64,000 nt of DNA from Rhodosorus marinus CCMP1338 (taxonomy: Eukaryota; Plantae; Rhodophyta), in the NCBI GenBank assembly GCA_029953675.1, contig JAMWBK010000006.1, forward strand, positions 1,860,001 through 1,924,000. The letters are read 5' to 3'. The translations under genes and the position numbers were made by a program. The notes beneath the pieces were generated by a model. That model made no database searches and was not told the DNA's origin. It was given only the letters and a program-made list of their open reading frames with translations. Each line of letters starts with the position of its first letter. Position 1 is the stretch's first letter. Shown in pieces: positions 1-64,000 of this stretch.

Positions 1-298
1 GAACATGACAAGTTAGCAACATCAGAACATTTCATTCGTGATTACACGTCAGAGAGACCTACATGTGATGAAGCAGATCATTTGACTTCATTCCTTCTAT
101 CAAGTCCAGCAGCTCTTCCCCGCTCAACTTCTGGCCAGTCCATCCTTGTCTATACCCCGTATGGTTGCTGAACTGGACGGAGTTTATGATATCTACTTCA
201 AACCCAAGCAATTGCAGAGGGAATACAGCAGACTTATTCCCAACATACCCTGACACGACGCTACTTTGAATCGATAAAACTCTCCCATTGACCCCCAT
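1..298 (-). CDS. PDXK: Pyridoxal kinase, 5' exon (gene runs off the window start)
   Basis: [49 protein letters not shown] matches the PdxK/PDXK N-terminal signature. A GTAGGT donor lies at 62, with a GCTAAC branch-like site in the intron. Confidence 0.93.
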
Positions 299-1757
299 AC
301 CCGGTCCCGGAACCAACAAAGGTCCGACGAACACCGGACCCCAAAAAAATCACAAAAACGCAAACCAAAGAATCCAAGCTCACCATGCAATGTCAGTCAC
401 GGAACTATTTCAGCTCGAGTTCTTCCCTTCACTTGCAATAATTAAATACCGGCTCCACCTCCCTTCCGTTTCTTCCCTGCATCTCAACCAGAAGGACCAG
501 AAGCAAAGCGCAAGCGTCTCCTTCGTCGTTTTCATCTCCTTCCCCAAGCAAGCCATACATTTTCTCTTGTGTTTTAAGATTTTAGACCATTCCTATACAT
601 GTTTCCTATTGAAAACAAAACTATTATACCCTTAAGCCAATAATATATTTTTAGGGGTTTACTTCTATCCAATACTTTCTATCTATAGAGTTGAAGAGTA
701 TTTTTAATCGAATTAGTGTCTTCAGAGTGAGGAGACGCAAAAAAATGTTGTAATGACGAGAAAGTATTTTTGGGTGCGCGGTTTGGGGTGAACGTACACT
801 TTAGCACTGCAACCAACTGGGAAACAAACATTTCTTCCTGCTTTTGTGGTGGGTTGGAATGACGATCTATTTGAGTAAGGAGAGCTCTACCTGGAATTGA
901 AAGGGTCAGTGAGGAGTGCAAGCCGGATGCAAAGGAGAGGTTTCCAAGTGGAATCGTGGATGCGTTTGCAGTTGCGCACTGCCGGGACGGGTTCAGAGCC
1001 TGTGCACAGTCGGAACATATTGAACTTTCCTACTAACTATGAGTGATTTCCCTGTACAACAATCGTCTTTTATTTAGTGGGTGAAGCGGTAATCTTAAAG
1101 CAAAAAACGGCCACAAACGGTAGCTCCCTGTCAAATGGGAATGCCGACCCCAGCAGTGGACTAAACGAACACATGTCGAGAGGGTATTCATTATTTCCGA
1201 CAAGCTGGACGACGATGAACTGGAAAATTGTCTGAATCAATTCCTGAGGGTTGTCGTTCAACCTGTCCGGCACGCCCTATTTCACTTCCATGCCCATCGT
1301 CAGTCATTCGCACCATCCTACATTTTACTAAATTGTTTTAGAAAATAATCCTCCATATCCATCTAGTTATTACCTTAATTGTATATATCATCCTCCGCCC
1401 TAATTGGACACATTCCTCGTGTAACTATTACTAAAATTTAAGAGCAGCTAAAACAAGCCAATTTTTTCCGCAACTGAGTATTCCGGTTGTTTTTACTTAG
1501 ATCTAGTATTTTCACTCTTCCTATTTCTATATTAAAAGTAAGTAATCCTTATGGGACCTTTTTAAGGCTTGAATTCTTATTTATGACATATCGCTCCCTA
1601 GACTACCTAAATAAAATATAGTTTCGTTGCTTCGATTGAAAAAGTACCTATTTTCATTAGGAGGTTGGCTTGCTGGCAATGGTGAGGTCCGGAGGAGCGC
1701 CAGACAACCTTTTAGGACCTTCAGCTAGTCGATGATTAAAAAAGCTTAGTAGCTGTC

Positions 1758-2522
1758 ATGCCTGAAGAACTCATCGAAAAGCCGTGTGAGGTAGGATCTG
1801 ACTCTCGATCACTAGTGGACGGAGGGGTTCCCTGGGTCCAGGAACGATGCGAAGGGACTGACGAAGCGCATGGCAAATTGAACGTTTTTGTGCCTTCCAG
1901 GATTTTTTCGAGACTGCTTTTCAGCGAAAAGAAGCGGGCAATCGTCTTATGAATGAGAAGAACCCACAGGCAGCTCTTCTCGAGTACATCACTGCGGTGT
2001 CAGCATTAGAAGATGGTCTTCAACGCGTTGGTGGATCAATTGCAGCTGAAGAGCTGCTGTTCATATGTTCTGTGAACCAATTACAGGCCCACTTAGATTT
2101 GAATCAACATGAAGAGGCGAGGTAGCCCAAGCTCCAACAAATTTCTACATTGATGACGGGCTCCTTATCAATTTCATTCCTGGTGGGCTGGCATGGGTTA
2201 GGTCGGTTGCAGAGAAAGCCGCCAAATTCGCAAAGAAATCCCGTGTTTTCGAAGACATACAGTCACAGCTTCCATCCACTCAGCTGCTGGTTTTCGCCAA
2301 GTTTCCCTTTCGCTACGCAAAAGCCCTTCGCTCATGCGGAGAGACTGAACTCGCGCTGGATCTGGTAAACTCCATTATTGAAGCAGGGTAAGCTTTTCGG
2401 CTGAGGGATCGTCCTACTTTAGGCTTGAAAATATGCTTAACTGATCAGAGGCCTGGGTGGCTAGGTATGAAAATGACGAAGTCCTATTATTCCGGGACGA
2501 ACTCGAAATCGAACCGAAATAG
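1758..2522 (+). CDS. Small TPR-like helical-repeat protein (4 exons)
   Basis: Hand splice with introns 1791-1900, 2122-2201 and 2388-2464 gives MPEELIEKPCE|DFFETAFQRKEAGNRLMNEKNPQAALLEY...NQLQAHLDLNQHEEAR|SVAEKA...FRYAKALRSCGETELALDLVNSIIEAG|YENDEVLLFRDELEIEPK*. KEAGN..AAL.EY and YAKAL resemble co-chaperone TPR motifs. Confidence 0.6.
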
Positions 2523-2549
2523 TGATTCCCCTATTCTCCGTCTGCTTCC

Positions 2550-3750
2550 CGGCTCACTTTTTTTAAGCGATCTTGGAAGGCTGTCAAGGAATGAGCAGTT
2601 GCACGCTAGCCACGACGTTAGGTGCATCAAGCCAGCAGCACTGGTGATCGTTGTGCCAATATCTCGAACGATTTGAGCCCGTATCCGAGGACAGCTTCTT
2701 GACACTTGATGAGCAAGCGCTCAAGCTGCAAATGGTCGCAATCGATTCTGCTCTCCCACGCACAGCTGCAGCCTCTCACCAGAACGATCGAATCGTCGGC
2801 CTGGGGTAAAACCGGGCAGATCTGAACCTATCCATGGCAAAGCACAGGTGGGAGAAGCATCCAACAAACTCGGCCTTGCTGAGCATACTACCACGAAGCG
2901 TTCACGAAGAGATAGTCCTAAGCGAGGACAAAACCTTGGTGAGCACAACGCCTTGGTGAGCACAACGATGCGAGCTTACAGAATCAAGCAACGCATCTAG
3001 AGACTTGTAGAATGAATATGCACAGAAGTGCGTTCAAGAATAAACGCATAACAGCGCGGGCCTGTGAGCGTTCAGTCTCCCAGAACGCAGATAATTCATA
3101 GTCTGCTCTGACTATACAATATCCAAAGCAGCGGAAAACCTTCTTCAAAATTCAGTCCTCCCTCGGGCTTCACGTCCATCCCGGCGCATCTTGCTTGATT
3201 GCCCTTCGAGCTATATAATCGAAACCATCGGGAGGATTATCTCCCGATATCTCGGTGGACAGTTCCCGCTCGTATAGACTAGGTATTTGCTCCTCTATTC
3301 TTGCAGGCTGCGGCACCTCACTACGTCCAAGATAGGCCTTCGCCTGATCCATCGGGCAATCCTTATCGTGATTTCTTAGCCATTTGCTCAACCCAACTCG
3401 GCGCCGCGACTCTTCAAGTTATTACCAGCCTTGAAACCAGACTCGCCACCTCAATCTGAAGTTGAGAAGAAGCTGAGAGGCATTCACCTGTTCTATGGAT
3501 CCAAGCTCAATCTATGGTTGCACATGTCGAGGCCCTTATCTAACAGCGAACTGGAGACTCGAAGCAGATCCTCCACCGGTGAATGTAAACGTGCCACTTG
3601 GTGCGAGATGCGTGTGCTCTTCTTTACATTTATGCTGCCTTGTACGATTTTGCCGTGCTGTGATTGTACAATACACCTTTTTCCGAAATACATCTCATAT
3701 CCTTCTCTTTCTGCTCCTCTCAAAGTCCTCCCGTGATCAGCAATGATATC
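2550..3750 (-). CDS. Probable multi-exon hypothetical protein (strand and exons unresolved)
   Basis: Several 70-100 codon open frames, donor/acceptor-like sites (e.g. GTAAGC near 2977) and coding-like GC content. No recognisable motif. Confidence 0.25.
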
Positions 3751-3866
3751 TGAAGAGAGGTCCTCGGGAGGTCATGGACATGGAAGCGGGTAGGACTTCG
3801 TAGGAAGCATTGCTGGGTGGAGAGATTTCGTTTTCTACAAGGGTTTTGACCTTGAGTGGAACCAGT

Positions 3867-5003
3867 ATGTCTAGCTTAGGATTCTTATCAGGTGCGATAC
3901 ATCATCAACCTCGGAATGGAATACGCCGAGTCTGCCACGTCGTAGCTGCTGTCCCGTCAATGGCCGAGTACGTCGAGGATCAGGTGTTGAGGAAGTTCGA
4001 CGCAGGTGACGTTGAGAGGGTAATAAAGTCCTGGCATTCTGCCAGAGATGGAGAGGTTTTGGAGAGTTTTCATGAAGATGGAAGCGTCCTTCAGCAAGCT
4101 GGATCGTTCATAGCCGGACTGGACGCCCGAAACTGGCACGAGGTGGATGAATACCAGTGGGCGCAGGGTTTGGAACAGGACTTTGAAGTGATAAGAGATG
4201 AGCTTGATAAATGCATGAAGCAGAGGTCATTGGAGAAACGTGGCAACAACATCTGGGCAACGGTAAGTTTTCTTGGAGCGGTTCCGGATATTTCATGCTG
4301 AAATGCTGACTGTGGCTGAGAGGTGAACTTGGTGATAGGCTGTGAAGGAAGAGGCAATGGCCTATGGACCAGATTGGCGAACGCTCGTACTTCAAGATAG
4401 GGGCATATGGGAACCGAAAAACTCGAAAATCTTCAAGGACACTGTGAAGATCCTTAAGAAGCATAAAGTACCTAGCTCCGAGGTCTTCTTCGCTCGGCAG
4501 TCTCCGAAAACGGGGATCAAACCCCACACTGATAACACTAACTTTATCTTGACAGCCCACCTCTCCCTCAGAGTACCAAAGGACAAGTAAGAGATGACCA
4601 ACAGCCAAAAAAGCGTCTAGTTTCCGGGAAGAAAGTCTTCCTTTCGTTGACGCCCCGGATCGTCACACTATGTACAGGAGCTGGATCAAGGTCGGAAACC
4701 AGCAAAGGTTTTGGGAAGACGGAAAGATGCTCATTTTCGATACGAGCTTCATGCATGAAACATGGAACGACGGAGATACAGACAGACATGTCCTGCTCAT
4801 TCGCTTTTGGCACCCAGAACTTTCTAGAAAAGAGGTAAGCTAAAAGAGCGCGTAGTAAGGGGGAGGAGCGGTGTCGGCTCGAGAACAACAATACAACTGA
4901 ACTGAGTCTGTGTGCTTCGCTTTTCATCAATCCTGAAAAGATTAAGGCCCTTGAAACAGTCTTCCGTGCGATTGAAGAATACGAAATGAAGGTCGCGTAC
5001 TAG
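3867..5003 (+). CDS. Aspartyl/asparaginyl beta-hydroxylase (AspH/LpxO-like) 2OG-Fe(II) dioxygenase with putative plastid transit peptide
   Basis: Introns 4263-4338 and 4587-4677, plus one near 4835. Motifs KPHTDNTN (HxD), FDTSFMHETWN (distal His) and DRHVLLIRFWHPEL (2OG-binding Arg, WHP). N-terminus MSSLGFLSG is Ser/Arg-rich. Confidence 0.88.
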
Positions 5004-6246
5004 TAAAAAGAGGAGAGCAATTATATCATTTCAGGATTGAAACGCGAAAAGGCACCTAGGAGGATCTCCGAGGACAATTCATCAACTTAATAAACCATCT
5101 CCGATTCTCCGGGATAATCGGCGCGTAGCAGCCTTGACGGACAGTTCTTCTACTCCCTATTGCGGCAACCATTCTGATCTTCGTTCCCAAGAAACCCAAT
5201 CAGCGTCGAGAAGCCAGTCATTATCCCCCTGTGGGAAAGGACTACCTTTCACTCGTGGGCCTAGACCAGGTTCCGTTCGTCGGCACACCTCGTCATGTAA
5301 ATCCGACAGAGTCCTCTAAAATGCGCGTTCGTGCTTGTTAAATCTGTCTTTGTCTAAGATCGTCATCTCTGTCCTTGTCCCGGACTTCTGACTGATCCGC
5401 CATTCTGATTTCCGTGCTCACGCCATTTGGCAATCGTGATAACGCCCAGCAGTTTCTCCCGCATTTGCTGAGTGAGTAAAACTCGCTCGAGCACTCGTGA
5501 CATCGAAGCCGTTTGCCGTATCCGTCAGGCCTGACCTTCCTAAGTCCTTCCACAAAACCCTTTTCCGAGTCGTCAGAAAAAAAAGAGAAAAAAACACTGA
5601 CAGAACCACCAAACAAAAGTCCCAACAACCACCGCCAGATACAGGGAGATGTTGGTGACGTTTAGTGCAGGTTCTAAAGCAGTTCATGGGCTGGATCATT
5701 CACTTCAGGACCGCCAGGAGCGCGAAGCTAACACGAAGTAGGATAAACAAAACACGACCGGAAATCCAAACCCTTCAGACCATCCTGAAGCTCATTTTAT
5801 GCCCATTTCTACTCAAATCAATCAATTAAGTTCGTTCAATCAAGCACTATTTAAGATTCAAAAACGCTGAAGTGTCCCATTTCGTTATTAGATTACTTTA
5901 AATAAAAATGATGTCCCATGTGATTATGGGACAATTGTTGGTTGGGGGGGGGGAAACGAGGGAATGAATTTCGATCATTGGATTGATATCTTATTGTTAA
6001 GCTTGATGGATTGGTTTGTTGTGTTGGGGATGAGGTACCTCTGATAGTAAAGCAGCTGGATGAAGAGATATGAATGAATCTATTGCGTTTTATTAGAATG
6101 GAAGTTTTAATTTTTTGGTTCACTGGTTAAGCGGTCTCGGACGACGACTGATTTTCTTCTTGGTTGAAATCTGGTCTGGCATTGTTTGTGCTTTCATAAG
6201 TATCACTTGTGGGGTTCTTGTTTGGATTCGTGACTTGAAGCGGAGA

Positions 6247-8217
6247 ATGGGGACTTGGAACGTGATCATTCTTGTCTTAGGAATTGTGTTGACGAGATGT
6301 GAAGCTCTGTCTGAGAAGGTTGTAGAAATTGGACCTGAGAGTTTTGATAGCATCTCGAACGAGCTGTGCTGTTCACGGATGCTGATACAGTACGACCAGA
6401 TGGCAACGGTGAGCGTCTTATTTTCATTCATCTACTATTTTCGTCTGTTCCTCGCTGCGAATTTACCCTATCGGAGTTAAACTTACGTGATTGTACAATG
6501 GTTGTTGCAGATTTCGAGCGTGAAGATTGTGGCTAGTTCTGAGGACGAAGTCAACAAGGTCGACCCCACCATTTCCAATGGAAGTTTAAGATTGTTGCAG
6601 TTAGGTCAGCCATCAGAATCAGCGTTTGTTCAAGTATCGCTCGTGGTGGGCACCCCCATCAAAGAGATTTCGATCGGTTCCAGAAGTGAGGCGTTCGTCG
6701 TTGGTCGTTTGGGCTCCCCGATCGGCTCTATCGTGGCAATGGGAGACTCGCTTGTACGTTCTGACAGCATATGGACAAGCGTTGGTTTTGGACCACTGTC
6801 GCGCTACTCACATTGAGAACCTCAATCATCAGGTGCATCTAGGAGGAACCGTCTTTCCTTTGGACTTTGGTTTTCGAGTCGACGCAGGTGACAATGCCGC
6901 TGTGTGCGTAGACAATATTAGATGCCGCGACGATCAGTGTTCTGGTATGACCAACATGCTGACCAAGGACAACGGGGTTGTTGTTGTCCGAGGCGGCAGT
7001 TACCCGGGGCTAGCTACAAATATTGTGGGTCCAGGGTTTATCAGCACTTGTCCGCTTACAGTTATCAGAGGACAAGCCATTGTCACTGGTAAGAAGGATC
7101 GTCTTCAGTATACATTGCTACGCAATATGGTGGGGTACAAGACGCCAAACCTCAAAATTGTTCAACGTAAAACTCCCGCCTAGGCTCGGACGATAACGAG
7201 AACGGTGGAAGCATAGAAATGTGTGTCTCGCAAGTTTTAGAATCGGACATTACCGACGGTGGGAGCGTGACATACGATACTGCTTGTGCAGGGGACGATT
7301 TTGAATCGTTTGCTCGAGGAGCGGAAAACACTCCAGTTGAGGGCTGCAGTCAACCGTCGACGGCAGCATGCAGTGTCATTCTCACACCCGATAGTGGCCA
7401 AATCATTGAAGAATGTCCCTCTGACACGGATTGCAGAATCGTCTGCTTTGCGAAGGCTTCGACCATAAACACACTCCAGGTTGGATCTTCCAGAAGCTTA
7501 AATCTATTCACCCGCTAGGCGTGTTTTTTTGATTACTGAATCCGAATTGTGCAATTGTAATCACAATTCAGGGCTCTGACATCATTCCCAAGCGACTCTT
7601 TGAGGTTAGAGTAGGCGATCTCGTTCAATCCTACGACCTCGACGGTAGACAGTCCTTCTCCGAAGTTTTCTTGGTTCAACACGAAGGATCCAACGGCAAA
7701 GCCGTCCCGATGAATAAACTGCATTACGAGACTATGGGAGATCAAGAAGAAAAGCTCCAGGCTCTCACCGTGAGCGCATTGCACTATATTCTCAGCTCCA
7801 TTGTGCCCAAGATGGAGTACACGAAGGTGTCTGACCTAAACGTTGGGTCGCGCATCTTCATTCTGGATTGCACGGTATGCTTTTCACGCTCAGTTGCCTA
7901 ACCCGTTCAAGTAGAAGATTGTTTTCCTGACACTTCCTTGTGTACTTGCTGGTTAGGGCAAATATCAGAGTGCCACAATTAGAAAATTTGAGTACGTGCA
8001 CTCCCCAGCGGTCAACATCCATACCTTGAACGATCGCATTGTGGTCGATGGTGTGCTTGCTTCGAGCATCGCGTCTTTAAAGCTGTTTGGTGTTGTCGAT
8101 ACAATGCAGCTGCGATTGATGTTGCTGCCTCTCAAGGTCCTGTATCTTCTCGGAGCTTCTCGGTTGGTGCAAGTTTTGGATTCACTAGGTCACCGCGCTG
8201 TAAAGCAGTTTCTGTAA
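6247..8217 (+). CDS. Secreted Cys-rich protein with C-terminal Hedgehog-type Hint (Hog) domain, about 506 aa
   Basis: Six exons: 6247-6408, 6511-6753, 6833-7088, 7184-7479, 7572-7874, 7957-8217. Signal peptide MGTWNVIILVLGIVLTRCEA. Hint motifs CFAKASTI, VRVGDLVQS, FSEVFLVQH, LTVSALHYI, VSDLNVGSRI and TLNDRIVVDGVLASS, then a hydrophobic tail LMLLPLKVLYLL. Confidence 0.85.
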
Positions 8218-8692
8218 TAATGTGTGGCGACTTAATTTTTTTTGGTTGCGGGTTGGCCGGTTAGTATGTGACAATTGGAAGAGTCGTTGCGGAGCAGGGA
8301 CCCTCTCGGAATCTCTACCTACCACAGAAGATCGCATTTGGCCCAATCGATTGTGTTCAGTAGGAAACGGGATTTACAAAATTGTAACCCAAAAATAAAC
8401 GATGACTAGTAAAATGTATCATTGGACTTAGTCTTGAAAGGTGGCCTACGATCACAGTCGTAGCAGTGAACCGTTTCTTACGGATTTAGCACGACGTTGT
8501 GGAATCTAAAGGCACTGCGAAAGCATCAAACAGTACCATATTCCGGTTGCAAGACGCACTGCCGGTCCCGCGTAAAGTCTTCCTCGGGGCCAATTGCTCC
8601 GGTCCCCGTGTGCTGACTGTTGCTCTAAGCCGAGTTGCTAACTGGTCTCGAAGCGCTTAGAATATTGCTGCTGCCTTTTCGTGCGAGCGCGT

Positions 8693-9643
8693 CTAATCCT
8701 CTGTCTTGGCTTTCTTCGCCGATTCGTCCCCAGTGTCCAACGGCGCCCTTTTGACGCGTTTGCTCTGCCGTTTTCACAAACGACGGAGAACGACTTCTTC
8801 AACAAACAGAGCGAATTCCCTAGCTTTCTCAACTTGGGTGAATGAAGCTTACCTGAAGAAGACCTTCTTCTTGAAGCGATTCTTTGGCTGACTTCTCACC
8901 CAATCCAAACTTCAGTGCTCGCATTCTTCGTTTCTCGAGTTCCTCCTCTGAAACAACCGGTGCTGCAGCGGGTTTCTTCTCAATTATTTGAGGTTGTGGC
9001 TTTTCGGGGTGGGACTGATCAAATCATAACGAGCAATTCGTTTTCTCTAAGATAACCCCGCAATCCTGATTAGGTATGAATCTTTGAGAGCGAAAATGGA
9101 CCCTACCGGCTTTGCCGAGGCTTTGATCGGCTCGTACGGAACGCCAAATCTTTCGGCTCGCCTTCTTCTCGCGGCTTCAAAATCGCTTTCCTGAGTTGTC
9201 GCTTCGGCGTTGGATCCTGCATCGGCAGCGTCTGGTTGTTTCTCTTCGTCCGTCTTCCCCATATCCGTTTCTAACTCCTTAGTTTCCGTCTGCTGCTTAG
9301 CCCTTTGGGTAGAAATTCAAGACGCTTCAGCTATCAAAATATCACGATTGGAAGACCCAAGCTATCTCGAAACCCGACTTTGGACCCCAAAAACCCATCC
9401 CACATATCCAAACGCAATAAGGACCACGAGGGGAACTTACTCTTCTTCAGACTTCACATCAGCCTCAGCATCCTGTCCATCTGAAGTTTGAGGAGCTACT
9501 TCCTCCGACGGATCTGGCTGACCTTCTGCAGCGATCGCCTCCTTCAATCTTTTCAACAGGACAGCCTTGAGACCAGCCGTATCCAATCCTCGCGCCTCGA
9601 GCTCTTTTCTAAGCTCGTCTACTTTCATCTTGTCGAGTTCCAT
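8693..9643 (-). CDS. SARNP: SAP-domain mRNA export factor SARNP/CIP29/THO1/MOS11 homolog
   Basis: SAP domain MKVDELRKELEARGLDTAGLKAVLLKRLKEAI, plus Tho1/MOS11-type motifs RRRRAERFG and KRRMRALKFG in downstream exons. Stop at 8693-8695. Confidence 0.85.
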
Positions 9644-11679
9644 GTTATTTTTGGTCAGACAAGACTATCCTAAACAGCCGCCCCCTTCTTACCAGATCCG
9701 AAGTTAGCAGGCACTGCCTACACCCACGAACAGACCCCCGCCTTCAAAACCACTCAGCAAGTAGACCAGAACCCTCTTGATCAGGTGAAGCTGTTGCGTA
9801 TTCCGTTTTCGGTGGATACGTTTAGTGGACGTCCTTCGCAAAGGAATGGAGGAGTATCGTTTCGGTGCAGCATTCTCTCTCAGATGTGTAGAGCAAAACT
9901 TTCTCTTGAAAACGAATTCCAGACGCGCAACATGTCTTGGAGCGATCTGAGTACCTTTGCCGACAGGACGTTGTGACAAGACTCGGGAAGCGGACGGATC
10001 CGATTTTCCCGCGGAACAACTAAGACTGGGACAAAAGGCCAGAATTGTAGCCGCGATCGATGCCGATCTTCTACCTGTTGGTTTTCTTCCCGGTGAGGAT
10101 TACTGCATTGAGATATAAATCTGCCCTAGATCTTCAATTTACCTAGTCAAACTAAGATATTAGGGGTCAGCAGACCAATTCCTGCTGAAGCAACAGTTTC
10201 AGACAGGGTTAGTGCGGAAAACAGAAAGCGATCGATAGTCTGTAATTGCAGTCTCAGGGAATCAACATAGCCGTGGCCAAAATGCTAGAAAGATTTTTGC
10301 CGAAGAACCTTTCTCACCCGATAGAGGCCAACAGCGACACCTTCACACCCAGTTTCAAAATATTCCATTTTCAGAAGAAAAATCGGAATTCATTCATAAT
10401 CTACATCAACAAAGAAAGCTTCCTTCTAGTACACCACAAATAGCCAACAATGATCCTATTTAACGACGAAATTATGGTCATACACATATTTATTCCTCAG
10501 ATATCTTTTTTTAGACTGAATAAATCCTACACTCTCTCAAACGACTCAAAATTGAGGGTATTTGTGTCGAGTGGTCTTGATCTAGGGGTATTGTCAGAGA
10601 TCCGTTGCTTAATTTAGAATATATTTGTTTTTTGCCCTTTTTTTGTTCTTGCCCATCTGGAGGGATCAGTTAAGTGGCGAATGTTGGCTTTGTCCTGCGA
10701 AAGAGGGCATTTTGGATCTGAGAGCGGTTTGGAATGGTTGGGAGGGTGGTGGACAACTAAATGTGCCTGTCTGACGGCAGGGGAAGATTTGTGTATTGTT
10801 TGTTTTCTGGTCAAGCTTTCAGTTGCTCTTTGAGTTCATGGGAATTTGTGTGGATGCTTTGGAGGACGTCATGAAGCTATAGGCGAGAGGAGTATCTGTC
10901 CAGCATGTCTAAAAGCTGGGAGCCGAGAACGTGTGGTGATGAGGGCTAGGATGTGAGAGGGTCGTAATCTGATAGGTTGGACTTTCAGCCTATTTTTTGA
11001 AGCTCGAGTCGCTCTGTTGGTGCTAATGCGTCTGACCGCACGTTCCGGGTGACCAAGCAGCGGCTTTAGCTCGTTCCGTCTTTGTGTTTAACTGATTCGT
11101 GAGGTAATTCGTTTTAGTCTGTTGCCACCGATTCATCTTTCGACTGGTCTAAGGGAAATCATCCCACGCGGTCTTTTGTTTTGGGACGCTTTTGAGAGGC
11201 CCTAGATTTATCCTCGAACTTGCGGGTAGAGGCGAACATTTATTGAGCCTAAGAATGCTCTGTCTCTCCCCGTAGATCTACGAAGAAAATCGCAACGGTG
11301 TCATCTCAACGCCATGGTTCTGGAGAAAAGGCTTGGATTGAGTTGACGTTTGGATTCCCTCTAATCGAGTTTTAGGGGTAAGTTGCTATTATCGCTAGTT
11401 CCTCATTTTGTCCCTCCATCATTCCGAAAACAGAAAGCCGGGTTCGCCCATCAAAGCTCTCCCACAATGGAGGGCACCAGCTAACCAGTAACCTGAGGAT
11501 ATACATATAGATATCCGCAGAGCACACCTTGTCCGTCTGGAAGCTTCTTTGTCCCTCCCTCTGTCGACTCTTAAGCAATGGCTGCCTAGCAGTGTTGGCA
11601 CGTCGCCTAAAAATTCACGTTTCCGAACCTAAGAACAGTGAAGAGTTGGCAAATCAGTAGAAAAGCTGCTCTCCTAAAC

Positions 11680-14600
11680 AGCATCAATCCGTAGTGCTCC
11701 CAATCGGGATGGGACTTCTACAGCCAAAGCATGCGTTTGTGAGCAAATGTTTGCGGATGAACTAATGACTGAGGTGGAATGCACTACGCCTTTTGCAGGA
11801 ACGACTTGCGAACTTTGCACTCGAGGCGTTTGAAGAGATTGACGGTGCAATGGTTGCAAGACAGTACATTCCCTTTTCCGAACTCGTGTGCACGATTAAT
11901 CCTGGCAAGCTATCGCAAGAGGCCCCTTCGCAAAGCCCACAATCTACCTTCAAAGACGCGGATGAGTATATCTCCTATTTCGAGCCTCTTATTGTTGCAG
12001 AGCTGAAGGCAGAGTTCTCCAACGCTGTCGAAAAGTTTGCAAGGGATGGCGGAGAGGCTAGTGCATTTAGGTCCTCCTTGCCACCCCAGGGCAATCGGAA
12101 GGGCTCGTCTGGTCGCAAGGACGATGGTAGGTGTAGCTTCATTGGCCGCTTAACATGTGAACTGGAATTCAGAAGATTTCTTGTGGATCGCCAGCGGGTT
12201 GTCCACTGCGCGCGGTCATTCTGTTTGCGAAGGTTGAGAATACATTTCAGCTAGTTGAGGCTCAGCCCTTCAACAACCCACACAATGTAGGTCTCCGAGA
12301 GGGAGATACAATAGCAGCTTGGGCTTGCGGCAAGAGTCCCTCTGAAAAGCCGCAGAAGGCTCTCCCCGGGTCATCGGCAATTGGTATTGTCGAGCGCATA
12401 ACGCCTGTCGGCAACACCTTTGTCAAAGCTGTTCTGCCCGAAGCGTCGCCCCCCTTCAAGGATGGGACGGTGAGTCAACAATGAGATTAAATGGGTTCTT
12501 TAGCTCTCACGACTCTACTTTGGAAGCTTGGCCTAATACAGTGCACTCGTTATTGTGAAACCGTAGGAAGTTGTTCTCCTGAAGTTAGGCTCTATTATTA
12601 CGTATCAACGAGAGCGCGAGGCTCTTTACCGCTTGCCGAGGGCGACGCTACTATCTGCACTCCTACAGCCAGCATCTCCCATTGCCCAAGGAACCAATGC
12701 AAAGGTTTGAGGCTTAGCCGGAACCGGTTCAGGAATCGATTTTTGTTGCTTTTGAGCGCTTCTGGTGGTTCTGCTCCGCCGTCTTTCTCTAACAAGTTTG
12801 TCGCCTCTCTCTGATACCACAGAGAACCACAGCTCAGTTTCTGGAAATGGTTGTTTCCCGGAATGGGCTAAATCCATCACAAGCTGATGCCGTTGTCTCG
12901 GCAGTAAAATCCGGCACCGGTTTTGGAATCATACAAGGTTTGCCAAGCGCCATCTGTTTGCATAGTTGGAACTGGGTTTTCGTTCGGTCTGGTCCGTGCT
13001 ACTTACTCAAATTGTCGCGGCATTGATTAACTCTCCAGGTCCACCTGGAACTGGGAAAACACGAACACTTGTGGCGCTTCTGAACGTTATCCATGTCTTG
13101 GAGTACCAGGCGTACTACGAGAGTTTCCTCAGGTAGGTCAATCCGTGAACTCATTTTCAGTGTTGTTCCTGTTCCGCTGATTGGTGAGTGACTCACGGGA
13201 ACACAGGTCAATTCAAGTGCCGTTGTCAGACTCAAGGAGCGATTCTTCCTCAGGTCAGCGGCACAATGGAAACGCTACTAGACTGGACATGGATCAGAAC
13301 TCGGGAAGCTTGAAATCTATGCTTGCTTCTCTGGGGAAAACCCTCGCCGAGGTGCCTCGGGAGCGGTCACGGAGGCCGAGAATGCTGGTAAGTTCGAGAC
13401 AACATTCTAGTCGCGTGGGCTCTGATTATGATGCTAATTTTTTATATGTCCATGTTATTTGTATTCCAGGTTTGCGCACCATCTAATGCGGCAGTGGACG
13501 AAGCGCTAACGAGAATTATCAACGAAGGATTTCTCGACGACTATGGGCGCAGGTACAGCCCGGAGCTCGCACGATTGGGATCGAAGGAAGTAATCTCAAG
13601 CGGCGCTCGTTTCGTTTCAGCGCAGGGCCAGGTATGGCCCATTATCTGCCAATTCCTAATTTGGTGTTGAACCGAGTTGCTCCAAATTTGCATGGACATG
13701 TTTGCTAACACACAGCATCTGGCGGCTATCAGGCGGAAGCCTTTGTGGAGCGAGCCCTCGGACCGCACAATAAGAAAAGTCCGCACGCCGGGGATCCCAG
13801 CAGAATGCAGCATTGGATCAGCGACTGGACGAAAAGGTTCGGGTGCCCAGTAGCCAGTGCCGTTTGGCAGCGTCAGAACTAACAAGGCAATGAACAATCC
13901 CTGCTTACAGGACCGATAGACTGCTCCTCGAGCTAAAGCACACGAAGCGGACGCCTGAAATTGCACCAAAACTTGTAGATATCCATGAACAGCTGAGGAG
14001 GCTGGAGAGGGTGAGAATCTGAGGACAAGACTCCACCGCTCATTTGTTTCGGCCTGACCCCGGTTCCAATTCCGCAGGACATGGTGAGGTTTGAGATCGC
14101 CTCATCCACTGTGCTATCGAGAGAGGAGAAAGCAAGGAGAATTGAGAGAACGTACATAGAAGATGCACAATTGGTATTCGCTACGCTTTCCGGAGTAGCG
14201 ACACTCATGTCGGCTCTTGGAGGAGCTGATCTAACATTCGAAACGCTCGTAATTGACGAAGCTGCACAGGTACGGCACGAGCTTGCTTGACGCTTTTCGT
14301 GCATCCGTCTCCCGTGTTCAGCATCCCATTTAGTCCCATCCGCTGACTCTTTTCGCAGGCAACAGAGCCATCCTCCATAATACCGTTGGCGTTTGGAGTC
14401 CGGCGATGCATGATGGTTGGGGATCCTCAGCAGCTCCCAGCAACCATCTTCAGCACTGGCTCGACGAAGCTTGCTTACGGCATTAGCCTTTTGGAGAGGT
14501 CCGTGGAAGCACGGAAGAAAGTGCCATTTTTTCTTTCCTGACGTTAGTATATTTTGCCCGCACTTTCTCAGGCTTGTAAAAGCAGGTATGCCCGTGTTAC

Positions 14601-16382
14601 TGCTCGATACGCAGTACCGAATGCACCCCGCAATCAGCATGTTCCCGTCCAAGCATTTCTACAACTCCAGACTCCAAGATGGGGCGAATGTTTTGGGACC
14701 TGGACGGGCGAGATCTTACCATGACGACGATCGCAAGCCGCTCCTCGGACCATACGTCTTCGTCGATGTCAAGAGCGGCACCGAGGAGAAGAGTTCTGCT
14801 GAAAGGTGCGAATAATCGCTATGCTGTTTGGTCGCAACCTCGACACCGCCTCTCTTTCGTTTGTTGAGAGAAGCAATCACTGTATCCGTAGGTCGATGTA
14901 CAACTCTGCTGAGGCGGATCTTGCCATTTCGCTCGTGAAAAAGTTCTTATTTGAATTTGAGAACGAAATGCTCCCCGAAAAGGGCTCCCACGGCATCGCA
15001 GTGGTGACACCTTATAGGAAACAGCTCGTCGCGCTAAAACGGGCACTGTACAGGAAGAAGGTAAGGAACTGTGAATTGAAAGCTTAGGATGAAGTCGTGG
15101 ATGTGCTGGTGACGGAAATTTTGCCTTGGACTTTTCAGGTCCACTTGGGCGACGTCGAAGTAGATACGGTTGACGCTTTTCAGGGACGCGAAAAGGACGT
15201 GATCATTTTTAGCTGCGTTCGGACAACAATGAATCGAGGAATAGGATTCGTTAGGGACATTCGACGAATGAATGTTGGTATCACCCGAGCTCGATGCTCG
15301 ATGATCATTTTGGGAAATGCAGCGTCACTTTCGAGAGGCTCCGATGATTGGGATTCGCTTGTCCTGGACGCGAAAAGCCGAGGATTGTTTATTCAAGTCA
15401 ATGAAATGTCTCAGGACGTGACAATCAGCAACGTCCTACTTCCGGACTATGCTGCGAACAGTCATGGTAGGCACAAACACAAATTCTCCGCGGTACTTGG
15501 CTCGTTCTCAGTAAGTGTTTTTTCGTAGATTCCATGGGAAGTGGCTCGGAGACGACGCTTGCTCGAGATCCGCGCTTGAAACGAGAAGAGGAGCGGGCTA
15601 AGCTGCTCAGCGAGACACGCGGGAAGCGAACGGCAGCGAGGAGTGACCCTAGGAAGACGTTTGATAGCACGACTGTTAAAGTAAGCTATGAAAACACGTT
15701 CTCGAAAGGTAGTGAGCATATCGTTCTCATAGGTGATTTTCAGTACTGATGCATAAATTGTTCGCAGGCGAGTGGTTTTGAGTCGAACGATGAAAGCTCC
15801 GACAACGACTCGAGGACGAACGCGGTCGCTGATGGTCGCTTAGAGGACTTGAGCAAACTTGAGGGACTGGGACTCATGGTGTCGAAGTATCTGGATTCGC
15901 GGAAAAGAAAACAATCGGCTGTTGAACCTCCGACTGCAGAGGGTCTCCCGGAAAAAGCTCCCGAAGCGCACAAGATTTCGACGACTTCAGACCCCAGGAG
16001 GCCTAGATCCATGGAACAAACAAGTGCCGTCTTGGCAGAGGATACGGATGGGTCCCACCCATCCGCATCCATTACAGGGGAGCAGAAGGACGGCGGCAAG
16101 GGCGAAAAGACGAAAGCAAATGCAAATGAGAATAGCGCTCCACCAAAAGCCCTAAATGCGTACGATCCTAGAAAACGGAGACCGGTCGAGCACGCAAGTG
16201 TTGTCTTGCAACCGGGAGTGAAGATTCCAACAAACGAGTCGCTTTCAGCAATGCCAGAGCAGAGGGACTCTGGAGCAAAGATTGGAATGTCCTCCTCCCT
16301 GCAAGACGCAATTAAGGCCTTGCACTCTGCCGTGAACTCGGCAACCGCCGACGGTATTCTCAAGAACAGCAAGTCATCTTGA
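11680..16382 (+). CDS. SEN1: SEN1/senataxin-like superfamily 1B RNA/DNA helicase (5' end uncertain)
   Basis: Spliced motifs IQ|GPPGTGKT, CAPSNAAVDE, VIDEAAQ, MVGDPQQLPAT, LDTQYRMHPAIS, VVTPYRKQ and VDTVDAFQGREKDVIIFSCVR..GIGFVRDIRRMNVGITRAR. Pre-helicase YFEPLIVAE and ITYQRE motifs are present. Low-complexity C-terminal tail. Confidence 0.93.
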
Positions 16383-17169
16383 TGCTATATATCGTGACGA
16401 AGCTTTATCGTGGAATCCGAAGAGACCCCATCACGGACCTTCCAAAGGCCCATCTGTACAAAACGGCTTCGAGGCTTTTTGGGGGGGGCATGACGCGTCC
16501 GATCCGTCGGGAAATTTGGCGCCCGTCGCTTGCCCACCTCAGCCGACCCCTCTTGAGCCTCGATTCTGGATTAGTAAGAGGTTGGTACTGAGGTGTTGTA
16601 TTGCCAGTAGTCATAGCATACATATTACGGCATATATCCAGCAAACCAGTAGCCTCTATTTTTCAGATTCCTTTTAAAAGTCGGTCATTTTTGGACATTT
16701 TTGCAAGTTTGCTGTTTTGGCCTTTTCTTTATTCGTTGAGTTTCCTTTTTTACTGCTGGGGCTTCCTGGAACCCGATTTAGCCCCCTTTCGAGCCCTGAC
16801 TTTCCCCTAGCTAAAATGTGCGCATCAAGACTCAAAAGCATGTCGGGTTGTTGCTGATTTTTGCGGGGTTTATCAGCTTTAATTTACTGATTTTGTAAAA
16901 CACACAACCAGTCACATCCTACCCCACCAGCCTGGATCCCGAGCTCGTCGGACCCATTAAGGCGATGACCGAAGACCGACTCTTTCACAGGAGAGGCGCA
17001 ATCCAGATTCTTCTGTATGATGTAGATTACCGAGCCGGACCTGTTCAGATACAGATTCTTAACAGCCACGAATGGCTAGTTGCGACAATTATTCCCCGTA
17101 ATATCCTGAGAGCTCAGCAACCCATCGCTCCACAATTTATCTCCTACATTCGCATACCTCAATTCTGGA

Positions 17170-17961
17170 AGCCAACCCCTCGAATTTGTCACTTTCGGCG
17201 CAGCTTGACTTACAGTTTCATGTTTTTCACTTGTTTTTTGTTTACAAATGGTGCTCGCATTCTCAACCTGATATTGATGTCTGAATAGCAGTTTCGTTGA
17301 TCTGTGATTCTCGGCATCTTCGATGCCGAACTCTACGCATGCATCATGGCTGCCGACAGCGGTCTAGTATGTAAAGTAGAGATAGAGAGGACCAGTGGTG
17401 ATTTGAGGTTTGATCTACAAACTGTGGACAGCAGCTTGTCTGTTCGAATTGCCTGAAACGAAAGCATCCCGGACTGTCTGCCTCAGGTCTGAACCCACAC
17501 CACGATGAGGAAAGTTGGAGGTGATATCTACCCGCATTCAGCCGGCAATCATAGGTGCAGAATCTCCGTTCCCTAGTTTTTCTTTCGTGACTCACTTGAG
17601 GCAGTATTCGGGCGTAAAGGTTTATGATATGTACTCCATGTCTGAACGCAGTATACCTCCTGACATCCGAATGATCCCAGCGGACGGAATGCACGATCTG
17701 GGAAAACCAGATAAATCATGTCTCTTCTGCTGGTTTGGCCCAGTCTGGCGTCTAATGAACAACATAGAACACTCTCGTTAGAGTGCCATGGGCAAAGAAA
17801 AAATGCTCATTCGTTGAGTCGTTCAGGACATCAACCGCTAGTTGGATAAAACAGGGCTTCTGTACCACCCACAGAACCTTACCAATCAGTAAAACCCGTG
17901 CCATTGCTGAACATTCTGTCGTCCTCCCGCCTCGAAAACGAAGGCAGCGCACACCCTTCAT
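17170..17961 (-). CDS. Hypothetical multi-exon protein
   Basis: A phase-consistent splice path exists (MKGVRC..VLLI|DRAFRPLGSFGCQEVYCVQTWSTY..|RYHLQLSSSWCGF..CCPQF|TAVGSHDACVEFG..KHET). The upstream flank has the same composition as 5' flanks of other minus-strand genes. No homology recognised. Confidence 0.3.
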
Positions 17962-19381
17962 AGATCCTCCCTAGGGTAAGTCAAAAGGCTTCGGTGTATT
18001 CTGTACGCTAAACATTTTTAAAAACCTTCGACAGTCCAATCTTTGGGTGGGGGGGGGGGGGGAGGAGGATGATCTTTACAAGACGCCACTTGAAACATGG
18101 GAATGTCCCACCCACTTCCGAACGGACAGCCCCAAACCAAGGAAGACTCATCCACAAAACCCCTGCGAAAAAATCCTTTCAAGGCATCATACGAAAATGT
18201 TACTATCTTGTACTGATAACATCCGCCGCATCGAGTTTTCAAAATTTTAAACTTTTTCGTATCCCATCCTCACCAATCAAGTTCTAGAAAATTCTAAACC
18301 ATTTCTAATCGTCACGAAGCGGTGACAGCCCTTGCACCCCCTTCCGATGCGAAGAGGGACAGTAGCACAAACCCCTCGCTTATTCCGCAATTTCTAATAA
18401 AACAAATAAATAAATGTCGTATGTAGATCCAAAAAGCACTTCTGAATAACCCCCTGGACAACGATCCGAACCCAATACTGGTAAAACCCCACCCCCCCCA
18501 CCCCCTCCCCGAATTTTTTTTTTGAAGAAGATCCACCCCTCCTACTAACTCCTTTGTTTTAAGGGAGCTCATTCAAGCATATAAACTTAATCGTCAACCC
18601 TAAAGCTAGTCATTAATAACGATAATAAACATTATTATTAATTATTCAGGTTATTCAATCAATATTACCATATGACATTTACATCGTTTGGGTTGACGAA
18701 TCGGTGTTTTAGAAAGGGGGAAGATAGAGGCATACATGTTTTTTATTGGGAAAACTGTATCCGGTCCAGGGAGGGATTTTTGCTCGTGGTCGAGATGGGG
18801 ACTTGGGATTGAGAGAGAAAAATGGTCATTAGGGTTCTTATTAGGGATGGGGCGGGTGCGTCTATGTAAATGGGGGTGTTTTGAGGTGTGGGTATGGGGG
18901 GAGGGGTATTCTGTTCTTGTCTTGTATGTCAATGGAATAAGTGAGGATTTTATTTGGATCGTTTAGGTTTCGGGAGAGGGGAAGAGATTTAGGCTTTGGC
19001 AAAGTAGGAGTGTGTATTTTTCGTGATAAGGGAGGGGATTGAGGAGTTGTTGTGTGTGTGGCGTTGTTGTTTTATTTGTTGTTGGGAGGGGGGCCGGGGA
19101 AGAGGTTGTTCTCCTGAGGGTTTTGGTAGAGTGTTGGATGGTGAAGGGGTTTGGCCTGGTAGGATTTTGATGTATTTGTGAGTTTCTTTTTGAGATTGTC
19201 GTAGGGTTTGACTTTTTTGGGGGGGGCGGGGAAGGGGGGTGGGGGTTGGAACACTGTGAGGGAGGGGTCTAGTTGGTGGTCTCCCCTCGGCCTGATCTTC
19301 CCGGGAGCTAGGGTTTGTCACTCTGTAACTTGTTTGGAAGAGCAGGAATCGGGTGCGTGACTGGTTTTGACCGAGTTGAAA

Positions 19382-21453
19382 ATGATGGGGTTTGTGTCTA
19401 CTGTGCGGGTGCGAAATGCCGCGAGGAGCAACCCTATGATCCGACGTAGACCGTTCAGGACCTATGAATGTAGGCGAGAGTTCCGGGGGATGGTCCGGGT
19501 AAGCACAAGCCCACGATTTCTTATCTGGATCGGTGTATCGGCTTGTCTGATTTATTTTGCCCAAGTGCCTGCGTCGTTTGTGCAGATGACTGGGAGCGAT
19601 TTACCGATGGAATCAACACCACCAGCAGTGCCCGATGAAGAGTCTGCGATAGTCTTGGAAGATCAGAGGCCAAAGTGGGCCCCGGAATGGTTGCCGAACT
19701 GGGTCATAAACCCTAATCCGTGGTTACAGCTTGCAATATTGCTGCCTCTCTACGCTGTACATCTTTTCTACTTCTCAAAGAAAGGCTGGCCGCTGCCTTT
19801 CAAGTTTTTGGCCAAAGATAAAGGTGGCCATTGTAAGTTGTGATCGGGAAAGGCAGTAACTCTGGTATGCTCCCTTATTTTGACTAATCCGTTCTTCTTA
19901 TATGTTTTATCTTACTCATGAAAGCGCTCGGTAAGCATGCAATGGTGATTCAAGTCGATCGGCACCCTACCAGTATTCGTGTCGGTACACTAACGGAGGT
20001 TATCCTGTAGGGTTAGGTAATAATCTGGAGAATTTGACGCTAGACTCTGTGGTTGGCTTCCTTGTCTTAGCTGGCACTCTTATCTGGAGGAAGGTGTGTT
20101 CTAGAACTGTCCATGCTGGTTAAGCTAGATTGTACTAATGCGACGATCACTCTTTCTAGGCTATGAAATTGGAGCCCGTCGTCCCAAATCTCCTGAAGAG
20201 TGAGAATCCGCCTTGGGAGGTATGCCGTTTGGTGTTCCTTGAATAGTACCAATTGACTTCGAATGCACTGGAATGCATTTTTTCCAGGGATTCGTGGAGC
20301 TAACATGGAATGCATCTAAAACTCCCTTTGCGTAATCGTCTCCAGGTCCCAAAGGGTTTGAAGGTCAAACTACTTACTACGATTGCGTTCCTAATCACTG
20401 CGTTCGTTCTTTCCGGTTATGGAGCTGTCTTTTGCGAGCAAGTGAGGGAAAACTGCGGAAATATTGATGTCTCTCTTTATCAACTGATCTGATCATGACA
20501 GCTTCTGATACAGCTTCGATCTTCTGTGGATGCTCGCAGATTTTGTGTGTTCTGTCTGTATATGGTGTTCCTCTAACAATCCCCACAATGCGAGCATGGA
20601 AGGTGTTGTTGGGGCATCTGATGTGGGTGTACATGGGAGTGAAGATCCTTGGTCAGCAGTTGAAGCCTTTCTTCCCACCGAAGGGAAAATGGATTGGGTT
20701 CTCTGTAAAGTCTAACTGGGTTTGGTGGTCAATTGGAGGGTACTACGCGTCGTCTTTTCTTTTCAACTGTGAGCATATAAGCGTTCCGAACGAAGAGGAT
20801 GATGATAATGCTTCACTTGCGTGCATGTCGCCGGACGCTCTCCGTCCTGCTCTGGGAAGCTCACTGCCATTCGAATTTTGCATGCTGCGCAGGTGCTGAC
20901 ATTGTGAATCAGCTGATTATACCCCAGTCGCTTTTCAACGAGGAAACAGTTGTTTCGAAGTTGGTGAATCCCGAGAACAATGACCTTGTTGCTATGCTCA
21001 TAGGATCTCTAGGACCCTGCGTATCTGCACCGGTAGGAAGCTTTTCCAATTGCAGTGCTACGCTTCTCTACGCCACTTCGGTGGAGCTTACCCTCCTTGG
21101 TTTCGTACTTGCCAGGTGTTCGAGGAAATCTTGTACCGAGGGTTTCTGCTGCCGACTTTGGTGTGCTACATGCCCATGCACTTTGCGATTCCTGCAAGCT
21201 CTGTACTGTTTGCCGCGCATCATCTCAATATCTGTGGAGTTTTACCGCTGTCAGTGCTCGGCTTTGTAAGTGAAGAAGCTCGTGGAACGACTTGGAAAGG
21301 TCGCAAGACTACTAACGCTGGTATCCGGTCACCTGGTCAATTAATCAGGCATGGGCAATCATATATACCTTTTCCCGTAATCTGTTGACTACTATCCTAA
21401 TTCACGCGATGTGGAACAGTAGAGTGTTCCTGGGGTCTCTGCTTGGTTTATAG
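19382..21453 (+). CDS. CPBP (Abi / CAAX protease II family) intramembrane glutamic metalloprotease, organelle-targeted
   Basis: Motifs CVSAP|VFEEILYRGFLLP (EExxxR), SSVLFAAHH (FxxxH) and IHAMWN (HxxxN). Multiple TM segments. Transit-like start MMGFVSTVRVR. Confidence 0.9.
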
Positions 21454-21834
21454 TAGGCAGAAACGCCGGTGAGGCTTGTCCAGAATACGACGTATAAGAC
21501 GATCATCTCATCCCGAAGGTTCCGCATGAGAATCGTGACCACCTCCTCAGAAACGCGCCCCGAGCGTATCGTCAACGTGAGCAGCTCAGTGGGTGAAGCT
21601 AACGTGCGTTGGGCCGTTCCAAAATCTGAAGGGTAACCGCGTGCTCGCGCTACGATGTCAAGTGCTCCTAGTCAGAAAGTTTATCTTCTTGTAGTCTACT
21701 GCTTGGAGAAAGGATGAACAATTGGAGGTCTCCCTCAGCATGGGCAGTTATTTTAGAGCCTATTAAATTAGCATTCGTGATTACACCATTGGAATAGAAA
21801 CATAAGCTTCCGACTCAGGACGTTCGTGGTGAGC

Positions 21835-21862
21835 AGCCAGAGCCAGAGCCAGAGCCAGAGCC
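21835..21862. repeat. (AGCCAG)n microsatellite, about 4.7 copies
   Basis: agccag agccag agccag agccag agcc read directly from the sequence. Confidence 0.9.
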
Positions 21863-21890
21863 GAAAACCACAACCAAAGTAAACCCAAGG

Positions 21891-22390
21891 TCAGGACGTG
21901 TGTGCTGATGTCCGTCTTCCTCCGTTAGTCTTGTTGTAAGTGAAGCATCTAGCTCTTGAAGGGCAATTACCCTGGCAGTGCGTACACAACCAGTTCTGAT
22001 TGTTATCGTACTTCTCCACCCCCAGATTAAACGTATCGCAACAAAGCTTGCAAATGACCTACCGAGAGCAGAGATATTAGAATGTGAAGTTTGGGCATGC
22101 GAGGTGTTTCCGGCAACGGGCTTACTTTACGACAAAAACCTACGTGCATGTTCGCACAGACAGCCATCTTCACAGCTCCAGAAGAGCGAGAGCAGATATG
22201 GCAATGGTTGGAGGGAGTTCTGTCAGTGTACTTTTTCCTCTTCTGCCGTCGCGGGCCAGGTTGGACATCCCCTGGATTCGCAGTTCTCTGTCTGCGATTC
22301 TCAATATCGCGCAAATCTTTCAATTGATCCTGAGATTGGATTTCCTGCGGTTTCTTGTAGTAGTCCGGGATCTCAAGCGCTTCTAGTTCG
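21891..22390 (-). CDS. Cys-rich Zn-finger protein, zf-4CXXC_R1-like (5' exons uncertain)
   Basis: Splicing intron 22059-22125 gives RQKRKKYTDRTPSNHCHICSRSSGAVKMAVCANMHVGFCRK|VICKLCCDTFNLGVEKYDNNQNWLCTHCQGNCPSRARCFTYNKTN: 11 Cys preceded by a basic NLS-like patch. Confidence 0.75.
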
Positions 22391-24160
22391 AGCTCTACGC
22401 CTCCTATTTAGTAAATTCACATTTGTACCCTAGTTTAGCGGTCGGTCATAGCCTCACTGGACTGGACGCGGCAGGCATAGATTGCTACGCACCGAGATGT
22501 AGCAAATTCGTCAACCTCCCAGTTAGAACTGCGTCAAGAATGGACATATGGACAATCATATCTCCTCGATTTATCGTAACTCACGAGTCACAACCTCTGA
22601 AATTCTTCACTTAAACCCAAGAGCTTTCTGCTCCCTCAAACAAAAAAGGTCAAGAACTTCATGTTCCATTCCACTGCATGCAAGCTCTAACGTCAGGCCC
22701 GGTGCACCCACCCACCCCGGACAGAAAAAGAGAAGCGCGCAACCCAACAAGTAGACGAAGCAAAGGGACAGATATTCAACTGCTCTCAGAACACCGTGGC
22801 CTTGGAAAACGGAACAGGGTGAGACAAAAAAAAATTCCAAGAAGCTCCCGCGCTGCTCCCTCCCTCAAGAATGTCTCACCACCCGAGACAAAAAAAACGA
22901 AAAAAAAACCACAAAACTTCACCAAAGTTCCCCACACAACGAATGCTGGGCAAAACTCCGCTCTCTCCCACTTCACGAATTCGGACACTCAGCCCTTACA
23001 AGTACTTTCTCACATCCGTTCCCTAACGTTTGCCCAGCTTTTTCACTTTGTTTTTCATTCTATGTCCTCACCATGCGGAACAGAAAACGTTATCCCACAT
23101 TTCTTTCCACTATATTAATGATCCGCTTCCAAAAGTTTCCCCCTTCTCCCTTTCAAGGCACTTTTATCAGCCCACCTTCGAACTCCCGATTCCCATTCAA
23201 AAAAAAATATGACAGAAAATCCCTTCCCAAAACAAACCCCTTCCCCCCCCCCCCCAAAACACAATAAACATCGTTTTTGGAAAACAAAAAAATACAATCC
23301 ACAATTGTCGAATATATTTTTACATAAATATCCATTATAGACAATACTCGCAGGGGGGTGAGATTAGGGGATTCCAGACTAAAAACCTGCCCGTTCCAAT
23401 TTCTGCGCAACGAAGGCATAAAACAAAAAAGGCATCGTCACTACTACCAGTGGAAGTATGAGAGACTTAAAATATTTCCTGCTCTGGTGAAATACTTTTT
23501 AACTGTTCCGATATGAGGAGGTTGGGTTTTTTGTTTTTGGGCGCGGGATGATAATTTACAGGTTAGCAAAATTCGCTCCTCCTCCCCCCCCCCCGCGCTT
23601 CCGCGTTAACAGCGTGAATCCCCTGGCGCACCAATAAAAAAAAAAAAAGAGGGGGAACGTGTCGGTGTGAGATACAAATAGCCAAAAATACCATAACAAT
23701 CCCTGGAATGGGAAAAAAGTTTTATAATTCAAAGGTCGGGTTGCGCTGGATTAAGGCGTATTTCAGCTAATGATTAACGGGAAAAGATCTTCTGTCATGG
23801 AAATGCGCCTAGATTTGTAAGTAAGTACCTGCAGAAGGATAATGCAGGAATAATACTTGCTGCAATCCGTGTAGTATTTTTCAAAAAAGATCCAGAAACA
23901 GAGAGAACACATCGTACAACGTCAAAAGAGATGGGGAGGGGGACGAAGCGAATCAAAAATAGGATTTAAGACTCGTACGTATAGTGGCAAGAAGAGGGGG
24001 GCGGGCGGAGATGTTTTTTAAATCTCAACATGTTTGGATCTTACGGCGTTTAGTAGTGTTTAGTAGTAGAGGGGGGCCGAATTGAGTATAACAAAACATA
24101 GGATTCCGAGTAGGGTCAAAACTGTTCAGAATTCTTATGTTCTTCGTTTGGGATCTGTTG

Positions 24161-24310
24161 AATATTTTATAGTCTTTTATTATTGACAAGAACCCACAAA
24201 ATATATAGTGAATATTTTACGGTCTTTTATTATCTTCAAGAACATAAAAAAATATAGAGAATATTTCATGGTCTTTTATTGTCTTCAAGAAAACACAAAA
24301 TATGTGGTAG
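24161..24310. repeat. Degenerate AT-rich tandem repeat, 3 copies of about 50 bp
   Basis: Units start at 24161, 24211 and 24260, each resembling aatattttayggtcttttattatcttcaagaac..aaaatat. Confidence 0.85.
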
Positions 24311-25707
24311 TTTGAGAACGTAATTCGAAACATTTTTTTCGATAAATTTTGAGTTATTTCAGATCTACCCCCCCCCCCCACGACGCCAAACTCAGTTGGC
24401 TAATGAGTTGTTTTTATGATTGGAGATAGATTGGTGGTATATTTTACAACCCTATGGTTTTTATTATTTTTGGCCAGGTTTTTTGTTTATTTTAGGACGA
24501 AGACGAATGGTGGAATATTTCATGGAAAAGATTAGAGTTCATTTATTCAGTCCTCTTCCAATCTCGACTTACAAAAAACTTTGAAAAACGACAATTTGAA
24601 TCACTAAGAGTTTGGACTATGCAGCAAACGTGGACAGGGAGGTCGAGCCCCGGGGGGGGAGCGGGAAAAGCAATCGATGTGGTTAGAAAGAGACTTTAAC
24701 AGGACTGAAAAAGAACCCCAACATTCGGAGAAAATCGCTGTTTACTGAACTTAAAAAATAGTTTGCTGAGTTTTTCATGTCCACAAGAAAGTTGAGGGGT
24801 TGAAAGAGAACAAGAAAGATCTGGGATGGCCTTGAAACAGTTTTTGATTTTTCAACACTTTCTTCTGGAGGATCGTTTTGTTGTTTTGGTTGCTTCCTGT
24901 GTGTTTAGTGTAATGGTTCTGTGTTCTGTTCCCAACAGTTTGGATTCACTCGTTAGAATGAATGTTTTATTTTTTTTTTAGTGTATTAACGGAGACTGTA
25001 ACACATGGAAGGGTGTCGTGCCCTTTTGTATCTACTAAGGCTATGGCAGCTCTGATGAGGTTTTTTCATTTCAATAGAGCTGGGTTACAAACAAGAAATA
25101 TAGGAGGGGTCTGTTTAAGCCTCTAGAAGCTCTTCCACAGTGCCAACGCCAAGGGTCCCTGAAGTTTCATATTGCTGAGAAATGATCCATTGTGTGAAAT
25201 GCCTCCCCTCTCTTGGTTTCTCCTGAGATGATTAAGTTCCCTTCTGGTTGTGGTCACTTTAGCATTAGCCTGCTATTTTTTGCTCTGCTTTTCATTCTCT
25301 CCTTTTGGTTTGTATAGTTGTACTTGTTTCCACAGACAATAGTAGTCGTACTCAACCCAGGCGAAAACCAAGAGCTTTGCTTCACCGGGGTAGATTTTGA
25401 CGAGGTCTCGATTGCGTACCATCGAAAACACATGCCTAGTGATATTATCCGTATCCGTAGTGATTGGATTTGGGAAACAGGCTTCTGATTTTCCTTGACG
25501 ACTCTTTCAGTTGAGGAGACTCCTGCTCATTAGGCGTATAGAAGTGCGCTAGCTCCCTTAGCCATAAAACCAGAGCGCGCATGGATGCACCGGCACAACC
25601 GACCAGCGCCATAAACCAAGTGCGTTTTATGCCTTGCTGAGAAGGTGGATAGATAGGTTCAAATCGTCGGTGCTCCTAAAAGAGTCTGAATACTGGGGTC
25701 TTTCAAC

Positions 25708-26132
25708 TTATGCGGCAGAGGCCAACTTCGTTGACAGAACGCGAGTGTTCTTGGCGGTATAGTCAACGAATAAGCCGCGTGTACCGGGGACGTGTCGATC
25801 CTTGATGCTCCAGGAAGCTCTGAGAGGAGACGGGAAAGGCACCCACGGGTGTTGCGAGAGCAATGTCAACACCGGGAGCCAAAGATCAAGGTCGGGTTTC
25901 GTTTTCTTCGCAGGGGATGTGCATATTCCAGCTCCACCAGCAGCAGATAAAAATGATTGAAGGTCTCCGGATGTACACCGTCACATGGTACTATCTCTCG
26001 GAATACGGGTGTGTTATTCAAACGCCTGTTTGGGAAGGGAAGGGGGGTTGTGTTAACATATCGTCCCAAGAGCAAATTCTTTCCGTGTGGAAGAATAGGT
26101 CTCCAGCCGAGATGTGAGCCAATAGTGCACAT
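25708..26132 (-). CDS. Hypothetical protein fragment
   Basis: The 88-aa ORF can be spliced in phase (..PTLIFGSR|ASWSIKDRHVPGTRGLFVDYTAKN..*) using a pyrimidine-rich CTCTCAG acceptor. No family recognised. Confidence 0.25.
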
Positions 26133-27728
26133 TTCACAAACCGATAAGAGGCTATCAGATGTCAGACAACAGTACTTGCTTCAACGAAAAAGATAAACGG
26201 CTATTAGGACTCCCTTACATAGCTGGTTGATGTTGGTCGCCATTGAATATGTGAGTTCCCTCCATATTTCAAGGTTGGACATTTCAGGATGATGGATGAG
26301 GTGAATTCAAGATATTTTATCTAGCAGACATATATAGACGGAAATCCCTCACATGATAGTTGCATATACAAACGTTTTTCTCCTCTGAAAAGGAGACCGA
26401 GCTCGGTTTGAATATAGTTGGAACCCGCAGGCATTTAGTTTCGTACGGGTTTCTTGGATTTTCAAAAGTCACAATGTCGAAATTCAGGTAAAAGCTTGGC
26501 ATATACTCGTTAGAAACGGTTGGAGTTTTGTACAAAAGGTTTCCCATCCCTTGCTGCCCTTTTTCTTTTCTCACCTAAATAGCGACACGCTCGGTCTCGG
26601 AGTTTTTGATGTGAAAAGTAGTATTTACGTTTCTGAATTGTCGTCGTCTGCATACAAAACCGGCGGATTACCACCCGCCCTTTTTCCAATCTACAGTGTC
26701 TCACGTTCTCCAAAACAATAGTAGTTTTGCCCGGTACTGCATTCATGGCGAAGTCCAAATCATCAAAAAGAAAGAATTCCTCCCCCTCTCCCCCGACAGT
26801 CGCATTTGAAAATCTTAACATTTTAACCTGGATAATAAAGTGGCTACATCAGTATAATAATGGTCTCAAATTGTTTTTAAGAAGATTGTGAAAGAAAATA
26901 CGTTGCGTCCAAAAAAATTGAGTTTTTGGGTTTTTGTTGTTTTTCTTCGAACGCCGCGCAGGGCGACATGCGCCAACTACGTACTTGAGCACCAAGCAAT
27001 TTTTTTGGTTAGTTGTTCTCGCCTCAAAAAATTTAGTTTTTTTCAATATTTTCAATCTCTCTTCCCCTTCCCCCCTCTCTCTTCCGATTCGCGTCTACCA
27101 GAATATGCACTTATGAAATTTGGATATATATTGACAACCTAGCGACTCAGCCTCGCCTTATCCGGAGCTTTGAGAATTTTATACGCCCTATAATTTTTTG
27201 GTGAATCAAAATCAACACAAAAACAAAGAGAAAACAAATAAATAGTCATAATATTGAATAGTGATAATATTTATCCAGAGGAAAATATTGTCACAAAAAC
27301 ATTTGTGTCAAGTGAAAGAAGACCATGAAAAAGTGATCAAATCCGTGAATGATGGTGAATTATTATGAAGTAATGAGAGTAGGAAGGAATAGCGGTTTTT
27401 TCTGTTGAATTAGGCAGTAAGAGATCCTGTGCGCGAGATACGTAGACTTTCACGTTTTGAACAAATTAGGTCTTTTGGTGGTTTGGGAAGAGTATTAAAA
27501 AGTTTGGCAAGGCCAAGTGAGTTTATGATTCAAATGGGTTGGTTTCGTTGGAAAACGGATGGTCGCGCTGAGGAGCGGTTGTCTTTTTGTGCGGCAGTAA
27601 GACAACAATTTTTGACCCTCTTTCGTTGTTTTTTTTTTATTCGCACCTGAGATATACAGACTCTTGGAGCTGCGCTCTCGCTTGGCTCTCTCTCGTCCCG
27701 CCTCTGTGTTTCAGTGTCGGGATGACGG

Positions 27729-28502
27729 TTGGAAGTTATCGATCCCGACGACGCTTGGCGTGTTCAAAAACGAAGCTTCCTTGAGGTTGAAACGATTCTC
27801 ATTTCGAGTGATAAAAATGGTTTCTTTCGCGACAAGGAGGTCCTGTGTACAATTTTGGTTTTTCCTGGAATCGCATCCGCACTTCTCCGAACACGAACTC
27901 TCTCCGGCTTTGTATTTGGGGTTCGAGAATACACGCGGGGGGAAATTGGGGACAGCAAAGTGCTAGTACCCAGAGTTTCCGAATAGCGCCCTCAGTAGAA
28001 TCAATCCCACCACGTCCGAGGTTGTTGTTTGTCGATTCAAGCCAGCGTTTCTTGTCGGAAATGCTCCGCTCTGCGCCTCATACGTATTCGCTCCGAGTTG
28101 CCATACGCGAGGAAAAAATACAGACTCACTAAGCATTCTTGATCAAGTGTATTTCAATGCAACACGGCGCCACATCTTCAAGGCCCAAGACGAGCTCACA
28201 CTTTTTTTTACGCCAAATTCTTGAGCACAGGAGTAGCATGGTTGGTTGTCCATCGGCATGCCATCATCGTATTTTTGGGACCCTGAAAGCTCAGCAAGAC
28301 TATGATTCACTTCTCCATGGTCACACTCTCCGTAGAAAGCGATTTCCATTATGTTTTGATGTAAAAATATATGGGAAATCCGATCTTTGGAAACGTCTGA
28401 AACTCCATTTTTCGGACCAGTAAGTTTATCGGGCGCTCGTGGCTCGTCTTGGACTTAAACTGGAAGCGCAACCGTAGTGGCAACCGCACACAACGGCACT
28501 AA
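27729..28502 (+). CDS. Hypothetical protein, apparently frameshifted at a T8 homopolymer
   Basis: Path EVIDPDDAW..FFRDKE|(intron 27840-27966)YPEFPNSALSR..KAQDELTLF, then a one-base shift at T8 (28202-28209), LRQILEHR..WKRLKLHFSD, GTAAGT donor near 28420, short last exon ending 28502. Confidence 0.4.
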
Positions 28503-28529
28503 AGGACGCTAGAACAAGTGGAGAATGTG

Positions 28530-30400
28530 AAAGAAGCCAAATTCAACCGCGCAAACTAGCTTCTAAGGGAAAGACACCCGTTGCCGATGAATCGCGTGCC
28601 ATTACATTGACAGCAAACTAGGCATTTCCGCGCCGTTAGCTTACAATTGATTCCTTCCCTCACCGAACCAAAAGCCTTACCTTTGTGCTCATGACGTTGT
28701 GTAACTTCCACAAGAAATTCTGTTGCGCGCCTCCCGACGCTGTCCAAATGCCTCCACAATAGTAGAGGGACAAGTGTGGAATCATTTCGATTGCCCAGCG
28801 TATCTCCATAATGGGCCAGCTTACTACCTTCAGCTCGGGTACTCGCATACCTCGATGGACTAGCAGCACATGACACATTCGTTGGAGCGAATGGGGACGG
28901 GACATCCACGTGAATGACATATTGTGGCTGTCGGTGCGGTGATGTCGGGCCAAGATGTCCGGACGCAGTCGACTTCCAACCCCAAAATTGCTCAGGTTCC
29001 ACGAAATATATCGCGTAATGCTACTCGCGGAGGTAGTTGCGTCTGAAAGCCGAGGCGCGAAGGGCTAGGCGACACTTCAGGTGTACAATAGTGCGTATGA
29101 AGCTCTTCCAAGATGAGCAAAACCCGGCAATGGGCGCAACTGTATAAACTCGTTATTGTGGGTGAGCTAATCCATCGAATTATGGCATCGAGTTGATATA
29201 GTTTGCAAAGGCAGTGCACATCAAAAATTCTCGAATCAGCAGGTCGCGGTTGATTATCATCTTCCAAAGCATTGAATAGCCGGCTCGAACCAGCCGCGGT
29301 TCTCTGCAATATTCGTCATTCTGCGTCAAGCATATGCCATAGCTGGCAAGCGGTATTCCTCTTGTTTCTGGAGCTTGTCTGACCCAGCGAGTGGTAGATG
29401 CCTCGTTCTGTGTCCGTTTTACTGCGTTTCATTTCTTCGGAAAGCTTGAATCTAGCAACCTCTTGGTAAGCGCCTGTACCCAAGATGTGGCCTCATCATA
29501 TGAGCTTCGCAGGAGTGTCTTCGGCCAGTCCTTCACTTTCGTTTCATTGTCTTCGATTCGGTTCGGGGGTCTTGGATGTGCTTGTGCTGAATCCGAAATA
29601 GAGATGCGAGTTCTCGGCTACCCAGAAGCTAGAGAGCTTGAGATTTTGAGCTTGCGAAAATAGTGCCCACTGGGATCCAACATAGAGTCCAAGTATCAGG
29701 CGCCGCAGCTTCGGCTATATGAATTGGACACACCGAATGAACGCATTGAAGGAAACGCTCCCCTGCCGAGTTGCAGCCGGTCCGTAGGTGACAGGCGCGT
29801 GTATTGTCCCGGATACTAGCGGAAGGCGTATTGCTGCGCACGTAAGATTCACGTAAGATTTCTGATCGCTCTGTTGGTTCTATCGTCTCCAGAACATGTC
29901 CCTGTATTCGTGAGGTATTGGCGGGCTTGGATACTAGGGGGTTCTGATCTCATCACACACAAACCGCCACTCCTGTTGAGGCGAGGACGGTAATTGCTTC
30001 AGGGATCAGCAGGCGAAACAGTTGTGAAACAATAGTTTCAGTAAAGCTCAACATCGACAGTTGACGGAGATATGCGAAGCTAATAGTAGTAGCAGCGAGA
30101 TTCTCCAGTCTTTTGGTGAGCGCTCACTGGAGGAAGAACAGATTCACTATCGCGTAGTATGGACTGGCATGTGGCGCGTATCGGTTAGACAGTGAATTTT
30201 GGTCCAGTCGTGAACATCGCATGGTATTCAATCTCTAGCTTACCCCAAGGGATTCCGACGAAAAGTGGCCAATAGTGTATATGTCCGACCGGCACACTAG
30301 GGTTTCACTCTACGAATTCCTAAACAATTGGAGTTCTTTATTAAATTTCTCAATCCAGACTAGCCTTCGATTCGTAGAACCGCCAAACCCGCATTTGCGC
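28530..30400 (-). CDS. One or more orphan multi-exon genes
   Basis: A chain of long minus-strand open frames with canonical donors (GTAAGC near 30243, GTAAGG near 28680) and phase-compatible exons, e.g. RRNPLG|PYYAIVNLFFLH|FAYLRQLSML. No motif recognised. Confidence 0.3.
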
Positions 30401-30574
30401 AGCGCACAATTGAGCGCCTAGTCTGACTTTTGGAGCACCATCCGGAATGCATTGGCTACCAATGGACTTGCTGTCCAGCCAGCAGGTATCCATTGCTTCT
30501 CGGTTCGCGACCGAAACAGGACACGCTTGGCCAGTCTATGATTTCCTATGTACAATACAAGCAACTAATCACAC

Positions 30575-31236
30575 TCATGTCACTACCCTTCCGTGCACGC
30601 GATGATCAACTATGGCATCTGAGCCACTCATATGCTTCTCGGCGCGGCTAAGGAGCTCCAGTGCCTCTTCGACCTATACATAGTCACAAGAACGATAGTT
30701 CTCAGCACAGCCCTCTGCACTTGCAAGTACAATGTTGGAGGACCTACCTTCTGCTTTGCCTCGTTGTATCGTCCTCGGGAAGCAGCTAAGCGTGCATCGT
30801 GGGCAGCCTTCATTTCGAGCAGTTTATCGCGAGCTTGTCGTTTCAGAGCGCATCGTACATTTGCCATAATGAGGTCGGGGTCCTCAGAGGGAAGACCAAC
30901 AACGACGTTCGATCTCGTTGCTCTATCCAGTTGGGCTAGCTTTTGAGGGAGTTTCAACTCCTCTGAGATGAGACTCACATCATGCTGAGAGAAAAATCGA
31001 TGGGTGAGATACCTGCTATACCAAGTGCGACTTTTCACGTTACCTACCTTGATACTCGATGTGAGCAACTGGAGAAAGAGCTGCCTGAGATTCAGCAAAG
31101 CTTTCTTGTCTTCCTCGCTCTGAAAATCCGCGAAACATGCCAAGAAATTTTCTTCCGAACAGCTTTCCAACGTGCTGGAGATGGCCATCTCTACGACCGA
31201 GTTCATTCTCGATTCCCTCGTTTCTTCCATGGTCAT
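30575..31236 (-). CDS. NNF1: Kinetochore MIS12-complex subunit NNF1/PMF1-like
   Basis: SRMNSVVEMAISSTLESCSEENFLACFADF..LLNLRQLFLQLLTSSIK|HDVSLISEELKLPQKLAQLDRAT followed by a coiled coil matches the Nnf1 pattern (F..CF, I..E..L...L..LD). About 175 aa after splicing. Confidence 0.65.
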
Positions 31237-31442
31237 TCACGTGAATCCTTCACCGGCGCAACACGAGACGAAGTACACAGTATTCTCACATCCAAGTCCA
31301 CATAACATCGGTCATCGTGTATCATCACGCGAGTGTATACTGTCGTCTTCCCCTTCACTGAATCAGTTTTCCGTAGCTACTTGGCTTCCCCAACGCAAAA
31401 CCCACAACAACAGCATCCTAGCCGTTACGTTTCAAATAATTT

Positions 31443-31753
31443 TCAAAAAAACCTCACGAGAATAAATGATTGAAGACAATCAAAATAAGACTTCGGTACT
31501 GTTTCAAAATAATCCTCTTTGACACGAAAACGATGTTTCTGCGAAGATTCAGTGTGCGCGACTATTCCTCTCAATAAGCCGAGGAAAAAATCCTTGAAAA
31601 AAAGAAGATTTTGGTCTGCTACTGCCCCTTCTTTATCCACCAGTCTGGTGGACAGGCTGTCACCTAGTTCCTGCGCCAATCACTTCCGGTAGCACCTGAG
31701 CCATCTACGCCATCTGCGGTGGGCTCCAGGTACTCATCCCAAGGAGCCGACAT
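31443..31753 (-). CDS. Small hypothetical protein
   Basis: MSAPWDEYLEPTADGVDGS joins GDSLSTRLVDKEGAVADQNLLFFKDFF.. only through a roughly 32-nt intron or an indel. Confidence 0.25.
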
Positions 31754-33871
31754 CCTTTGGTTTTTAAATTATGCAGATCCTGAAGATTCAACATCATGTA
31801 TTCCGAAAGAACAAACCGGAGAGTAAAAAGGCTAGGAACAATCCGAGGGAACGGCGGCCCATCCCCACTAGGGCGACGTTAGAATGCCACATCGCAAAAG
31901 TCAACGAAGAGAAGAAACGCGAGTGATATCGGGATCGCGGAAACGGCCCCGATCATATCTGTTGAATCGGCGGTCAAGCGTTTACAAATGGATCTCATAA
32001 GGGGCAGAGTTCGGGAACGGTTTTAGCGTAGTCGGAAACGATAGTAAGCTAGGAAGGACATAACTTCGCAGGGAAGAACAGATGCTGACTGCGACCTGAG
32101 TGCAGCGAATGGGGCTCGTCAAGGAGCCTTTCCGAAATTCGCTATCATGCCCGTTCCCATTTGCAACATTTTGGGCGTCCCAGCAAAATCCAAAGTAGTT
32201 GACCTCTTGAAGATCGACGAATTTCTGGAGTGCGCATGTCGCCGTTTAGTGCATTTGGCGATCGCAATTTGTAAGCATACCTCGTTCTCGCTTTTGAAAC
32301 CCGAGAAATTTGTCCTGAGATTTAGTTCCGAGTTTCTTCACAACCCGTTCTTCTTCTTGTAGAAAGTGGACCTACACCGGGAAATCATCCACTTCCGTGC
32401 CAATCTCAGGAGCTCCTGTGTAGTACAAACATGGAGTAGATCGCTAGGAAAAGTTTGCATTTTCAGATGCTTCCGAAGGGTGTGACTCACGGTCTCATAC
32501 CAGTGTGATCCGCGTCTACGGATTCTCTACAATCGCAACGATTTTCCCTGTTAACCCACCAGCAAAGTGGTTTTTCCCTTGGGCTTAGCATCAATCAACT
32601 TTTTGAAGAATTTGATTGATATAGATAGCTTGGTTTTTTATAGACCGATCTTCTTCTTGTTTCGAAAAATGCCGAACAAGAAATCCAATCCAATTCCGCC
32701 CCCAAAAAAATCGCACGGCACTGATGCAGACCTCCCGACCACTTGCATGCAAGTGTTGTTGTTCCATCATTGCAATCGATCAACTTGTAAACTTATGCGG
32801 GTAGGCTGACCGACTAAGGCCCCAATTTTCTATCTGACAGCAGCGTACATCCTAGCGCAAAACTGCGCAAAACTGCACAGCCGCGCATAGATAAGCATTG
32901 CTCAGAAATGTGATTGTCCTGGCACGGCTCTGATGGAGTCTGATACTTCTCTGTACAGTTCAAATCATTGCGGCCTCAACGAATATGCTGAAGTTTGCTA
33001 CTGTGAACGCTTTACCAATTTCGGGTCGGCGGGCTCAAGGATCTCACCTTTGCAATCTGAAGATTTAGCTTTGGTCACGAAGTTTCCCAGCAACGTCGCG
33101 CTTAACCGCTTGGAAGCCACCGGGATTCTGACCAATTGTTCAGCGCCAAATTCTTCAAAACGATGTGGGAAGGTCCCCGTCTTGCTCGTAAATGGCCCTC
33201 GACTGGCTATGCAAAACCCCGCGGAACGGCGAACGAAATAGAGTTGGGCAAGATTGTACAGCGGCGCTTGGAACGGGTCCGTGTCCCTAAAGGACCGCAG
33301 CGCCAATGGTTTTCCTGGTAATGCGAGAAGCTACCGTTGGTGCGAATCCAGCATGTGATGTGTTCAGATGCTCGTGATATTTCATGCAATCATAGAGTAG
33401 AAAAAAACCACATACGGTACTTCATCGTACACGAATTATCAACTCGTCGATTTGGAAGCTGCTGAACTTCAAAGCGCCGCTCAGTCCTTTCGATCAAGAC
33501 AAAGCGCGTTGCCGGCGATAGTTACAGAGCTCTAGGAGAAGTATGTAACATGCGGTCGTTTCTCCCGGTTGCTTTCGACAATCTCATGATCCATGTCGGC
33601 TCGAAGGCTTTTCGGAGTATACACATACGCTATGACAGATACCATGGATTCTATGTGACCATCCGCTTGAGCCAAGCACTGAAACCCGCAATTTCGAACG
33701 GTAGAATAGCCAAAACCTGCGCCTGATTGCAATTTGTTGAGAATTCCATCTTGCAAGATGGTGGCGGCGCATTGGCGCATGTAAGCACCTAGGATCAGAT
33801 CTCAGAACCGGATGCAAATAACAGACATCTCTAGTCGTTCCGGATGAACGGAAGAAAATGGTTTGAATTTT

Positions 33872-33976
33872 TGCGCGGTGGTTTGGCGCGGTGGTTTAAC
33901 ATCTCCGTGGAACTTCCCGGGGCGAAAGCAATCTAATTCCGGGCAAGCTCCAGCAGCCGCGCCAAACCATCGCGCA
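33872..33976. repeat. 20-bp inverted repeat (19/20 match) enclosing a further paired core (long hairpin)
   Basis: tgcgcggtggtttggcgcgg (33872-33891) against ccgcgccaaaccatcgcgca (33957-33976). Inner arms tggaactt/aagctcca and cccgg/ccggg flank a gc-gaaa-gc loop. Confidence 0.85.
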
Positions 33977-36510
33977 TAATCTAAAAAGACGTACCAATTT
34001 TTTCGGAGGGTGCCTTTTCAACAAAATCTATCAAGTATCGTAGCCAGGACCTCTTTCTATTGTACCACGTGCCTGCCACTATTGAATAAAACGCCCTCCA
34101 CCAATAATTCTTCTTCCACCTTGCCGACCCGATAGCTAGTCCATGTACACCTATTAACCACGTAGAAAAACACTGAAGAATAAACATCAATACCTGCTTC
34201 CATAGGGAGCTCCTGAAGCCGACAACGCAAACCTCGACTTTTCAGCTTCAGTCGTTACAGTCTGCTAAGAAGCCCCCACCTCCATATTCCCGCCGTCAGT
34301 TCATACCCCCAAAACACTCGTAAAAACAAATAATTCCGAAAGAGATGGAATCCGAGTTGGCGCTACGAAACTCTCTGGGCAGGGACCCAACCCCCTTTTT
34401 GTTTTTCATTGTGCGCCTGATGGATTGAAAAGGGGCCTAAAAATATTTGCAAGAGGAATAGCCCGGGGGGCCTTATGCAGTTTCCAAATTGATTTAGGAT
34501 TGCATCAATATTGGTTTTCTGAGGTCATCTAAGATATAATCACAAGATATGATTTTGCGAAACGACGCGCGTTCTGTTCTTTCATTGGATGAAAAAAAAT
34601 TCTCCCAACCACCCCGAAACAACTCGAGGTGGAATTGCCTTTTCGTAGAACTGATTGACTAGAACACGTGGACCTGGAGGGTGCCATCGTTTGGTTACTG
34701 CTTTTCAATCCGGCAGAAAAAGTAGAACAATTGCATATCTTAACGTTTCCGAAACCAAACCAACTGCTCTTTAGTCACCCTTTGGAAGAGTTTGAAAATT
34801 GACTCGACATCACTGGTGTTCTCCTCGACCCCTGGGTCTCAGTCCTCGGTGTAGGGCACGCACTGGAGAAATTGTTCAGCCATACGTTTACTATGAACAT
34901 TAAATCCTGATTAATTGTGGCAAAAATCTGCCAATTAGCCAACGACAGGGTTGCAATTTCGCTCGCAATATCTCCCCACCGGATCATCTGGAACGGCGTA
35001 TTCGCTCTATAGTCAACACGGGAGGCGTTAGCTACACCCAAAAAATCTAAGACTCTTTTCGATGATTAGAATTTATTACTGAAATAGAAGAACTTGCTTT
35101 CGTGACCCCTCGCAAAAGAAAACAAAACCATCGCCACGATGGAAATATATCGACGGGTAAGAACCCCAGGTTTGAGTTCAATCGTCGCTTCCTCTTTGTA
35201 CCCCTAGCTAGGTTCAAGTCAACACGCCAAAGAAGTTCAACCCCTAGGAGAAAACTACCTTGCGGTTCTTCACCGATGCACGAGCAAATTACCATCCTTT
35301 GTTTACGAACATTTTATTCATTATCTCAATAATATTGGTTAATTTTACTTCTAGAGTAGTCAGCGCAGATGGTAGTCTTCTCGCTGTAGAAATACCAAGT
35401 GGTATGGCCAGTTCGTGCATTGACCATGCCAGTCCTAGGCCCTGAGGGTAGATATTCTTGAACATTATCCTATCAAAATAAATGAATTGTATAGGGGGTT
35501 AATGAGTACCCCTCGAAATAGGATTTTATTAAAAACATCCGAGAGAGTACTTTCGAGCAATTTTGGAACCCCGGCATGAGTGAGAGTTTCCCCCCTCCTC
35601 TGGCCGAGTATTTTTATCAATCTCTTCCTCCGTTGCCAGAATGAGAGACTTGCGAGGGGGGTTAGGGAAGTCTAGTTTCGACCTCCGACCAACTAGAAAC
35701 ACCAAGTACAAGTCACGCAGAGGTCGTATAGGTAAGTTGGTGGCGGATTCCCAACAACGAGCAGCGTGCGATGTCTTTCGCTCCAGTCTTCCAAGGGGGG
35801 GGGGGGAGGGGAGAGATAGCTGTAAGCGTGATGATTGTGTAGAATTTTTGTTGTCGAAAGAACGAGGTGAACTAAATCTTTAGATTTTTTCGCATAAGAA
35901 GATCTTTTTCTTTTTTCATATGGGGCTTACGACTTGAGAAACCCCGCGAGGTGGAATCTGGGTTTTTTGAGAAGAAACTCGTTTTTTCCTACCCGGGGGG
36001 GGTGTGAGGACAGGGAGGGAGGGGGGAGGTTGTTCTTTAAGTACACAATTAGTTTCCTTCCCAAACGACAATCTGCTTTTGCGGGGAACTGCTTTTTTTT
36101 TTGGGTTGGCTTGTTTTTCGTTTCCTTTTGAGAGCTGACAGGTTGTTTGGATAGAACCAGTGAAGCCGGGTGGGGCTGGGCGGAGTGGTGGGACTTTTGG
36201 GGAGAGGCAAGGAAGGGATGGCCTTCTTTCGTACACAGTTTTCGTGAAGTCATGCACGGTTAGGACTTAGAACGCAGGGGAAATTGGTGGTCTCTTTGAC
36301 GCTTGCAACTGCGTTTTTGGTTCTGGTATTTGCCTCTGCTGGGACTGAGCAAATGGCTTGAACTGGAGCTTTTACAGAACGCAGAAGAGAGAACGCGTCC
36401 TGTGTAAGCGGGGAAGGGGTCGGAGGGCCCAGGTTAAAGGTCAGAGCTTTGGTTCAGGTTGATCATTAGCTTTTTCGCCATTGAGTGATTTTTGGGAGGT
36501 TGGAGAAGAA

Positions 36511-37827
36511 ATGGATGAAAGGAGCAAGGCGCTCAGTGATGTTACTGCGACGCCGAAAATGGCGCAAATGGGTTCGGACATGATGTCGAGTGGCGGAGTT
36601 GGCGCCTTGATGAGCCCTAGTAAATGGATGCAAACACCTCCGGTGAGGGGTTCTAACAGTTTTCCAGTGCAGCAGCCTTACAATGGACCGGAGATGTCAC
36701 CACAGCTGGTAGTAATGGGTTCTGGAGTAGGAATGACTCCGTTTGTTGAGATGTTTGGACATCAAATTCTGCCTTCGCCTGGTCCGGACATCAGTTTCAC
36801 ACCAAGCTTTCCGGTGGTACCGGCGCAGGCTCCGCAGCAGGCGAGTGTGAGAAAGAGCGCAATCAAAGATGAGTTTCAGAAGTGGACTCAAGATGAAAGA
36901 AATCAGAGAACCCCGAAGTAAGTATTTCTCCACCGTTCTTTTCGCCTTTGGCTATAGTCAGGGAAGAATGTGAGTTGCAGCGTTTGAGTTGGTCTAACGA
37001 AGTGCGGTTGTTCATGTGATAATTGATGTAGCATGATGACTCCGAATTTGGGAACGCAGAGTTTTACGGAAACGCCGATATCGAGCGTTGGCAGCAAGCA
37101 CAGTTTATCTCCACCATTTTCGCAACAAGTTCATCAACCGACCCCTCACAGACAGCGATATGTGAAGGTAGATTACGGGATGACGCCGCCGCCGCAGGCG
37201 TATCCTTATGCGCCACCTCTTATGGGAAACATGCCGTCTTATCCGATGCCGATGCAACATTTGCAGCCTCCTCCTGGAACACAGTTTGAGTACTTCGAGA
37301 CTGAGACCAAGGAAGAACCTATGTTTGCTAGGGAGTACCACCCAGGCTATGTGAGGCAACCGTATCACGAAGACTACTATCAGCAAATGCCACCGGGGGA
37401 GCGGGTGAAACGTGAGGTAGGCGCGGGTACTTATCTTCCTTCGAGAAAGATGTTACGAATGATGTTGACTTTTAGATTTTGATTCCTTGACCACCATCAG
37501 GCCTATGGAGCAGAAGCAGAAATCAGCTCTATGCATAGGCCACGGACAGGTGTGACCATTGCGAGGAAGGAGGAAGCCACCACTAAGGCCGAGGACGATG
37601 ATGTTGTTGACAAGCAGCTATTGAAACAGATTAGATCTCGGGATGCTGCGTCGAGACAGCGCAGCAGACAAAAGGATTATCTGATCAAGCTTGAGCAGGA
37701 CAATGCGAAGTTCAAAGAGAGGGTGGACACGCTTGTTCAACAGAACGAGCGCCTACGACTTGATATTCGAATGAAGAATGGCCCTGACAGAGCAAGGCCT
37801 CCATCACAAGCGCGGGGGAAGAAGTAA
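36511..37827 (+). CDS. bZIP transcription factor
   Basis: Three exons (introns near 36918-37032 and 37418-37500). Basic region KQIRSRDAASRQRSRQKDYLIKLE and heptad zipper ..FKERVDTLVQQNERLRLDI. Pro/Gln/Ser-rich N-terminus. Confidence 0.85.
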
Positions 37828-38249
37828 TGGCGTCCTCACGTGACTAACGATTGTAATGGATGTCTAAAGTACAACTCGTATTTATGGACTGCCGTAAAAC
37901 ACTCCTTAGTGGAGGACGTGGCCTGGATGGTGGAAAGAGGATGGTTTATGCATAATAGGAACAACTTGCAAAGGTTGCTGAGACGGTTTTGGGGATTTGG
38001 CAGTCGCAGAACGGGCCGAAGAATGAAATGTTCTGGTCAAGCGCTCTCTGAGGGTGGGCCAGGTCTCAGAGAGCGTCCGGGATGTTTCTTTGACTGCATG
38101 GTGTAAAGTAGCTGCCACGCATCTCGAATTGTACAGCTTCGCGACATTGCCCAAGTTTCCTTCTGTTAGGAAGGGAGTATATGGATATGAAATCTTTTGT
38201 TTTGGTACACTTCCTCTTCTGTGGAAGCATATTCAGTTTGGTATTTATA

Positions 38250-38978
38250 AAGCAAACAAAATTTAAACTAGTCGGTCCTGCCATTGTCACACGTCACTAC
38301 AGCATTTTGCTCGAAGGAGCCCATGTAGAAGTACTGATTCATCATTTCCAGTACGGCGCGTACCGGCGAACCATAGCATGCAACTATTTGCGGAACGATT
38401 TATGTGCGAGATCCCTTGAACCTGAGGTTTGACTGCTAAAGATTCGAAAGCGTCGGCGTAATTCAAGCCTCCTCCGACGCATAGACAGGTTACGGTTAGA
38501 CCCTTCTCTTAACTTTACTTCCACTACTGAAGTGAACTTCCCCGTACATCCAAACGTGAGGGACACGGGGAGGTCGTCAACTCAATAAAAAAACAAGGAT
38601 ACCCGGGAGCCCGAAGAAAACACAAGAAAGCATTGAAGGTATTCCTAATACTTCTTTGCAAACTTGGGACGGAATAGGGTGTCTCCGCGCAGCTCTCACT
38701 CCTCCACCTTGAAGTGATGTTGCCTTCTCCACTCGGGGTCCTTGATCCATTTGCGAACATAGTAAGGATTCCTCGATTCCTTCAATGCTTCCTCTAGCGA
38801 ATTGAGACCGGGAAACGAGTATTAGCGGAAATAAATATATCGAAACAGCGAACAGTGCAATAGCCTAGAGGAGCAAGCAGAGCAATTGCAAGGACCACGT
38901 ACCATTCGTCTTGTCAGTTTGTCCCGCCCAGAGCATGAGCAAGGGAATAGTAACTGCAGTAATGCAAAGCCTATGCAT
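38250..38978 (-). CDS. Orphan protein with signal peptide (3' end uncertain)
   Basis: MHRLCITAVTIPLLMLWAGQTDKTN, GTACGT..CTCTAG intron 38865-38902, then GYCTVRCFDIFISANNSFPGLNSLEEALKESRNPYYVRKWIKDPEWRRQHHFK. Later exon-like frames include VGGGLNYADAFESLAV. Confidence 0.4.
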
Positions 38979-40407
38979 TAAGATAAGCGACGTCAGTCCC
39001 TTCTAGAGCGGTTCTGCAAGGAAAGAAACCTTGACGCTAATAAATGGGTACATGGTACATCTCCGCTTACCAACGGGTCTCCTGCCACCCTTGGTTCCAC
39101 CAGAACATATACTGGTCCCTCATACTAACTTGAGGATGAGTCCAAGTTGGCGCGTACTTGTACGGCCCTCTCATTACCCGCTGAAGAATAGTCGACATTT
39201 CTATTAATCACGAACCCCACCCGACAGTGCTACTTCCCACACCTTCCCACACCTTCCCTTTCCACCCAAACAAGAAAAAAGAAACACCACGAAAGTCCAA
39301 AGGTTCACGAACCAGAAAACCAAAAACCTCAAGGGCGGCTTAAAATACTATCAACGTTCAACCTAATTTGTGAGAAACCAAAACAAAGCACCCTCCTTAC
39401 CCCGCCAACTCTCCACACCTCTTCAACGCTAGTTATCTACTGCCCAATTCACACCCCAAATACAAGCTTCCAAAGAAAACCTCCTAAACAATACCAAAAG
39501 CCTGGCAAGCTGATCGGCCACTGTTACCCTCAAAGTTCCAGGTCAGTTCAGGAAAACTTCCTCACCCCGATTCTGGATTGATATTCAATCAATACCAAAA
39601 TCTTTAATCGTTGAAATACATTTGTTCCTTCCGAGAAAATAATTATAAATATACAGGATCTCCATATTGACTGTATTTCAATCTAAATATTTCTTTCTAA
39701 ACAACCTTCTCCCCCGCCCTTCCCCCTCCTGTCCGGGTAAAAGTTTCAACCTGTGCAAGTGCAGATACCACCCACAAAATTAGAAATATTCAGTTAATAT
39801 GGCGAAAAATTGGTTTCTTTTCAGCCCTTGGGAGGAATTTTGTCAACAAATACTGCGAGGGGTCCTTCAGATTCTCTGGTTTTTGTTTTGAGGAGAACGG
39901 AGAGGGGTTTGGTGCAGCTCTAGTATTTTTTATTTTTTTTTGTGAAGGTTTTAGCTGGTGGGGTTAGTACAACTAGTACAGTCGATAATACTTTTTTGGG
40001 GGGTCGGGTTGCAGTGGTCGCTCTAATGGGATTTTGTTGAGGAAATGAGTAGATACAAAGATGCGGGAGGCAGATCTTGGCAGCCATGGCGATTTCCTTT
40101 GGTAGTTTTGCGTGTGGAGAGTAAGCAGTGAAGTTTAGCGGTAGTTACCTAGGTTTCTGTTTTCTTGGGTTTGGAATTTCGGCTCGGTCGTGCCCTTGTA
40201 CTGCATCCATTCATAGTCGCGGATTTAGGCGTCTCATTTTTGAAGAGGAGTTTTGTTTTGTTTTTTCATTGGAATCGAGGACAGAGCATATTTGTTTAAG
40301 ACGTATTCAGAATAGCATCTGGCGGTCTGAATTCGTAAGCGAGGGTGTTGCTTAGAGTAGGTAAGATTTTCTTTCATCCGACGATCGACAAATGAAATAG
40401 CAAGCGA

Positions 40408-42724
40408 ATGATGGTGATGAACCGGACAGAGAAGGAGTCCCAATGGCCCGCGAGACCGGCGGATCTAAATAATGAGGAGGCTGAGCTTGATAGGGTCGAG
40501 GTGGTTAGGCTGATTGCACAGGTAATGCCGATTAATTGTCGAGTTTGTTTTCACAGTCGTCCTGCGAGTATGTTCTCATAGAAGGCTCTACTTTGGTATG
40601 CCAGTGTCTGGAGGACTTCGGCCTTCCACAATCAGCGGAGTCGCTGGAGAACGAATCTGGCATTTCGGCTCTGTCAACCAGTGTGAAAGTGTTCAGACAG
40701 TGTATTTTAGCCGGAAATTGGGATGAGCTAGAAAATGTTCTAGAAGCCCTGGGGAAGTTTCGGTCAGAGGAGGACTATCAAAACGCTAGGTTTGTCCTCT
40801 ATCGACAGTACTATCTGGAGCTGCTCGAAAAGGGCGAAAAAATTGTAAGCCACACGAAGCAGTTCTTGCTGGGATCTAGCGGCCGGTATCTAATGAATGG
40901 ACATCTTCACTTGGTAGGAAGCGCTCTCCTCCTTAAGAAAGAAGCTTGAGCCGTGCTGTGGACAACTTGAGCAGTTGAAGGAGCTTTCTTTACTCGTTAT
41001 CTGCAAAACACCTGAGGAACTGAGGCGACGGGCGAAATGGAACGGCGTTGAATCACGAGCTGAAGTTCTCAGGGCTGTCCAAAGCTACATTCCGTCTTCG
41101 GTAATGCTTCCCGAGAAGCGGTTGCAAGCCCTTCTACGGCAGGCATTGATGTACCAGAAGGATAGTGCACAATATCCGTACACGAAACAGTCAAACCTGA
41201 GCCTCCTGGAAGATCTTGAGTATTCGAATGACAGAATACCTACGGTCACGAGCCGAGTCCTAACCAAACATAGGGACGAGGTATGGTTCGTTCAGTTTTC
41301 TCACAACGGAAAGTAGGTTATTTGCGCTGAAAAGTGTCCATACGTCCCAGCCCGCATAGACTCACAAGTTGCAATTCCCGCATCGCAGGTGGCTTGTTTC
41401 AGCTTCGAAGGATAGAACAATAATCGTGTGGGATGTGGAGAAGCTGAGGAAGTCCGACGATCAGTCGGAGGCAATATTGCATACTCTCGAGGGGCAGGAG
41501 GATCCTCTGTCATTCCTTTCGTGGAGCCCCGATGACAGCCTGCTTAGCTGCGGTAATGATAAAGTGATACGACTGTGGAGTATGGAGACAGGGACGAACG
41601 TTCATTCGCTGGAGAAGCACACGGACAGGGTCACAGCTTGCGCGTGGCTCAACAAGAGCTCGTAAGTATCAGCCAGCAGGTCGAGCTCGATTTAAAATAC
41701 TTGGGACAGTCTTGTAAGGGCTGGCTGCATCTGTTCAACGGCCAACCGGCATGTCCCCCATAGGAACTGAGGAGTATTACTCTCTTCGCTACTGACAAGT
41801 TCGCGTTCGCATGATGCAGTGAGCAACTAGTGCTCTCTACCGAATCTGACATGAGTTCCACTATTGTTTTGTCTGTGCAGGGCGCTCGTAAGCGCTGGAT
41901 TAGACCGCAAAATTCTGTTTTGGGTAGAGGTTCGTGGACAGTGGCAGACCAAGGACATGATTCTCGTGTCTGCGCAAATTATGGATATGGCTGTCGCAAG
42001 AGACGCCTCTAAGCTCGTCACAATTTGCTCCGACAATGTGATTCATATTTATGACACCACAACTGCCACGGAGATTTCCACGATCAAGGAGGAAGACAGT
42101 GTTATGTCTCTGTGCTTATCCGTGGTATGGATTCGCAAGCACGCTTGCCTCAATTGTGACGGGCCGCTGCTCTCAGAACTTTGACGCTCTTTTTTTGTGA
42201 CTCTGTTCAATGTCTCACTGCAGGACGGTGTCTCTCTCCTTGTTAATATGTCGCCTGTGAAAATTGCTCCTGTCATTCATGAATGGGACCTTACTGAGGA
42301 AAAGCTTGTGCAGAAGTACAGTGGACAGCGTCAGTCCAGGTTTGTGATTCGATCGTGCTTCAGCGGATACAATCAAATGTTTGTCCTCAGTGGAAGTGAA
42401 GATAGCAACGTAAGAACGACTTCTCACTCCCTTGGCCTCGATTGAAAATGCTGCTCAGAGCGTTATATTCGGATAGTCGGAGCTAGAAATCGCTCTGACC
42501 TCTCAAGGAAATATTTTGTTTGCTACCAGGTTTATTTGTGGAGGAGAAAAAACGGGTCTCTGATAGCGTCTCTCAGTGGGCATAGCCGTACTGTCAATGC
42601 TGTGAGCTGGAATCCTGTAGATCCGTTTGTGTTCGCATCAGCCAGTGACGATGGAACTGTGCGTATCTGGGACTCGTCATCACCCGTTGACAGCCCGGCG
42701 GAGCCTATGAACATAGCAGATTGA
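40408..42724 (+). CDS. WDR26: WDR26/GID7-like LisH-CTLH-WD40 protein (CTLH E3 complex)
   Basis: Lis[11 protein letters not shown]|[80 protein letters not shown] and [28 protein letters not shown]. Confidence 0.92.
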
Positions 42725-43725
42725 TACCACCAGATCAATCGGACCGACGATTAGCCAGAAAGGAGCGCTTGGGGGAGCGACTCAACATATGTGAAGAACG
42801 TGGGTGATTGTTGTCTCCTGCTTTTGCACCAATAGAGAGACAATAAATAGATTTGTACAACACCTCTCCCAAAGACGAAGTATTTCCAATCTCGCACATA
42901 AGCATTCGATCATGACCGCGTCAGGTTCTTCTTTTCCGGCCGAATGATTCGAACTCCTTGCAGGATGTTGAGATAAGCGGCGATGTCACCGCTAGCTGTG
43001 AGGAACAGGGAGAGTTGTACAGTTTTTCATCTCGAAGGTCCCTGGGAACTTTGAGCTTTCACGACGGTCAAAAGGCTGATTTGGCCTCAGAAACTTTGGT
43101 CGGTACCGCGCGCAGCCTTCTTGGGTTAATTTTGCTAGAATCTGGGCCTCCGTACCTTCTGTATCGTTAACCTCGCGCGTACTTTGCGACTGTTGGACAG
43201 AGTACCACTACGTCTCTCAACTTTAGAGATGACATCCTCGGCTCTAAGCGCAAAGTTGCTTAACCATCTTTTCTATTAAAAAACAAGAAACGCCTAAATC
43301 TATGAAATGGAGAACTAAATCTAATCCTTGACCCACCAAATTATCTATTATTTCAAATAAGAATCACCTGAACGTCTAAACACAGAACATACTGGGGAAA
43401 ACGACTGTAAATTAGGATTGAACCTTAATCTGTAATCTTGGTATTCAGAAAATCAATCAAGAAGGGATATTTCTCTTTCTATAGGAGAAATATCTTTGAT
43501 AATGGACCATTTAGGAATACCAAAGTTTTTAATTCATGAAATGGGTTTTGGTGTAGTAACGAACCGTTGTAACAGTGGAATTTAAAAGAGGGGATTTCTT
43601 GGCCCGGCTGGGACTGGTTAGTAGTGGAGGTGGTGGGTGTCATTGGGATCAAGGATCGATTGGGATTGAGGATGGTTTTGGTTAGAATAGCAAAGTGAAA
43701 AGGAAGAAATCAGAGAGAAACAAAG

Positions 43726-44377
43726 ATGCCGTATGATACTGCTGAGTTTCCTGCGGAACCGAAGTTCTTTGGTCCGGAGCCGAAGTCTGGTCAGCTGACT
43801 CCTTACGCGGCGAAGTTGCTTGCACAGCTGTTCGGTATGCTTGCTCTCATCATTGTTGGAGTCAACACTCCGCAGACCGTGAATCCGTTTCAAGGAACAG
43901 GGATCGCCGTGATTTGCTTGTCTTATGGGCTCTTAGTCGTTCAAGGTTTGCTAATTATCCTAAGAACCTTTGTCGACATGACGAAGGAAAGCGGGATACA
44001 GCTCCAGGACAATGTTCTGTGCACGCAAGCGAGCGAAGCATACATAATGCTTTTCATTTCTGTCATTTGGGCGGCGATAGTTTGGATGTGCTCCTCCGCT
44101 GTGCTGACGGCTACGGTAAGCTCTGATCAACCTCTTACGCATGAAATTGTCTTGTCAACAGAAGGGTACTGACATGGAACCAATACGCTCTTGTGACCGC
44201 TAGGGGATCCAAGGCCTTGTCCAAGTTTTTGCTTGGCTAGGGATGGCCTCGGCGTTGTTCTCTGCGTTCCAAGCGCACCTCCACCGATGTGAGGAGACTG
44301 AAAACAACGAGATTCATTCGTACGAACTTCGCATTGGAACTCAAACTGGTGAAACTGTCGAAGCGCAGTACAGATAA
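43726..44377 (+). CDS. Four-TM membrane protein, MARVEL/CASP-like
   Basis: Three hydrophobic helices in exon 1 and a fourth (GIQGLVQVFAWLGMASALFSAF) after intron 44116-44203. About 187 aa. Confidence 0.6.
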
Positions 44378-45012
44378 GGCTGCTCGGGCGTTCCCAGCCA
44401 ATTCGCGGGAGCACAAACCCAGCGGAATTGGCACAAACCCTCCCACATGCTAAATATTTTTGTCCAATACGAGATCGGGTCCGGACACAAATTTTGGTTC
44501 CTTTTCGCGGACTGCGAGGATATCTAACCGAGAGCGTTGTTCCCGAGTTTTCCAACAACCCGGATCTTGATCGTATATCTTATAGTGTCTTCAGAAATTC
44601 ATCTAACACGCCAGATCGTAAGATATAAAACGCGAATTTCCCCCGAAAAAGCAGGGAGCGGGGGGACCACTCGAGCAAGAAAGCAGATTCTGGATCTGCC
44701 AGTGTCTGGGAGCGTACGGGTCTCCAATGTGGAACTCAATCACAGTGTTTTAAGAGTCCCTAGTCAAGCACAAACGGGGGAACGCTTTGAGATTCAACAC
44801 CCTCCGTGAAACTAATGTAAACAAATTGTAGCAGATACGGTAGTAATCAATGAGCGATACAAGGTCCCAAGCAGAGCGCGTGATCTCTCTTAAGTTATCG
44901 AATAGCAGTTTCGCACTCTAGCAAGTGAACTACTCCTCAACAAACTTCTGCGGATGCCCTACTCCGTTAGAGGTGCGTATCTAGCGTTTCCAGCGAAAAA
45001 GGACATCGGGAG

Positions 45013-47691
45013 TTACTCATCAGCCTACCCGCAACGAGGAAAAAGAGACATAGCCGCAAGTCTTACTGACCTTTAGGACTCGGTTCAACGCCTGAACGTA
45101 GGCGGTGGTGGATGCCACCACAACATCTGTGTTCGCAGATGAGCCATTCACAGTTTTACCGGTTGTGTGGTCCTTCAACTGGACCATGACCTCTCCGAGT
45201 GCATCAATTCCTTTTGTGACACTGTTAACCTGTTACACACTCGCCGCCAAAAGTTTCAAAAGGGATGGACTTGCGTGAACAAATTTTTCGCAGGTTCTGA
45301 CCTTGTACTCCAGAAGGGTTATGGAGCCTTCTTCAAAACAGATCTTCTGGACACCCTGAAAAGCTGCGTCCACCGGCCCCGTCCCTACTGAACTTGCAGT
45401 AGTCTGGGTGGACGAGAAAATCGTCAGCTCTTTTAAAGCGGCAAATCTACGCGGCACAGGTCTTGAAATTTCCTACCTCTACTCCGTTCACATCCAGAGT
45501 AACGGTGGCAGTTGGTACCAACGGCTCTCCACACTGCACTTGCACTCTCACCAGTTTTACGTCAGGGGTATCCAGCTGCTTCACCTCATCACTGATAATG
45601 GACTCCAGGTCCCAATCCGTCACTTCTTTCTTCTTGTCGGCTAGTTCCTTGAATCTAAACAAGAGAGAGCTCGCGCTGCTGATTAGCAGTTTGGCCCGTA
45701 GCTACTGGCAGGCAATTGCGAACGCCCACAGGCAACCATCTTACCGGATAAAAGCCTTGTTTAACTCCTCGTCGCTAATATCATATCCCATTTCAGTCAG
45801 CCTCGCTCGGAACGCGGCTCTCCCCGAAAGTTTCCCGAGCACAAGGGAGTTGTCTCCATGTCCGATGGATTTCGCGTCCATGATCTCGTAAGTTAAGCGG
45901 TTTTTCAGTATACCTGGAAGGAAGGGGGGGATAATTTCACTGACGCCTCAGTATTGTAAACCTCTCATTGATATCAATTCCAACTAAAGGACGAAGTCTT
46001 ACCATCTTGATGAATTCCGCTCTCATGCGCGAAAGCATTTGCACCAACAATCGCTTTATTGGGTTGTACACTCATTCCTGTCATGTTTGAGACCATCCGA
46101 GAGCTGTTGTAGATCTCTCGGTGGTTGATGTTGGTCAGGAAAGAATCTGTTCAAACGAGAAGATTGAATTAGACCTCTTTGCACTCAGCTGATCTTGAAA
46201 TAGGAGCCACTTACTTTGGGCCAGGTGCAGCTTGGACGCGTAGTACTGTCTTCTCACTTGCAGGGCCATCACAATTTCCTCCATGGCTGCGTTGCCAGCC
46301 CTCTCTCCAATTCCGTTAATTGTGGTCTCGACCTAGATACATGGGATCGGTATGAATTCTCAGGCCTCACGCCTAACCGACGCTATATATAGAGCTTATT
46401 CTGAGAATTCTCACCTGACGAGCACCATTTTCAACACCAGAGAGGAAGTTTGCAACGGCCAAGCCGAGGTCATTGTGTCCGTGAAGAGAGATCGTCAAGT
46501 TTTCGATACCTTCTACGTTCTCTCTGATTCCGCGTATCAACGCGCCGTACTCATCTGGGGTTGTGTATCCGACCTGCACTCCCGGCATACATATATCTCG
46601 CAATTCAGAAATTGTTGTTTTGCGCTCGGGTCACTCAATGGGACCATCCGGCTCACCGTGTCTGGGACGTTAAGAGTCGTCGCGCCTGCCGCGATAGCTC
46701 GAGAATACACTTCGTACAAGAACTCAGGGTCAGATCGAGTTGCATCCTCAGCAGAGAACTCGACATCTTCACACAACGACCGAGCATGTGACACCATTTC
46801 CGTGGTGGCTTCCAAAACCTCAGCTGGAGTTTTCTTCAATTTATACTCCATGTGAAGGTCCGATGTCGCTATGAACGTATGAATTCGAGGGAACGACGCA
46901 TGCTTCACTGCCTCCCAGCATCTGTCAATATCAGGCTACGCAGCCATACAAACCATATTGAAGTTGAGGCATTGTTTCATCCTCCAAACCAAGAGCACAG
47001 CCCGGACAGCACGCGAAGCTGAACAATGTCCTACCTTTCTTGCCCTTGACAAACCACAAATGATCGGCGGATCATCGCGACATCCAACCGTCTGAGCGAT
47101 TGTTTTAACAGCTTCAAAGTCTCCAACGCTCGCAATTGGAAAACCGGCCTCTATGATATCTACACCCAGCTTCGCCAACTGTTTCGCGAGTATCAGCTTC
47201 TCTTCGCCAGTCAGGGATGCTCCTGGGGACTGTTCGCCATCTCTTAGAGTCGTGTCAAAGATTTTCACTCTCGCAGGGTCTCTGCCAGTTGCCAAATCTG
47301 GCCAGTAGCAGGGAAGGAGTCAGCGTGTGTCACTTTCCAAACAGAGTGATTGAACAACATAGTCCAGCGGGTCGCTCTATTCTCCCCATATTCGTCCCTA
47401 TCTGGGCCTTGCACTATCTCTCATGTACCACAGCGCAAGGACACACCGGAAAGAAGCTGTGCTGGAAGCGGAACACTCACCATGCTTGGTTGGGACAGGT
47501 GCAACTAGGACAGGATGCTTCTTTTCCAAGTCAACCTGCGGTTGAGTAGTTGTCATCCGCACACCAGTGGCTCGCTTCAGGGCAATATTCAGCGGTCGCC
47601 CTGGGCGGCAAACGTCTGAGCCTCCAAACGTACTCTGCCGCAGACTCTGCTGGGCGACGCCTGACAGGACGAATCCTTGCGTTGAGCTCAT
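45013..47691 (-). CDS. leuA: 2-isopropylmalate synthase, plastid-targeted
   Basis: [76 protein letters not shown] and the regulatory domain [23 protein letters not shown]. Transit peptide MSSTQGFV. Confidence 0.96.
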
Positions 47692-49134
47692 TATCTGCAC
47701 TTCCGAAACAATTCAAGCCGCGCAACAAGAATCAAAGCCCCAAAACTCCCCCGAGCAAAAGCAAACGAATCAGCAAGATCCTCCCCCCCTCCACCCCAAA
47801 CCCCCGAAATCAAAAAATTCCAATTAGGATGCCCAACGCATCACTCTCCCAAACAGCAACTAGCACTCCACCAACAGTCAAGCAGAGAGGCGGCCCACCC
47901 CCAACCCCTTCCTCACAGCTGTATATATACACCCTCCCAAAAAAACAAGAACAACTTCAGCTCCAAACACAACTGACACTGATGGAGTCTCCCATCGTCA
48001 TTGGAGGTGGCCCGCAGGAGCAATTCTTCCATCATTTCCATTTGATGTTTACGGCGAAACGCACTCAAAAAGACCCGTTCTTTTAAACCTACCCAGTATC
48101 TGGTCTTGAGGTATCCGTAACCTTAGCCTGGCCAATGTAATTATTTAAAAATAAAAGAACAACTCCTACAAAGGGTGAGATAAGAAGAAAGATCCCCACC
48201 CCTAAGCTAATGCTTGAAATTTTAGTTCCACTTTTTTCCAACGAAGCTCATTTGACCACCGACGGAAAAGAGGTTTATTTGTTTTGGGGATTTTTTTCCT
48301 CGGCCGGATTTCGGGGTGACGCTTTGGATGGGAAGGGTGACACTCTCTGGTGTTTTGTTTGTTTGTTTGGATTTCTCGTGCTCTTCTGCGCGAGCATATT
48401 CCGCAATGGGATTACAGGAAGCCTATTCCCTCGGCTCCGGTGTTTATTTTTCGTCCATGGGCCTATCGCCGATCCCGTATATCGATCAATGTGTAGTTCA
48501 CATCCTGCACCAAAATATTCAAAAGCCTGCTCGAAAGAAACAACAAGTTTGCTCCCGGTCAGATCTTGTCATCAGCAGCAACGGTGACAATATGTACCCA
48601 TATGAGAGTATCATCGTTCTCATTCGCGCGTATACTCAATAGAGAGGGGGGGGGACATTCAGGATCTCCACACTGGGCTTCTGCGAGGAATGTTGCATTG
48701 GAGCACAGGCGCCCCAGCCTAAAGACTTCTTCTACTAAATTATTCGATTGTGCTAGTCTGATTTTCAGTCCTCCGACTTCATCCTCGGCCATAGAAGGGC
48801 CAGCGAAGAGAGACATCTTTCTCTTTTTGTTCATTACCAGCTGGTCTGGTACTAGAGAGCTCTCTACTAAAGCGCGCCGATTACAGAGATTGATGGTGGA
48901 GCATCTCTCAAGCTGAGAGGTATTCAGAGCATATAAGCTGCATCTGTAAGAAGCGTGTAAGGAATGCAAATCCGTAGCTTTTTCAAGCGCCCTGGCACGT
49001 CCTCTCGCTCGTGTTCAAATGGTTGATGGAGCGCTAACGAAAGGGGTGGGTAATGCGGGTTGACCGGTTTCGGATAGGTAGCGATAGGCTCTCCTAGCTC
49101 TAGCATGATCGTAGGAGATACTTTTACAGGCACT

Positions 49135-49626
49135 ATGAGGATGTATGGCTTCGTTGTTCCGTCTTTCGGCCATGGGACTTCTGTCCGTGGAAGTCGGCGG
49201 ATGGTTTCTCGGGGATGTCAAGATCTGTCGGAGGCGCGTTACATGGCAACGTCGTTATTGAAAAGCGCTGGTTTAGTGGATGATCATGTTCGCGCTAGCG
49301 ATCTGACGATAATAGCTCCGGATGGTGAGGCCCAGTTTATGAGCAATGGATTTTTTCAAATTGTAAACAAGGGAAGGAGATGCGTGTGCTTGCTCCCCGG
49401 TCAGAGACTTCGGGAACATTACCACGATGTGGATGAACTGTTCCATATCACAGGAGGATCTGTAGATATAACCATTCCGGATGACATCAACACCCTCAGC
49501 ATTGGAGATGACATCGACATTCCGCGTGAGACTCCACACAGCCTGTACGCTTCCGAGAAGGATGGAGTTCAATTCTTCTCAGACGAGGGGCAGAAGAAGC
49601 GGACTACTGTTTGGACCGATCGGTAG
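49135..49626 (+). CDS. Single-domain cupin with putative plastid transit peptide (intronless)
   Basis: Cupin motif 1 LREHYHDVDELFHITGG and motif 2 IGDDIDIPRETPHSL. N-terminus MRMYGFVVPSFG..SVRGSRR. Confidence 0.82.
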   Translation: MRMYGFVVPSFGHGTSVRGSRRMVSRGCQDLSEARYMATSLLKSAGLVDDHVRASDLTIIAPDGEAQFMSNGFFQIVNKGRRCVCLLPGQRLREHYHDVDELFHITGGSVDITIPDDINTLSIGDDIDIPRETPHSLYASEKDGVQFFSDEGQKKRTTVWTDR

Positions 49627-50257
49627 GAATCATCTTCTATGCATTTAAACACAACGAGAGCAAGCCGTTACGCACAGGCGCGGAACGCGGTGCAACCTCA
49701 GGAACTATAAAATCACTTTGCTGGCAGATACAGAGTATGGCGCAAACGACCAGGACAAACTTAAGGGGATATGAAGGAGGCTTTATATGTAGTAGAAGAA
49801 TTCAGGAAAGATAGTCATGTTGATATAGTCCCGTCGAGTCGGATTCACCTGCTCGTTTTACATCACCTCCGAGGGCATTAACCCAGCACATACGATCAAC
49901 TGTTGTCAATTTGCCAACTTCACATTCGTTGTTGGATTTCAACGGTTGATTTCCCGTTGCTGAGCAAGTGGGCTTGAGCTACGCCACTGATATATTCGCA
50001 CCGCTTTATATGATGAGCTTTAGAATTGAAGTTCCTGGGGCTGTCGCTGGAGGCATGTAGATCTCCGCCTTGATCTCCTGTTGTGCAGTATCCTAGTGAA
50101 GTCTGCGTTGTCGAGCTCAGCGGGATATAGTTAAGCTGTTGGGATAGCGGTGGAGTCGTGGACGCGGACAAGGGCGACACTTTCTGTACTGGATATGCTC
50201 GAGGTCTGCTGAAAGAATTGTGTGATGCAAACGTTGACGAGCTGAAATATTGGAAGG

Positions 50258-51606
50258 ATGGAGGTCTTTGGATTGGATGTATTGGAGAATGTCGGTAGGT
50301 ATCTTGCGCTGGAGGACCGTTTAAACCTTGCAATGACCTCCAAGGCCTGTTTCAGTGGGTTGCAGAGGAAACTAGACTTTGTAAATGCCGCTGTGGAACG
50401 CCCTTCGGTACTGAGAGTCAAGCATCAAAACACTGCTGTGCCAGATGAATCTACGAGGTGGTTGGTTTCCGGGAATGGAAGGGTTCTTGTGTCTATCGAA
50501 ATCTATCTGCGGTTGTGCGGTGAATTATGTATAACTCGGATGTCGATTCCAGAACTCGAATCACAGAGGATCTATCTGAGAGATCAATGTCTCGACACGC
50601 GTTTGGGGGAGACCCGACTGTCTCACTCTGGCAAGCTTCTCGCTTTCGATTTTTTTAACGACAGAGGAGGCATGACTCACAACGTGCACATAGCGCAACT
50701 TGGAGAGGGTGGTGTGGTTATGCTGGGCTCGTATATGTTCGTTGGTAGGACGATTTGGGAGATTCGGATATCTCCGTCTGACCAGTATATTGCTGTTGGA
50801 ATGGATCAGGGAATGTTCGTTATGGATAGGGAAGCCCGAATCTTGTATTCTTGTCCATGTACATTCCCCAGCGATTTTCTTGTTTCCCTCGGCAATTTCG
50901 CTTTCACCGAAGGAGACGATTTGCTGTTTTTGAGTGAAGAGCCGGACGGTGTTGAGGTTGGCGGGAAGACGGCGGTGGCGAAGATGTGTTCGCCACCTTT
51001 TACCGATCAAGTTCGACTTGCACCACTACCGGAAAGGGTCGGCGGGAGGTGGGGGATATCCTTACAAGAATACAATAGACTCGTCTATCATCAGGAGGAG
51101 AAGGGCCTCGTTGAGGCATTCACGGTCCTTCCACGGGCCCAGGGGTACCAGAGTTATTTAACGGTATCAAAGAAAATACCTCGCTACTGCACGGTAAAGC
51201 TTGTATCGTACGTTGAGGTAAGCAGAGCATGAAATCGAACGGCGCAGTGCCCAAAGCTCAACCGGACGTGCCGTTGCTTTCACGAAAGGATGACGAACGG
51301 ATAACATGGGTCTGTGCGGATGGATCAGATAGGAGAACACCTAAGGAGAGAGTTTTCGTATCCAACAATGGGCATGCTCCCAGTCAGAGTGCGACTGACC
51401 GGAAATCTTGGACAATTGGTTCCCTCTTTGACAGACGGGTTAGGACTTGGGAGTCCAGTAGCTGCATCCAGAGTGACGGTGGATGGTGTAGCTCTGCATA
51501 TAGTTCACGGGAAAGGGATGACACGATTGTTTGTGTGATGAACCTACGTCCGTTTCTCGAAAGCAAAGAGTCCTGGGAACTGGTTATGCGCGCTGCTTGC
51601 GCATAA
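50258..51606 (+). CDS. F-box-like protein with C-terminal beta-propeller-like repeats
   Basis: N-terminal LDVLENVGRYLALEDRLNLAMTSKAC resembles an F-box. Repeats LSHSGKLLAF, ISPSDQYIAV and FTEGDDLLF follow. Intron 51217-51288 joins the 125-aa downstream ORF in phase 0. Confidence 0.65.
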
Positions 51607-52927
51607 GCGTTGACCTAGGAGCACTGGGTGTTTTCGATAGACGACATCGAGTCCCGCAAACGGCTTGAGGAAAATATTTCCTAAAAAGTCATTTCGGAGA
51701 AGACACTGTTGAAACCATACGTACACAGGGGTTGGAGATGGCGTACTTCGAAAAACGACTCTGGCTTGTTTTCCGGCTAAGAAAGGCTCGCTTCCTAGGA
51801 GTTTAGGTAAGCTACGGGTAAGATATCTTTGGGCAGGTACCGGAAAGTTTCTTAGATTTTAAAGCCCAACCGTCACATCTGACCACGACTGACTTTTGTT
51901 TACAAATAGTAATTAGATACAATCTCGCGTAAAGCATACTTCAAAATATTATATTCACTGCTCCCGTTTTATGCTTAGGGCAAGACCACCCAGGTCAAGA
52001 GGACGGAGGAATTGACTCGACCTCAGTATCCCAGAGGCGTTCGGCTTCAGGGGTGCTTGCGCGCTTTTGTGTCCATTCGGACCGTTCACGACCTCTTTTG
52101 GTCCCTCCAAGGACCGCTCTGCCACGTTTCTGACCTAAGAGCCCTCCTGAACATTCTTCCTTTGTCTCATCCAGATGGGAAGGCAGCTTCCCACTTTGCG
52201 GGTTCTCGCCCCCGAGTGGAAACGAAAAACACGAGCAACACTAATGGGCTTTGATACGGGTAAATTTTGCCGAATCAACAAGCAGCGCCGTACCTGCGGG
52301 GACGATCTCTTCGTCACCGGAGCACGAGCGCACCAAAGACTATCGTAAACAGCATCAGAGCACCCTGTCTGCTTTCACACTTCTTTTGTAGACCTGAATT
52401 GCCCGGTGTGAAAGGATTCCGCCCAATCACCCTTTCCATTCCAACGGGCAATCCAAAAAAAAAAAATCCGTCGAGAAGTAAACCAAGCCAAGAAAAACAA
52501 CGAAACACAGCACAAAGGTTAGTCAACAGCACCGTCGATTCCGTAAACAACAATTATCCAATAGAAAACTGACAAGTCACCCTTTAAGTACTTTTCGTGT
52601 GAACCATTGGTTGATTACTCGGTTTTGCATATCTGCGAAAATGGATATGTTTTAGTCGGGAGAGTTGCTGCTTAGGTGATCTTTAATTGCCAACGGGTTA
52701 CCTGCTTTTCGAACACCGGAACGGTGGCAAAACGTAAACGCTAAAAGCCGATCTTCGCCGTTGTAGGGAGATTGTAGCAGTCGATTATAGTGTTAGGTGT
52801 TGTGGGTGTGTGTCACGGGGGTATTTTACCTTTTCTTGCAGGGCTTTCTGTACACTTTGCAAGGTGTTCGAGGAGGATCGTGAGGGGGTGACTTCTCTTT
52901 TTTCGGTTGCTTTTTTTTTTGTAGAAG

Positions 52928-54123
52928 ATGGGACGAACGAAATGCTTTTTCGACATTTCCGTCGGCGGAGAACCGAGTAAGTGATAGACCACTGATCGGA
53001 TTTGCTTTTCTTATGATAAGAAAGAGGAGTACTGACCATGGTCCCCGCTGCGGTTGTTCTCCTGAAGGTGGTAGGTTTGTGTTCGAACTTTTTGAGGATG
53101 TGGTTCCCAAGACGGCGGAAAATTTTCGAGCGCTGTGCACTGGTGAAAAGGGGGTAGGTAAGTCAGGAAAACCTTTGCACTACAAAGGATCTCTTTTCCA
53201 TCGTTGCATAAAGAGCTTCATGCTCCAAGGTGGCGACTTTACAGCGGGGAACGGAACGGGTGGGGAATCAATCTACGGGACCAAGTTTGAGGATGAAAAC
53301 TTTGAGTTGAAACATGACAGACCAGGCTTGCTCTCAATGGCAAATGCGGGTGCGGATACGAACGGCAGCCAGTTCTTCTTGACAACAGTTGCAACTCCTC
53401 ATTTGGATGGGAAGCACGTAGTGTTTGGTGAATGCATACGTGGCATGGGTCTCGCGTACTTCATTGAAAACTTGGAGACAAACAACCAAAAACCTGTTGC
53501 CGATGTTGTCATCGAAGATTGCGGGGAGGGCGAAGGTCCTGAGAGGGATGACATGCCCGAGTTTCCCGAGGAAAATGACCTCGCAAATATGGAGGAAGTT
53601 CGAAAAAGGGTGACTAATTTCAAAGATGAAGGCAACAAGCACTTCTCCAAACAAAATTTCGAAGCTGCGAAAAGGATGTATAGCTCGGCGTTGAGGTACA
53701 CAAGCATGGCGAAGGACGAGAGCCTGAAAGAACTGGAAGGTAGTGGAACACCGTGGACCAGTCCATTCTATTAAGCCTTGTAGCTGATCACCATACTTCT
53801 TGGGACCCTTTTCAGTATCATGCAGTCTCAACAGAGCCGCGTGTGAACTCAAACTCGGACGAAACTCAGCAGCAGTCGAGGACTGTTCAAAAGTCCTGGA
53901 GAACAGTGCAGCGACTGAGCTACAAAAAGCCAAAGCACATTATCGAAAGGCATCGGCCTTCTACATGATGAAGAAGCTTGACGAGGCCATGTCAGAAATT
54001 GAAGCTGGATTGCTGCTCGCCTCTGAAGATCCAGCCCTCAACGCGTACAAGGGCAATGTGAAGAAGGCAATTGCCGTCAGAGATGAGAGGGAGAAGAATC
54101 TTTACTCACGTATGCTAGGCTAG
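52928..54123 (+). CDS. CYP40: Cyclophilin-40 (PPIase + TPR)
   Basis: [16 protein letters not shown]|[59 protein letters not shown], then TPRs [18 protein letters not shown] and KAHYRKA. Introns 52978-53068 and 53740-53814. Confidence 0.95.
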
Positions 54124-54672
54124 GGCTCAGAAAGCATCTCAACCTTCGGCCCCGGGGACCGATGGCCAAAACGCGGAGGAAGGCCCCACTTTTCAATCCG
54201 ATCCACCCGCACTATACTTAATCAAGAACAAAAAGTTTCTATATTTCAACAAACGGATACCCTTCGAAAAGTATTCGAAAACTTAAGCAGTCCCAAGCAT
54301 CCCAAAAAAGGGCACCTGCGGAACATTGGCTTCGAAGCCTTGTTTGCGGCGCAAAGAAACCAGACAGAAAAAAAAGTGTTGAAACTAGAATGGAGAACAT
54401 TGGTCAGTTCACTCGGCCAGGAATAAGGACAACAATTTCGATGTTTTTTGCGGATCTCGAGATTGTCCCGAGGTTTTGGAGGTTCTTTGGGGGGTTTGCC
54501 GGGCTGTAGCGGGTTTAGCACCGATCAGGCAGTTGAGCGTGGTTGGATCTTTCTGGGAGGCATGGGCTTCTTGGGGTGAAAGTGTTTCTGTCCATTTCTG
54601 TCCATTTCTGTCCGTTTCTGTTTTGGATAGTTTGAAGCGTACGGTTATTTTATTAGCAAAGAGGTCAGGATA

Positions 54673-55598
54673 ATGGCGTTCGTGACTACATTCTCGACCA
54701 GCCTGAGGTCTGGAGAGGGGTCCTCGATTTGTGGGTCACGACCTCTGAGCAGGCCTTCGCAGAGGAAGATGGTGGGCTGCGGTTATCACATTGATATTTT
54801 GGGACTATGACTGACGGAGTGATTGGTTTTTGACTTCTGTTGATTTATCACCCCTGCTAGGTAAGAATCTTTATGGCGCAGGAGGAGCAACTGAAGCGAG
54901 CCGAAGACAGAATGAAGAAGACTGTTGAGACCGTTAAGAGCAATTTCAACACAGTTAGAACTGGAAGGGCGAACGCATCGATGCTCGATAGAGTTGTGGT
55001 TCCATACTATGAGGTCGATACTCCGCTGAACCAGCTGGCTTCCATTTCGATCCCTTCGTCCACAACGATCCAGATTGATCCGTATGACAAGTCCGTTCTT
55101 GGTGACATCGAAAGGTCTTTAATGGTAATAATCGCCGCTGCGTCGTCTATGCGACGTCACCTGGTGACTTTGGGTTGAATTGGGTTTGATTCTTACCGGT
55201 TCCCATTTTAGGAAGCGGACTTGGGCATGAATCCAAACAGCGATGGGAGCGTCATTAGATTGATAGTTCCTCCTTTGACGCAAGAACGTAGGAAAGAATT
55301 CGTCAAGTCTGTCAAAGGTAGGATCTTCGACAATTCAGTGACTGTCTGTGACCTTAATCCCAATCTGAACGTTTCACTATTGACACGCGGGTCAGCGATC
55401 GCGGAGCACGGCAGAGTGGCTGTTAGAAACATCCGGCGGGACGCGATTGATAAATACAAGAAAGCAGAAAAGGATGGAGACATGTCCAAGGACGAGAGCA
55501 AGACGAATCAGGACTTAGCTCAGAAGCTAACTGACAAGTACGTTAAGACAATTGATGGCCTCGCTTCTGAGAAGGAAAAGGATATTCTCAAGGTATAG
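54673..55598 (+). CDS. frr: Plastid ribosome recycling factor
   Basis: Transit peptide MAFVTTFSTSLRS. Motifs RTGRANASMLDRV, PLNQLASIS, IDPYDKS, NPNSDGSVIRL..PPLTQERRKE and RVAVRNIRRD. Confidence 0.95.
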
Positions 55599-56554
55599 TA
55601 TGGTACAACGATAAAGGCCAAATTTTTGACTGGTTACTACTCCCGTGGAGTAGGACGTCCAACTGGGGTTAGCGCTTTGCAAAGAATGAGGTCACCACTG
55701 TTTTACTTTCATCGCCAGTCAAGAAGCTTAAACTCTATAGGGCTACCCAATGAGCAACTGGATCTCTGCGCTGCGATGGCTTGGCACCGGATCTCATCGT
55801 GTCAGTGCAAAGTCAAGCAGAAGAGTGCATGGTGACCAGTCTCGTGCCCGGACCATCAAGAAACGAATGGTTCCATTCCCAGCTGAACGTGCTGGTGATA
55901 GATGAACGCATAAGGGTCTAGTTAAAGCTTTCACGCCAGATGAGGGGTTGCAGACCGTCACGCGACCAGTATTTCTCTTTCTCTTAGACAACGACGACAG
56001 GTACAGTTCATAGAAGCTGTGACGATCTGAATGCCTTCCATAAGAGACCTTTTCGTTGTACCCCAGAACAATCTGGCAACCAGTTGCCAAAGGCTCACTG
56101 GATTGAAATCTGGGAAAACAGTTCCGTTGCGGATTAGCGTGAGAATGTATTATGTGGAACTGTCATTGATTTCTTAACAGCGAAAAAGCGCCTATCTAAA
56201 AAACCAAGACCATGGAGGCAAACATGAACCTGCACGCTCTTAAGTCACGTTGACGTAAACGTTTAGACACTACAGTAGTACAAAATAGTATCGAGCAATC
56301 ACTGAATATCTGATAATTTATCACCTTTCTCTCTATAGTCAGATTAGTATCTCTGGTTTGTACATTTCGTTTCGTACTGATACTACCTGGATAGTTCGTA
56401 GATTTTTCGGCTTTGAACAGAAAGAACCAGCAGGATCGATCTCGGCGAGAAGAGGGTTGGGGGATTCGGGGATTGGATTGGTCGAGTTGGGTTCTGGTTG
56501 TTTCTCCTCCAGCATAAGATTTGAGAGTGTAAGAAAGCGCAAAAACTTTGCAAG

Positions 56555-58189
56555 ATGAGATCGTCAGTGGTCTTACTTGTGGTGTTGGTGGTGTCGTTGG
56601 CCGCGAGATTCGCCAATATCAATCGTCCGGAGAAGATCATTTTCGATGAGTTGGTGATCACCAAGTTTATGAACAAGATCAGGGAGAGGGAGTTTCTGTT
56701 CGATGTATTTCCGCCGCTCGGAAAAATGTATCTTACTGCGGCCTCCGGGTTGGTGCATTGGACTGTTCCCAGCAACCTGACGCACGTTGGACAAGAGCTT
56801 CCTCCGGGTTCTGGTTTTGCACAAGTGAGAGCTATAAATGCAGTTCTTGGAGGTATCTCATCGATGATGGTGTCAGTTGTTTGTCTGTAAGCGTTTTGTC
56901 AAAGCTTATTTGGGACTGATCATCGTTACTAACATGACAGCCATTATCTCCGCCGCCAAATCGTAGCGAGGGCGGAATCACGGCGTGGCCAGCCCTGGTT
57001 GGGGGCCTGATGAATGGATTGGACATTTTGTCCACTATTCAAAGCCGTGTTATGATGCCGGATACGTTCATGGTCCTATTGGAACAGATCGCGTTCTTCT
57101 TCGCGATGAAGAGTTGGAACGCAGCGAAAAGGAAGTCGCGTGCGACACCTCTTCTGTGGATGCTATTGGCAGGAGTGGCCTCTGGTTCTGCAGTGGCGAC
57201 TAAGTGGACGTCCTACGCGGTTGTCGTGATAATTTCCAGCATATCGTTTTTCGGAATCCCTCCGTTCCTCACTCATGGAGGTATGGCTTGGCCGACTGTG
57301 CTGTCTTTCTATGCAGCTGCTGCCAGCACATACTACTTCTTTTTCGACCTCTACTTGCGCTGGTGCAACAGAAGCGGGGAGCACGATAACTTCACTACCA
57401 TCCCATTCCAGGCTTCTCTGATAGGGAGCAATCACGCCGTGGACAGTGAACCAATGGAGCCTTGGATGAAAGTTTACGAGTATAACAAGCTTATGTGGAT
57501 GTATTCGAGGGTACTGGGATGCAATGACTGTCAATCATTGGCTTTGTGAAACACGATCTAACCTTTTTTGGTGCGACCTTTTTCTGTTGTTTTCAGGGAA
57601 TTCGTGGCGACACTAAATCGGAACCTTCCTGGATAGATTGGATACTGAACCAGCGCACAACTATTTATGTGATAGAAAAATATGAGGCATCGTCCAGGAG
57701 GGTGACTACCATCGTCAACCCGGCAGTATCGCTTACGATTTCCGGGAGCTTGTTGACCTTTACCGTCGTCCTTTTCCTGTACGTTCGGTACTTGAGGCAC
57801 AAGGGTTCAAACTACCAAGCCTTAAGGCAGACCCTGCAGAGAGGCTCTGTCTACATACTTGCCTGGATAGGCAGTATGCTTCCGACTCTTGCGGTGTTCC
57901 GTTGCGGCCCTATATATCAGTACCTCCCGGCCCTCTTTTTCGCGACGCTGTTAACAGCTCAGAACCTGGAATTGCTGATGCCCAAATTGAAGGCCGCTGT
58001 TTCTATTGTGGTGAGTTCTTCTTGGGTTGTTCGATAGTCTGCTGGCTATCTACTAACCCGATTTCTACTTCGCAGGTCATTCTCGCTATTGTCGCAGCTT
58101 TCGCGCTTTGGTCACCGTGGGTGTACTTCACAGAAATTTCTCTTGCCTATCATTCAAGACTGCTGGCAATGGAAGGGTGGCAGCGGTAG
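56555..58189 (+). CDS. Dolichyl-phosphate-mannose:protein mannosyltransferase (PMT/GT39)-like protein lacking MIR domains
   Basis: IIFDELVITKF..FLFDVFPPLGKM, SRVMMPD, GVASGSAVATKW, SGEHDNFTTIPFQASLIG, SEPSWIDWILNQR, NPAV and YQYLPALFFA follow the PMT N-terminal and 4TMC consensus order. Confidence 0.8.
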
Positions 58190-58900
58190 GGACCTGCATG
58201 TTCTGACTCTTGCACAGTAGTGGAAACAAGAACCTTCGATAACTAAGCTGCTCCGTGGTGCACTCGATGAGAGGATCAGCGTCGAACCCTTATTTCTACG
58301 CCCGCCTTTTTGCACAATGAAATTCTTTTCATTGCGAACCCCAAAGAACTTTCTCTCAACCGCAGTTGTCCTGAAAGTCTGAATAAAGCAAATAAATCGC
58401 CGAAGGAACGGTAGCTAGCACTCGTCCACAACGCAAACTTCCCAATCCGATCTGTGTCAACTGACCAGGCTCTAACCAGTCAGTCAAACAACTTTCAAGT
58501 TCAATCATTTTAAATTGAACGTTTATTACGATCAGAACGTGTTTATTTCAACTTCATCTGCTCTAAAACAACTTTATTAAATATATAGAAAATATATACG
58601 ATATATGCATCGTATTTAGAAACAGTACATATTGAAACAGGGAGGAAGGGGGGTTGTTCTTCGTCCACGTAATTATCTATATATATATAATAGAAATAAT
58701 TAGAGGGACGCAGAACTAGTGATGTATCTTGAATCTCTTCAGATACGGAAAACCGGCCCGGAGGGAAGGAGGGGGGTGAGGAAGGAATCGAGGAGAAATC
58801 TTACTTTAGCGTCCATGAGGTTCGGAAGGAGGAACCGAGAATGTGGGAAATTTCATGTTTATGGAGAAGCTCGGGAGAGCTCTCCAAAAACCGGGTGAAT

Positions 58901-59330
58901 TCAGTGTAGTAGATATTTGTGTCTCTTGCCCGTTTCGTTTCTTGTAGTGTAGAGGAAGTGGTATTTTGGGAAGTCATAGAGCAGCGAGCCTTGAGAGTGT
59001 GTACTAGATTCGGCAGTAGTGAAATAATCAATTCTCGCTGAACGTGATTTTTTAGATAGAAGCTCATGAATCTGCTCAAGAGGACGCTTCTCGAAATTTT
59101 GCCAATTGGATCTAACGAGATCGTCCTCGCAGGTCCGTCAGGGACGAGGGACCCTCTCGCACTGCTACTTTTGCAAGTTAATACAGTTCACTTTTTCAAG
59201 CGAGCAAATCAGCAACTTTCCGCTTGCGAAAAGAATGTAGGAGTCCCCTGTGTGATAGTCAAGTGCAAGCAAGAGCGCGAGCTTATGGAGGCTTGTGGTA
59301 CGCGATTATGATCGCCATCGAGTCCAATAG
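58901..59330 (-). CDS. Hypothetical protein, 3' exons
   Basis: Frames LALLLALDYHTGDSYILFASGKLLICSLEK and DDLVRSNWQNFEKRPLEQIHELLSKK..KRHKYLLH* can be joined by a 66-nt intron, but it needs a rare GAG acceptor. Confidence 0.25.
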
Positions 59331-59909
59331 CTGGAGCGAAAGGTTGCTGTCTCTGAATGTACGACAACTTGATGAAACACATGACAAAATCGCATCCGAG
59401 TCATCCTTAACAATAACTTCTTATGACGTGCCCATAAGATTTCACTGCGTTCGTTTTTCGATGGTGAAATTCCCTTTCGCAAGAACGTAAGGAAATCGCC
59501 TCTATATGGGATTTTGCGAATTTTTGAAAGAAAAACTACGGCATCGATCTGAATGGAGTATGGAAAGTCGGTTTCGGTTCGAATGGTGTGCTGTTTAATG
59601 GTGGCGGCCTAGGAGAGAAGTCGGTTGGGGGAGCGGGATAGCTAAGTAGAGGCTTGAATAGGATTGGAACTATTAGGACGTCGTTTTGGGGTTTTCGAGC
59701 AAGAATTTGATATCTTTTTGTAGGTTTTTGGGGCCCCGTTTTGCGTGTTTTCGAGCATCGTCAGCGAACACATATTTCCTTATCGAAGGTAAGAGATCAT
59801 TGGTCTTCAAGGAATTGGTGTAGGGAGGTTGAAGAGGTGCAGTAGTCACAGTGTTCGAAAAACGGCGTCCGTCGCTTCGCATTGATAGATTCATGGTAAT
59901 CTTTGCTGA

Positions 59910-60919
<1,010 letters not shown>

Positions 60920-62333
60920 AGCATGGTGTGAAATATGTTTATTAGAAACGGAGTACTCCCACAGTTTTGTTGGGATTGAAGACATTTTTTTGATTTCAAG
61001 GCTCTTGGGATAATAAACCTCATCCAAGACAACTCTGCTCTAGTTGAACTTTCAAGAGGTCTTTTGGAAATATCTCTAGATAACCCAACCTTAGGCGGGG
61101 CTGCTTGAGCTACACCCGCAGCTGTAGTTGGTCCTTAAGTTCTATCGAGCAAAATTGCGAACAGGCTTTCCGCGTCGGTCGGTGATCAGGACTTGTAAAG
61201 ATCGTTCCACACGAAGCCCAGAGTATCGAACTACATAAGCAAAAAACTGCAGGCCCGCGACAAGCAGAAATTCTCCTGCGCGAGTCTCTCCCAGGGTCTG
61301 GAGGCAGCAGCGTCGTAGAATGTGTGGAGCGCCAAACAGCTCAGTGTATCTACCACGGGCCGATTACAACTGATTCTCTTCAAAGCACCAGAAAGTGAGA
61401 AATTCTATCGGTGTCAGCTGCAGAACTTGCGCTTCTGAGCACACATTCCGATAAAGGGCAGATTGCAAAGTTTCAGGTCGGCATGCGCGATTGCGCGATT
61501 CTATGTCACAACTGAACATTAAGAGTTTTTGCGAAGCATACAGAGTCAATCAACTTCTCCAATTTTGATTCATTCAATCACTCTTCCCCCCGTACATCCA
61601 TAGAGAATATCACTAAAAGTGTATCTTGTCCATCATTAAATCCATAAATTATGTATTTTTTATTTTTGGATTTGAAATATACAACGTTTACAGTATAAAT
61701 ATGTGTTCCTATTATTTTATGAATTCAAGGTTTGAGATGTCTCTTTCAGCAGCTCATATACAAGTTAAATGATATGCGTAATATCGTATTCGCTATGTTT
61801 ATTATTATTTTGAACCTTTTAAAGTTATTCATATAGCGTATTATTCACTTACGATAAATAGCCCTGAAAGTTTATTTCCCTTTATTGATGAACGCAGAGC
61901 TCAACCGTGGCCAGGTTTTCCCGGCCTGCGCCATGGGTGAGGACCAATGTTACCAACTCCAAGACGGCATGTTTCTGAATAATTAGGGAGTGAACGAGGC
62001 GTCACGTGGGAGAGGGGAGGATAAGGAAGAGGAGAATCACATTCCAGAAGAGAAAGGTGTCGCTTGTTGTCGAAAGGAAACGAGAGGATGGTGGATACCT
62101 GATAGGCTGAATTGGCGGAGTTCTATCTTGAATGTGGATTTCGCCTAGGATAGAGCCCGTTGGGGACTTCGTTCTTTATGCGTCGTTTCTTGTGGGGGGG
62201 TTCGCTGAGAGATCTCTCTCTTGGATGGAGGTTGGTGGATCTTACGGTAGAGGGGAGGTGCAACTGTCCGTTTTCTAGTTTTGGGTTAGGTGTATTCGGT
62301 GTAGGCGTTCAACTGGGTGGTTGACAGGCCGCG

Positions 62334-63814
62334 ATGCAGGCGAGCACTCCTCCCGAGCAAGGGCCTGACGAAGAGAAGACTGTTACCAAAACAGATCAGC
62401 CGAAGCATGTCTGCGAGCTCCTTATCCTTGTTGACCTCACCATCGGAAGTGATCCGAAGAGAGAACACGAGTTTCAGCAGATCGTTCAATGGGATTGGGC
62501 CGCATACAACATCCTCGAGAGGAAAATTGTAGAGAAGAGGAGTATGACATTGGAACGGGAATGGGAAGCGGACACAGAGGATGATGATAGAGTGCACTTC
62601 CAGCAAGCAGTAAACCAGTTCGATCAAGCTCTATACGAGATGTTCGTTCAGAAAGATAAGAGCTTCTGCATGTTGACGGATAATTCTTGGACACTCCAGC
62701 ACGTCTTCGTGATGGAAGCGATGAGGAAGAACATTCAACTTGCGTCGCACTATCACGTGTTTTTTGACCTTAAGTCGGAATTCAAGAAGTACGAGCCGAA
62801 CACTTACTGGCCTCGGGACAGACGTGCAATGCTGGACCATTTCAATTCTCCGGACATCGACGATCCCCGGGATGAGATCGCCCAGATTATTACTCTCCTG
62901 CTGGAGCACAATCACTGCTTTGTGTACCCGGAAACTGTTCAAGGGGTTGATTGGGCACGAGAAACGGTAAGCCAGTTCTACATGCTCAGTTGATTTCAAG
63001 GCCGCTTGCTGACTTCTTGTGAACCTGACTTCCTTAGCTTGGTATGCCTGCTCATGCTGCGCCAATTGCGGCAGCGATCCCGGTAGGCGGAATTGTCCGA
63101 CTTCGAGGGCTTCCTTGGGCGGCAAACGAGGAGGATGTTGCGAACTTTTTCAAGGACGTTGAGCTGGTTCCGAATGCTGTTCATATGACTCACACGAGGC
63201 AGAACAAGCCAACGGGGCTTGCCTTCGTGCAAACTGCAACACTGGAAGACGCTGAAGTTGCTGTATCGTTCCACAGGAAGATGATGGATAAGAGATATAT
63301 TGAAGTCTTCAAGTCCTCCCCGCAGGACATGGCTGCCGCGATGGAACGGGCCGATGTACGGAACACAGCTCCAAAAGCTGGAGGAGGATCATACAAGTCG
63401 GTGCCAGTGAACAAAGCTCGAAATGCAGCGGCAGTTGTCGCCGCCGCGGCTGCTGCGGCGGCGGCGGCCGCTGCTGCTGTAGCAACTGCAGCTGTTGCGG
63501 TACCTGTCCCTCTCACATACCAAGTGTCCCACATAGTAAAAATGCGCGGCCTGCCGTTCTCAGCCTCGGTTGCGCAGGTAATCAAATTTTTCGAGGGCAT
63601 TGAGATATCCAACCGAGGGGTTCATCTAGTGTATGGTGCCGACGGAAGGATGGTTGGAGAGGCGTTCGTGGAGTTCCCGAGTGACCAGATGCTTGCGAAA
63701 GCTCTCCAGCGAAATAGGGAGAAGATTGGATCCAGATACATTGAGCTCTTTCGCAGCTCGCCCGCAGAAATGGTTTCTACTTTTGAGCGCTTTGGGTCAA
63801 TGCCTAGTCGCTAG
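62334..63814 (+). CDS. ESRP/Fusilli-like RNA-binding protein: DnaQ-like N-terminal domain plus two quasi-RRMs
   Basis: N-domain FQQAVNQFDQAL..KSFCMLTD..VMEAMRKNIQLASHYHVFFDLKSEFKK. qRRMs VRLRGLPWAANEEDVANFF..RYIEVFKS and VKMRGLPFSA..RYIELFRS. Intron 62967-63037. A run of 13 Ala codons at 63440-63478. Confidence 0.85.
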
Positions 63815-64000
63815 CTCGCTTGGAGTTTCTCGTGTGGATGTGAGTTTCTGACAGCTTCGCTGTAACACGTCGGTCCGAAACGAAACCTTTCAACATGTAT
63901 TCTAAGGTGAGAACTAGTTTGAGATTCTGTTGGCACTTTGCATCCAAATTGTGTACTGGTGAAAATGCTTGCAGTGCAATTTTTTCCGGAAGGAGTGGAT

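Follow-up and report, generated by a model that had tools for sequence, protein, structure and literature searches.

An orphan 12-cysteine N-domain precedes a predicted red-algal-type Hog module in a Rhodosorus marinus precursor protein

In assembly GCA_029953675.1 of the unicellular red alga Rhodosorus marinus, a contig of 2.47 Mb carries a gene whose 506-residue product joins two parts of very different standing. Its N-terminal domain (N-domain) is an orphan, without a homologue outside Rhodosorus in the databases that we searched, and its C-terminal half, judged by profile and structure comparisons, is a Hog domain of the red-algal type. By analogy with Hedgehog, we put a probability of roughly 60% on a reading in which the precursor would cleave itself at V307-C308 and release the N-domain with an esterified C-terminus, the ester partner being most plausibly a sterol. 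What is new about this protein is only the large Cys-rich N-domain; its Hog part is what red algae typically have and belongs to a kind known since 2008. The analysis covered a window of 64,000 nucleotides, by which we mean the whole stretch of DNA that holds the locus, and the coordinates of the gene and its parts are collected in Table 1.

Table 1. Features of the Hog precursor gene, in positions of the 64,000-nucleotide window.
Feature	Position	Strand	Description and basis
Whole gene, start to stop codon	6247..8217	+	6 exons, 506-aa Hog precursor; splice model, identical NCBI protein, gap-free cDNA match
Exons 1 to 6	6247-6408, 6511-6753, 6833-7088, 7184-7479, 7572-7874, 7957-8217	+	
Signal peptide, residues 1-20 (MGTWNVIILVLGIVLTRCEA)	6247..6306	+	Predicted cleavage after CEA; read from sequence
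Orphan N-domain, residues 21-307, exons 1-4	6307..7443	+	12 invariant Cys; searches, models, selection
Predicted scissile bond, codons V307 (gtc) and C308 (tgc)	7441..7446	+	Alignment to Drosophila Hh C258; Cys-Phe invariant in relatives
Predicted Hint module, residues 308-457, exons 4-6	7444..8067	+	Pfam Hint, clade profile versus PDB, Foldseek
H356 codon (cac)	7680..7682	+	Hedgehog general base position D303/D46; profile alignment
Block B, S387-A-L-H390	7773..7784	+	Equivalent to TxxH, T69/H72
S457 codon (agc)	8065..8067	+	Position of Hedgehog C400/C143 (motif J)
Tail, residues 458-506	8068..8214	+	Motif K (LLPLK), two predicted helices; resembles sterol/adduct-recognition region

The six exons are separated by five introns of 102, 79, 95, 92, and 82 nt, each bounded by GT..AG and inferred from the sequence, and when joined they give 1521 nt, that is, 506 aa and a stop codon. 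The product matched the NCBI entry "hypothetical protein NDN08_000810 [Rhodosorus marinus]" at 100% identity over its full length, and the UniRef name for its orthologs is "Hint domain-containing protein." In another Rhodosorus strain, the cDNA contigs L002 and L003 hold an unbroken 1521-nt CDS without introns, which aligned with the spliced window CDS free of gaps at 89% nucleotide and 86% amino acid identity. Three independent transcriptome-derived proteins from other Rhodosorus strains likewise cover 100% of the length, at 81 to 88% identity. One transcript protein, P0004 (535 aa), is longer by 29 residues, inserted precisely where exons 2 and 3 meet; given that these residues match a translation of intron 2, P0004 is an intron-retention isoform that marks the same splice site.

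These transcripts bear directly on whether the gene could be an annotation artefact, in which two genes, one with the N-terminal and one with the Hint exons, had been joined or a noncoding N-terminal region had been included. All that we found on the side of such an artefact was that the five introns had been inferred from sequence. However, because the 506-codon frame runs on without a break in spliced transcripts of other strains, the N-domain and Hint module form one gene, and the separate-gene explanation, which the original prediction had itself put forward as a check, is already refuted. A noncoding N-terminal region also fits poorly with the selection acting on it: between the window and another strain the N-domain shows a dN/dS of 0.30, indicating purifying selection, and 12 of its 12 Cys are invariant. 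We regard an artefact as hardly tenable. The locus is a real gene, with expression evidence from sister-strain transcripts.

The encoded precursor runs from a signal peptide through a 287-aa N-domain to C308, which opens the motif CFAKAS, and on into a Hint fold and a two-helix tail. By inspection, the signal peptide is built around the hydrophobic stretch VIILVLGIVL, small residues occupy positions -3 and -1, and the Kyte-Doolittle hydropathy is 1.65 (averaging window from residue 3). The protein contains 15 Cys in total. One of these, C18, lies in the signal peptide, 12 lie in residues 21 to 307 (positions 41, 42, 160, 166, 171, 208, 234, 255, 275, 283, 298, and 304), and the other two are C308 and C419. 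The 12 N-domain Cys are invariant in three strains, and C18 and C419 are replaced by Ser in other strains. In all of these respects, the signal peptide, the 12 Cys of the N-domain, the CFAKAS start, the Hint fold, and the tail, the protein is as it had first been read.

The placement of the C-terminal half with Hog domains draws on sequence profiles and on a structural model. As a single sequence, residues 307 to 462 matched the Pfam Hint family (PF01079) with an E value of 2.4e-5 and 24.5 bits, under the gathering cut-off of 29.7, which is a detection threshold without biological meaning as a criterion. Precomputed Pfam annotation assigns PF01079 to the window protein, to all relatives and, unmarked, to the ortholog on L002. 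When a clade profile built from the six closest Hog sequences was compared with the PDB, it matched the Drosophila Hedgehog chains 6TYY, 6TD6, and 1AT0 at 2.9e-12 to 8.5e-11, and the matches that followed were at 0.01 or weaker. The top chain, 6TYY, is an engineered D46H mutant, which scored best because the His is common to both proteins. The alignment to the full-length chain (6TD6, to residue 421) extends beyond Hint into the first helix of the sterol-recognition region (SRR) and pairs LLPLKVLY with LAPMRLLS. In a Foldseek search with the AlphaFold model, whose Hint part has a moderate pLDDT of 60 to 78, 1AT0 and 6TYY took ranks 1 and 2 with TM scores of 0.71 to 0.72, and BIL domains and inteins came below them. 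By both profile and Foldseek, then, the Hint fold is nearer to Hedgehog-C than to inteins. Together with the conserved catalytic Cys and block-B His, these matches uphold the earlier assignment of a Hedgehog-type Hint/Hog module.

The alignment to Hedgehog places H356, within FSEVFLVQH, at the position of Drosophila D303 (D46 in Hint numbering) and S387 and H390, within TVSALH, at T69 and H72; the residue before C308 is V307. The original prediction had treated the SALH of block B, the His in place of Asp, and the Val before Cys as three deviations. The residues themselves are as described; their status as departures did not survive comparison with 47 relatives, which we gathered with red-algal Hog profiles and aligned to the Hog HMM (a set of at least 47, the third homology search having left out the query's own clade). 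Cys1 was found in all 42 relatives covering that position and the H72 His in 46 of 46. His occupies the D46 position in 44 of 46 relatives, the others having one Asp and one Glu, and the sole Asp belongs to an evident animal-type Hedgehog. At the T69 position Thr occurs in 28 relatives and Ser in 18, 36 of 46 relatives have Thr or Ser at the C143 position, Val is the most frequent residue before Cys1 (18/42), and the motif K Pro is kept in most relatives. In the sequences of the supplement to Bürglin 2008, the Asp position is already occupied by His, and Cys-Phe is preceded by Val, Glu, or Ala (PMC2362128). Given that SALH, His356, and Val307 follow the red-algal-type norm, they do not make the window protein special but identify it as a Hog of the red-algal type. 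At closer range, C308, F309, H356, S387, H390, and S457 are invariant in an 8-member clade, and SxxH together with the signatures FSEVFLVQH and NIHTMNDRIVVDGV marks a sub-clade whose named members are Bangiopsis and Purpureofilum.

Beyond the Hint fold, the LLPLK of motif K aligned to Drosophila LAPMR, and AlphaFold predicts a helix-loop-helix with helices at residues 469 to 484 and 488 to 505. The Hedgehog SRR has also been described as a helix-loop-helix (PMC7906309). Animal SRRs are longer than the ~49-aa Rhodosorus tail, however, and motif K is the sole recognizable part in common. The tail is moderately hydrophobic, with 19-residue Kyte-Doolittle maxima of 1.5 to 1.7, under typical transmembrane values. 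For one strain pair its dN/dS was 0.04, reflecting one nonsynonymous versus eight synonymous changes, and given these small counts and the substitution of 6 of 49 tail positions in a third strain, we place little weight on this value. Overall, the tail resembles a sterol- or adduct-recognition region and is a candidate for that role, any specificity for a sterol being putative.

From homology to Hedgehog we infer a route for cleavage, nucleophile, and localization. The signal peptide would bring the precursor into the endoplasmic reticulum, and the 287-aa N-domain would fold there with up to six disulfides. The Hint fold would promote an N-to-S acyl shift at V307-C308, aided by S387 and H390, and the thioester would perhaps be handed on to S457 in oxy-ester form. 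Attack on the (thio)ester by a hydroxyl nucleophile, which H356 would activate and the two-helix tail would place, would then free the N-domain (residues 21 to 307) with a C-terminal ester and leave a 199-aa Hog fragment. The most plausible adduct would be a membrane sterol, in Rhodosorus mainly 24-methylcholesta-5,22-dien-3beta-ol; in Rhodosorus sp. CS-210, 24-methylcholesta-5,22E-dien-3beta-ol makes up 71.8% of the sterols (PMC12256458). Tagged with lipid, the acidic, beta-rich N-domain would come to lie on the surface of the cell or within its extracellular matrix.

Several of these steps can be compared with published biochemistry at the equivalent positions. For the general base, changing Drosophila D303 to His leaves the structure as in the wild type (0.4 Å RMSD; PDB 6TYY), the pKa unchanged, and cholesterolysis comparable, and the D303H mutant makes far better use of nonnative sterols (PMC9163320). 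Because that mutant is active, a natural His should be competent as general base. In block B, Ser for Thr is a conservative change. Ser or Thr also serve as the +1 residue in inteins, and a beta-branched residue at -1, such as Val, may slow the acyl shift there. Sonic Hedgehog with C143A or C143D is not processed, and C143 has been proposed as the site of a branched thioester, as at the intein +1 residue (PMC12054796). By that analogy, Ser457 could act as the relay nucleophile in place of C143. Points against the proposed mechanism are the Ser at the C143 position, the Pfam score under the cut-off, the Val at -1, the short tail, and the moderate pLDDT. In the literature that we searched, we found no function or biochemistry of red-algal Hogs beyond Bürglin 2008.

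The same active site could serve a simpler end. The Hog module might cleave itself with water or a small nucleophile resolving the (thio)ester, which would leave the N-domain soluble and unlipidated and make Hog a maturation or secretion device only. Thioester formation requires only C1, block B, and His72, all of which are present, and the tail is short, with motif K alone in common with animal SRRs. Bürglin reportedly renamed the nematode region the "adduct recognition region," the adduct being unknown, and we count this on the side of hydrolysis as well. In Hedgehog, moreover, DTT drives N-terminal cleavage free of sterol (PMC12054796). Hydrolysis does not readily account for the near-invariant His general base (44/46) and the conserved tail, however, which suggest that a second substrate is activated and positioned, and we consider this outcome unlikely.

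We think it improbable, to a greater degree, that the Hint fold is catalytically dead and that the intact protein is held in the membrane by its hydrophobic C-terminal helices, with Hog then being an anchor or having a structural role. Of the five active-site residues of Hedgehog, three are indeed substituted (D46H, T69S, and C143S), substitutions at C143 kill Sonic Hedgehog processing (PMC12054796), and the Pfam score falls under the cut-off. Yet these substitutions are conservative and fixed clade-wide, Cys1 and His72 are invariant, the D46H mutant is active experimentally (PMC9163320), and the hydropathy of the tail (1.5 to 1.7) is low for a membrane span. The Hint part also shows a dN/dS of 0.18 between the window and another strain, a sign of constraint, and this value together with the clade-wide invariance of C308, H356, S387, H390, and S457 argues against a dead module. 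Our preferred reading is still self-cleavage at V307-C308 with transfer of the N-domain to a hydroxyl nucleophile, most plausibly a sterol.

The cargo that would be released in this way resisted identification. The N-domain has 287 mature residues and an acidic composition with much Ser, Val, and Gly, and it contains one N-glycosylation sequon, the N-x-S at N77. No other cargo that we tabulated is as long, the relatives having 6 to 183 residues before the Cys. When the N-domain was searched with phmmer against 1.84 billion representative proteins, the sole match was the Rhodosorus cluster to which it belongs. Neither the single full-length protein nor an N-domain profile matched the PDB at E<=10, an NCBIfam search with the N-domain gave no match, and the Hedge domain (HH_signal) gave no Pfam match even at E<=1. 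The Pfam family XRCC1_N appeared at E values of 0.07 to 0.17 in one of three orthologs and was rejected as not reproducible. AlphaFold models were not confident, with a mean pLDDT of 44 at full length and 37 for the N-domain alone, and in both runs these low-confidence models built the N-domain mostly from beta strands. Foldseek with the poor N-domain model gave no match at E<1, and the weak matches were mostly beta-solenoids. We found no sequence periodicity in the N-domain (best z ~2 over 60 offsets), and without it the idea of a beta-solenoid was dropped.

Nor did the cargo of other Hog proteins provide a relative. Kinship to the 8-Cys cargo of the nearest Hog relatives, tried with the N-domain and with its Cys-rich last third, was rejected at an hhalign probability of 0.1%, and kinship to the upstream region of Pyropia Hog2 was rejected at a BLASTP E value of 2.7. 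The claim that the N-domain was unrecognized has thus been borne out by the negative phmmer, Pfam, PDB, NCBIfam, and Foldseek results. Purifying selection and 12 fixed Cys, for their part, mark it as a real, constrained, lineage-restricted extracellular domain. In Rhodosorus the cargo has been exchanged or has arisen anew, and orphan cargo is usually what Hog proteins carry.

The surroundings of the gene offered no further clue to function. Its neighbors in the window encode a PfkB-type kinase, a TPR protein, an Asp/Arg beta-hydroxylase, a SAP-domain protein, and a helicase (Pfam AAA_11/AAA_12), and no functional link to these flanking genes was evident. A tblastn search of the window matched only the gene itself and thus gave no paralogs, and no tRNA or Rfam family was found in the window. 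The earlier suggestion of a Hedgehog-analogous signaling system is not supported here, the flanking genes being unrelated, and it stands as conjecture. The general idea is not new either: a secreted, Cys-containing, lineage-specific N-domain released by Hog, possibly with a sterol-like adduct, was proposed in 2008 for red algae and other protists (PMC2362128).

A more specific version of our reading, that the N-domain is a new family or fold restricted to Rhodosorus and is tethered to an algal C28 sterol by a His-based Hog enzyme, we hold only tentatively and think rather doubtful. If the sterol tether were true, the product would be a sterol-anchored surface protein in a unicellular red alga, acting as an adhesin, a matrix organizer, or a cell-cell cue, and it would be the first directly testable case of non-animal protein sterylation. 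Whether non-animal Hogs attach a sterol or other lipid has been a standing question since the 2008 catalogue. For that question the gene is a clean test candidate: its model is confirmed, its Hog is compact, it has a natural His like that of the sterol-tolerant D46H mutant and a natural Ser at the Cys143 position, and the main sterol of its host is not cholesterol. Many other red-algal Hogs would be equally suitable, and the value of this particular locus is modest. It is of use mainly as a convenient system for testing protein sterylation outside animals and natural His46/Ser143 chemistry.

Among known systems, inteins and BIL domains have the Hint fold in common with the Rhodosorus protein (Foldseek E values of 1e-7 to 1e-4). 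Unlike inteins, however, the Rhodosorus Hog is without a C-extein or a terminal His-Asn and +1 nucleophile, and it ends 49 residues past motif J. The warthog, groundhog, and quahog proteins of nematodes and the choanoflagellate Hoglet likewise carry varied secreted cargo on a Hog domain (PMC2362128, PMC1636047), but their cargo is unrelated, their Hog motifs are of the animal type, and they belong to another lineage.

The red-algal proteins come closer. Bürglin 2008 catalogued Hogs in Chondrus, Gracilaria, Porphyra/Pyropia, and Griffithsia, observed that the Hogs of red algae and moss retain motifs J and K but carry Ser, Thr, or Asp in place of the motif-J Cys, and described non-animal Hogs as having diverse N-termini that are kept within small groups only, often with conserved Cys and a signal peptide (PMC2362128). 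Like the Rhodosorus protein, those red-algal Hogs consist of a signal peptide, a lineage-specific N-region, and Hog, with His at the Asp position and motif K (APLR/LPLK). They differ in having TxxH in block B, whereas the Rhodosorus clade has SxxH, and in N-regions of 6 to 183 aa, whose sequences are unrelated and often acidic or of low complexity, in contrast to the 287 aa and 12 Cys of Rhodosorus. The closest Hog relatives, 38 to 41% identical in the Hog domain, are those of Bangiopsis sp. CCMP1999 (P0005/P0010) and Purpureofilum apyrenoidigerum (P0007), along with P0006, P0008, P0011, P0018, P0024, and P0035. These proteins are all secreted and have FSEV[FY]LVQH, SxxH, NIHTMNDRIVVDGV, and LLP[LM]K in common with Rhodosorus, but their cargo, of ~90 to 100 aa with 8 Cys, is without detectable relation to the Rhodosorus N-domain.

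Drosophila and vertebrate Hedgehog-C (1AT0 and 6TD6; D46H, 6TYY) are the reference for the mechanism, with the Hint fold, Cys1-Phe2, and the block-B His common to the Rhodosorus Hog. Identity is only ~24 to 25%, and the Rhodosorus protein differs in lacking Hedge, in the changes Gly-1 to Val, Thr69 to Ser, and Cys143 to Ser, and in its shorter tail. With no HH_signal, and with Val-Cys-Phe, His356, and Ser457, it falls outside Hedgehog proper, defined as Hedge plus Hog. At the general base, the natural His of Rhodosorus is the very swap that was engineered in 6TYY, in which cholesterolysis is kept (PMC9163320).

Among the closest relatives of the Hog precursor (P0005, P0006, P0007, P0008, P0011, P0018, P0024 and P0035), the Hog module is preceded by a small cargo domain of ∼90 to 100 amino acids with eight cysteines, arranged as C-x-[YF]-x4-C-x5-C-x8-C followed by four further cysteines. 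This 8-Cys domain, which carries no annotation in the search outputs, looks like a separate conserved cargo family, occurring in Bangiopsis and Purpureofilum. A further group of red-algal-type Hog proteins (P0032, P0033 and P0034) has a different N-domain with 12 to 14 cysteines, whose motifs include CETMSATCTLPECC and ECYKGCC. This distinct domain shows another case in which the cargo has been swapped while the Hog module stayed constant.

In P0004, a 535-amino-acid transcript protein from another Rhodosorus strain, the homologue of intron 2 is kept in frame and places a 29-residue insert at the boundary of residues 135/136. Because intron 2 of the window gene contains an in-frame stop, its retention in the window strain would give a truncated protein. 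The cDNA contig L002, also from another Rhodosorus strain, additionally carries a piece of the convergent downstream gene, suggesting either that the 3′ ends overlap or that the transcript assembly is chimeric with the neighboring gene.

Coordinates of features in and around the Hog locus (L001, second numbering for the window; L002, cDNA contig)
Feature	Window	Other numbering	Strand	Details
Asp_Arg_Hydrox gene	~3867-5003	L001 7621-8757	+	287-aa product; Pfam domain
Hog gene intron 2	6754-6832			79 nt
SAP-domain gene	~8693-9628		-	
AAA_11/AAA_12 gene	11709-16382	L001 15463-20136	+	large; 1118-aa product; Pfam AAA_11/AAA_12
Tandem repeat	24159-24303			AT-rich; 49-bp unit, 2.9 copies, 82% matches
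Convergent-gene piece		L002 2229-2963	-	

Downstream of the SAP-domain gene lies the AAA_11/AAA_12 gene, whose product is probably a helicase. The nearest upstream neighbor of the Hog gene, on the same strand, encodes a protein with an aspartyl/asparaginyl beta-hydroxylase (Asp_Arg_Hydrox) domain, and the Hog gene product beside it is secreted, Cys-rich and Asp/Asn-rich. This adjacency may be a coincidence; in animals, Cys-rich secreted domains are substrates modified by enzymes of the aspartyl/asparaginyl beta-hydroxylase family.
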